Assembly: GCA_002104945.1 (NCBI GenBank)
Contig: MCFH01000018.1
Location: 124,001-188,000 of the forward strand
From: Piromyces finnis finn
Lineage: Eukaryota > Fungi > Neocallimastigomycota
Length of the DNA stretch: 64,000 nucleotides
Direction: 5' to 3'
The translations under genes were made by a program, and so were the position numbers. Below the pieces are notes generated by a model. That model was not told where the DNA came from and did not search any database. It saw nothing but the letters and a program-made list of their open reading frames with translations. Each line of letters begins with the position of its first letter. The first letter of the stretch is position 1. Shown here piece after piece: positions 1 to 64,000 of the stretch.

Positions 1-820
1 GTTCATCATCAGAAAATTTTAATTGTTCTATTAATTTTTTTTCATTTGCGGAGATTTCTGTTGCCTCTTTAACGTGAGTTTGATACCTTATTGTAATCTC
101 TTCTAAAGATCTAACAATAAGTATTATTTTTAATATTTATATATATATATTAATTTTTTCAATAATTTTGTTATAATTTTATTGTTATGTATAATGTTAT
201 ATGCTTTTTTTTGCTTTTATTTTTATTTTCATACTTTTTATATTCTCCTAATTTTTTCTTATATTCTCTAATTTCATTCATAGCTCTACATAAATCATTA
301 TGTAACATGTTATTATCATTAGTAGATTTACTTAAATTTTCATTACATAATTCCAGACTTTTTTCAATTTCTATTTTCTTATTATTTAATGTTTTTAAAT
401 TTATTATTAATGTATCAATCTTTTTTTGATTATTGTTGTTTATTTTAGTAAGAGATTGAACTATATATAATATAATATATATGAACAAGATAAAATATTT
501 GTAAAAGAAGAAATAAAAATGTAAGAAAAAATATAGATTAATATTTATAACTATTTTGTATTGTATATCATAAAACTCTAAAATAAATACTTTTTTTTTT
601 TTTTACCTTCATGATTTTTTTTATTAACTTCTGTTTTCATTATTTCAATCTCTCTATTTTTATCTTTTTGTTGTTTAATTAACAGATTATTTTCTTGTTC
701 TAGTACTTCTAATTTAGCATTTGTTTCTTCCCTATAATTTAAAATATTGTTATATATATTATTATAATTACATATTTATTTTAATTAAAAAAAACTTATT
801 ATATGTATTTGGTATTTGAA

Positions 821-857
<37 letters not shown>

Positions 858-1961
858 CTTTGTTATCTCTAAAACTAAAAATTATAAAAATAACAGCAAA
901 ACAATGATTATATACCATTGTTCGTAATTATATGTTTGTTGTAATGAATTCTCAAACATATTAAATGGATTTTCTTGTTTTGTTTGTTGAGACAACTTTG
1001 AGAGTTCAGTCTTTAATTTACTGATTTCAATTTTATATGAATCATTATCAGATTTGAATTCCAATATTGAATTTTTTAACTCTGCATTTTCTCTTTGTAT
1101 ATCATTAATTTTTCCCTGTAAATTTGCATTTTCTTTTAATAAATTTGTATTTTTTGTTGTAATTTTTTCTTTATCACTCTATATTTGAAAAACAGGCAAA
1201 TTAAATTTAGAGCAAAAAAAAATATTAAAATCAGGAAGGTTAAAAATATATCATAATTTATCTTTTATTTTTATGAATGAACACATTTATTACATCACAA
1301 AATATACATTAAAATATCATATATATGTATATTACCTTATTATTATTGTTTTCATTTATTAACTCATTAATTTTATTATCATATGAATTAAATAATGGTT
1401 CTAAATATTTATAATGAACATCCCAATTATCATTGCTTATACCCAAATGAATCTATCAATATTAATAGAATATTTGATTCATTAAAGTTAGTAAAAAAAA
1501 ATAAACATTTTCAAAATAGAATATTTAAAATAAATAATAATAATAATAAAAATCATTACCTCACTTAATGGAATATCGATAACTGGTGGATATTTCTTTT
1601 GATATCTTGCCAATTCTTGATTTAGTCTATTAACTATTTTTAATATGAAAAATTAATAGAATTAATTATTTATATATCCTTTTTTTTTTTTTTCTTTAAA
1701 GAATAAATATATTTTCATGAATATACTACTTGTATCTTTTAAAATAGCAATTTGTTGATCATCAATTTTTGTATTTTGATTTGTATTATTTATTTTTTCT
1801 CGAATATATTCTCTATATTTCTTTTCACTTTCATCTTGTTCCATAATAAATTTTTTTTGCGCCTCTTGAGGATTTACTATTATTTCATTATTTTCGATAA
1901 CAGCATTTAATTTTAAAATATCATTATCAAAACTATTTGGTACTATTGAAATACCTTCCAT
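1..1961 (-). CDS. Multi-exon coiled-coil protein, 3' end outside the window; weak resemblance to centriolar protein CEP89
   Basis: ORF pieces 1662-1961, 882-1064 and 171-488 are joined by GT..AG introns and are heptad-rich. Segments QELARYQKKYPP, KYLEPLFNSYD and LEVLEQENNLLIKQQ recall CEP89 from memory only. Exon structure near 1300-1500 is not resolved. Confidence 0.55.
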
Positions 1962-4000
1962 TTTAGATTGATATTATAACAATACAAAAATTAATTAAAT
2001 CTAATGTATAAAAATATGACTTGAATTATCACCTATATCTTAAGAAATAAAAAAATATAGAAACTAAAATTAAAAGAACTAAATTACAAATCGATATATA
2101 TTAAAATATTAAAAGTATTTTCACAAAACAAAACAAAACAAAAAAAAAAAAAAAAAATCATTATTTTATATTAATTAAAGTTTAGTATTTATTTCAGTTT
2201 TGGTTTGGTTTACTAAAATGAAAGAAAAACAAGGAAATAAAGTTACAGTTATTTATTAAATTTTCGATTGTATTATATTTATTTGAAAATAATTTCTATT
2301 AATTTTAAAGTTCCCAAATAGGATGATTAATTTAATGAGCAGCAAAATGAGTCTATAAAATTTTTAAAATTATTAAAATTATTATTAATAATTTCAAGTT
2401 TGCAAATAGTTGACTTTAAAGATCTTTTATTTAATAGATACGATTTCAAATTAACTCCGCTGAAAAAGTATATTTTGAAAATTTTAATATTTTAACAACT
2501 TTCAAATTAAAATAGATTGAGGTATTAAATCCACTATAATTATAAAAAAGAAAAATATATACACTATATATATCAAAGAAAAGAATACCATATCAATAAT
2601 AATAAGATATTTTTTACATAGCTATGCATTTTTACCAATAAATACGTAATAATAAATAAATAAAATAAATAAAAAAAAAAAAAAAAGCATTTCACTAAAG
2701 TTAATTAATTTATAATTATTACTTAAAAATAAAATAATTTCAAACAACACACACTTAAAAATCATACATTTCAACAACTTACAAATTTAATTTCTCTTCA
2801 TAATTATTATTACAAAACCACACATAATCTTCTCTTTTTAACCCTCCAACAATTATTATTTATAAATTTTTAAATTCATTTTTACTTTTAAATAACAATA
2901 ATATTATCAGTTAGAAAAGTTAACATCAATAACATTCAGGTTGTTGAGCTTGAACTTTAATAAATCATCCTTAATATTATTATTATTTTTTATAAATTAA
3001 CATTTTATAGAATCTGCTAACTTAACAAATTTATAAATATTAATTTATATTCTTTTTAGGGTAAAAAAAATAGATAACTGCGCACTTTTTCTCTTATTTA
3101 TATTTATTTTAAAAATTATTCCACCAATCATTAAACGTTTAAAATAAGATGATTGATTAATTTAAATACATTTAAATAATGTAGATTTATTAATTAATGT
3201 ATGTATTTTAAATAATTTATTATTCTATTACTAGATATACAATAAAAATTAAAATATTAATACTAATACATTATTTATAATTATTTTCATTTATTTAAAT
3301 ACGATTTAATTACAAATTACAAATAAATTAAAAAAAGAATTTTTTAAAAAAATTTCTTTTATATTTTATTCTAGAAATGAAATGTTTATAAATGAAATAA
3401 ATAAAATAGCGTATTTATTTAATTTATTTACCTTAACATTCAAAGTATTGTGGGTATAATTATTTTTAAAGGTGATTATAAATGATGGTATAAGAATCTT
3501 TTATCTATAAAAGACATATATTTATTCAATTTCCAATATATAAATTATAATATTAAAAAGAATATAAGAAATTATATACAAGTAATTAATATACAAGTAT
3601 TAGGAAACATGTATGAAATAATCAAAACAAAATTGTTTATTTTGTTTTTATTTTGTTTTTACGCAATATATTTAAAAGAAGGCATTTGATATTAAATTAA
3701 CAACTAATTTAAAAAATAATTTGAAGTTTTTCTACGAAGAAGTTACTTTGAAGATGTTAAAATTTTTATTTCATTTGTGTATGTAATAGATATTTACTAC
3801 AAATGGAAATGAAACTTTATAATTTTAGTTTTCCATTTTTATTATTATTATTATTTATTTTTTAAATAATTTTTAATTTCACATACATTAAATTATCCTA
3901 TAATATACAAAAATAATTAAAAATTATAATTTTTACTTAATAATTATATATTTTCTTATTTTCCTTTTTGTTTTATTTGCTTTTCTACTCTAATAAAAAT

Positions 4001-4032
<32 letters not shown>

Positions 4033-4247
4033 GAGTTTTCTTTCAATAAATGAATTTACATACTCTTTTATCCTTGTAAATTATATGAATATAGAAAAAA
4101 AGAGTCTTTTAAGATTTATATTATTAATTTTCATGTTTCTAAAAATATTATTTTTATGATAGAATTTGTTTCCAAAATTGTATTTAAGATTTTAAATACA
4201 TTAAATTAGTAAAAAGTATGATTACCATCATATTTTTAATAATTAAT

Positions 4248-5443
4248 TTAAAATACTGTCATAATTATAGTTAAAACAGTGGTGATAAGAACAAAAATAA
4301 TTTCATATTTGTTATAATCTTTAACACCATTTTCTTTAATAGCATCTTCACTAGTTTTTTGAGTTCCTGAAATATGTTTGAAATCCTTATTTGTTGACCA
4401 AGTAAGCCAAACAATATTTAAAGCAGTAGAATCTTTGCTCCATTCACCAAAAGCCATAAAGAAAGCAGCATATTGGGCACCATTGTTATCAACCAATACG
4501 GCTGCAACTGTTTTTTCTGGGATATCGCTGTTTTCACTAAAGAATAATAATGGTTCAACACTGATGCCATTATTTTCATCAACAATAACAGCTGGGAAGT
4601 GATAAATACTAAATTAGAATAAAAAGTTTTAATCAGAATATTATATTAATGTAGGACTTTACTTTTTTATTAATTAAAACTATTAAATATTTACCCTTCA
4701 GTACTTAAATTAGAATTATTAATAGTCTCAGCTTCACTTATATCTTCTTGAGCAATAAGAATTTGTTTTTGTTGATATACTCTTTCTGCTTCTTCATCCT
4801 TATATTCTTTATAAACTCTTGTTGAAGTATAATTACTTGGATATTCATTTAAAAAAACTAAACGTGAGCTGTAATTTCTTGAATAATCATAAAAATATTC
4901 CCATTGATCATAGGTAAGAGCACTTTGCCAATTACTTCCTGATTGTGATTCAGCATGATTATAACTTACACGTCCATTTGGGAATACTATAACTTTATAT
5001 TTTGCTGCTTTTTCTCCATTTGATAAAGTACAATAAATTTGCTTGTCTAATTCTTCATTACTTACACCAGATTTTGGAATCTTAAAAACATTATATGGAA
5101 TCTGTTTTAAACAATTTAAATAGTTTAGTATTCGTTAAATTTTTTAAATTTGTTATTTTTGTTTAAAATTAAAATGTAAAAGTAAGAAGAAGAATAAAAA
5201 AAAATAAATTTATTTAAATTATGAAAATACTCTTTTTTTTAATAATATATATTTATTACATATTAAATTTAAATATATTACATCATATTGTTTAAAAGTC
5301 TTGATAGCAGAAGCATAATCATTTGAGGAATCATTTTCAATAGTAATTACTAAAAAATCAGATGTAACATCTTCACAAAATGCTACCAAAGGTAACATTA
5401 ACAAAATAGCTAATTGAACAATTGATTTACAATTCATTTTCAT
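4248..5443 (-). CDS. Secreted, probably GPI-anchored stand-alone CBM87-like (Agd3 N-terminal domain) protein, paralog A; 2 introns
   Basis: Spliced product has a signal peptide, then FPNGRVSY, WQSALTYDQWEYFYDYSRNYSSRLVFLNEYPS, STEG|IYHFPA, TVAAV, AFFMAFGEWS and WLTWST, matching the Aspergillus Agd3 N-terminal domain as recalled. It ends in a hydrophobic tail. Confidence 0.8.
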
Positions 5444-6558
5444 TTATGTATATAAATTTCTATTTTTTCTTTCTTCTTTTTCTTTTTTGCTTCTTTCCTC
5501 TGTTCTTATCTTAATTTATAATATATTTATATATATTATAATTAATATTTTTAAGATGACACCAACTTTTTTTTTCTAATTTAAAAAAAAAAAAAGGTTT
5601 TTATTATCTTTTTAATAATATTTAATAATATTAATAATTATGATAATAATATTAATATCAAATAATAAAAAAATAAAAAGGAAATAAATTAAAAAATAGG
5701 GGTTTATTTATTAAGAAATATATAAATATAAATAAATTTAATGAAAATAAAGTCCATTACCAAATCCACATTTTTTCTGTTAAATTTTAATAGATATAAA
5801 ATAAACTAATTTTAATATTTTTATTAATTTAATTATATTAAATGTTTGAAAATAATTCATCTACTTTTAAAAATTAATCCAATAAAATGTAAGCATTTAT
5901 AATTTTAAATTAAAAAAAAGTAATTTTAATAAATATTAAAATTAATTATTTTTATGACATTCTTATTAAAAATTAAATGAATAAAGGGATGATGATGATG
6001 AATAATTAATACATCATTTATTTTGGATAGCATAAAGATAAAGATATAAGTATTAATGTGTGTTAATAATACTTTTTAACTTTATATAAAAAATTGAAAA
6101 AAAAGACATTTATAAGGAAAAAGAAAATAATATAATTCTAGTTATTTTCCATTATAAATATACAACAAAATTGGAATAAACAGTAAAAAGTTTTACTTAT
6201 TTTAAAAAAAAAATTCCATATTAAATTGTCATTTGATTAATGAAAAAACAAATTAGTATTTTAAATTTAATTTACATGATAAATTGAAAATTCATATTAA
6301 AAATTAAAAGAATAATGTATATAAATTAATTAATAAAAAAAGTTAAGAATATAAAATGAATGAAATGACAATTGAATGATAATATATTTTTCATATATAA
6401 TTGACTTTTATTTTTTATTTCTCTAAAATAATATTTTAATACATATATATAATAAATCTTTAAATATAATAATTTTAAATAATTTATATTAAAAAAAAAT
6501 TATTAAATTTATATATTGTATAATACGATTATTATTATGTTTTTTTCTTTTATTACTT

Positions 6559-8166
6559 TCATAAAAGATTAATAAAAATTGCAAGTATAGTGAAAATGAT
6601 AATAAAATTGCATTCACTTTTTCCATATTTTCTTAAGCCACTACTTTCGCTGTCATAACTATTTTCTTCTATAGCTTCTTTTGTTGTAACCTTTTTATTA
6701 GATGTATATTTTAAGTCTTTCTGTGTTGCCCATGTAAGCCATACAATATTTAATGCAGTTGATGTTGAACTCCATTCACCTTTATATATATAATGTGTAT
6801 TTTAAAAATTATTATTATGATGATGATGATGATGATGTTTATATTCTTAATTTTTCTTCTTACCAAAAGCCATAAAAAATGCTACATAGAGAGCACCATT
6901 ATTATTAACCGTAACTGCTGCAACTGTTTTTTCTGGGTAATTAAGAGTTTCGCCAAAGTATAAAAGTGGTTCAGCTGTAACTCCGTTACCATAGTCCACT
7001 ATCTTTGCTGGAAAATGATATATACTATTAACATAACAAATATTTAGATAACATTTATGTATAAACAAAATTGGATTCAAAGAATATATATATTAAGTAT
7101 AATAGTAATATTTATTATGTATATTGAATATCGGATGTTTATATATAAATATTAATTGAATGAATTATTTAATAATATTAATAAAGAATCTTTTTTTATT
7201 TATTTATTTATTTATAGTATATATAATATGTACCCAGATGTAGTTAATATTGAATTATTTATAGTTTCTTCTTCAGTAATTCCCTTTTCCGCAATAATTC
7301 TTTGTTTTAATTGATAATTAATTTTTGCTTCTTCTTCATTAAATTCACGATATAAAGAAGTTGAAGTATAATTACTTGGATATTCATTTAAGAAAACTAA
7401 ACGAGCACCATATGATCTAGAATAATCATAAAATAATTCCCATTGATCATATCTAAGAGCACTTTGCCAATCACTTTGAGATGTTTGTGAATAGTCTGCA
7501 TGATCATAACTAATTCTTCCATTTGGAAAAACTAAAACCTTATATTTTGGTATTTTCGAACCCGTATTACTAATGGTAAAAAGGTTATTTTCTAATTCTT
7601 CATTACTAATACCTCCTTGTGAAATAGAAATAACATTATATGGAATCTAAAATTTTATGTATTTATTTATTAAAAGATAATGAAATAATAAGAATATCAA
7701 TTATAAATTGAAAAATTACTTATTTATGTAATTTTTATAGTATTTTTAGTATTGTTATAATAATTCATTATATAGAACTTTAAATAAAAGTTGTTATCAT
7801 TAAATTATTATATATATATATACATTTGTTTTTCAATAATTGATATCTAATACTAATTACATTATTATATTCATATTTTTTATAACTTGTTTTATCATCT
7901 CAGTCATTCATATAACTTTATTAATATTTTCATGATAAAAAAATTTTTTCTTAAAAATATTTATTAAAATATTGAATATTTATTATTTATTAATAGATTA
8001 TTACTTCATATTTTATAAAAGTTTGCATTGCTGATGCATAATCCCCTGTATTTCCATTACTTTCTGTTGTTAAAACTAGAATTTCAGATGGATCATCATT
8101 TTTACCATAGATAATTAATGGTAATGTCAATAGTATTGAAAAATGAAAAATTGACTTTAAATTCAT
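6559..8166 (-). CDS. CBM87-like GPI-anchored protein, paralog B; 3 introns
   Basis: ATG at 8166 (MNLKSIFHFSILLTLPLIIYG). Motifs FPNGRISY, WQSALRYDQWELFYDYSRSYGARLVFLNEYPS, YHFPAKI, AFFMAF|GEWS. Hydrophobic tail IIFTILAIFINLL, TGA at 6559-6561. Confidence 0.8.
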
Positions 8167-8456
8167 TTTGTTTTGTATTTATTATTATTGTAAAATACTC
8201 TATATATGATAATGACAATTATTATTACTATATGATTGTTTAATTATTAGTAGTAGTATTTCTATATAAATTATTTTATATTATATTCCCATTTAGTTCA
8301 GGATTTATCACAAAAAAAGCTGATACTAATTATTATTAATAATTCTTTTTATTGTTTTTGTTTTATAAAACAAAATAAAAAATATAATTATATTATAATT
8401 TTTTAATAATTTAGATTAAAAATGAAAGAGAGAATATTATCTCTTAGATTTGTTTT

Positions 8457-8491
<35 letters not shown>

Positions 8492-9473
8492 TTATTTATT
8501 AATTTTATTTAATATTTTTATAATCTTGGTTTATAATGAGTATATATAAAACTTTTTCTAATTCATTACTAAATTCATATAATTAAACTTTTTTAAACTT
8601 TTACATATAATATAAATAATAGGATGTTTTGATAATTAAAAAGATATTCCTGATATATTATTGGAATAATTAATTATTTAATCTATAGTTAATGAACAAA
8701 TGAAATAGAAAATTAAAAGTGTTTAACTCCATCGTACCCATTTTAAATAAAATTATTTCAAAAAGAAAAATAATAATTAAAATTTGGTAAAAATTTTTAA
8801 ATAATAAAATTGACATTTTTTTTTTTTAGCTAAAGTTTAAATATTTTCTTTTTTTAAAAAATATATATAAAATATATATAAAAACAAAATATTACAATTT
8901 TAATTGGTTTGTTAATCCTCATATAACAGCATTTCAATAATAATCAAACGATTAATTAACTTTATTTAAAAAATAATAATAACAATAAATGCAGCAATAT
9001 TATTTACAATAATAATAAATAAAATTTTAAACAAAAAAAAAGAGAGACAAACTTTAACTATTAATATTTCTCTAAGATAATTATAAAAAATGTTTATTTA
9101 AATTTAAAAGTTTCAGATTTTGATCTTACATCCATTTTATAGCTTAATATGATAGTTATTGGTTACCATTAATTAACTCTTTAAACATTTATTATGATCA
9201 ATAAAACAGACATTTAAATAAAAATTAGAAGGTCATTATATGTAGCTAAATATACTTTTAATACTTTTAACAAGGTAATCATTTCATATGCTGACAATAT
9301 CAAGTGATGGTAAATAACTCTGGGAATGCCTTATAAAAAATAACAATAACAGTTATACAACTTAAATTTTTAGAAGATATATATACATGTATATTTTATG
9401 CTAATAACTCATATTATTCTAAATTTATAAGAAATTTTCGAATATCAAGAAACTCTTATTTTAAAAATTTTTT

Positions 9474-9632
9474 AATAATAGCTTTACTTTATTACTGATT
9501 TAATAAAGTTTCTTTTGTAAAAAAAAAAAAAAAAAAAAAAGATTTTTTCAATAATAGCTTTACTTTATTACTGATTTAATAAAGTTTCTTTTGTAAAAAA
9601 AAAAAAAAAAAAAAAAAAAGATTTTTTCAATA
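9474..9632 (+). repeat. Tandem duplication of a ~76-79 bp unit containing AATAAA and a poly(A) run
   Basis: AATAATAGCTTTACTTTATTACTGATTTAATAAAGTTTCTTTTGT-(A)n-GATTTTTTC occurs twice, with A22 and A25. Confidence 0.85.
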
Positions 9633-9795
9633 AAAAAAAAGTAAGTGAGAAACTTTAATAATATTAAAAAAAATTGTTATTTCCTTTTTTTTAATAATAA
9701 AAACTTCCTAAAAAAAAATGAAATAAAATAATTGAATCATTTATACTAACACATCCACATCCACATTCTATTATTATTATGATTTGCTTTATAAT

Positions 9796-9933
<138 letters not shown>

Positions 9934-10849
9934 ATTATTTATTTATTATTATTTATTTTACTATAGCATTTTTAAAAAAAATCTTTTTAAAAAATATACT
10001 TTTTTATATAAAATAATAAAATATTTTATAATAATTGCCTTAATAGCAATTTTAATAGTAGCATAATAGGATATTTTCATATATATTGTTATATGATATC
10101 TTGTGTTTTTGTTTTAATATCATTTTTATATAAAATATAACATTATTATAATAACAATTATATTTTAATATCATTAATAAAAAAAAAAAGATAGTATTGC
10201 TTATACCTATACTTTAAATTTAATTAATCAGTTCATAATATAAATTTAATCTTCAAAAAAAAAAAAAAAAAAAAAAAAAAGTAGAGAAATTTTATATCAT
10301 GAACCTTAATCCTTTTATATATTATTATTATTATTATTATAAGATTTATTATTTGAATATGAAAATAATTTATAAATCATTTTTATATCAAATAAATAAA
10401 TTTATATTTTTTTGATATATATATATATCATAATAGAATTATACTTTTTCTATTCCTATTCATAAAAATTTTATTTATTTTTATATGGAATAGACGTTAT
10501 TATTGATTTTTCTTTTTACGATTATATATATATATTACATCAATTATGGTTATTATTATTATTATCATTTTTTTGTCTTTGCTAGAAAAGATACTCCTCT
10601 TTTTTGAGAGTGGATTTTGACCCCCTTTTTCGAACATCAGCTACTCTTATTTTTTTGTATATTATTGTACTATTTATTATTAAATTTAGTGATTTTTTTT
10701 TCATTTGTTTGTTTTGTTAATATAATTAGTATTGTTATTGTAGTTGCTTTTTTTTTAAAAAAAAATTAAATTTGTTACTTTTGTTTTTATTTTACTTTTA
10801 AAAAAAATAATAATATATTTTTTGTTTCCTATTTTTCATTTATTTATAT

Positions 10850-12039
10850 TTATAATAAATAAAAAAAGGTAAGTAATGATGAAAGAGTAATAAAAAGTAT
10901 TCCTAATTTTCTATTTCTTTCTGCATCAGAAGAAATATTATTTTTAACATTTAATAAAGCTTGTTCTGTTGTAACATCTTGAGTTGAAGATAAATCTTTT
11001 AAGTCCATTTCAGTAGCCCAACTTAACCATAATATATTTAATGCATGAGATGTCTTGCTCCATCCACCAAAAGCCATGAAATAGGCAGCATATTTAGCAC
11101 CAGCATTATTAACTGAAACAGCTGCAATAGTTTTTTCAGGGAGAACATCATTTTCATTAAAGTATAATAATGGCTCAGCAAAAACAGTTTCAGTATTTTG
11201 AAGTTTAGCAGGGAAATGATAAATACTATTTCATTATTTATGATTATACGTAATATAAAAAAATATTTTAATTCATTTGTTTTATACTTATTTTAAATAT
11301 TTGTATTTGCAATACAAAAAAAAAAAAAATTAAATATATCTCATATAATAGATATATAATTGTTTATAAGTAGGTGACATACTTATTAGTATCTAAATTA
11401 GCGGAATTAATAGCTTCAGCTCCGGTAGTTCCAGGAGCTGCAGAAATTTTTTGTAGTGAAGTAAATATGTTATTATTATCATTATCACTGTATAACATTG
11501 TAGCGGTATAATTGCTTGGATATTCATTTAAAAATACTAAACGAGAACCAAATGATCTTGAATATTGATATATTTCTTCCCATTGAAGAGGTTTTATAGC
11601 ACTTGTCCATATATCGTCATCATTATAACTAATTCTACCATTTGGGAATACAATAGCTTTATATTTTGCATTACCATTATCATCATAGAGAGCATTATGA
11701 AGGTCTTCATCTAAAATACCTGATTTTTTAATTTTAATTCTATGTCTATTAATCTATTTTCATTTTAATATAAATAATAATTAAAGAATAATATATATTC
11801 AACAGTTAATATGTTTTTTTTTTTTTTTTTTTTTAATATTATAATATTTATAATATATATTTTTAATTCTATCTTACGGAATATTTTTCCATAGTTTCAA
11901 GAATAGAATTTGTAGCTAAATCTTCGCTTTCATTATCATCAGTAGTAACAATTAAAATATTTTTATTTAATTGTTGACATATTACAGAAGCTGAACCAAA
12001 TAATATTAATGATAACTTTGAAAATAATTTGAAATACAT
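10850..12039 (-). CDS. CBM87-like GPI-anchored protein, paralog C; 2 introns
   Basis: ATG at 12039 (MYFKLFSKLSLILFGSASVIC). Motifs FPNGRISY, WTSAIKPLQWEEIYQYSRSFGSRLVFLNEYPS, YHFPAK, MAFGGWS, WLSWAT, then a hydrophobic tail. Confidence 0.8.
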
Positions 12040-13741
12040 TTTTTTAAAAAAAATATAAGTATCTATTATAAACAAATAAACAATTTATTGATTTTTATTG
12101 TTTTTTTTTTTTTTATTTATTATTTATAACTTTTGAACAAACTTTTATTTTTATGTTTGTTTGCTTTTTATAATAATCTATATTTTTTCTTTTTTTTTTA
12201 TTTTTTTTTTTTTAGATTTTTAAAATCTAAGTTATTTTATTAATTATTTATATTTTGTAAATCTTTCTTTTTAAGATGTTCAAAATCAAATTTAATTAAT
12301 TACAGAAAAAAAGCTTAATAATTATAATAATTTTTGAAGTACAAAAATAAAAAAAAACGAATAATTTAATTTAATGAATAAATAAATATAATTATAAATA
12401 AATAATATATTATAATAAATGAATATATATAATTAAAAAATAAATAATATGATTCATAATTAATTTTTAATATAAAATATTAATATATACTTTAAAAAAA
12501 AAATAATATACCTAAATTTATACATTTATTAATATTTTATATTCATTATACTAAATCACAACGAAGACGAAACTATTAGTTTTTCATTTAAAAATAGTTT
12601 TTACGAATGAATAATATTAGCACTTAAATACATAGTTTTATATAAAAGCATATTAAAATTAAAAATAATAATAAACCATTTATATTTATATATCAATAAA
12701 ATTGGAATTGCACTAAAAAAAGATAATTAAAACATTTTATATGTTTTATATGTTTTATTAAAAAAAAAAAATTTAAATATGTAAATAAATTATAATTCGG
12801 TTTTTAATATATAAAAGTTTCAAGATATAAAAAAAAAAAAAAAAAGTACAAATAAGTACAAAATTTCTCATCATAATAAAAGAAACTATTGTATATTATT
12901 AATATATATATAACATAAAGGAAAAAAAGAAATAATATACAAAACATTTCATTAAAGATTTTTTATTATTATTATTTATTTACTTTATTTTATTTTCCTT
13001 GTTAACTTTATTATTATTATCGCTTTAATGGAAACGTTAGTCTCATTATAAAATTTAATTAAAAGAAACTTCTATAAATCAAAATAACATACTTTTAAAA
13101 GATTAAAGTTAATAGAAAAACAATATTAATTGCTTCATAGTTAAATTAATAAAAAAAAAAAAAAAAAACTTTATTATTAATAATAATTTGATAAGCAAGA
13201 AATATAATTATATAATTACTAGAGTTAAAATTAAATATTAATAAAATTAAAAAAAAAAAATAAATATACACAATATATTTCTTCTAATATCTTGTTACTC
13301 CTATTATTGTTAAAATGTTTATTACTTTTATATATTTCTATATACAAAATAGAATTAATTACTATAAACAAATATAACAATTTTATAACATGCAAAAATT
13401 CAATACCTATAATTATATAAGTAGTAAAGAAAACCTTTTAATAAAAATTATGTATTAACATGAAATTGCACAAATTATTAATTTTATATAATACAAGAAG
13501 AATTGTTATTTTATTGTTTTGCCTTATAAATATTTTTTTTTATTTATTTATTTTATCATTATTATTACTTTTAATTGTATCTTTAATTGTTTTTATTTTC
13601 TTGCTGATAATTTACAATTTTGTTTAATTGCACTTGTACATATTGAATGTCTTATTTTCATTTTGTTTCAATTTTAACAAAATTTAAAAATTTTACAAGA
13701 ATATACTAATTGTTGTTGATAATAACTTAATATCTTATAAC

Positions 13742-13897
13742 TTAAACATCAACCTTGCTCTTCCAAAGACCATCATTGAGATAATGAATAGTTTCAATAC
13801 CAATATCCTTGTTAATCTTACGACTATAATATAAAATAAAATATAAAATGAATTATTAATATTTTCAAATTTAGTATATTATTTAAAAGAAATAACA

Positions 13898-13928
<31 letters not shown>

Positions 13929-15482
13929 TACTGGTAATCTATTTCTATTATATCATTTATTTCATAACTTAATAAAATAGAAATAATAATTCTATAATCA
14001 TATTTATATTGAAATTATCTTCATGAAAAAAAGTGGAAATCTATAATTGAATTAATTAGAATAATATACATGCTTTCATTTCTTTTCATAACTATTAGTA
14101 ACAAAAATATATTATTGAAAAATTGAATCTTATAATAGTATTTATTATTATCCTAATAATTATAAAGTTTATGATTAAATGTTTTAAAATCTAATTTTTA
14201 TTTCGTTGTTTAAATTTTAATATTTCTATATCAATTTTAATAATGTTTTTAATGTACATATATCTATGTTTTTAAAACCAATATTGTTTTTAAACTTTTA
14301 ATAAATTTCATATTTATATTTTGATATTTTTATAATTCCTATATTTTCTTAGTATTTTGGTGTGATTTTCTTTTTAATTCATTAATTTTTGAATTATTTT
14401 TTTTATTATTTTTTTCCTTTTAAAAAAAAAATAAAATTAAAATTAAATAGAATATATATAAAAAAAATATAATTACATATCATCAGTAGAAAGTTTAGTA
14501 ACACCAACAGCAATAGCATGTTGTTTTCCTTCACAGAAAATAGCTACGATTGAATCAGCTGGAAGAGATTCATCCATTCTAGCACCTGGTGAAGTAAGAC
14601 CTGGACACATAATATTAGCACCTGATAAAATAAATTTAATAGCACCTCTATCAACTTGAACCTTTGGCATCATATCAGGATCTTATTAAATATAATTAAT
14701 TTGTAATATACAATAATTATTGTTGTGTTTTATTAATAATTATAAATACATTAACATTAAAATTAATGTGATTTTGATAATCAAAATATTGTTAAATATT
14801 ATTATATTGTTAAATATAATTTTATTTTTAATAATAAAAAAATATTAGCAAGTGTTTTTAATTTAAGACATTCTTAATTATATATAAAAAATATAAAAAT
14901 TGTTACATTTATGTAATAATCTAAGACTTGGGTAGTATGGACCATCATAACTGTTAAAGAATAAAATTTCATTATTCATTGAAATTAAAGTAATTCTTTC
15001 ATGACTTTTTATAAATAAAGATAAATAATATGTAAGAAATTAGAAATGAATATTTTAAAATTTTCCTTTTTTTCTTATCATGTATATGTATATAAATTCG
15101 AGATTTGAATTTCTTTTTTTGAAATAAAGAAACGATAAAAAAAAAATATTGATATTATTTATTTATTTATTAATTAATTAATATTCTTTATATACCATTT
15201 AATTTGAATTAAAGGTGTCTTTTTTGGCATAACTTCATCAATTACAGGAGTTAATTTTGGATATTGTTCTAAAATTTTAGCACGAATGGATCTTTGAACT
15301 GATGATTTTACTTGAGAATGACCATTAACATTCTCACTATAGGAAAATCTATAATTATTAAAATTTAATATTAATATACATGGCTTTATTATCGTTGTTG
15401 AATTTTAAAAAATAATTATATTTAAGCATAATAATTGTATTTTTATTATTTATTGAAATGATTGATCTTACTTCTTGAACAT
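13742..15482 (-). CDS. TMA20: MCTS1/Tma20 PUA-domain translation re-initiation factor; 4 introns
   Basis: Spliced MFKK|FSYSENV...QIKC|HERITL...PSLRLLHK|[33 protein letters not shown]...|[22 protein letters not shown] closely matches MCT-1. Confidence 0.93.
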
Positions 15483-16276
15483 TTTATATTCTCTTTTATA
15501 TAATAAAATATATAATATAATATTTTTAAAGTTTATAATTTAATAAATAAAAAAACTATAAGAAATATAAAATATGATTGGATAAATTATCTTAATAATC
15601 ATCTTTATAATAAAATTTTTGAGGATTAGATTAAAATATTTCATTCTTTACTTTCTATACTTTTAAAAGTTATTTAAATAAAAAAGATGTTGTTAATCAA
15701 TCAGTACTTAAATAATAAATATACCTGAAGAATGATAAATATATTTAATTTTATTTTTTAAATTATTTAATATTTATACAAAAGCAAATATAACATTAAA
15801 CTTTAAGAATAATACTGTTTAAATTTTTTTAACCATTTTTAATAATATTTTTATAAAATATTTACTCTTTCATTGTTATTTTCTGTTAAATTTTATCCTT
15901 TCTTTATATTATTTTTTTGATTTTTGTGTACTAAAATTGTATGCCTATTTTATTTTATTAATTAAATATTTATATATAATGACATAATGAATGAAAAAGA
16001 AAGAAAGAAAATAAATATCAATGGTTTTAATAATTGAAATTCGAATAACTCTTGAATGAAGGTATATGTTAATTAATAAAGCAAAAAGAATAAAAGCTTT
16101 CTTTTTCTTCTTTTTAATATATATAGAACTATAATATATTTGCCATTTTTATAAATATTGATATGATAAAGTTAGAATATTATTAATAATCTATATCTTT
16201 TCATTTTTAATTACTTTTATATATATATTTTTTTTAAAAAACTTTGATTTCAATTCTCTATCTTTTTCCTTCTTTC

Positions 16277-16280
<4 letters not shown>

Positions 16281-16333
<53 letters not shown>
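16281..16333. repeat. (AAT)n microsatellite
   Basis: Direct reading. Confidence 0.95.
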
Positions 16334-16335
<2 letters not shown>

Positions 16336-16933
16336 TAGAAAAAAGTTTTATTTTTTTTTTTAAAAAATTATAAATTAAAATTTTGTAATTAATTTTTATT
16401 ATTTAATTATTCCATTATAAGGTTGTTATCCCATCAAAAGAAAATTTCTCATTTTATTTTTAATATAATTATAACACCTCACCACCATCAATTATATTTC
16501 GTATTTTAAATGTAAAGACTTTTTTTATATATTAATAAACATGTGGTTTATGCTAACCCACTACTCATACTTTTATATAGATTAATTATATAAATATTTA
16601 AATCAATTTTAGTAATATAATATGATCATTAATAAAAAGTAATATCATTTACAATATATATATATATATAATAATATTTACAGCTTTCTATTTTTTTTTC
16701 ATTTATTAAATTTCTTTTTGTTTTTTTCATTTATAAATCAACTTGATTATAATACCTTCTTTTTAAATGATTAATACTCTTTAATATATATGCCAATTAG
16801 TATTAGCAATTAGTATATTCTTTAGTTTTATATAAAAGAATAACATATATTTTTTTCTCATTATGAAAGTTAGAATTTCCTTTCATTATTTCAAGTAAAA
16901 GTTTTGTATTGTGTTACTTTTTATTTTGAGAGG

Positions 16934-17420
16934 TTTTTTTTTTTTTTTAACTTCCGAGTGCATTTCTCCTATCAATCAGAGTAAGCCCCAATGATGGTTC
17001 TTAGAAAAACGTTGGCTCTTTCCTACTAAGTGGTCTGTCATACTAAATCTTCAGCTTCGACTTAATCAATGTACATTAGATACTTATCGTTGTATTATAT
17101 TATTATATTTCTTACTATAACGCTAAGCCTCATATGGCCAATTTGGTCACGTGTCAACATCCCTAATGTGTAAACTTACATTAATTAAGAAATGCTGCTT
17201 GTGTATATAGCATAGCCTAAGCCACTGCTTATAAAGTTTTAATTTGAAAATGTACCATTTACACTTTGACCCTCTCGGCTAGACGAGTGTTAATATTATA
17301 GAAGTAAATTAGAAAGTGCATTAATACTTACCTAAATATCATAACCTAACTCATGGCAAAACCCAATTGGAAAATCCACGGACACCTGCAGGGTCGAACT
17401 AGAAGCCTTCATTATGAGTG
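16934..17420. other. Unassigned GC-richer non-coding island next to a T15 run; candidate retroposon remnant or ncRNA
   Basis: Sharp compositional contrast with the flanks and no long ORF. T15 at 16934-16948 would be a poly(A) tail on -. B-box-like GTTCGACCC on - at 17391-17399. Confidence 0.45.
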
Positions 17421-19273
17421 AATAAATAAATATATAATCATGTGCTTTTTTTTTATAGTGATGATTTCTTGAAAATTTATGGTGATTTTATACATTATAT
17501 TATCACTACAAATTAACAAAAATTTAATACAAAAACTAATAAATTAAAAAAAATTAATATAATTTATTGTATACATCATTAAAATAAAACCATAATTTAT
17601 TAATTGTATGTTTTTTTAATATATTTACTATTTATTTATTTATTGTTTAATTTTAAAATAGTTATTTCTTAATAATCAAAATCTAAGTAATATTATTTGT
17701 TACTGTATTATAATATATAATTCAACTATTTTTTTTATAGAAAGGAAATCAGGGAAATTAAATAATTTATTATATATTACTAATTACTTCATATTTCTTT
17801 AATTCTTATTGTTAAGCCAATTATTATTAAAATTTATCCGTAAAGTGGCTAATTAAAGATGATATATATTAATTATTATAAAAATAAGATTTATATTTAA
17901 AATATTATTTATTTAAAGCATCATTTAATTTTATATTATTATTTATTTTCTTATATAACTAAGCTAGGTTGTACTACAAAGTCTCCCTTTAAATTTTTGT
18001 TGTTGTTTAATTAAGGAATGAATTAATTTCTTTATGTATTAAAGTTTTTAATTTTTTTTTACCATAAATTTAGGAGGGATAAAAATTTAATTATTACTAA
18101 TTTCTTCTTAGATAAAAAAAATAAAGTTTCATCCATGATTAAATTTTTATTAATTTTTAAAGTTTAATTTATTAAAATACATTATCAAAATGTATAATAA
18201 TAAATTATTAATATATTTCAGAGTATAATTAGGTATTGTAATACTATATATAACTTTTAATATCATTTTATTAATTATTATGTTATTTTATAATGTTTTT
18301 TTATATAGAATAATTTAATTTCAAATACTAAAATATTATATATTCATACTTTCCTTTTCTATATATTATTTTTTTGTTGTGATTTGTTTTACAATTTATA
18401 TATAATCTAATAAATTATAGAATATAATATAATATATTATCTTATTTATTAATCTATTATAGGTGAAAATTCTAAAAGATAAAAATTTTTACATACAAAT
18501 TAAAAATTAGATGAAAAAAAAGGCTATTGATAGTGCTATGTTTTAACCACAAACTCTAATGAAGGGTGTATAGATTTATAATTCATCATATATTATAAAT
18601 ATATAGCAATAAAAATGACCACATGTTCATTGGTCTATTATTGTTTTAAAAACAAGATTTATTATAATATTCCTTGTTAAGAATGTTATTACTATAATCG
18701 ATAATGCTTAAAAATATACAGAATGATGATTTTTTTTGAAAATTAAAAATATTAGATGCCCTTAATTATTAATATATTTTTATTTTTAATTTTTTAATTT
18801 TATTATTAAATAGCTTATTGAGAATTTAAAGATATGTAATATGTAATTATAACTAAATAAAAACATTTATTTATTATGAATAAAAATGATAATAAAAATA
18901 TTTATTATAATATATATTATATTATATTCTAAAATTAAATTAATTTAGAAATAAAAGTAATTTATTAATTGTTCATTGGATAATTCTAAAATAGTGATAA
19001 TAAATTAAGATTATAACAGCAATATAATTTATTTATATTGAATTATAGAATAGATATTTAATTTAAATATAATGATTTATATATTATAATTTTATTTTGA
19101 AGAATATATATAAAAGGATAAAAATTCTTTTTTTTTAATATTAATTATTTATAATATAAATAATAAAAAAAGTATTGTTATTGTTGTGTATTATATTGGA
19201 AAAATTATAATTTTTCAAAAAAAAAAAAAAAACAAATTAATTATTAATTAAAAAATTAAAGATAATTGACAAA

Positions 19274-20307
19274 ATGCAATTCAAATCACTTTTAATGTCT
19301 GCTTTATTATTTACTGCACCAATTTTTGCAGAAACTGATTGTACAGATGCCAAAAATATGGATTCTGACAAGTGTAAGGCTGATATTTTAATTGTTACCA
19401 CCCAAAATTTAGATGCTTTCCAAAATGAAGGTTACAATTCTGTTGTAAACACTCTTACTAAATTCAGTGTAAGTAAAATGATTAAAAAAAAAAACTTATA
19501 GAATATGAAAATTGCAATTATTAATAAATAAATAAAAATTTACAGGTTCCAGCCAACAAACTTTCCATTGATCCAAATGGTGTTGATACTACTTACATTA
19601 GAAATGTTCTTTACCGTAATAATGATGAAGGTAGATACAAGGCTATTGTTTTCCCAAATGGTCGTGTTTCTTACAACAGTGGTGGTGATCAATGGGTTTC
19701 TGCTATTAGACCAGACCAATGGTTACTTTTCGATGAATACTCTGCCGTTACTGGTAGTCGTATTGTTTACTTAAATGAATACCCAAGTAACAACACTGCT
19801 ACTGAATTAGCTTACGATTTCAAAGGTGATCAAGCTTCTAACTTCAAAATTGCTCAAAAAATATCTTTCCCAGAAGATTCTTCTTCATTCATTGAAGATC
19901 TTAAGGATATTGAACTTAACACCCAAGACACATGGCATTTCCCAGCTAAAATTGAAGATGAAAGTAAGTACAAGGTAGATGGATTTGATTCTGTTGAACC
20001 ACTCTTATACTTCGAATCAGCTGGAGAAACCATTCCAGAAAAGACTATTGCTGCTGTTGCTTGTGAAAGACAAGGTTCTATATACGCTGGTTTCTTCACT
20101 AGTTTTGGTTCTTGGAGTAAAACTGCTGCTGCCTTAAATATCTACTGGCTTACCTGGGCTCTTAATACTGATTTCTCTAAGATTTCTGATGCCCACATTT
20201 CAACTGAAAAGGCTCTTGATATGTCTTCTGATGCTCCAAAATCAATTAAATTAGCTTTATTATCACTTGTTGTTTCTACTCTTCTTGTTATTTTCGTTAC
20301 TTTCTAA
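19274..20307 (+). CDS. CBM87-like GPI-anchored protein, paralog D; 1 intron (19469-19545)
   Basis: Signal peptide MQFKSLLMSALLFTAPIFA. Motifs FPNGRVSY, WVSAIRPDQW, RIVYLNEYPS, WHFPAKI, TIAAV, FGSWS, WLTWAL. Omega-like SSDA followed by a hydrophobic tail; TAA at 20305-20307. Confidence 0.85.
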
Positions 20308-20648
20308 AATGAATAAATCGAAGGGGAAATAATAAAATTTTGATAAAGATAATGAAAAAACTATTTATAGATAGAATATTAATTTAAAATAAGACAAAAT
20401 TAATATATAAATGTTGTAATAAAAAATAAAGTTTAAAAAAATATTTATAAATATTTTAAGAAAAATAAAATAAAAAATAAAAATTATTAAAAAATAGTAA
20501 TTTCTTTTTAATCTATTTTTATACTGTCTGGGTTTATATCAATGTAATAATAAAATTAATTATTCTATTTTAATTGAACAGAAATAATTATTTTTGAGTA
20601 GGTTTTAAATTATGATAAATTAAGGTAAAAAATTTTTTGGAATGCTAA

Positions 20649-23600
20649 ATGAATAAGGAGGTTTTTGAAAAGTGTACAATCTCCAATTTTTTTTTTTTTT
20701 TAATGGTTTATGGAGTATACATTTATTATGGCTCAGCTCGTAGTAGAAGGAATCACAAATACACTTTTTCCACTCTCAAACGTAAAATTTTAGTTTCTAA
20801 TAAACATCAACATTCTATTCAACAATCATTTCAACAATCAGTTCAACAATCTCATCAACAATCCGATCTTCAACTAGATCTTCAACAAGATCTTCAACAA
20901 GTTTCCAATCATGAAAATATTCCAGATCTACAGCAAACACAATTTCAATCTCAACATTCAACAATTAATTCTAATAGCTCTATCAACTCTGATAACAGTT
21001 CAATAGTTGATAGTTCTTCAGTTTCACAGCCATCTAGTAATAGTTCTACTTATTCCTCTGATGCATCATCCATTAATAACGATGACTTTAATAATAATAA
21101 TAATAGCAACGATTCTTCCTCATCCAACAAGCCTGATAACTTTTCTTTTTGTCTTAGTTGGAACACCAATGGGTGGAATCACGAAAAGAGAGATAGTATT
21201 AGCTATTTCACAGCTATTTTCAAACCATTATTTTTATGTTTCCAAGAAACTGGTAATGGTTCTGGTTCGAATACAGATTATCCTTGTCGTGTTACTTTGC
21301 GAAACTATAGACACTTTTTCAAGAAAGCTGACGAATCAGTTCCGGGAATGAGAGGTTTATATTTAGGTTTTCACAATTCGTGTCAAGCCTCACTTGAAAA
21401 CTTCTCTGGAAAGTATATTATTTCTATTTATACTTTTAGTCTCTGGAATAGATTCAAATGCTCGATTGGTAATGTTTATATGCCTCATAGTCATCACAAC
21501 ATCTATGTTGATCATGCAAAGTTAGAAGTTCGCTTGTGGTTACAAACTCATTCATCCCATCCATCGATTCTTGTTGGTGATTTTAATATGTCTAAAGTAA
21601 AATTATCCAACTGGTTATCAACTAATGGATTAGGAGATTGGGAAATTCTTCCGCTTAGAGGGTCTACTATCTCTTGGACTCGAGGTGATCAATCTTCCGA
21701 CATTGACCATGCTCTTATCAATTCGAAGATGAAAGATCTTATTCACTCAGGATCATTTATAAATAATTTTTATCCTGTATCAGACCATAAGCCACTTCTT
21801 ATTAATGGTAAAATTATTCCTATGGATGATTTTTCTAATGACTTTAATGTTCCTAAGAAAATTCTGAAATGGAATAGATTAAAATGTATTGAGGAAAAGG
21901 AATCTATTATCAGTCATAATAAATTCCAAATACTTTCAGCAAAATTCAACGATCCTAATGTTTCTACAGATGAACTTTCCAAAGAGTTTACTTCAACTGC
22001 TTTTTCAATTGCAGACGAGCTCAGTATTACCTCAGCAAATAATGTTATAAAGTCTTCATTTCATATTTCACAACAAATTTTTAATCTTCAAAAAATCAAA
22101 ATGAAGTTGTATAAGAGATTTAAAAAAGAAAGAATTTATGATATAGATGAATTTATTAAAAGAATTAAAATCTACCGTAAGCTCATTGATTACATCCACA
22201 AAAGATGTAATGAATTTAGGAAGCAAGAATATCTTCATTGGATTAAAACAGGATGTGAGTATATGAAGAGTCATAATCCTAAGAAGGCCTGGAAATGGAT
22301 CAAGAAAACTGCAAAAATAGGAAAAGATTCTTTCTTTATTGCTCAACCAATTAAAAATAAAAATGGAGAATTAGTTGTTGCTACAGAAGAACAACTAGAA
22401 GTGTGGCATGATCATTTCGAAAACCTTGCATCAGATCCAAGTGGTGTAAGTCTTGATTTGGAGCATTGGTATGAAGAACCAATGAATAAACGTTTTTCAC
22501 TTCCTATGCTTGATGAGTGGGATATCAACCAAGATATTAGTATTGATGAAGTCAAGTCAGCTATCCTCTCTACTCCAAATTATAAAGCATCAGGTCCGGA
22601 TGGTATTCCAATTGAATTTTACAAAGCATTAATTCCATCAAGTAATGATTCTAATAATGCTACAGATAATAATTCTTCCGGTAATACTACTTCAGATAAT
22701 GATGCTCATGGTTTAAATTTTATTCTTAAATTATTCAACCGTATTTGGGATGGAGACTTCCCCAACTCATGGAATGAATCCAGTATTGTTTCTATTCCTA
22801 AGAAGGGAGATTTGACAGATTGTGATAACTATCGAGGTATATCACTTATCAATAATGGCATTAAGTTGATTTCCAAAATTGTCACCACTAGAATCTCAGA
22901 AAATGGTCTAAAGAATAATTTCATTAGACCTGAACAATTTGGTTTTCGAAAAAAGGAAGAAAGTATCAGTCTTTTCATTTCAATCCAAGAAATATGCCGT
23001 AGACGTCAATTAGATAATAAAGAGACATATTTGGCCTTTTTAGATCTCAGGAAAGCATACGATTCAGTCCCAATCGGTAATATTCTCCATAAATTAGATT
23101 GTTTAGGAATCCGAGGTAAGAGTTTACAATTCATCAAAAATTTATATTTAACATCTAAGGCTAATGTCAAATTAGATGGACAATTCTCGAAATCTTTTGA
23201 TGTGAAGAAAGGAGTCCGTCAAGGATGCCCTCTTTCTCCTATTCTCTTTAATCTCTTTATTAATGATATATTTAAAGAGTGTGAAGATCTCGGAGTCAGT
23301 TTAGGTGACACTCGATGCTGTGGTGGACTTTTTGCAGATGATATAGTTATTTGTGCTCCAACAAGAGAATACTTAAAAAAGATGCTTAGAAGAGTTAATG
23401 AATGGGCCTTGTATAATGAAATGGAATTTGATATCCAGAAATGTTCAACGATGGTGATTCGTCCTGAATCAATAGAAAATCAGAACAAGAGAGATCCAAC
23501 ATTTTACTTAGCAGGACAACCCATTCCAACTACTGATTGCTATACTTATCTTGGTGTTCCATTTGATAAGAATCTGTCCTTTAAACCAGTAATTAAAGCT

Positions 23601-24956
23601 CTTAATAACAAGGTTTTGAAAGGGCTTTTCTCAGTCAGTAAATTCTTAAGAAATCCTAATATTCCTATTCCTTTCAAAAAACTAGTACTTAACTCACAAG
23701 TGATTAGCAGAGTTTCATACTTTGCACCATTACTTGGATCCAACAAAGCTAGGTCTAGGATTGCTCAGAAGCATGTTAACAAAGGAATACGATGGATTGC
23801 CGGAGTTCATAAAGCTGTATCGTTTATATCTTTATACTCTATCTCAAAAGATTTGAATATTCCTCCATTGTCAGCCAAATGTGCATTAGCTCAGGTTAGA
23901 TGTTTTAACAAATGGAAAAACTCAAATTGTATTATCTCACACCTTGTCAATTACATTCCTAAATTTAGAAAATACACGTGGTGCAAATCAAGTAGGACAC
24001 TTGATAAAAAATTAAAGAAACATGGAGATGTTAAAGCAGTTAAAAACTTTTATTGGAAAGATCTCAAAGGGAATTCAATCAAAGCGCAATATTATGATGA
24101 TAATAAATTTATTGAAACTAAAGATTTTATTAAATTATGTTATGAGTACCCAGAGTTTGCCTATGGCTTCTACTGGCTATTGAAAGCAAGAAGCGGATAC
24201 AAGTTGGATGCTAGAGTTGCCAAAGCTGCCAAATTTGTTGATCCAGTTTGTCCTAACTACTGTCCATGTTGCAAGTGTGGAGATCAAAGTATTAAACATT
24301 GGTTATTAGATTGTCCAACATTTAGAGATATCCGTATTAAACATTATGATTCTATAGTCCATCTTTTAAATTTTTTCAGTCAACGTAATTCCAATAGTCC
24401 TATCAATAATAATGAAATTGATAATATCAGTAGAGATAGCAATAACAGTAATAGTAATAGTAACAATAGTAATAATAACAATAGTAGTAATAGTAATAAT
24501 AGAAATAGTAATAATAACAATAGTAGTAATAGAAATAATAATATTAGTAATGATAGCAATAGTGATGATAATAATTCTAATTTAGATAGTAATTTAGTTA
24601 ATGATAGTAATAGTTCTAATAATCCGGTGAATATTAATGTGTATGATTATTCTAGTGTGTGCAGTAAAATATTTAAATTCCTTCTTGGGGGAAGAAGTTT
24701 TAACAATATCAATTACAATTCAAGGGAATGGAAAGAACTTTGTAAGCGTCAGATTCAATCTAGTACTAATGAAGGAACACCATTCTTGACTGTAACCGCG
24801 GAACTTCTAACCAAAATCATGCCTTTTGCTATTGGCCAGCAATGGTCAATGTTCAAAAGGTTTGAAGCAACATCCAAGAGCGTCAATGCTGAAGAAACAG
24901 TAAGACAGGCCAGGAGGGCCAGCGCAACCAATGGAGATCATAATTTTGTTCCATGA
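20649..24956 (+). CDS. APE endonuclease - reverse transcriptase - CCHC zinc-finger polyprotein
   Basis: APE motifs WNTNG, FQET, GDFN, SDIDH, SDHKP. RT motifs GPDGIP, NYRGISL, FLDLRKAYDSV, GVRQGCPLSP, FADD, YLG. C-terminal CPCCKCGDQSIKHWLLDC. Confidence 0.95.
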   Translation: MNKEVFEKCTISNFFFFLMVYGVYIYYGSARSRRNHKYTFSTLKRKILVSNKHQHSIQQSFQQSVQQSHQQSDLQLDLQQDLQQVSNHENIPDLQQTQFQSQHSTINSNSSINSDNSSIVDSSSVSQPSSNSSTYSSDASSINNDDFNNNNNSNDSSSSNKPDNFSFCLSWNTNGWNHEKRDSISYFTAIFKPLFLCFQETGNGSGSNTDYPCRVTLRNYRHFFKKADESVPGMRGLYLGFHNSCQASLENFSGKYIISIYTFSLWNRFKCSIGNVYMPHSHHNIYVDHAKLEVRLWLQTHSSHPSILVGDFNMSKVKLSNWLSTNGLGDWEILPLRGSTISWTRGDQSSDIDHALINSKMKDLIHSGSFINNFYPVSDHKPLLINGKIIPMDDFSNDFNVPKKILKWNRLKCIEEKESIISHNKFQILSAKFNDPNVSTDELSKEFTSTAFSIADELSITSANNVIKSSFHISQQIFNLQKIKMKLYKRFKKERIYDIDEFIKRIKIYRKLIDYIHKRCNEFRKQEYLHWIKTGCEYMKSHNPKKAWKWIKKTAKIGKDSFFIAQPIKNKNGELVVATEEQLEVWHDHFENLASDPSGVSLDLEHWYEEPMNKRFSLPMLDEWDINQDISIDEVKSAILSTPNYKASGPDGIPIEFYKALIPSSNDSNNATDNNSSGNTTSDNDAHGLNFILKLFNRIWDGDFPNSWNESSIVSIPKKGDLTDCDNYRGISLINNGIKLISKIVTTRISENGLKNNFIRPEQFGFRKKEESISLFISIQEICRRRQLDNKETYLAFLDLRKAYDSVPIGNILHKLDCLGIRGKSLQFIKNLYLTSKANVKLDGQFSKSFDVKKGVRQGCPLSPILFNLFINDIFKECEDLGVSLGDTRCCGGLFADDIVICAPTREYLKKMLRRVNEWALYNEMEFDIQKCSTMVIRPESIENQNKRDPTFYLAGQPIPTTDCYTYLGVPFDKNLSFKPVIKALNNKVLKGLFSVSKFLRNPNIPIPFKKLVLNSQVISRVSYFAPLLGSNKARSRIAQKHVNKGIRWIAGVHKAVSFISLYSISKDLNIPPLSAKCALAQVRCFNKWKNSNCIISHLVNYIPKFRKYTWCKSSRTLDKKLKKHGDVKAVKNFYWKDLKGNSIKAQYYDDNKFIETKDFIKLCYEYPEFAYGFYWLLKARSGYKLDARVAKAAKFVDPVCPNYCPCCKCGDQSIKHWLLDCPTFRDIRIKHYDSIVHLLNFFSQRNSNSPINNNEIDNISRDSNNSNSNSNNSNNNNSSNSNNRNSNNNNSSNRNNNISNDSNSDDNNSNLDSNLVNDSNSSNNPVNINVYDYSSVCSKIFKFLLGGRSFNNINYNSREWKELCKRQIQSSTNEGTPFLTVTAELLTKIMPFAIGQQWSMFKRFEATSKSVNAEETVRQARRASATNGDHNFVP

Positions 24957-25189
24957 CAAAATTTTTGATCTTTGGCTCGGTGTCCCATTGGAAGTCAAAT
25001 ACAATTATTATACTTTAGTATGATAGTGGCTTTCTTACTTTAATTAAAATTACTAGAATACATTATACCCAATTTTTATTCATTTGTGTTTATTTAAACA
25101 TATTTTTTTTTATTTTTATATTTAATTTTTTTATTACATGTATTATAATTTTAATTAAATTAATAATAAAGTTTAAAATATTTGATGCC

Positions 25190-25219
<30 letters not shown>
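20649..25219 (+). mobile_element. Non-LTR retrotransposon (LINE family A), apparently intact, single ORF; 5' boundary uncertain
   Basis: Uninterrupted 1435-aa ORF followed by a 3' UTR, AATAAA at 25165-25170 and A27 at 25193-25219. Confidence 0.93.
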
Positions 25220-25221
<2 letters not shown>

Positions 25222-25970
25222 AAAAAGCTAGTACTTAACTCACAAATGATCATCAGAGTTTCATATTTTGTACCATTACTTGGATCCAACAAAGCTAAGT
25301 CTAGGATTGCTCAGAAGCATGTTAACAAAGGAATACGATGGGTTGCCGGAGTTCATAAAGCTGTATCGTTTATATCGTTGTACTCTATCTCAAAAGATTT
25401 GAATATTCCTCCATTGTCAGCCAAATGTACGTAAGCGCAAGTTAGATGTTTTAACAAATGGAAAAACTCAAATTGTATTATCTCATACCTTGTCAATTAC
25501 ATTCCTAAATTTAGAAAATACATGTGGTGCAAATCAAGTAGGACATTTGATAAAAAATTAAAGAAACATGGAGATGTTAAAGCAGTTAAAAACTTTTATT
25601 GGAAAGATCTCAAAGGAAATTCAATCAAAGCGCAATATTATGATGATAATAAATTTATTGAAACTAAAGATTTTATCAAATTATGTTATAAGTACCCAGA
25701 GTTTGCCTATGGTTTCTACTGGCTATTGAAAGCAAGAAGCGGATACAAGTAGGATGTTAGAGTTGCAAAAGCTGCTAAATTTGTTGATACAGTTTGTCCT
25801 AACTACTGTCCATGTTGCAAGAGTGGAGATCAAAGTATTAAGTATTGGTCATTAGATTGTCTAACATTTAGAGATATCCAGTAACAATAATTTTAATAAT
25901 ATTAGTAATGATAGCAATAGTGAAGATAATAATTTTAATTTAGATAGTTAATAATAGTTATAGTTCTAAT
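25220..25970 (+). mobile_element. 5'-truncated, decayed LINE-A copy, upstream half
   Basis: Highly similar to LINE-A from ~23672 onward, with in-frame stops (TAA near 25432, TAG near 25750) and a deletion in the N/S-rich region. It ends exactly at the first TSD copy. Confidence 0.92.
25957..25970 (+). repeat. Target-site duplication GTTATAGTTCTAAT, left copy (right copy 31349-31362)
   Basis: An identical 14-mer lies immediately before the LINE-B 5' end and immediately after its poly(A) tail. Confidence 0.92.
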
Positions 25971-27381
25971 TCTCTCTTGGGTACGTGCCTTCATTTATTT
26001 AATAAATGTAGTTTCTCAAGGGGGTCTACTCATGCTCATGGTACTGAGAGAGTAGAAAGAATTAAATCCAAGTATTGCGCAATGGATACTTGGTTAGTCT
26101 ATATTTGGAAATATTATTAGGACTAAGCTCATGGTACTGAGCGAACAGAGTTGATAATTTGAGTGTTAGTTGTTATATCATATATCCCTTACACCTTCAA
26201 CTTATTTTTTAGATAGTAGTTGCTTTAACAACTTTTATAACATATTATTTTAAACTTAAAATTGTTTGATTCGGTAGTATTAAATACTGATTTTGAATAT
26301 TTCTTGATTTCATTTTTATTTTAGCTTTCATCGATAATTTGTTATCCCAGTTTACTACTTATTCTCTTTGTTCTTTTATTCCTTTTTTATTCTTTATATG
26401 TTGATTAGTCAGATAGTTTTGTTTTTTCAGTTAGTTTGTTATTCCTTTCATTTATTCTTGAGTTTCGTGTGGGGTGCAGCTTTCATTACTATAATCATAT
26501 TTAATCTTTTATTTTTTTCTATTTTTATTATTTTCGAGGGGCGCGGCTTTTTTATTTTTCCTTTATGATTTTATATGATTCTAGTAATATCTTTTTTTAT
26601 TTCTTATTTTTTTGTAACTCTAGATTTTCCAAGGAATCTCTTTTCTACTAACATTCTTTTGTATACTTTTTCATCTCTTTTCTATATATATATATATTTC
26701 TTATACTTTATATTATATGTATATTTATATATCTGTATAACTTAATTAGGTTTATTATGGACTATTATGGTAAGTATTAACACCTTTTTTTTCTTTAACA
26801 TTTCTATTATCAAAGCTTCTATCCTGGAAAATCGAGTATTCTATTTTTATATTGTAAATACTACTCTTGTTTCAATTTTATCTTTAAAAAAAAAAAAAAA
26901 AAAATTTTATTATGTTTACCCAAAATTCTTCAACTTTTTTCCATTATTTTTGATATAACAACTTTTCACTCTTATTATCTCTCTACCTTACAACATAAAC
27001 AACCTAAATGAATGTTCAATTTCAACAATCAGAATCAACACAATATAATAATCATCCAATAAATTATACAATTCTTATAAATATAAAGAGCTTTCAAAAT
27101 ACAGTTATAATACAGAAATCCAAAGTGATAGATATTCATAATTTATCTTCCCGTTTAAAGTCTTCAGTAGAGTTAGAACTAAGTTTGTCAACAACTTAGC
27201 CACTTTTCCAGTTATAAAATTTAAAATATTGTTTGACAAATAATCCACTTGCTATATAATATATCCGTCTTTACTATTATTATTTTTATTTTACTATATA
27301 TTTTATTTCATTATAATATTTATATCATTATATCAATACTTCAAATTATTAATATCTATTGTCATAATAAGTTCTTTCAAA

Positions 27382-27762
27382 ATGAACAATACCAATTGTA
27401 CTGTACCTACCTTACGACGTGGTCTTCGTTTCTTCGGATCTAACTCCAATAAATCATATCTAATTTTTATCCATGATCTTAGTTCATGGTCAAAACAACG
27501 ACTAATGGAATTTCTTTTAAAGGACATTCAACCTTTCAATGATATTCTTCAATCCCTCACCAAAAAATATTCACAATCACTCGGTACCTATTTCATTCTT
27601 AAAGTCAATGGAAAATGTCCGCTTAAAGCCATGTTACTTATACACTCACTTTCTAAAAAACTCCCAATCTCTAGTAAAATATCTTGGAAATTCATTAATA
27701 AGCTCAAAAACAATAGATCATACAAAAACAAACGATCTATCAAATCTACTACTGGATGCTAG
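27382..27762 (+). CDS. Possible RRM-like (ORF1-type or N-terminal) domain of LINE-B
   Basis: YLIFIHDL / SKQRLMEFLLKD / TYFILKV / PLKAMLLIHSLSKK / KISWKF gives a beta-alpha-beta-beta-alpha-beta pattern. It lies directly upstream of the endonuclease remnant. The fold is inferred only. Confidence 0.4.
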   Translation: MNNTNCTVPTLRRGLRFFGSNSNKSYLIFIHDLSSWSKQRLMEFLLKDIQPFNDILQSLTKKYSQSLGTYFILKVNGKCPLKAMLLIHSLSKKLPISSKISWKFINKLKNNRSYKNKRSIKSTTGC

Positions 27763-30700
27763 ATTAATTGCCTTTGATGAACTTGATAAGTGGTTAACAA
27801 CGCATAACAAATTCAACCACCCAGCTATCCTTGTAGGAGACTTTAATATGTCAGCTATTAAAATCAAATCTTATATATCACAACACTTCCCGGATTGGAC
27901 TATGGCTGAGTTAACTGGTAATAATTTTACCTGGGAAAAAGGATCTAAATCTTCATGCATTGATCATATTATATACAACAAAGCTATGACAGAACACATA
28001 AACAAATCTTCAGTTTGTGAAGTTTTCCACGATGTTTCTGATCACAAACCGATCCTTGTGTCTTGTAAAAAAGACTCTTCGGATGGTTTCAAAAAGCCTA
28101 AGAAGACCTTTAAGTGGTCAAGTCATATCTGTAACACAAAGTGTTCTGACATTCTTACTAGTAATCGCTTTGCTGTTCTAGCTTCCGAGCTTGAAGCTAA
28201 TTGCGATAGCCTTTCGGCTGACGATATGGTTTCAAGATTTTTAGATACTTCCAAAACTATAGGTAAAGAAATAAAAGCCATTGTGCCTGCAGATTTAAAA
28301 GGTCCAGCATTCCATTGCCCTCAATACATCAAAAACTTATCACATGAAAAACACCTGGCTTACAAAAATATTAAACCCCTTTCAGATTGCGCTGACATGG
28401 AAAATTATCTTAACCAGTTCTCCATATACCAAAATCTATGTAATACCATCAAAAAGGTTAAGAGCAAATTCAGATCCAATCTCTATAAAGCTAATATTGT
28501 TTCTATCGGTAAACATTTTATTGATAAAAGCTTTAGACAAGGTTGGAAAGGCCTTAAAAAACTTGCCAAACCAAGTTATTCGTCCTCCCATGTTTCAACT
28601 ATTAAGGACAAGAATGGCAAGGATTTATTTACTCCTCAAGAACAATTAAAACGTTGGGCTGAACATTATGAAAATCTTGCATCTGATGTTACAAATCACA
28701 GCTTAAATCGTGGTTACTGGGAAAGAGCCTTCCAATTCAACCATATCAATCAAATAGCATGGGATATAAATGGTCCCATTTCTATTGAGGAAATTAGAAA
28801 TGTTGTTCTGTCAATGAAGAATAACAAGGCTCCAGGTCCCGATGGTATCCCAATTGAATTTTTCAAAGCTTTCTTTTGTAACGAAGAACTGGAGAAAGAA
28901 CATAAGTCTGCTGGAAATTGTCTTAAATTAATTTTTAATAAAATCTGGAATGGTTCCTTTCCTTTGAAATGGAACTCTGCTTCCATTGTTTCTATTCCAA
29001 AGAAAGGCGATCTTTCAGACTGTAATAATTATCGTGGTATTTCTCTCATCAATGTAGGTCTTAAAATTATTTCAAAAATTGTAACTAATAGAATTTCAAA
29101 GTATGCTCTTTCTCATAATTTTATAAGACCTGAGCAATTTGGTTTTCGCAATAAAGAAGAATGTATTAGCTTATTTATTTCCATTAGAGAAATCTGTCAA
29201 AGAAGAAAATTTAAAGGAAAAGCCACTTATGTCGCCTTTCTAGACCTTAAAAAAGCATACGACTCAGTTCCTATTTTTAATATCCTTACAAAGTTATATA
29301 AATTAGGTATACGTGGTAAATGTTTTGATTTTCTCAATAATCTCTACTCTACCTCTAAAGCTCGTGCACGTTTCTTGGATATGCTTTCCAATGAATTCCC
29401 TATAAACCGTGGTGTAAGACAAGGATGTCCTCTTTCTCTTATACTGTTTAACCTCTTTATCAATGATATTTTAAATAAATGTGAAAGGCTTGGGGTTAGC
29501 TTAGGTAATAAACGTTGTTGTGGTGGCCTTTTCGCTGATGACATTGTTTTGATTGCTCCTAGTAAGAAGAACCTTCAAAAGATGCTCAATCTAGTCCTTG
29601 ATTGGGCTAATTTAAATGAAATGTCTTTTGGAATAAATAAATGTGCAACTATTGTTGTTAAACCTATCAACTTTAATAGATCCCCTAGTTATGTCGACCC
29701 AACATTTTACATCGGTATGTACTCGATTCCAAAGGTTTCTTGCTATACTTATCTTGGAATCCCATTCGACGAAGATCTTTCTTTGACTCCTATTCTGTCT
29801 AATATGTACAAAAAAGTTCAGAATTCTTTATTCTCTTTTAAGAACTTCCTCACCAACAATTGTGTTCCTATTGGCTTAAAAAACATAGTAATTCATTCTT
29901 ATATTTTAAGCAAAGTCTCTTATTATGCTCCTTTGCTTGGTTCCAACAAAAATAGAACTAGAAGAGTCCAATCTCTTATCAATACTGCTGTTTTATGGAG
30001 TGTCAATAGCTTTCACAATAAAAGTTTTAATAACAAAGATTTTGTTTTTGAACGAAATTCATTTATTAGTCTGTATGCTCTTACAAGAGATATGAAGATT
30101 CCTACCCTTTCAGGTATTTGTGCTGCGCAACAAGTGAAATGCTTTGTTAAATGGAGAAAATCAAATTGTATAATTAAAGATCTCGTCCGATCTATTCCTC
30201 CCATGTCTCATTACTCTTGGGCCAAAGAATCTTGTTCACTACATAAGAAGCTTATGAAAATAAATATTAAAAGTACTAAAGATATTAGAGAATATTATTG
30301 GAATAATAGTAGCCTAAATAATGGAAGTAAAGCCCTCAGATATACTAACAACAAATTCCTTAATTCAAATCGCCTAATGCATATCGGTCTCAACAAACCT
30401 CACTTAAATTTAGGAATTACCTGGATTATTCGTATTCGATGCGGTTATGAAAATACTACCCGAATTGCTATTGCCAGTAATAGAGTTACTCCTGACTGCC
30501 CTCGTGTCTGTCCATGTTGCGGATATGACGAACAATCTTTTTACCATTGGATATTAGAATGTTCTGCATTCTCTGAATACAGAGCTTCTTCACTTAGCTT
30601 TCTTGACGATCTTTTTACCCTTTTTTACAATAAATATAAGAATCAATTCATCACATACTTACTCCCCGAAACGGAAGTAAGAAAAATAATTTATAACTAT

Positions 30701-30913
30701 ATTTTTACGTTCCTTCTTGGTGGAACTTTAGCTTATGATGAGCTACAAATCGATAAGGCGGAACAAAGACATTTGAATGAACAGCTTTACAGTTCATCGG
30801 GGTCTCATGTTCCATATGTAGAGGGTCTCGCGGCTTTTCTTACTAAAACAATCCCTATCATTAGTAGCTCTATGAAGCTACTTTTGATAGGTTTAGTAAG
30901 ACACCTAACGTAA
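27539..30913 (+). pseudogene. LINE-B ORF2: partial APE, RT and CCHC finger; N-terminal endonuclease half missing, probable frameshift near 30883
   Basis: Has GDFN, SCIDH, SDHKP, GPDGIP, FLDLKKAYDSV, GVRQGCPLS, FADD and CPCCGYDEQSFYHWILEC. Lacks the WNxNG/QET/NVY motifs seen in LINE-A. The homologous C-terminus continues in another frame (LFDRFSKT...). Confidence 0.85.
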
Positions 30914-31348
30914 TCAAGAGCGCCGACGTCGTACCGATATGGCAAAGGAACATTTCCAATGTTCCGTACACAGGGTTCAATGTTAGTATTTCCTCAAATT
31001 CGAATGAAAACATTATGAACTCATGGGAGAGTTTAGTGGACACCACACTATCATACCTGATGTTACTTCTTTTTTTTATTTCATTTAATTTATTAGGTAG
31101 GGACCAATCCCACACAGTACAAATTGCAGAGTTCATTGAACTTTTATGCAACTTAAATAATTATTTTATATTATTTTATATTTATATTTTTATTTATATA
31201 TATATTTTATTATTTTTATTTATTATTTATTATATCAATATCAATATGTATTATCACCTAATGTTATGTAATATCTCAAATTAAATAAATAAATAAAAGA
31301 TGTGTATTCTCTTCCTAGTCTAAAAAAAAAAAAAAAAAAAAAAAAAAA

Positions 31349-31709
31349 GTTATAGTTCTAATAATCCGGTGAATATGTGTATGATTATTCTAGTGGGTGC
31401 AATAAAATATTTAAATTCCTTCTTGGGGGAAGAAGTTTTAACAATATCAATTCCAATTCAAGGGAATGGAAAGAATTTTGAAAGTGTCAGATTCAATCGG
31501 ACACTTACGAAGGAACACCATTCTTGACGATAACGGTAAACGCGGAACTTCTAACCAAAATTATGTCTTTTGTTATTGACCAGAAATGGTCCATGCTCAA
31601 AAGGTTTAAAGCAATAACCATGAACATAAATGCTGAAGAAACAGTAAGACAGGAGGGCCAGCGTAACCAATGGAGATTATAATTTTGTCCCATGGAAAAA
31701 TTTGATCTC
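31349..31709 (+). mobile_element. Truncated LINE-A copy, downstream half (C-terminus of ORF)
   Basis: Resumes with GTTATAGTTCTAATAATCCGGTGAAT and matches LINE-A ~24607-24971 with substitutions and indels. Confidence 0.92.
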
Positions 31710-31768
31710 TAAGGCTTATATTATAATCCAATTCATATGTATTAAAAAATTTTTTAAAAAAAAAAATA

Positions 31769-31886
31769 GTTTTAATAGAATAGAAAGGAGTCTAACGAAT
31801 TCTAGTATTTTTGGATTGAAATTTAAAAAAAAAAAAGTTTTAATAGAATAGAAAGGAGTCTAACGAATTCTAGTATTTTTGGATTG

Positions 31887-31918
<32 letters not shown>
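31769..31918 (+). repeat. Tandem duplication of a 56-bp unit, each copy followed by poly(A)
   Basis: GTTTTAATAGAATAGAAAGGAGTCTAACGAATTCTAGTATTTTTGGATTGAAATTT followed by A12, then again followed by A26. Confidence 0.9.
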
Positions 31919-32074
31919 CTATTATTAAATTTTATGAATACTCTGGGTACTTATAATTTAATAAAAATTTTTAAGTTTCCTTATATTTGTTATTATCCCT
32001 TTTTACTGAATTGATATTTTTTGTGTATTTAAAATTTAAAAATTAATATTACTCTGGTTTAATAAAATGGTTCT

Positions 32075-32660
32075 AACATCCTATTCTGAAATTCTAGTAG
32101 TGACAATTTTTGGTATTAATTTGATTCCATTCTTCAAGTATAGACAGGGGAAATCATTTATTTGTTGCTTCTATATACCAATACTCTAAATCATGGCTTA
32201 TACCTTTTAGCGTCAGATCATTCTAGTTGTTCTTTGATAGCAATAACTAGTTCTCCATTTTTATTTTTAATCAGATGAATAATAAAGGAAACATTTTTTT
32301 TTTTTTTCAATTTTAGTAGTTTACTTAATTCATTTCTAATTCTTCATATAATTATATAACTCAATCTATTTTAATTCAATGAAGATATTTCTATTTTCTA
32401 TACTCATTACATATTTTGTGAATGATATCAATAAAATCAAGACATTTCTTAACCTTTATAATAAATTTATCTAGTTTATCTCTTTTTAATTCCTTATAGA
32501 TTTTCATTTTGATTTTCTAAGGATTAAAGATTTACTTTGATATACATTCTCAAGAGGAATCAGAAATATTATTTAAAGGAATTAGTGTTTTAAAAAATTC
32601 AATCAGAATATCTTGAGGATTTGATATTTATAATTTGGATTGTTGATTTGATTTTAGCTA
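32075..32660 (-). mobile_element. Degenerate, rearranged LINE-A-family relic
   Basis: The reverse complement has blocks similar to LINE-A 22085-22270 (KIKMK...YLHWIK), 22350-22400 (KNKNGELV..EQLE), 22570-22640 (PNYKA..IEF.K.LIP) and 22870-22910 (KIVTTRISE). Confidence 0.75.
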
Positions 32661-33400
32661 AACTTTTTTTTATTTTTTTAATAGTATCAAATAGACTAAA
32701 ACCTTTATCATTATTCTAATTAAAATTAGAATACATATGTATTTAAAAAATAAATTTAATCCTACACAAAAAATAAATAAAACATCGGTATAATATATTC
32801 TAGCAATTTTAATTAAAATAAAAAGGCTACTATTACACTTGAGTATAATAATCGTATTTTCCTTCTATTATAAATTTAAAATAGTTGGATATTTAAAAAA
32901 AAAAAAAAAGATTAAAAAATATAAGGAGAATCCCAATAAAAATAACAATAGTTCAAACATTAATAATAAAACCAGTGTAATAAGAATAAAAATTAGTATA
33001 CATTAAATTGATAATATTAAAAAAAAAAAAAAAAAGGAAAGAGTTTATAATAAAATTAGTGAATTAAGATTTTAAAAATATAGATAAATATTAAAACTTT
33101 TTAAAATTAATTTCATTGAAATTGAGATAGACAGCTATATTCTTTATAGTAAATTTAAAATATATATAAGAAAATAAACTTTTTTTACACAATCACTCTT
33201 ATATTTAATAATAAAAAATATATTATTTAATATTTATTTTTTTTTAATTAAATTAACACTTTTATATTATGTATATATACAATAAAATTTTTATAGGCTG
33301 AAATAATAATATTGCTAAAATAATAATAATAAAAAAAATCTATTGCAATGTCGTTTAAAGCCTTTTAAGATTAGTAATAATTTTTTCTATATTAAATGAT

Positions 33401-35380
33401 TTAACTTTTCCAGATTTTGTTACATTCTGAAATGTAATCTTCACATTTCTTGTAATTACCATCTTGAACAGTATTCCAACAATTACCAGCATCTTTATAA
33501 CACTTATCTGCCATTGATTGCTTACAACTCCAATCATTACTACCACAACTGAAGTAATCACCTCCAATAGTTGAACTTGAAGCTTCAAATGATGGGGCAT
33601 CGAATGATGGAACTGATGGTATATCAACTGGAGTATCAATTGGTGTATCAATTGGTGTATCGATTGGAGTATCAATTGGAGTATCAACTGGAGTATCAAC
33701 TGGAGTATCAACTGGAGTATCAACTGGAGTATCAACTGGAGTATCAACTGGAGTATCAACTGGAGTATCAACTGGAGTATCAACTGGAGCAGCAAAGTTT
33801 GGGAAACCACTATTGTTATTACCACCACCGAATCCTGGGAAATTTGGGAAACCTCCATTTCCTCCATTGTTATTGCCAAAACCTGGGAAACCTCCATTTC
33901 CTCCATTGTTATTACCAAAACCTGGGAAACCTCCATTTCCTCCATTGTTATTACCAAAACCTGGGAAACCGCCATTTCCTCCATTGTTATTGCCAAAACC
34001 TGGGAAACCACCATTTCCTCCATTGTTATTACCAAATCCTGGGAAACCACCATTTCCTCCATTGTTATTACCAAATCCTGGGAAACCACCATTGTTACCA
34101 CCAAAGTCACCTCCATTGTTACCTGGGAAGCCACCATTACCGTTATTGTCATTATTTGGAATTGATGGAGTATTATCGACTTCTGGAACTGATGGAACAT
34201 CATTATTTTCTGGAATAGTTGGAGTTTCTGGAGCTTGTGGTTCTGGATTAGATTGACCAGATGAGGTTGGCTTATTAGTTGGAGTAACTGGTCCAGTTGA
34301 GCCAATACCCTTCATTAAACCACTAACAACTTGAGGAGCTTTAACTTGATAAGTAGTACGATCAATAAGTCCGAAACGTTCACCAGAACCTTCAAAAAGA
34401 CCATTATCCCAAACAACACATGGAACACCAATTGCCTTGGCACCTCTAGTGTAGGCTTCAGCCCATTTAGCACGTTCAGCATCATTGTTACGACTCATAG
34501 CACCCATTTCACCAATAATTACAGCTATATTTTTACTAGTGAATTTACTTTTAATTAAATTAAAGAGTTGATCTAAATCAGAAGTGTTACTAAAAGTAGA
34601 AACGGCACCATCACCATTATTTAAGGCAAAATTATATGGTGTATAAGCGTGAAGTGAAACGATTAAATTACTATCACCAGATGGGAATTGATAAGCATTA
34701 ATAGCACCATCCATAGTAGTAGCAGCATAAGTTGGAAGCATTAAATGACGTTTTGGATTGTTACCACCAGTAGCACGAATAGTTTTAACGAAAAGAGCAT
34801 TCATTTTATTAACGAAGTCCCATCCTTCACTATCACCACCAGTCCATTCAACACTGGTTCCAACCTTTCTTGGTTCATTCATACCTTCAAAAATTAAATG
34901 TTCATCATAATCAGCAAATTCAGCAGCAATTTGTTTCCAAATAGCAACTAAAATAGTTTGTGCTTTTTGAAGATTATTTGAGAAAGCATAGTTCCATTTT
35001 TCATGATGAATATTTAAAATTACGTAAGCCCCCTTTTTATAACCATAATCTACAACTTCGTGAACTCTCTTCATCCAAGTTGGATTAATTTTATAATCAG
35101 GACCTTCACCAAAGTGACCATCCCATGTTGTTGGAATACGGAAAGTATCAAAACCTTCTTTCATTAATGCAGTGAAAAGACCTTCTGTTGTCTTAACATT
35201 ACCCCAACAGGTTTCAGAAGCTGTTGGATCAGCATTATTATCTAAATTATCACAACTAGCATCTAAAGTATTACCTAAACTCCAACCAATTTTCATATTT
35301 CTTGTTAATTCTATTGATGACATTGCATGGGTACCAACGATAGATAACCCAGCTAATAATATAGCATTTAAAAATCTCAT
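33401..35380 (-). CDS. Secreted GH5 (subfamily 4-like) endoglucanase with repeat-rich linker and Cys-rich C-terminal module; intronless
   Basis: Signal peptide; GWSLGNTLDA, RIPTTW, LNIHHE, FEGMNEP (acid/base Glu), LHAY, IIGEMG (nucleophile Glu), WDNG. Confidence 0.95.
   Translation of the reverse strand: MRFLNAILLAGLSIVGTHAMSSIELTRNMKIGWSLGNTLDASCDNLDNNADPTASETCWGNVKTTEGLFTALMKEGFDTFRIPTTWDGHFGEGPDYKINPTWMKRVHEVVDYGYKKGAYVILNIHHEKWNYAFSNNLQKAQTILVAIWKQIAAEFADYDEHLIFEGMNEPRKVGTSVEWTGGDSEGWDFVNKMNALFVKTIRATGGNNPKRHLMLPTYAATTMDGAINAYQFPSGDSNLIVSLHAYTPYNFALNNGDGAVSTFSNTSDLDQLFNLIKSKFTSKNIAVIIGEMGAMSRNNDAERAKWAEAYTRGAKAIGVPCVVWDNGLFEGSGERFGLIDRTTYQVKAPQVVSGLMKGIGSTGPVTPTNKPTSSGQSNPEPQAPETPTIPENNDVPSVPEVDNTPSIPNNDNNGNGGFPGNNGGDFGGNNGGFPGFGNNNGGNGGFPGFGNNNGGNGGFPGFGNNNGGNGGFPGFGNNNGGNGGFPGFGNNNGGNGGFPGFGNNNGGNGGFPNFPGFGGGNNNSGFPNFAAPVDTPVDTPVDTPVDTPVDTPVDTPVDTPVDTPVDTPIDTPIDTPIDTPIDTPVDIPSVPSFDAPSFEASSSTIGGDYFSCGSNDWSCKQSMADKCYKDAGNCWNTVQDGNYKKCEDYISECNKIWKS
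33620..33790 (-). repeat. 12-bp coding tandem repeat, P(V/I)DT x ~14
   Basis: PVDT x9, PIDT x4 and PVDI in the ORF translation. Confidence 0.95.
33850..34090 (-). repeat. 39-bp coding tandem repeat, GGNGGFPGFGNNN x6
   Basis: Direct reading of the ORF translation and DNA. Confidence 0.95.
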
Positions 35381-35764
35381 GTTTATTTATTAGTGTTTTA
35401 GATTATAACTATATACAATATTATATTTTCTGTTATTTAAATTATTTATAATTATTTTAAAGTGTTGATATATAAGATATTTAAGTTTAATATTAATATT
35501 TTTATTTTAAATATTGAATTCACTTTTATATTCTATTTATATTAAATAATTAATAAATATATAATTTAAATAAATTTTTATACAACATATAAATAAGTAT
35601 AAATAAAGAATTTCACTTGTAAAAAAATATAAATAGAAGATTATTTTTTTATTTATATATTGAAATCTTTTTTATTAATTATTTATAATGTATATTTTTT
35701 AGATTATAACAATATAATTTTAATAATATAATATAAATTAATTTTTTATTGTCTTTTTAAAAAT

Positions 35765-35776
35765 GATTGGCTGATT
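35765..35776 (-). promoter_or_regulatory. Candidate CCAAT (NF-Y/HAP) box ~390 bp upstream of the GH5 start
   Basis: AATCAGCCAATC on the - strand, in otherwise extremely AT-rich DNA. Confidence 0.35.
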
Positions 35777-36050
35777 TTAAAAATTAAAGTTTCTATTTTT
35801 AATAATTTTTTTTGATTCTATATTAATTTTACCGCAATTCTTATATATAACCGCAACACCATTAATTTCCAAATAATAGCTATATTCTATTTTAATAACA
35901 AAAACTATATTCATAATAAATTATAGATATATTAGCAATTAAAAATAAATTAAATGTTATATAAAATATCATATATTAATAAATATTAAGAAAGTACAAA
36001 TTGCAAATCAATGACACATCATGAATACAAAGTAACACTGATGAAACATA

Positions 36051-36113
<63 letters not shown>

Positions 36114-36115
36114 AT
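36051..36115. repeat. (TAAA)n microsatellite
   Basis: Direct reading. Confidence 0.95.
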
Positions 36116-36909
36116 TATGTTATAAAAAACATAAAAAGTATAAATTTATATAAACTAACTTTATATTATTAAATTAAATTTTAATTTAATAATTAAACAA
36201 TATGATGTTCAAAACTAATATTCATAATTTTGTTAGCAATATAGAATTTATAATGCTAGATAAATAAATACTATGAAAAACATTTTGTAAATTTTAAAAA
36301 TAAATATTATTTCATCTTATATTAAAAAAAGTAATATTAGAATTTAATGAAATAAAAGAAGGATAATAGTGAAAATAATTATTATAAATAGTAAATCACA
36401 TAAAAACAGGTTTATTAATATTTTATGTAGGTTTATAAAATTTTTTTTTTCTTTTTTACGAAAAGCTTTACAAATTTATTAAATAATATATTGATTTTTA
36501 TAAAAGTATAATTAGTTTAGAATTTTATAATTCTATCTTATTCTAACTACTAAAGAAAATTTCAAACATTAAAAAAAAAAAATTTATTTTTCACCTATAA
36601 ATGTAATATTTAATAGTTACATTAAAATAGATAATTATAGATATTTCTAATTAAATTATTAGTTTTTAAAGTAGTTAGAAAAGAAAAATGAAAATAACAT
36701 TAATAATACAAATAAAATTCATATAATTTTATTTAAAATGAAAAAAGAAAATAATAATGCTTTTATTAACAATTTTTATTTTATTATTATCTTTGTTGTT
36801 GTTATTTTATTATAAGTTATGATAAAATATTAATTGTAATTTTATTATTCTAAGTAACGCATTTTTATTTTAAAATCTTTTAAGATTTTAAAAGCATCCC
36901 CAATAATAA

Positions 36910-38622
36910 TTATACAGTGACAATAATTATGTCTTTTTCTGATATATTATAATGTGAGATAGTTTTAATATCATCATTAATTTCTGTAATATTACTAATA
37001 TTATTAACTTTATTAGCATCAAGAATAGAAAAAATTTTTTCATTGAGAGATTTAAGTTTTTCATTTTTAAGAAAATAGTTTCTTACATCATTATTTGATT
37101 CTGTCGCTTGAATAGGAATACTTTCAATACTATTAATAGGTGTTATAAAATCTTTATTAATATCACCATCAATATTATTTTCTACTAAATGCAAATGTTG
37201 TGAAAGAACTGGTATTTTAAATAGTCTTTGGATAATACCCTTAAGAGTGAGTATAGTTGTATCTGGAGGTAATTTCTTTTTAGCTACTTTTTTAGTACGT
37301 TGAGGACAAGATATCGGTATTGTAATTAACATTGTTTCTAATGTTTGCTCTTTATCTTCTTTTTTTGTTAATATAATATCATGATAGTTTTGCAATTCTT
37401 TGAATTTTGGGTGCTTCAATGCAAATTCTTCATCAGTCCAATTCAATTTTTGCTTCTCTTGATAAGCATAATTGATATAATATCTTTCACAATCAAATCG
37501 ATCGCTTTTGCTTATAGAACTTCCATTAAATTGTGTTAATTTACTTATTTGTCCTATAACAAATATTCTAAAATTAGATGCTGGTTCCACTTTATCACCT
37601 ATAGGATTTCTTGAAAGTCTTAACTTTTGTAGAGATGGGAATTTATCCAATTCTAGTATAGTTTCCCAATTATCAATTAAATTATTATTTAAATTTAATG
37701 TATCTAATTTTTTAAATGTTCCTGGACTATACTGTATTGATTTGATTTTATTATAATCAATTTTTAATGTTTCTAAAGATGGTAATTTACCTAAAGTATC
37801 TTCAATTACTTTCCAGGAATCAAATTTGTTGTATTCAAAATTTATTGATTGTAATGTTGAAAATTGATTTAATTGAAGGGAAGGGGATAAGCTACTTAAA
37901 TTGTTAAAACCTAAAGAAATATTTTCTAGATTTATAAAATAAGGTTCTAGATTGCAAACAGTTTTCCATTCCTCTATTGATTTATTTAATGATAGAGTCT
38001 TTATACTTTCAAATTTGGCATTTTTATTTCTAATTATATTATTTAAAGATGTAGGGTCAATTTTATTTTTATTTAAAAATAATACATTTAAATGCTCAAG
38101 TTCATCTAAAATGTCAAAAACATCATCCCAGTGAGTAAATAGATTTTCTGATAAATTTAATTCTTCAATACTTGGACAAATATTTTTTATCTTGCCTTTT
38201 GATTCGTTTTCAGCAAATGCTTTCTCAATATTTTGTAAATCTAAACCTACTTCAATTAATTCATTTAAATTACTTTGTTTTTTATCAATTTTTTCAAAAC
38301 CAACAGTTTCAACTACTTTACCCCATACAATTGGTTCTGCATTTTTATCTTTTTCTTCTTTTATTATATACTTTTTTATTAATGCTTCTTGAAAAGATTG
38401 CCCAACCATTAATAATGGTGAATCTTTCTTAACAAATGAACCTGAATTTTCTACAGTAGGAGTAAAATATTTTACACCTTTATATTCTCCATTATGTTTT
38501 CCTCTACTTGGATCATCCCATTGAATACCTAACCATATTACTTTGCTATTGGTAACAGGTCCCTCATATAAAACAATACCTAAATTATTATCATAATTAA
38601 TTCTTTTTCCTATCAATGACAT
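36910..38622 (-). CDS. TBCE: Tubulin-specific chaperone E (CAP-Gly + LRR + ubiquitin-like); intronless
   Basis: CAP-Gly WLGIQWDDPSRGKHNGEYKGVKYF, several LxxLxLxxN repeats, RFDCERYY, C-terminal UBL-like KKLPPDTTILTLKGIIQRLFKIP. Confidence 0.92.
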   Translation of the reverse strand: MSLIGKRINYDNNLGIVLYEGPVTNSKVIWLGIQWDDPSRGKHNGEYKGVKYFTPTVENSGSFVKKDSPLLMVGQSFQEALIKKYIIKEEKDKNAEPIVWGKVVETVGFEKIDKKQSNLNELIEVGLDLQNIEKAFAENESKGKIKNICPSIEELNLSENLFTHWDDVFDILDELEHLNVLFLNKNKIDPTSLNNIIRNKNAKFESIKTLSLNKSIEEWKTVCNLEPYFINLENISLGFNNLSSLSPSLQLNQFSTLQSINFEYNKFDSWKVIEDTLGKLPSLETLKIDYNKIKSIQYSPGTFKKLDTLNLNNNLIDNWETILELDKFPSLQKLRLSRNPIGDKVEPASNFRIFVIGQISKLTQFNGSSISKSDRFDCERYYINYAYQEKQKLNWTDEEFALKHPKFKELQNYHDIILTKKEDKEQTLETMLITIPISCPQRTKKVAKKKLPPDTTILTLKGIIQRLFKIPVLSQHLHLVENNIDGDINKDFITPINSIESIPIQATESNNDVRNYFLKNEKLKSLNEKIFSILDANKVNNISNITEINDDIKTISHYNISEKDIIIVTV

Positions 38623-39177
38623 CTTTTATAATTAAATCGAATAAATTAATTTTTTGAATTACGAGGAAAATATTGCTTTAACAAAAATATTAATTTATTT
38701 ATTTTTTAAATTATCGTGCTTAATGTACTAATATTATTAACAATTAAATATTTATTATTTTATTATCTTTATTGGTATATAAAATGAAATTTGATTTAAA
38801 ATTCAAATTTCTATTATTTATTTATGCATACATATATATATAATAATGATTAAATATTAAAAAAAAAAAAAATCTATTGTTGTAATATTATTTTTAAAAT
38901 TAATTAAATTTAAGGAATAAATAAATTATAAAAAATAAAAAAAAATAAAAAAATTAATTAAAATATTAAATTAAATATATCCATTATTTATATGTGGTGT
39001 ATGATAATAAAATATAATTATAAAAAAGAATTTTTTTTTTAAATAATTTATCCTTTAAAATATTATAATAAATAAATAGTCTTTAAAAAATATTATTTCG
39101 CTGTGGTGGTATCATTAATTAATTATTTAAAGTGTTTATAAAAAACCTTTGATTATTCAAAATTGTAGTTTAATAAT

Positions 39178-40677
39178 TTACTCCGCTGAAGGTATTATAA
39201 TATAATCCACAAAACATACAGAAGTATCAATTGTTGGTATCATAAACTATTATAATAATTTTTTAAAAATTTTATATGTTATATTATTATTATTAGAATA
39301 TTATATGGTATTATTTATGTTTATATATATATAAATATATTACAAGAAATTGTAAAACTCCTTCAGAATTTATTTTTATTTGAGTTTTGGTTGACAAAGC
39401 CAATGCTTTAAATATATTTGTTATTAATGTATATTTATAACTAATATAATAAGGTATTATTATAAAGATTTAAAAACTAATTAATGGATATGATAAGATT
39501 TTTAGTTAAGATTATTGTCAACAATCTTACCTAAATATAGTAGTTGCTTTAAAATTACAAGTTTCAATAACTTCTGGGTTTTTTGAATACTCAATTTTTG
39601 TTGTACCTGAGATATTTGTAGCTGAAATTTCAAAAAATGGTGCTTCTGGAGATATTCTTATTGTAATGTCGTCACAAGAATTATCAATAGTATTAAATGT
39701 ATCATTTAACCATTTTGACTTTAAATAATAAATAATTTAAACTTAATAATGGAAGTAATTTATTTTATATTAATTAAAAAGATCATTATATTTACGTTTA
39801 AAATTAATTCATTGATAAGTGGATATTGTTTAAGCATTAACCCAATTTCAGAATTTTCATTAAATTCATATGTATTTAATTTACATACTGTTATAACACC
39901 ATTATCTTCCAATCTAGTAATGATTATATTAATATAATGATTAATGTGATTAATTATTAATTTTTTTAATTATAAGAAATATTTTAAAAAAGTATATATA
40001 TTTAATATGTTTAATTACAATAAATCAAGTCTTTTAGTTGAACTTTTATATTCTATTCTAAGTGTTGTCCTTGTTTTTGAAGTATCTATAATATTAATCT
40101 CAGAATTTAAATTTTTATCATTTTTTTGTGAACTTTTTGTTGAATTTGAATTAGATAGTTGAAATCCTCCGAAAATTGTCAAACAATCTAATAAAGTATT
40201 AATATTCAATGAAAAAATTATTTTTGATTCCTTATTTGTATTGTCAATATCATTTGAAAATTCTGAATTATTATCAATGCTATTGTCTTCCTCATTTTCT
40301 TGAGTTTCTTTTATGGTTTCTTGATTATCTTCACTTTGATTCAACTCTAATAGATACTCCTGGAAATAAGAATTTTTAATATATGCTCTTGCTTCCACAG
40401 AAGAAGAATTTTGAATTGAAAATATTATACCATTATTTGATATTAAACAATTTGTATTATAATTCTTTTATTTCATTTTAATACAAAATTAATAATTTTG
40501 ATGTATATTTGGCGAAATAAATTTAGCAGATATTTTTATTTTAATATATTAATCTTTAAATTTTATAAAATTTATATTATCATTTGTTATATATACTTGA
40601 CTTGAAGCAATAGCTTTCAATGATATAATTAATGGCTTAATATTGTTTATAGAAGCTTTGAAAGAATATGAATCCAT
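39178..40677 (-). CDS. RAD1: 9-1-1 checkpoint clamp subunit Rad1 (Rec1/Rad17-like); multi-exon
   Basis: Spliced MDSYSFKASINNIKPLIISLKAI..., VEARAYIKNSYFQEY, INTLLDCLTIFG, LEDNGVITVCKLNT, ISPEAPFFEIS, KALALSTK, FMIP...CFVDYIIIP align with human RAD1 as recalled. Confidence 0.9.
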
Positions 40678-41083
40678 ATTTAATTTAAAATTTTCTCATT
40701 TATTTAGTATTTTCGAAATTGTAATTTTTAATGTATTTAACATTATTAAATCATTCTATGAATTCCAATTTTTTGAAAATAATATTTTAACCACATACTT
40801 TTATTAATTTATATATTAATGAATATATTAAAAAATAATTATTAATTTATATTTTTTTTACCTATAAAAATTTTTAATATATAAATTAATCTTTTATATA
40901 TATTTTTTTATTATGACACTATTAAAAATTATTCCTTTCCCTAATAAATTTAAACTTAATTAAAACAAATAAAATTTTTAATTTTGTTCTATTATTCATA
41001 CTACTGATAAAAATAATTATTATTTCAACAATATAGTTAAACTTTAATATATTTGAGTAAAAAATAAAAATACAAAATTTAAT

Positions 41084-42903
<1,820 letters not shown>

Positions 42904-44187
42904 TTTTGATTATTATTACTTGCTAGATATAATCTAGTTAACATTTGACCTTTAATGAAAAGGATCTATTTATATAATAATTGTCAATGTATGTAACGAT
43001 TCATTGAAGCGCAAAATAATAATATGATATTAATATTAATAATAAAAAAAATTATAATAAAAAGTTATTATTAAAATGAATTATATAGAAATAATTATAA
43101 AAAGCTTCTAACATTAGGAGCATTAGAGAAATTAGTATATAATATTAATATTTAATAGAATAATAATTTAATATACAATTAGATAAAAATAAGAATTATA
43201 CTAATCAATAATCAATAATCTTACAATATAAACAATTATAATACAAAAATGAAATAATTCATATTTTCATCCAAATAAATAAAAATAATAAATTCACATT
43301 ATGCATATATATGTTAGTATTCTATTTAATTTGTTTTTTTTTGACAGGTAATACATTTTTATAATATTTGTTGTATTATATAAGTTATTGATTATAATTT
43401 CTATTTATTTAAAAATTAAAAAAATATAGGAAAAAAAAGTACTATATTGTTATATTAATAAAAAAAGTTAATTATCATATTTCCTATTAAAACTCATATT
43501 AATATATACTGATCGAGAGTTTTCATAAAGAAATTCAATTTATGTTGTAACTTAGTTTTTAGTTTTACTTCAATTTGTTTTTATAAAAAAAATATTATGT
43601 CAGTAATATTAAAAAAAAAATATTTAGTTTTTAATAAAATTGTGTAACATTTTGTTTTAATCTTTAAATTTTAATTTTTTTTTCTTCAATATATACATAT
43701 TATATTTCCTATTTGTATTTTTTATTATAAAAAAACTTTTTTTTTTTTTTTTTAATTTTTTACCCACATTTTTTGCTAATAGCAAACTAATAATAATAAT
43801 AATAATAATTTAATTATTGATAAATATAAGTAATGACAATTATTTATATATAATTTATAATTTACAAAAAAAAAAAAAAAGGAAAAAAAAAAAGAATTAA
43901 TGTTTATTAAAAATTAATTACTATAATTGGGCTTTTTAAATTTTAATGAATTAAACTTTATTATATAATATTTTTTGAATTATTAAATATAAGTAAAAAA
44001 ATATAAAAATATTTTATTTAAAAAACAAAATAAAAACTTTTATTATAAAAAAGATTAAAAGATTAAATTAAATTAACTAATAATGTTAATATAATAAATA
44101 TAAAAATAATAATTATTACTGAAAACAATTTCATTTTAGCAATTATGTAATTATATTTTCAAATAAAGAATAAAGCAAGAACTTAAC

Positions 44188-44940
44188 ATGCATAAATATA
44201 CAATATTTATAATATTATTCATTAAAGCTGTTATAGGTCTTAATTATACAAATTTTAATTATGAATTTCTAACGAAAGAAGAATTGTAATATAATAAATA
44301 ATAATACTTTAATTTATAAATAATAATAATTCTGATTTTTATTCATACTAATTATCATCATTATTTTTTCATTTTTAATAAATTAATAAAAAGTAATTGC
44401 TCCAGTTGTGGTTTTTTCTACAATAGTACTTGTATTGATACCCAAAAAAAGGAATATTGTGATATTTATGATACTTATTATTGTCATAAAAACAAATGTT
44501 TACTTGAAAATGATGAAATTCAATTTAAACCACTATTAATTAATACATCTCAGGAAACACCAATAACTAATTCATTAATTATTGAATCATGTGATAAAGT
44601 TATGCATAATACCCAAAAATGTAATACAAGAAAATGCAATAATGACAGTGATTGCTTTTCAAACATTTGTTATGATAACACTTGTATAACTAATGTTAAT
44701 GCGCCTTTATATATTTGTAAATCAAAATATGGTAAATTTAATTGTTTAAAAGCAGATCATGAAAGTTGTGAAAGAAATATTGAGTGTTATTCTTCATATT
44801 GTGACGGATTAAAATTGTGCTTTCAAATTGAAAGTTATAATTCATATTATCGTTTAATTGTAATAGGAACAATACTATTTGTTCTTTTGACGATTCTATT
44901 ATGTTGTTGTTTTAAATATAATACTTTTTTTAAAAAGTGA
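44188..44940 (+). CDS. Small Cys-rich single-pass membrane protein (signal peptide, Cys-rich ectodomain, C-terminal TM); 1 intron
   Basis: MHKYTIFIILFIKAVIG...EEL|intron|...CSSC...CNTRKCNNDSDCFSNIC...CERNIECYSSYCD, then LIVIGTILFVLLTILLCCC. Confidence 0.7.
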
Positions 44941-45274
44941 TACTTTTAAACTTTTAAATAATATTAAAAAAAAAAATAAAATTGAAATTATATACTTTGA
45001 TAAAAAGATGTTTATTAATAAAACTAATAATAATAGAAATAATAGTATAGAGTAACAATAATTATGTAAATGTAAATAAATAAAAAAAAATTACTTATAA
45101 AAGTTTTTACCTACCTAACTGTTTCTTATAAAAAACAACTAATTATTGAGTACATTTAGTATATAGCTAAAGTTCTATGGATATATACTAATATTTTTTT
45201 TTGTATATAATAGACAGAAAATGAATTATTTATTAAAAGTTCACTTTCTTTATTTATTTATTTATTATTATTAT

Positions 45275-45310
<36 letters not shown>

Positions 45311-45756
45311 ATTATAAAAAATCTTATAAATATAATGTTATTATGTATTAAATATAACTTTCTTTAAAGAACTTTAAAAAATATATATATATAATATATA
45401 TATATAATTTTTTAATTATTGTGGATTTTTTATTTATGATAATGATAGTATTTAAAAATAAAAATTTAAAAACATTTTATATTTTATATTTCATATATTA
45501 TATATATAAATTTTTAAAAAATGATAATTAATTGAATTAATATAGTATAATATAACAACTATTAAAACCATAATATATATATTTCATTTTTCATTATAGG
45601 ATTGGTTATATTACAAGATTTATGAAATGTTATCAATATATGTTATCTGTATTATCTTATATGGTGTATAATGTAATTAAAAGTTTAACAAAAAAAAAAA
45701 AAATTGTATATATATTAATTGTTTTATTATTTGTCAAACATTCCTATTTATTAATT

Positions 45757-48700
45757 TTACTGATCAAAGCTATTAATACTTTTCATATACTTTTGAGCTT
45801 GTTTATATCTAATGCTATCAATATAATTTAACTTCTTCTTAGCACCTTTATTTAATAAATAATTTTTAATATTTTCATGTTTATACTTTTCAGCTATCAT
45901 ATATGCATTCATTCCTTTAATATTCTTTAAATTAACTTTCGAACCATTTTCTAATAAACATTTAACTACATTAATATGATCATATCTTGTCGCATACATA
46001 AGTGCTGTCCATTTTTTTTTACTATATATATTAATTTTTGCTTTTTTCTTAATTAAATATTTAACAATATCTTCGTGACCTCCAGCAGAAGCTAACATTA
46101 ACGGAGTCATTCCATTTTTTCCTTTATTATTTACTCCTGCTTTACATTCAACTAAATATTCAACTATACTTGATTTTCCATTCATTGTTGCAAACATTAA
46201 TGAAGTCATATTAAATAATGTTCTTTTATTAATTTTAGCTCCTTTACTAACTAAATATTTTGTTATATCTAAGAATCCTTTTGAAGATGATATCATTAAT
46301 GCGGTTTTATAATCATTATCAAATAAATCAATTACAGCACCTTTCTCAACAAAATATTTAACATATTCATAATTTCCATTGGTTACTGCTAGAGATAATG
46401 CTGTTTCTCCATTTGGACCATATGAATTTACATTCATTCCTTTATCAATTAAAAACTTAATTATATCTAAATTATTATTTTTAAGAGCATATGATAGTGC
46501 AATATCTTTATCAAAAGAAGGTTTATATTTAAATAAACATTTAATTATATCATTATTTGGTTCTGATGTGGACATAAAAAGGCTTTCCCAATTATAAACC
46601 AAAGCATCCTTCTTTAAAAGATATTTAATAATTTCATAATGGCCTCGTCTATAAGCAATTTGCAACGCTGTTTGATACTTATTGTTTTTTTCATTAATAT
46701 AGGCACCATTATCAATTAAAAGTTTTACAATTTCTTTATGGCCATTATCTACAGCAAACATTAATGCATTCATACTGTCTTTATCTTTAGCATTAATTTC
46801 ACAATTATGGCTTAGCAATAATTTGACAATACTTATATTTCCATTTCTACATGCCATCATTATAGGAGTTCGTTTATTACTATCGAATTCATTAATATTT
46901 AGATTTTGAGATATTAAATACTCCATAATATTAAGATTATTGTGAGCAGCTGCAGATAATAAGATTTTAAATTCATCAAAATAATCACTATAATAAATCT
47001 TATAATATTTATCAAAATGAATAAATAAACTCTGAACAATATCTAAATATCCATTTTTTGTAGCAATCATTAGCTCACTTAACTGTTGGTAACATTTATT
47101 AATTATTGCACCTTTTTCAATTAAATATTCAACAATATACTTATGACCTGTTTTACACGCATAGTATAATGAATTACAATTGCCAGCTTCATTTATAAAT
47201 GCACCCTCATTGACTAGATATTCTACTATATTAAAATAGCCATTTTGAGCAGCATATTTTAATGCATCCATATTTTGTTTATCCTTCTCATTAACTTTCG
47301 CACCACTCTCTTTTAATAATTTAACAATGTCTTTATATCCACCTTTAGCAGCAAGAATGAATGCATTTAGATTATTATCACTAACTGTATTAACATGTGC
47401 ACCATTTTCGAGTAATAGTTTGACAATATCTTTATTACCATATTTAGACGCCAACATTAAAGGAGTTATTCCATGTTTATACTTTTCATTAATGTTTAGT
47501 CCTCTTTTCAAAAATTCTTCTACATAGTTTTTATATCCAAACTTGATTGAATAATAAAAAATATCACGAGATTTTTTGTCTTTATCTAATATATTCACAT
47601 TATTATTTAATAATAAATCTGCTATATCACGTTTTTGGTTTATGATTGCATGAATGATTGCTGACATACCATCATTATCTTTATCGTTTGTATTAATATT
47701 ATTTCTACTTAATAAATATTTTACAATCTCTTTATAACCATTTTTACTTGCAACCATTAAAGCGGTGACATTATTTTCAAATTTTTCATTTATATTAACA
47801 CCATTTTCTATTAATATTTTAACTAAATTAAGTGATCCATGTTCAACTGCATAGTAAAATGAATTATATCCATATTTATTTTTTTCATGAATATTAGCAC
47901 CTTCTTTAATTAATATATTTGCAATATCATAGTGTTCATTTTCTATTGCGTATATCAAAGCATTAGAACCCATGATATCTTTTCCATTATTTTTCGCTCC
48001 TTTCTCAATTAAAAATTTAACAATATCAGTGTGACCTTTTTTTGATGCAATCATTAACGCATCCATATTATATTGACACTTTTCATTAATAGCTGCACCT
48101 TTATCAATTAAATATTTAACAACAAAATTGCTACCTTTTTTACAAGCGTAAAATAATGCAGTCGAATCTTTAAGATCTTTATCATTGATATTAATTTTCT
48201 TATCTACTAAATATTTAATAATCTCATCATTCCCATATTTTATAGCAAATATTAATCCATTTTTTCCTTTAAAATCCTTTTCATTTATATCACTTCCACT
48301 TTCAATTAACATTTTTAATTTTTCTTTATTTTTAAAAACAATAGCATCTAAAATTGAAAAATCATTGTCTTTTTTAACTTGGTTATCAAAGAAATTTAAA
48401 TAATTATATACAGATTCCCGTTTACCACTTTCTTTTATTATTATACTTTCAAGCACCGCTTCTTTATTCTTTTCATAAATATCACTATCCATTTTCTCTA
48501 AATAATTGATAATATCAATATATCCTTTTTCTGCTGCAATTATATAAATATTTTCTTTTTTGAAGTTAAATTCATTTATATTTAATCCGATTTTAATGAA
48601 ATAATCCATAATTTCATAATTATTATTTCGAACGGCATATATTAATGCATTATTTCCAAAATTATCATTTTCATAAATATTAACTTTTAATTCAATCAAC

Positions 48701-51700
48701 TGTTTAATTATTTCTAACTGATTATTGGTTGAAGCATACATTAAAGCCGTTTCACCATTATTATCTTTTTCATTAATATTAATTCCATTAACAATTAAGA
48801 AACTACATATTTTATCGAATTTATTTTCGCTTGCTATCATTAATGCATTAAATCCTTGATTATTGCAAATATTAATATCCGCACCATTTTTTAATAATAT
48901 TTTGATAATATTTAAATTACCTAACTTAGTAGCATATAATAATGAACTCCAACCTTCATTATTCTTATCATCAATATTATTATATCGAGTTAATAAATAC
49001 TCTATAGTAGAATATTGATTATTTAAAGTTGATACAATAATTATATTATTTCCATTTATATCTTTTTTGTAAATATCCCCCTTATTTTCAATGATGCATT
49101 TTATAATATTTAATAATCCATATTCAGCTGCTAAGAGTAATGGAGTAATACCTTTTTCATCACTATCATTAACATTTGCACCATTATCAATTAAATATTT
49201 TATAATTGTATCATTTCCATTCTTTACAGAGTGCATTAATGCACTATATCCATTATTATCATGATAATTAATTAAAGCGTTCATCTGAATTAAAAATTTT
49301 ATTGTTTCTAAATGACCTTTTTGACATGCAAGCATAAGAGCTGATAAACCGGCATTTGTTGTTTCATTAATATCTGCTCCATTGTCCAAAAGAATTTGAA
49401 TTATTGAAGTATTATTATTTTGAGCAGCATACATTAATGCTGTCATTCCTTCATTAGTACTTTCATTTACGTCAATTCCATTTTTAATCAAAAATTTAAC
49501 AACTTCAACATGATCATTCTGTGAAGCCACCATCAATGCATTTTGGCCCAAATAATTTTTATCCATAATATTTATTCCTTTATTTAATAAAAATTCTATT
49601 ATATTAATATATCCTTTCTCAGATGCTGCAATTAAAACATTAGACCCACAACTATCTTTTATAGATATTTCTGCATGATTCTCGATTAAATATTTTAATA
49701 TACTAAGTTGACCACTTTTTGCAGCAATCATTAAAGCTGTTTCATTATTACTATTTTGTGTGTCTATGTAAATACCTTTATTAATTAAATATTCAATTGT
49801 AGTTATATGCGCATTTTCAGTAGCATATAAGAAGACGCTCTTGCCAATTTCACCGTTAATATTAATTTTGTTACAAAATCTAATCAGATATTCTGTAATG
49901 TCTTGGAAATTATTTTTGTAAGCTATACTTATTGCACTAGAATAATTATAATTTGGATTATTCATATATTGAACATGTGTAGTAAAATAGTTAATAGCCT
50001 CAGCATGACCATTTTTTGCTGAATAAAGAATAGCATCCCATCCATTGTTATCTACTTCGTCAACCATAACACCATTTCTCACCAAAAATTTTATTACATT
50101 CAGATTACCATTCTTAGATGCCAACATTAAAGCATTTAATCCATTTCTATTCCTTTCAGAGATATCCATTCCATTGTCACTTAAATACTTTACAATATCT
50201 ACATGACCATTCTGGGCTGCAATCATCAAAGCATTATTTCCTTTATTACTTTTTTCGTATTTGTTTATACCCTTTTCAATTAAATATTTTACAACATCTA
50301 TGTTACCTATTTGTGATGAATGAAGTAAAGAATTCCATCCATTTAAATCTTTTTCATTTATATTCGCACCCTTTTCTATTAAATATTTTATAATTTCATA
50401 ATAACCTTTTTGAGATGCAAGAAGTAATGCATTCCAACCATAACTATTCTTCTCATTTATATTTATTCCATTGTCAATTAAATATTTTACAATTTCTAAA
50501 TGACCATTATCAGCAGCAAATAAAAGAATATTATTTCCTTTATTACTTTTTTCATTTATATTAATTCCATGTTTTACTAAAAATTTTACAATTTCAATAT
50601 GACCACTTTCTGATGTAATAATTAATGCATTTTGACCATTATTATTTTTTTCATTAATATTAGATCCCTTTTCATACAAATATTTTACAATATCTCTATA
50701 ACCTTTTTGGGAAGCAATCATCAAAGCATTCCACCCATTATTATCTTTATCGTTTACATTTAAACCTTTATTTACTAAATATTTAACTATATTATTATAA
50801 CCATATAAAGATGCAAACATCAATGCATTCCATCCATCAACATCTTTTGCATCTAGTTTAGCTCCTTTATCTACTAAATATTTTACAATTTCATAATGAC
50901 CACCTTGTGTAGCAATCATTAATGCATTATTATTCTTACTATTAACATCATCAATATTTATTCCGCTATCTACTAAATATTTTACGATTTCAATAAATCC
51001 TTCATGAGATGCCATATGAAGAGCATTCCATCCTTCTAAATCTTTTTCATTAATATTTATTCCCCTTTGATGTAAATACTTTACAATGTTAATATACCCT
51101 TTTTGAGCTGCAATCATTAATGATGTTGTTCCTTCATTACTTTTTCCATTTACATTAATTCCATTAACAATAAGATATACAATAAGATCTAATTGATTAT
51201 TTTGAGTAGCAATCATTAATGCATTCCATCCATAATAATCTCTTTCATCAATATTAGAACCACTTTCAATTAAATAATTAATTACATTAATATGCCCATT
51301 CATTGCTGCTAATAACATTGCATTTCGACCAGTGTCATTTTTTACATTAATACTTATTTTACTTTTTATTAAATATTTGACAACTTCAAGAAATCCATAT
51401 TGAGCCGCAATCATCAACGCATTATTATTTTTTGTACTTCTTTCTTTAAGATTAATACCACAGTTAATTAAATACTTAACTACCTCTAAATGACCATGTT
51501 GACATGCTAAAAATAAGGCATTCCATCCAATATTGGATTTATCATTAATATTTGCTTTATGATCTACAAGGAATTTAACAATATCTAAATGTCCATTTTT
51601 AGCTGCAATCATTAATGCATTTTGTCCATTATTGCTCTTTTCATTTACATTCATATGAATACTAATAAGATAACTAACAATTTCTATATGGTTATTTAAG

Positions 51701-54700
51701 GTTGCAATTAAAAATGCATTCCATCCATCACAATCTTTTTCATTAATATCGACACCTTTCTCATATAAATATTGTAATAGTTCTTTATGACCATTTTGAG
51801 AAGCAATCATAAAAGAATTTTGACATTGATTATTGATATCATTAATGTCAGCATCATGGTCTATTAAATACTTGTATATATTTACATCACCTACTTGGGC
51901 CGCAAAAAGAATTGCACTCCATTCATCACAATCTTTTTCATTAATATCTACATGATTATCCAATAAATATTTAATAATATGTAAATGCTTATTTAGAGTT
52001 GCAATCATTAATGCATTTTGATTATCCTCATTCACTTCATTAATATCAATACCTTTTTCTACTAAATATGTAATAATCTCAAGATGTCCATTTTGGGCAG
52101 CCAACAATAATAAATTCCAATCATTAATATAATAGTCATCAATATTAGACCTATCAAATAAATATTTAACTATTTCAAAATGACCACTTAACGAAGCTAT
52201 CATCAAGGCATTCCAGTTTTTATTATCTTGAAGATAAATATCAATTCCATTCTCTACTAAATATTTTACAATTTTAAAATTATTATTCAAAGAAGCTACA
52301 ATCAATGCATTCTGACCATCATTATTTTGTGTATGAAGATCAACATTATGCTCTACTAAATATGTTATAATATTTAAATAATTATATTGAGCCGCTAATA
52401 AAACAGGACTCCAACCATCATTATCTCTTTCGTCAATATTTGCACCATTTTCTAATAAATATTTTACAATATCCAAAAATCCACTATGACAGGCCATCAT
52501 CAATACATCTTGCCCATAATTATTTTTTTTATGAATATCAGAACCATGATCAACTAAATATTTTACAATTTCAATATGATTATTAAGAGTAGAAGCCATA
52601 AGTGCGTCTTGACCATTACTATTTGTCTTATTAATATTAACCCCACTTTCTACTATACATTTTACAATTTCAAAATTACCATGTTGACATGAAATTAATA
52701 AAACATCTAAAAATATTTTTTCAAGATTATTATCTTCTTTACTTTTTTCTATGATATATTGAACAATTTCTAATGAATCATTTTGAGCTGCAATCATTAT
52801 AGGATTTAAATAATTATTATCTTTTGAAGCATAATCAATGCCATTATCAATTAAATATTTTGATATTTCAACATTTTTCTTTTTAGAAGAATATGTCAAA
52901 GCATTCCACCCATCACAATCTCTATCGTTCATATTAATTTCTTCCTCAATTAAATATTTAATTATATCTAAATTTTCATTTTCTGTGGCAATAATTAATG
53001 CATTTTGCCCATTTATGTTTTTTTCATTTATTTTTTCACCTTTATTATATAAATACTTTACAATTTCTAAATGATTATTTTGAACAGCGATAATTAATGA
53101 GTTTCGTCCACTATAATCTTTCTCATTTAATTTAACTCCGTTATTAATTAAACATTCTACTACTCCTAACTGATTTTTTTGGGATGCAATCATTAGAGCA
53201 TTTGAGCCAAATGCATCTTTATCATTTATATCAATACCTAATTGACATAAATATTTTACCATATCAATTTGATTATTTTGAGACGCTAACATTAAAGAAT
53301 TTCTTCCATTATAATCTTTTGCTATATACTTTATATTATGTTCTATCAAATATTTTGCAATATTTAAAAAGCCCTTTTTTGCAGCATAAAATAATGCATT
53401 CCAATTATTATTGTCACAATCATTAATATTAATACCTACTTTTATTAAATATTTTACTATATCAAACTGATTATTTTGAACAGCAATCATTAATGCATTT
53501 TTTCCTTTATTATCTTTTTCACTTAAATCTCTACCTTTTTTAAATAAATATTTAACAATACCAATATTACCTTTTTTAACAGAATAAAAAAAGGCATCCC
53601 ATCCATCACTATTCTTTTCATGGATATTAACACCAGACTCTACTAAATATTTTACAATTTCAAAGTTGTTCTTCTGAGAGGCTGCAATTAATAATTCTGA
53701 ACCTTCATTTTCCATTTGCACGTTCATACTTTTTTCTACTAAATATTTTATAATTTCTTTATTTGTACTTTGTGAAGCAATAGTAATAGCAGTTAAACCA
53801 TTTCTGTTTTCTTTACAACAATCTAATCCATTTTCATATAATAATTTTACCAATTCAAAATTACCATTTTGACAGGCATGCATTAATGCATTCCAATCTC
53901 CTGTATCTGCTTCATTTATATTATCACCATGTTCGATTAAATATTTTACAATATCATAATAACCCATACTAGCAGAAATTAAAAATGGATTACGACCATT
54001 GTTATTTTTTAAAGTTAAATTTGCCCCAATTTCAACTAATACTTGAACAACACCAATGTTATTATTTCTACATGCTAACATTAAAGCATTCCACCCATTT
54101 TCATCTTTTTCATCAATATCAATACCTTCTAGTTGAGTAAGATATTCTACAATTTGTATATTATTATTTTCAGACGCTAAAATCAAAGCTGTTTTTCCTT
54201 TAAAATTACGTATATTAATATTACATCCTTGTTCCACTAAAAATTGAACAACATCAAAATTACCATTTTGTGACGCCAAGAGTAATGGTGTCCATCCTTC
54301 TATGTCACATTCATTCATATCCATTCCCATTGATATTAAGTAATCCATAATATTTAAATGTCCACTATCAGAAGCAAACATTAATGTATTCCATTTATCA
54401 TTATCAGTATCTAGCATATTTGCTCCATGATATATTAAATATTGAATGATATCTAAATGACCATTTTGTGTAGCAATCATTAATGCATTTTGGCCATCCC
54501 TATTTTTCTCATTAATGTCTATTCCTTTCTTTATTAAAAATTTTACTATCTCTAAATTTCCATTGAATGATTCTGTCATTAAAATATTCCAGTTATTATC
54601 ATTTTTTTCATTTATATTTATACCATTATCTATTAAAAATTTGACTATTTCAGTATGACCATTATCAGATGCAAACATAAGCGCATTATTACCTTTTGAA

Positions 54701-55251
54701 CTTTTTTCATTTATATTTACATTACAATTTACTAAAAACTGAACAACCTCCAAATGACCACTATCTGATGCTAACATTAATGCATTCCAACCATCCGTAT
54801 TTTTTTCCTCTAATTTTGCACCTTTACTGTACAAAAAACGTGCTATATCTACATGACCATTATCACATGCAAACATTATAGCATTCCAATTGTTTTTACT
54901 TTTTGCCTCAATATCTATTCCACATTCACATAAATAGTATACAGCTTCTTCATGACCATTTTGGCAAGCAATCATTAATGATGTTATCCCATTAAGATCT
55001 TTAATGTTTACATCAACACCTCGTTCCACTAAACGCTTAATAACATCTACATTTCCTTTTTCTGATGCAAACATAAACAAAGCCACATCACTTTCACTTG
55101 AAGTATTTTCTATTTTATTAAGATTTATTGTTTTTGTAATAGATTCAGTTACATTTTTTTTTAGACTTTCTCTTGAAGACTTCTGCGAATGTGATGGGCT
55201 TTTGAAATTAACATTAATATTTAATTCCTTATCCTTTGCTTTTTTTTCCAT
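45757..55251 (-). CDS. Giant ankyrin-repeat protein (3164 aa), intronless, no other recognisable domain
   Basis: Near-continuous ~33-aa repeats of the form GxNALMxAxxxGHLEIVKYLxxxGxxINEK; about 90 repeats estimated from length. Confidence 0.93.
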   Translation of the reverse strand: MEKKAKDKELNINVNFKSPSHSQKSSRESLKKNVTESITKTINLNKIENTSSESDVALFMFASEKGNVDVIKRLVERGVDVNIKDLNGITSLMIACQNGHEEAVYYLCECGIDIEAKSKNNWNAIMFACDNGHVDIARFLYSKGAKLEEKNTDGWNALMLASDSGHLEVVQFLVNCNVNINEKSSKGNNALMFASDNGHTEIVKFLIDNGININEKNDNNWNILMTESFNGNLEIVKFLIKKGIDINEKNRDGQNALMIATQNGHLDIIQYLIYHGANMLDTDNDKWNTLMFASDSGHLNIMDYLISMGMDMNECDIEGWTPLLLASQNGNFDVVQFLVEQGCNINIRNFKGKTALILASENNNIQIVEYLTQLEGIDIDEKDENGWNALMLACRNNNIGVVQVLVEIGANLTLKNNNGRNPFLISASMGYYDIVKYLIEHGDNINEADTGDWNALMHACQNGNFELVKLLYENGLDCCKENRNGLTAITIASQSTNKEIIKYLVEKSMNVQMENEGSELLIAASQKNNFEIVKYLVESGVNIHEKNSDGWDAFFYSVKKGNIGIVKYLFKKGRDLSEKDNKGKNALMIAVQNNQFDIVKYLIKVGININDCDNNNWNALFYAAKKGFLNIAKYLIEHNIKYIAKDYNGRNSLMLASQNNQIDMVKYLCQLGIDINDKDAFGSNALMIASQKNQLGVVECLINNGVKLNEKDYSGRNSLIIAVQNNHLEIVKYLYNKGEKINEKNINGQNALIIATENENLDIIKYLIEEEINMNDRDCDGWNALTYSSKKKNVEISKYLIDNGIDYASKDNNYLNPIMIAAQNDSLEIVQYIIEKSKEDNNLEKIFLDVLLISCQHGNFEIVKCIVESGVNINKTNSNGQDALMASTLNNHIEIVKYLVDHGSDIHKKNNYGQDVLMMACHSGFLDIVKYLLENGANIDERDNDGWSPVLLAAQYNYLNIITYLVEHNVDLHTQNNDGQNALIVASLNNNFKIVKYLVENGIDIYLQDNKNWNALMIASLSGHFEIVKYLFDRSNIDDYYINDWNLLLLAAQNGHLEIITYLVEKGIDINEVNEDNQNALMIATLNKHLHIIKYLLDNHVDINEKDCDEWSAILFAAQVGDVNIYKYLIDHDADINDINNQCQNSFMIASQNGHKELLQYLYEKGVDINEKDCDGWNAFLIATLNNHIEIVSYLISIHMNVNEKSNNGQNALMIAAKNGHLDIVKFLVDHKANINDKSNIGWNALFLACQHGHLEVVKYLINCGINLKERSTKNNNALMIAAQYGFLEVVKYLIKSKISINVKNDTGRNAMLLAAMNGHINVINYLIESGSNIDERDYYGWNALMIATQNNQLDLIVYLIVNGINVNGKSNEGTTSLMIAAQKGYINIVKYLHQRGININEKDLEGWNALHMASHEGFIEIVKYLVDSGINIDDVNSKNNNALMIATQGGHYEIVKYLVDKGAKLDAKDVDGWNALMFASLYGYNNIVKYLVNKGLNVNDKDNNGWNALMIASQKGYRDIVKYLYEKGSNINEKNNNGQNALIITSESGHIEIVKFLVKHGININEKSNKGNNILLFAADNGHLEIVKYLIDNGININEKNSYGWNALLLASQKGYYEIIKYLIEKGANINEKDLNGWNSLLHSSQIGNIDVVKYLIEKGINKYEKSNKGNNALMIAAQNGHVDIVKYLSDNGMDISERNRNGLNALMLASKNGNLNVIKFLVRNGVMVDEVDNNGWDAILYSAKNGHAEAINYFTTHVQYMNNPNYNYSSAISIAYKNNFQDITEYLIRFCNKININGEIGKSVFLYATENAHITTIEYLINKGIYIDTQNSNNETALMIAAKSGQLSILKYLIENHAEISIKDSCGSNVLIAASEKGYINIIEFLLNKGINIMDKNYLGQNALMVASQNDHVEVVKFLIKNGIDVNESTNEGMTALMYAAQNNNTSIIQILLDNGADINETTNAGLSALMLACQKGHLETIKFLIQMNALINYHDNNGYSALMHSVKNGNDTIIKYLIDNGANVNDSDEKGITPLLLAAEYGLLNIIKCIIENKGDIYKKDINGNNIIIVSTLNNQYSTIEYLLTRYNNIDDKNNEGWSSLLYATKLGNLNIIKILLKNGADINICNNQGFNALMIASENKFDKICSFLIVNGININEKDNNGETALMYASTNNQLEIIKQLIELKVNIYENDNFGNNALIYAVRNNNYEIMDYFIKIGLNINEFNFKKENIYIIAAEKGYIDIINYLEKMDSDIYEKNKEAVLESIIIKESGKRESVYNYLNFFDNQVKKDNDFSILDAIVFKNKEKLKMLIESGSDINEKDFKGKNGLIFAIKYGNDEIIKYLVDKKININDKDLKDSTALFYACKKGSNFVVKYLIDKGAAINEKCQYNMDALMIASKKGHTDIVKFLIEKGAKNNGKDIMGSNALIYAIENEHYDIANILIKEGANIHEKNKYGYNSFYYAVEHGSLNLVKILIENGVNINEKFENNVTALMVASKNGYKEIVKYLLSRNNINTNDKDNDGMSAIIHAIINQKRDIADLLLNNNVNILDKDKKSRDIFYYSIKFGYKNYVEEFLKRGLNINEKYKHGITPLMLASKYGNKDIVKLLLENGAHVNTVSDNNLNAFILAAKGGYKDIVKLLKESGAKVNEKDKQNMDALKYAAQNGYFNIVEYLVNEGAFINEAGNCNSLYYACKTGHKYIVEYLIEKGAIINKCYQQLSELMIATKNGYLDIVQSLFIHFDKYYKIYYSDYFDEFKILLSAAAHNNLNIMEYLISQNLNINEFDSNKRTPIMMACRNGNISIVKLLLSHNCEINAKDKDSMNALMFAVDNGHKEIVKLLIDNGAYINEKNNKYQTALQIAYRRGHYEIIKYLLKKDALVYNWESLFMSTSEPNNDIIKCLFKYKPSFDKDIALSYALKNNNLDIIKFLIDKGMNVNSYGPNGETALSLAVTNGNYEYVKYFVEKGAVIDLFDNDYKTALMISSSKGFLDITKYLVSKGAKINKRTLFNMTSLMFATMNGKSSIVEYLVECKAGVNNKGKNGMTPLMLASAGGHEDIVKYLIKKKAKINIYSKKKWTALMYATRYDHINVVKCLLENGSKVNLKNIKGMNAYMIAEKYKHENIKNYLLNKGAKKKLNYIDSIRYKQAQKYMKSINSFDQ

Positions 55252-55306
55252 TTGTTCATGATTTAAATACTACTTTAATACATAAGTTTATTTTATTAAT
55301 ATTATT

Positions 55307-55539
<233 letters not shown>

Positions 55540-57705
55540 TCTTTATTTTAATTATTTTAGTGGTAGTAGTAATTATTTAGCAATATTTTAACAAATTAAT
55601 AAGAATTCCGAAGTTCATTTATTTATTTAATATATCTATTTCTTTATTGTTATTTTAAATGCTATTATTTATTTTTTTTAATAATTAAGCTTTTTTTTAT
55701 TAACCAAAAAAAAATAATAATAATGAAAGGTTAAAATTATCTATAAATAAATAATATAAGATATTAATAAAAATTAAAAATATTAATTATTAATTATGAT
55801 TAAATAAAAAATTTTATAATACCGAATATAGATTAAGAGGATTATAGTTTTTCATTACTAGGTTATAATAACCACCAATAATAAAAAAAGAAGAAGAAAA
55901 AGAAATAAAAATGAAAAACAATCAAAAAACATGAAAAGTTAATATATATATATAATTTTTTATTACCTTTTTTCTTTTTTTGTTATATTTAAAGTTCGTT
56001 AATATGCAAAATAATAATATTTAAGATTAAACTCTTGTTAATTATACACTTATTGTTTAAATAATGAAAAATAACAATAATTCTAAATATTATAATAAAT
56101 TTTATATTAGTTAAAAAGATTGCAATTTTTATTTAATTGACTTTAATTCATTTTTTATCATATATTTTACTATTTTATGAAAATTATTAAATGTTTTAAT
56201 TCAAAAAAAAAAAAAAAAAAAAAAAAAATCAATAGATTTAGAACTAAAAACAAATTCATTCAATAATTATATATATATATATTTATTTAAATAACAATAG
56301 TTTCAAATATAATTAAAACTATTTAACTCTTAAATAATTCATAAAAATAGATAAACAATCATTATTATAATTATAATACTTAAAATAAATTACTTTATTA
56401 CTGTTTATTAATATAGGTATAAATTTAAGAAATAATTCATAATCTTTTACTTTTATGCAAATAAAAATATTGTTATTTTTCATAAAAAATATTATTATAT
56501 ATATAGGTATTATTATTTATATTATTAAAAATATTATGTAATTCATATCCTTTAGCGGTAATATCATAATATTATAATATTATTTATTTAGTAATTTCAT
56601 TTAGTTATAATAAAAACAATAAGAATACTTATTTTTCTAGTTTGAAAGGGTTTCTATATAAGAGTATTAATATATGATAACACAGAACTTAAATATATTC
56701 AAATTAACTACATGAGATGAATGATTAGTTTTTTTTATATTGTTGTAGTAATTTATTATTAGTTCATTTAGCACTTATATAAGTGTTGAATTATAATGAG
56801 GTGTTTTTTTTTATTATTTAACCCTAATAATTAATTATAATAATTATATATTATACATAAAAATTATATTTTAAAATCCCACAATTTTAAACGTTACAAT
56901 AATATAGAAATAAATATAATATATAATATGAAATATTAGTAATTTCTATATTCAATATATAAAAGTATTTTACATAATTTTATAGGAACTTTAATTATTT
57001 AATAATAAAAATGATTAAGTAAATATAGATTCATATCAAAAAAAGATTTCATATATAAATCTACATTAGCGTACAGAGGAATATAAAATTAATATTAAAT
57101 ATAATAGAAAAGTAAAGTACAAGTCATATAGTTAATAAAGTTTTTCAACATTTTATATAACTGCCTATTATAATTTTTAATATAATTAAAAAAAAAAAGA
57201 TAAACATCATAATTCTAGAATCTCTAATTTTTTTTTATTAAAAAATTTTCAAAAAAAAATAAATTAAAAAATTAAAATTTATATATGTTGTGTTACATAA
57301 TTGCCATTTCATAATTGTGAATATAAAATAAAACTTTAACCAATACATTTCAAATTATTATGAATAATTAGTTATATTTTATATATTTATATATTATAAA
57401 GTTTATAGATTTAATATATTTAATATATGATTCAAATAATAAAAAAAAAGAAAGAAAAATCTAAAACATAATGAAAATGTATAAATATTGCTAAATTTAG
57501 CTCTTTTTTTTTTTTTTGAAACTTTTAAATTCGTTTTATATTTCATATATATATATAAGAAAAAGTAAAAACAAAAAAAAAAATAAAAATAAAATAAGAT
57601 AAATAAAAAAAAAAAAAAGTAAAAAAAAAAATTAACTAAAAAAGAAGGAATTAAAAAAAAAATTATAAACCCAGAAATTTACATTTGTCTATAATATAGA
57701 AAAAA

Positions 57706-60700
57706 ATGTTGTTTAGTCAATTGAAAACATTGCTTTGGCGAAATATCATATTAAAAAAGAGAGGGATAGTTCTTACTCTTCTAGAAATTATTGTTCCATT
57801 TATAATCATTTTAATTATAGGTAATTATATTTTATTTAATTTAAATAAAACAATTAACATTTAATTTTAATTTATTTCTATAATTGCCTTCAAATATATG
57901 CTTTTAATATTTATTAATATATTTTATTGTTATACTTAACAATATATACTATTAAATGTATTAATATTTACATTTCTCTTTAGCACAATATTCAAAATAC
58001 GAAAATATACATATTAATTATGGAGATTATAATAATTCAACTCTAAATTCCCTTGACGATATAAATAATTTGTTTACTGAAACTAGTTTTTTAAATCAAT
58101 TAGTATTAGATATAGTTTTTTCTTCAGATTATAATGATCAACAGAAAAATACATTATTAGAAAATATTAAATCAAATAGTTTATTTTCTAGTATGAATTT
58201 TATTCAAAAAGAACAGAATTTTACATTAGAAGAAGAAAATATAATAGAAGATTATAATGAATATTTAGATAATAAATATAATGATTTAGAAATGGTAGAA
58301 GATTATAATAAACCTATAAATAAAATATATGAATACAAAGTTTATGTTTCGTCTAAGGAATTAGAAATGGAAAAAAATTATCAAAAGATGGTTAGATATA
58401 ATGAAAAGTATTCTAATGCTGCTACGGAACTATTATATTATGGAATTGTATTTAAATCACTTTCAAAATATACTATATATTTTTATTACCCTGATAATGA
58501 TGAATTAGTAACTCATTTAAAAGTAAGTGAAGATGACTATTATAGAAATGAATGGAAAACGCAACTAATTATCATAAAAAATGTTATAGATAAATCATTA
58601 GTGAAAATGTTAACTAATATTCAAGATTTTACTATTAGTACAAAATTTATGGATAGTAAAGGTTATACGGATGTTAAGAGAAAGAATAAGCTTAATGATT
58701 TCATTCCATTTTTGATGACTTTTTATTTCGTTCCTTGCATGTTTTCTTTACTTGCTAATTTAGTAATAGAAAAGGAATCAAGAATAAAAGAATCACTTGT
58801 AATTATTGGTTTAAAAAAATCAAGCTTCTGGATATCATGGGCTATTACTTATGGAATTATAATTACAGTCAGTACAATATTAGTTACAATTGCAATGTAT
58901 TACTTTAAATTATTTTTATATATTCATTTTAGTGTAACATTTGTTGTATTGATTATCTTTGGTTTAAGTTGCTGTTGTATATCATTTATTTTATCAACAA
59001 TGATAAAAAAAGCCAGAACTGCTAACACTATAAGTATAATGATCATTATTTTATTTTTTTCCATGTACTTTTTACAAAGTTATTTAAAAAAATACAAAAC
59101 ATATTATATTATTTGTAGTTTTATTTTATCACCAATTTCTTTTCTTGGAATATTCAATAATCTTATTACATATGAAGAAAATAAATTACCAGTCACTTTT
59201 ATAACTATCTTTGGTAATGAAACATTAAAGTATACCTTTTTGACTTTAATTGGTGCATTTATTCTTTATCTCTTAATTGCTATTTATTTAGATAATGTAT
59301 TACCTCAAGGTAATAATTTCCATAAAAAATGGCATTTCTTTATTACTGGCTTATTCCATCGTAAATATAAAAAAAGTGACGATGAAAAAAGTAATATTGA
59401 AAATCCATATATTGAAAAAGATCCTACTGGTTTAAATAAAGCTGTTGAAGTTAGGAATATTAGAAAGAATTTTAAAGTAAAAGGTGAAACAATAGAAATA
59501 TTAAAAAATATTAATTTTAATGCATATTATGATGAAATATTCGCTATTTTGGGACATAATGGTGCTGGTAAAACTACTTTAATGAGTATTATGACAGGTA
59601 TTCTTTCTTCTACTCGTGGTGGTGTATATTATGATAATATACCAATTACCGGAAATGAAACAGATATTTGTAAGCAATTTGGTTATTGTCCGCAATTTGA
59701 TACTTTAAATAATAATTTAACAGTTGGAGAACATATCAAATTATTTGCAGGTATTAAGGATGTTAAAATTGATGTTGATGAAGTACTTAAAAATATTGAT
59801 TTATTGGAAAAAAAGAACAACTTTCCAAAAGAACTTAGTGGTGGTCAGAAAAGAAAACTATGTATTTCTTTAGCTCTTTTAGGTTCACCAAAATATGTCT
59901 TTTTAGATGAACCAACTACAGGCCTTGATCCATATTCAAGAAAGAATATATGGGAAATTCTATCAAATAAAAAGAAAGGATGTGTAATGTTTGTTACTAC
60001 ACATTATATGGATGAAGCTGATCTTTTAGCTGATAGAAAAATGATTATTTCTAATGGTAATATTACATGTTTAGGTACAAGTCTTTTCTTAAAAAATAAG
60101 TTCAATATGAATTATTCACTTGATGTTCATGTTAAAAATATGAATTATATAAATTATATTGATAACATTATTGATCAGTATTGTCCAGGATTTTCACAAA
60201 ACAAAATAATAAGTAATACCAATAATCAAGTTAAAGAAGAATCAAATTTAGGCCAGTCTGAAGAATATATCGTCACTTATTTATTACCAATAAAGTATTC
60301 TAAATCATTTAAGGATATTTTTGAAGGATTAAACATGCTAATTAAGGATAAAAGAAATAGTATTGAAAACTTTTCTTTAACTGCCCCAACATTAGAAGAG
60401 CTTTTTATTAAATTAGAGAATAATGAAATAAAAAGTAATGAAAATAAAAGCTTAACTAATGTTTCTTCCATTGATATGAATAATGATAGAGAAAAGTTTA
60501 TAAATAAATTAGAAACAATATTCAGTAAAACAAGAATTAATAATTCATCATTTTTACGTCAAGTGTTTGCAATTATTAAGATTCGTTTAAAGATATTCTT
60601 AAGAAATAAAACTTTTGCTATTCTCTATACTTTATTACCAATTACGCTTATTGTATTAAGTATTTATTTAGAAAATAAGGTAATCAAAGCCATTAATGAG

Positions 60701-63190
60701 CCGATAGAATTTGATTCAATAAACATAAATACAAATCTTTATGAAAATGGAAAATGGTTTAAAGATACAAATTCATCAGGTCAAGGATTAGAAATTATTG
60801 ATAAAATAAATAACAGTTTAAGAAAGCCATTAGAATCTGAAGATTATGAAAATAATCTTACAATTTCATCGGGTAAATTAACACCTGATATTAATTATAT
60901 TGGTGGATTTAAAAGTATTGGTAATGATAATAAAAATTTAGAATTTGTTATTTATAAAAATGCAACATACTTTTATTCTGATGCTATTGGATTAAATGCA
61001 CTTAATAATGCAATTCTTGATTATTATAATGTAAAAGAACAAATAGCAACAGCCTTTAAACCATTTAGTATAGTTATTAATGCTAATGAATATAACGAAA
61101 ATGATAAAGATGACATGATAAATATTGCACCAGAATTATTGAAAATGATTTTAGAACCAGTATTAATTGTAGGAATGGCTTTAGCAATTTCGGTATCAAT
61201 ATCTATTTATGGTCCATTAATTGTAAAAGAAAGAGAGGATGGTATAACTCATCAACTCTATTTAAATGGTACAAAGCATTTGAGTTATTGGGTTGGTGTT
61301 TTATTAAGTGATTCTATTTGTATTTTATTCCCAACGCTTCTTATTGGTGTTGTTGGTTATTTCAATGATATTAGTATATATAATCTTAAAATAGTTATAT
61401 ACACAATAGTTGCTACTTTATTATGGATAATTGGTAGTTTATTAAATCAATATATTATTAGTTATATGTTTAAGAAGTATGAAAGAGCTTCAACATTATT
61501 TATTATCATTAACCCAATTCTTAGTCTCTTTATTGGTATTTATGCTTTGGTTATAGCGATTATTAGTAATACGGTTGATAATCTAAATGGTAATAATGAA
61601 GAAACATCAAATTCAACAAAAAGTCAATATATATTCTATGGTGCTTTAGTATTATATTTCCCAGCTGCTATTATTTACATCTATACAAAACTTTCAACAT
61701 ATATTATTATCAAGAAAATTACAATGAATTCTTCAGACATTGTTAGTTTTATGACTTCAGATGATGTCATTAAAATTATGAACAGTAGTCTCGATAGTAA
61801 TGAGAAGGGTAAAGAAATTTCAAAATTATTCTTTGATAAAAAAATGCCAACACTCACTGATCTTTTAAAATTAAAAGAAGGTTTTGTTACTTTGATTATA
61901 GTGGCTATAGTAATAATCATAATATATACATTAATACTTGTATTTATTGAAAAAGAAAAGGATAAAAATATTAAAAAGAATAAAAGTTACACTGCTAATG
62001 AACGTAAAAGACTTGATGAAAAAATAATGGAAGGACCAAATGATGTTAAAAATGAATGGAAAAAAATTCAACAATCTTTAGATGGAAGTAACCAAAACAA
62101 TAATATAGCATTAAAGATATATGAATTAAATAAAAGCTTCAATATCACCATTGAAGAAATGAGAAAAAGAAATAAAAAGAATAAAGAAAGTAAGGATGGT
62201 AAAGAAAATAATAAGAATGAAAAAAGTGCTTTCCAAAGAATGGATGATAGAGTTACTTTTGATAAAGCTACTAAAAAATATAACAATCGCATCGTTGATG
62301 ATGTCACTTTCGGAGTAAATGTTGGTGAATGTCTAGGTCTTTTAGGTCCAAATGGTGCTGGTAAAACTACTTCTATTTCAATGATTACTGGTATTTTATC
62401 TCACACTCACGGAAAAATTGTCTATGGAAACCATGATTTAAATGAAACAAAAATTAGTGATTTATCATTAGGTTATTGTTCTCAGCATGATTCCCTCTGG
62501 AAATTACTTACTGTAAAAGAAACTATTCAATTCTATCTTAATATTTGTGGATACCCAAAAAAGGATATTCCTCATTTCACTAAAGCTTTAACCGAGGCTT
62601 GTGGTATAGAGATTCATAGAAACAAAAAGGTCAGAGAAATTAGTGGTGGTACAAAGCGTAAGCTTTCATTAATTATTGCTATATGTTCCTCACCAAATTA
62701 CCTTATTCTAGATGAACCAAGTGCTGGTATGGATCCATTTACTCGTCGTTACATGTGGAAGCTTATTACTGAATTAAAGAATTCTCGTGAAACTGCTACT
62801 ATATTAACTACTCACTCTACTGAAGAAGCTGAAGCACTCTGTGATCGTATTGCTATTTTAATTAAAGGACGTTTAGTTTGTATTGATACTCCAAGAAGTA
62901 TTAAGATGAATCATAATAATTGTTATACACTCGAAGTTTTCACTGATCATCCAGAACAATTTGAAAAGGAAGTTGTTAAGAATTGTAATCTTTTTGGTCC
63001 AGGTGAAACCTATGAATTAGAATCCTTTATTAATTACCAAAAGTACACAGTTACTATGAAAATTGAAAATATTGCTAATGTCTTTTCTGTTATGGAAGAA
63101 GCTAAAGAAAATGGTATTGTAAAACAATACAACTTTGGACAATATTCTCTTGAACAAGTTTTTATTAATTTTGTCAATAATACCAAATAA
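57706..63190 (+). CDS. Full-size ABC transporter, ABCA subfamily (TMD-NBD-TMD-NBD); 1 intron near 57821-57983
   Basis: N-terminal QLKTLLWRNIILKKR..LLEIIVP; VIEKESRIKESL; Walker A GHNGAGKTT and GPNGAGKTT; LSGGQKRKL and ISGGTKRKL; LDEPTTGLDP and LDEPSAGMDP; SLEQVFINF. Confidence 0.95.
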
Positions 63191-63644
63191 ATCTCAAAAT
63201 CTCACGTTTTAATTAAACTATAAAAGAAAACAATAAATAAAAAAAAAGTACTTTAAAATATAATAATAAGCATAAAAATTTTTTAATATTTTAGTATAAA
63301 ATAATACAAAAATAAATTAAAATTAGGAATTAAAAAAAAAAAAAAAAAAACTAAAAATTTTATAAAATAAAATAGAAAATAAAATAGAAAATATTTTTTT
63401 TATGTTTTTGCTTTATTCTGTGTGTGTAATCTCAATTATATATAAAAAGAAAAGTAATATTGGTAATTTATCTATAATATTACCAAAATATATGTTTCAA
63501 AAATTTTTTTTACATAGTACATCAGTTAAAAAAAAAAAAAAAAATATCCTTTGAAATAATTCTAAATAATACATTTATATAAAAAAAAATTTTTTTTTTT
63601 TTTTATTATTAAAACAAAAACACAAAAAATATATAAATAAAAGA

Positions 63645-64000
63645 CTGTATGCTTTAACAAGGTATTTGAGGATTCCAATACTTTCAGGAATTTGTGCTGC
63701 GCAACAAGTGAAATACTATGTTAAATGGAGAAAATTAAATTGTATTATTAAAGAACTCGTCCGATCTATTCTTCCCATATCTCTTGGGCCAAAAAAATCT
63801 TGTTCACTACCTAAGAAACTTATTAAAATAAATATTAAAAGTACTAAAGATATTAGAGAACATGATTGGAAAAATAGTAGCCTAAATAATGGAAGTAAAA
63901 CCCTCAGATATGCTAACAAAAAATTCCTTATGAATTCAAATCGGTTAATGCCTATTGATCTCAACAAACCTCACATAAACTTAGGAATTACTTAGATTAT
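63645..64000 (+). mobile_element. 5'-truncated, decayed LINE-B family fragment running off the window
   Basis: Aligns with LINE-B ~30071-30430 (LSGICAAQQVK..KWRK..CIIK.LVRSI), with indels. Confidence 0.9.

What the first reader, a model, noticed from the sequence alone, without database searches (positions are those of the whole stretch)
4248..20307. Cluster of four stand-alone, membrane-anchored CBM87-like proteins with no deacetylase domain
All four spliced products follow the N-terminal carbohydrate-binding module of Aspergillus fumigatus Agd3 motif by motif (QSALxxDQW, YPS/YPG, STEGxxHF/YPA, TxAAV, FFxxFxxWS, WLTW). Homology stops where Agd3 enters its CE18 deacetylase domain; a short spacer and a hydrophobic GPI-type tail follow instead. 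Established: CBM87 of Agd3 binds the GalN/GalNAc exopolysaccharide galactosaminogalactan. Inference: this is an expanded family of enzyme-free surface lectins/adhesins in a gut fungus, possibly anchoring matrix polysaccharide or binding plant or partner-microbe surfaces. I do not recall this architecture being described. Best candidate for a new system in this window.
Basis: partly seen in the sequence, partly recalled or inferred. Interest (0 to 1): 0.75.

Follow-up and report, generated by a model that had tools for sequence, protein, structure and literature searches.

The report
Anchored stand-alone CBM87 sugar-binding proteins
Four neighbouring genes of the rumen fungus Piromyces finnis each encode only the sugar-binding module of the biofilm enzyme Agd3, with a secretion signal and a membrane-anchor tail. 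They belong to an unstudied family found across anaerobic gut fungi and probably hold a matrix polysaccharide at the cell surface.

Summary
Window 4248-20307 (Piromyces finnis MCFH01000018.1) holds exactly four intact, intron-bearing paralogues of 302-318 aa.

- **Architecture:** each has a signal peptide, a complete CBM87 domain, a spacer of about 28 aa, and an uncharged hydrophobic tail of 17-18 aa that ends the protein.
- **Sequence match:** every large exon hits Pfam PF25116 (E 1e-8 to 1e-27). A family profile aligns to Agd3 residues 148-360 (E 2e-21), which stops at the CE18 boundary.
- **Fold match:** an AlphaFold model of gene A (pLDDT 86.6) matches Agd3 at Z 23.1; the next best match is Z 14.7.
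- **No catalytic domain:** no CE18 coding exists anywhere in the 64 kb window.
- **Transcripts:** spliced transcript contigs of the Anaeromyces and Neocallimastix orthologues end in a 3'UTR straight after the tail.
- **Binding positions:** the three Agd3 GAG-binding positions read N, W/Y and W.
- **Phylogeny:** the family is phylum-wide (Piromyces, Anaeromyces, Neocallimastix) and forms one clade (support 100). That clade is separate from the dockerin- or CBM1-bearing CBM87-CE18 enzymes of anaerobic fungi. A similar architecture arose independently in chytrids.

GPI anchoring and the ligand are inferred, not shown. The genes are already annotated as hypothetical proteins, but I found no paper describing this architecture. 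I could not obtain read-level RNA evidence for P. finnis. I rate it a new variant of a known kind, of moderate interest.

The parts
4248..5443 (-). Gene A. Exons 5443-5282, 5101-4695 and 4608-4248 (stop 4250-4248); 309 aa. Signal peptide lies in exon 1, CBM87 spans exons 1-3, hydrophobic tail is at 4301-4251.
   Evidence: The spliced product equals P0014 (BCR36DRAFT_325511). Pfam PF25116 hits the exons at 78.9 and 58.1 bits. The AF2 model has pLDDT 86.6. Its top PDB match is Agd3 6nwz at Foldseek E 1.1e-16 and Z 23.1.
6559..8166 (-). Gene B. Exons 8166-8005, 7646-7234, 7024-6864 and 6779-6559; 318 aa. It has an extra 84-nt intron inside the 'AFG|EWS' motif. Hydrophobic tail is at 6612-6562.
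   Evidence: All introns are GT-AG and the model stays in frame. PF25116 scores 57.0 and 35.3 bits on exons 2 and 3. Its exons are 46-58% identical to gene A. NCBI calls a 318-aa PF25116 gene with the same span.
10850..12039 (-). Gene C. Exons 12039-11878, 11753-11383 and 11225-10850; 302 aa. Hydrophobic tail is at 10906-10853, preceded by an S-D-A omega-like site.
   Evidence: All introns are GT-AG and the model stays in frame. PF25116 scores 57.2 and 49.7 bits. NCBI calls a 302-aa PF25116 gene with the same span.
19274..20307 (+). Gene D. Exons 19274-19468 and 19546-20307; 318 aa. Hydrophobic tail is at 20251-20304, preceded by an S-D-A omega-like site.
   Evidence: PF25116 scores 97.6 bits, E 1.2e-27. 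The exon hits Agd3 in the PDB at E 2.9e-8. It is 99% identical to P0001 (BCR36DRAFT_287885). That NCBI model starts at an internal Met; the ATG at 19274 restores a signal peptide homologous to the N-termini of relatives.
5102..5281 (-). Intron 1 of gene A. It is phase 0 and sits before the 'IPYN' motif. The same position is used in B, C, D and in the A. robustus orthologue.
   Evidence: A. robustus transcript contig L005 maps to genome locus L003 in three blocks, with its two introns at the same two positions as in A-C.

Best explanation
The region holds four old tandem or neighbouring duplicates of one gene. They are 40-58% identical to each other. Each gene makes a small secreted protein that is a complete CBM87 module and nothing else. 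CBM87 is the alpha/beta/alpha carbohydrate-binding domain of the galactosaminogalactan deacetylase Agd3. The module is tethered to the outer face of the plasma membrane or cell wall by its C-terminus, most likely through a GPI anchor added in exchange for the terminal hydrophobic peptide.

The protein cannot deacetylate anything. I infer that it works as a surface lectin, using the conserved aromatic cleft to hold a GalN/GalNAc-type (or related amino-sugar) polymer at the cell surface. The polymer could be the fungus's own matrix or a polymer from neighbouring microbes.

Shown: the gene structures, the domain identity and fold, the absence of a catalytic domain, the family's distribution, and expression of the orthologues.
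Inferred: GPI attachment, sugar binding, the ligand, and any adhesion or matrix role.
For: - **Domain identity:** Pfam PF25116 hits every large exon. The family profile matches Agd3 at E 2.2e-21 over residues 148-360.
- **Fold:** the AF2 model has pLDDT 86.6. Agd3 is its top match by Foldseek (E 1.1e-16, 29% identity) and by VIA-align (Z 23.1, rmsd 2.8 A over 220 residues; next best Z 14.7).
- **Binding positions:** Agd3 D242, W292 and W344 affect GAG binding (PMC7229062). In 23 family members these positions read N 23/23, W14/Y5/H3/F1, and W 23/23. That falls within the variation seen in catalytic long forms.
- **No catalytic domain:** tblastn with nine CE18 regions finds nothing in the window (best E 0.23).
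- **Transcripts end after the tail:** contigs L004 and L005 (A. robustus) and L008 and L009 (N. californiae) encode the exact annotated proteins without introns, followed by a 3'UTR of 140-460 nt.
- **Anchor signal:** each protein has an N-terminal signal peptide and an uncharged hydrophobic terminus of 17-18 aa (16-25 aa across the family) with no residues after it. A small-residue triplet (S-D-A, S-S-G, S-G-A, S-A-A or N-D-A) lies 6-12 residues upstream in most members.
- **Selection:** the family forms one clade (SH-aLRT 100) spanning Piromyces, Anaeromyces and Neocallimastix, with conserved intron positions.
- **Context:** anaerobic fungi carry 8-21 CE18 modules, 9-26 CBM87 modules and abundant GH114 genes (PMC12586995; PMC6054980).
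Against: - No binding data exist for any member of this family.
- D242 is replaced by N in every member, and W292 by Y in A, B and C.
- I could not run a GPI predictor. Gene A's omega region (N-G-V or D-Y-N) is poor.
- It is not established that anaerobic fungi make galactosaminogalactan. I did not survey synthase (Gtb3), Uge3 or Sph3 homologues.
- The CBM87-CE18 enzymes of anaerobic fungi carry dockerins or CBM1. Their substrate may therefore lie at the plant or biofilm interface and need not be a GalN polymer.
- Read-level RNA evidence for the P. finnis genes themselves could not be obtained. Only an indirect word share of 0.18-0.41 in runs of guessed RNA type is available.
Confidence: 0.6

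Rival explanations
1. The architecture is the same, but the tail is a plain C-terminal transmembrane anchor (type I, with no cytosolic residues), or it is simply cleaved or degraded. It is not a GPI attachment signal.
For: Gene A lacks a good small-residue omega triplet. More distant CBM87-only proteins use true transmembrane segments with cytosolic tails: P0096 from Syssomonas, and P0132. I could not run a GPI predictor.
Against: All 22 family members end exactly with the hydrophobic run. Most have an S/N-D/G/A-A/G triplet 6-12 residues before it. That combination, together with a signal peptide, is the classical GPI signal (established knowledge).
Confidence: 0.2
2. The domain no longer acts as a lectin. 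It could be a non-catalytic partner or regulator of the secreted CE18/GH114 enzymes, or a structural surface protein using the GATase1/ThuA-like fold for something other than glycan binding.
For: The clade sits on a long stem branch of 0.86, which points to a shift in constraint. D242 is replaced by N throughout. The same fold occurs in many non-lectin proteins at Z 12-15.
Against: The two cleft tryptophan positions stay aromatic, and W344 is invariant. N at the D242 position is also the commonest residue in catalytic long forms, at 19 of 61 domains.
Confidence: 0.15
3. The four genes are truncated relics or gene-model artefacts of CBM87-CE18 genes. Their catalytic exons have decayed or were missed.
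For: A LINE-like element lies directly downstream of gene D. The deposited model for D is mis-started.
Against: All four reading frames are intact with canonical splice sites. No CE18 remnant exists in the 64 kb window. The 293-327 aa architecture, tail included, is conserved across three genera and about ten 50%-identity clusters. Orthologue mRNAs end after the tail.
Confidence: 0.02

Closest known systems
Aspergillus fumigatus Agd3 (CBM87-CE18-C-terminal domain; PDB 6NWZ; PMC7229062)
   Same: The N-terminal CBM87 module is homologous over its full length, residues 148-360. Identity is about 30%, Z is 23.1, and the alpha/beta/alpha fold is the same. The cleft positions W292 and W344 stay aromatic. 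Both proteins are secreted.
   Different: The window proteins have no CE18 deacetylase domain and no C-terminal beta-sandwich. They carry a C-terminal hydrophobic anchor signal instead. D242 is N. The lineage is different (Neocallimastigomycota rather than Pezizomycotina), and no GAG gene cluster lies nearby.
CBM87-CE18 enzymes of anaerobic fungi (e.g. P0035, P0043, P0066)
   Same: They come from the same phylum and carry the same CBM87 module. They are the weakly supported neighbouring clade in the domain tree (SH-aLRT 81).
   Different: They keep the catalytic domain. They end in a dockerin (CBM10) or in CBM1 modules rather than a hydrophobic tail. They score 107 bits or less against the short-family profile, against 256-464 bits within the family.
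CBM87-only, hydrophobic-tail proteins outside anaerobic gut fungi: Cladochytrium replicatum KAI8807491.1 (P0031) and two unnamed environmental proteins (P0039, P0046)
   Same: They have the same overall architecture: signal peptide, a single CBM87, a short Ser/Thr/Gly spacer and a hydrophobic C-terminus.
   Different: They lie in a different part of the CBM87 tree. Strongly supported branches force at least two origins of the architecture. They too are uncharacterised hypothetical proteins.
Plant PDCB proteins (X8/CBM43-only, GPI-anchored callose-binding proteins). This analogy is from my own knowledge and was not tested here.
   Same: The logic is the same: a carbohydrate-binding module otherwise attached to an enzyme exists alone, with a signal peptide and a GPI signal, and holds a wall polymer at the membrane.
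   Different: The fold, ligand and kingdom are unrelated. This is an analogy only.

Membership tests
CBM87 (CAZy) / Pfam PF25116 CBM87_Agd3 | Sequence match to the family model above its curated threshold (27.6 bits) | tested here: met
   D scores 97.6 bits; A 78.9 and 58.1; B 57.0 and 35.3; C 57.2 and 49.7; the family profile matches Agd3 at E 2.2e-21.
CBM87 (CAZy) / Pfam PF25116 CBM87_Agd3 | Alpha/beta/alpha fold of Agd3 residues 141-364 | tested here: met
   The AF2 model of gene A has pLDDT 86.6. 6nwz_A is the top match at Foldseek E 1.1e-16 and at Z 23.1, rmsd 2.8 A over 220 residues, well clear of the next match at Z 14.7. Only gene A's product was modelled.
CBM87 (CAZy) / Pfam PF25116 CBM87_Agd3 | Conserved cleft residues shown to affect GAG binding (D242, W292, W344) | tested here: inconclusive
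   W344 is W in all four genes and in 23/23 family members. W292 is W in D and Y in A, B and C. D242 is N in all members, but N is also common in catalytic long forms.
CBM87 (CAZy) / Pfam PF25116 CBM87_Agd3 | Demonstrated binding of alpha-1,4-GalNAc/GalN oligosaccharides or GAG | not testable with these tools
   This needs recombinant protein and glycan assays.
CE18 deacetylase (Agd3 proper) | Agd3_CE catalytic domain (PF25115) following the CBM | tested here: not met
   No PF25115 hit appears on any exon. The proteins end about 46 residues after the CBM. tblastn with nine CE18 regions finds nothing in the window.
GPI-anchored surface protein | N-terminal signal peptide plus a C-terminal uncharged hydrophobic stretch that ends the protein | tested here: met
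   The same features hold in all 22 family members. This is by inspection only, with no dedicated predictor.
GPI-anchored surface protein | Omega site of small residues about 8-12 residues before the hydrophobic stretch | tested here: inconclusive
   S-D-A occurs in C and D and S-S-G in B. Gene A has only N-G-V or D-Y-N. No NetGPI, PredGPI or big-PI was available.
GPI-anchored surface protein | Experimental lipid anchoring (PI-PLC release, C-terminal processing) | not testable with these tools
   This is a wet-lab test only.

The most novel reading that the evidence does not exclude
The short anchored CBM87 proteins are the cell-surface receptor arm of a phylum-wide system for handling amino-sugar exopolysaccharides in anaerobic gut fungi. 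The other arms would be the expanded dockerin- or CBM1-bearing CE18 deacetylases and the abundant GH114 hydrolases. In this reading the proteins tether a GalN/GalNAc-rich matrix, either the fungus's own or a Pel-like polymer of rumen bacteria, to the thallus. They would thereby mediate attachment and biofilm or partner association on plant fibre.
Probability: 0.2. Interest if true: 0.7.

Novelty: new variant of a known kind. Interest (0 to 1): 0.5.

Why it matters
CBM87 has been characterised only as an accessory module of one Aspergillus enzyme. This finding shows a conserved, expressed, phylum-wide family in which the module stands alone on the cell surface. The same architecture arose a second time in chytrids. 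It gives a concrete and cheap handle for asking three things: whether anaerobic gut fungi make or recognise a galactosaminogalactan- or Pel-like polymer; why CE18 and GH114 are so expanded in them; and how these fungi stick to fibre and to partner microbes. The domains are small and could be expressed as probes for such polymers in rumen samples.

Tried and rejected
- **Read-level RNA evidence failed.** I sent those places to no search tool afterwards. As a substitute I used spliced transcript contigs of orthologues.
- **A wrong guess, corrected.** I first suspected that genes B and C were unannotated, because the word search returned only A and D. One search shows NCBI calls both with the same spans.
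- **Origin of the tail.** I checked whether the hydrophobic tail was inherited from long forms of anaerobic fungi. It was not: those end in dockerin or CBM1 modules.
- **More copies or CE18 remnants.** I looked for further copies or CE18 remnants in the window and found none.
- **Literature.** Searches by locus tag and for 'GPI-anchored' plus Neocallimastigomycota found nothing relevant.
- **ESM Atlas.** The feature search gave only weak leads, with scores of 0.83 or less. Its 225-aa Ascomycota 'CBM87 domain-containing' cluster was not followed up. It may consist of fragments, like the truncated Agd3 models seen.
- **Left out by the operators' rule.** These genes were searched exon by exon, by reference. 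Gene A was covered by the database protein P0014.
Full report
**What is there.** The window is extremely AT-rich, with 11-37% GC per kb. It comes from Piromyces finnis scaffold MCFH01000018.1, with window position 1 at record position 124001. Stop-free frame analysis and tblastn with family proteins find exactly four related genes between 4248 and 20307. I fixed the splice sites by reading the sequence around each exon end and checked them. All introns are GT-AG and all models stay in frame.
- A (-): 5443-5282 / 5101-4695 / 4608-4248, 309 aa.
- B (-): 8166-8005 / 7646-7234 / 7024-6864 / 6779-6559, 318 aa.
- C (-): 12039-11878 / 11753-11383 / 11225-10850, 302 aa.
- D (+): 19274-19468 / 19546-20307, 318 aa.

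Gene A's product is identical to database protein P0014 (BCR36DRAFT_325511). NCBI calls B and C with the same spans and lengths. The deposited model for D (P0001, 290 aa) starts at an internal Met. The in-frame ATG at 19274 adds a signal peptide that matches the N-termini of relatives.

**Is it CBM87?** Yes. Every large exon passes the Pfam CBM87_Agd3 gathering score, with E from 1e-8 to 1e-27. A profile of 16 family members aligns to Agd3 chain positions 26-238, which are residues 148-360, at E 2.2e-21. The CBM87 module is residues 141-364 and the CE domain starts at residue 365 (PMC7229062). Homology therefore covers the whole module and stops at its border.

An AlphaFold2 model of gene A's product, built on the family alignment, has mean pLDDT 86.6. 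Its best PDB match is Agd3 by Foldseek (E 1.1e-16, 29% identity). VIA-align gives Z 23.1, rmsd 2.8 A over 220 residues. The next matches are the GATase1/ThuA-like folds, the N-terminal domain of NDST1 and the equivalent GH42 domain, at Z 12-15. This is the same set of structural neighbours reported for Agd3's CBM.

**Is there really no catalytic domain?** No exon hits the Agd3_CE model. tblastn with the CE18 regions of nine long relatives finds nothing in the whole 64 kb window, with a best E of 0.23. Each reading frame ends about 46 residues after the CBM.

Orthologues supply the transcript evidence instead. A. robustus protein P0016 is encoded without introns on contigs L004 and L005. L005 maps to the genome (L003) in three blocks, so two introns have been removed, and it continues 180 nt past the stop. 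N. californiae protein P0169 is likewise encoded on 1.6-kb intronless contigs. The two A. robustus introns sit at the same positions as introns 1 and 2 of A, B and C. The pseudogene or artefact reading is therefore rejected.

**The ends of the protein.** Each product starts with a typical signal peptide. Each ends with an uncharged hydrophobic run of 17-18 residues that is the very end of the protein. The same holds for all 22 family members. Upstream by 6-12 residues, most members have a small-residue triplet. C and D have S-D-A and B has S-S-G; other members have S-G-A, S-A-A or N-D-A. Gene A has only a poor candidate.

Taken together with the signal peptide, this is the classical GPI attachment signal (established knowledge). 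However, no GPI predictor was available and no experiment exists. I rate GPI anchoring at about 0.65 and a plain membrane anchor at about 0.2.

**Binding site.** Bamford et al. showed that D242, W292 and W344 of Agd3 contribute to GAG binding. They also showed that the isolated CBM binds alpha-1,4-GalNAc/GalN oligomers but not Gal oligomers (PMC7229062). In the short family the three positions read N (23/23), W/Y/H/F (14/5/3/1) and W (23/23). In the window genes D reads N-W-W, and A, B and C read N-Y-W. N is also the commonest residue at the first position among catalytic long forms. The cleft signature is therefore retained, which favours a carbohydrate-binding function. The ligand itself is inferred.

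**Family and origin.** The word search found relatives of 272-327 aa in Piromyces sp. E2, A. robustus and many short contigs from metagenomes or transcriptomes. The exhaustive HMMER search found 213 proteins at E<=1e-3. The ten best 50%-identity clusters, at E<=1e-71, are all 293-320 aa and match the profile through the tail. After them, per-domain scores drop from 256-464 bits to 129 bits or less. One of these clusters contains proteins from N. californiae and N. lanati.

In a maximum-likelihood tree of 108 CBM87 domains, the 22 short anchored sequences form a single clade (SH-aLRT 100) on a long stem of 0.86. That clade is weakly grouped (SH-aLRT 81) with long forms from anaerobic fungi and with Gonapodya CBM87-CE18 proteins. 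This was a quick search with SH-aLRT support only. I left out P0008 (a fragment) and the duplicates P0164 and P0165.

The long forms from anaerobic fungi end in dockerin (CBM10) or CBM1 modules, not in hydrophobic tails. Other CBM87-only proteins with hydrophobic C-termini exist elsewhere: Cladochytrium replicatum KAI8807491.1 and two unnamed environmental proteins (P0039, P0046). A Syssomonas protein has a true transmembrane segment with a cytosolic tail. These lie in other parts of the tree, so the architecture arose more than once. Within P. finnis, D belongs to a different subclade from A, so the duplications are old.

**Context.** MycoCosm CAZy counts list 9-26 CBM87 modules against 8-21 CE18 modules per anaerobic-fungus genome, and 19 against 16 in P. 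finnis (PMC12586995). GH114, the Ega3/PelA-type family, is among the most abundant CAZy families expressed by these fungi. Its role there is acknowledged to be unknown (PMC6054980). Two unchecked first-reader notes of this scan report CE18 pairs and a GH114+CE18 neighbourhood elsewhere in the same genome.

None of the 15 papers that mention CBM87 describes a stand-alone anchored CBM87 protein. Searches by locus tag and for GPI plus Neocallimastigomycota found nothing relevant.

**Verdict.** The GPI anchor, the lectin activity and the GAG-type ligand are reasonable inferences that remain untested. The proteins are already in databases as hypothetical or auto-named 'Agd3 CBM87 domain-containing' proteins. 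This is therefore a new, uncharacterised architectural variant of a known module, not a new kind of system.

**Limits.**
- There is no read-level RNA evidence for the P. finnis genes.
- The joined spliced products of B, C and D were never used in any search or fold.
- Only gene A's product was modelled.

Noticed in passing
window 20649-24956 (+): A 1435-aa open reading frame with a reverse-transcriptase domain (RVT_1, E 3e-36) starts 340 nt downstream of gene D's stop. It looks like a LINE-type retroelement and appears intact.
   Followed up: partly
window 14476-15404 (-): A PUA/Pre-PUA (MCTS1-like) gene lies between genes C and D, so the four CBM87 genes are not strictly contiguous. NCBI calls a 182-aa product here.
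   Followed up: partly
window 19274-19357: The deposited NCBI model for gene D (BCR36DRAFT_287885, 290 aa) starts at an internal Met and lacks the signal peptide. The upstream in-frame ATG at 19274 gives an N-terminus homologous to relatives.
   Followed up: yes
window 9463-9661 and 9797-9958: Between genes B and C lie a 76-79-nt tandem duplication containing poly(A) runs and a (TTAT)x41 microsatellite. The microsatellite blocked read laying.
   Followed up: no
proteins P0035, P0043, P0066 (relatives, not in the window): Agd3-like CBM87-CE18 deacetylases of anaerobic fungi carry C-terminal dockerin (CBM10) or CBM1 modules. This suggests they are targeted to cellulosomes or cellulose, which would be unexpected for an enzyme thought to mature the fungus's own exopolysaccharide.
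   Followed up: partly
proteins P0025, P0026, P0028, P0024, P0033 (chytrids and environmental contigs): Some proteins have two to four tandem CBM87 modules, a few with no CE18 at all (e.g. Blyttiomyces KAJ3304213.1 with three). The very long ones may be fused gene models.
   Followed up: no
   Followed up: no
L002 5557-6699 and window about 33400: In Piromyces sp. E2, a GH5 cellulase gene lies about 4.5 kb from the CBM87-only gene. The P. finnis window also holds a GH5 gene about 13 kb beyond gene D, according to a first-reader note. This may be conserved synteny.
   Followed up: no
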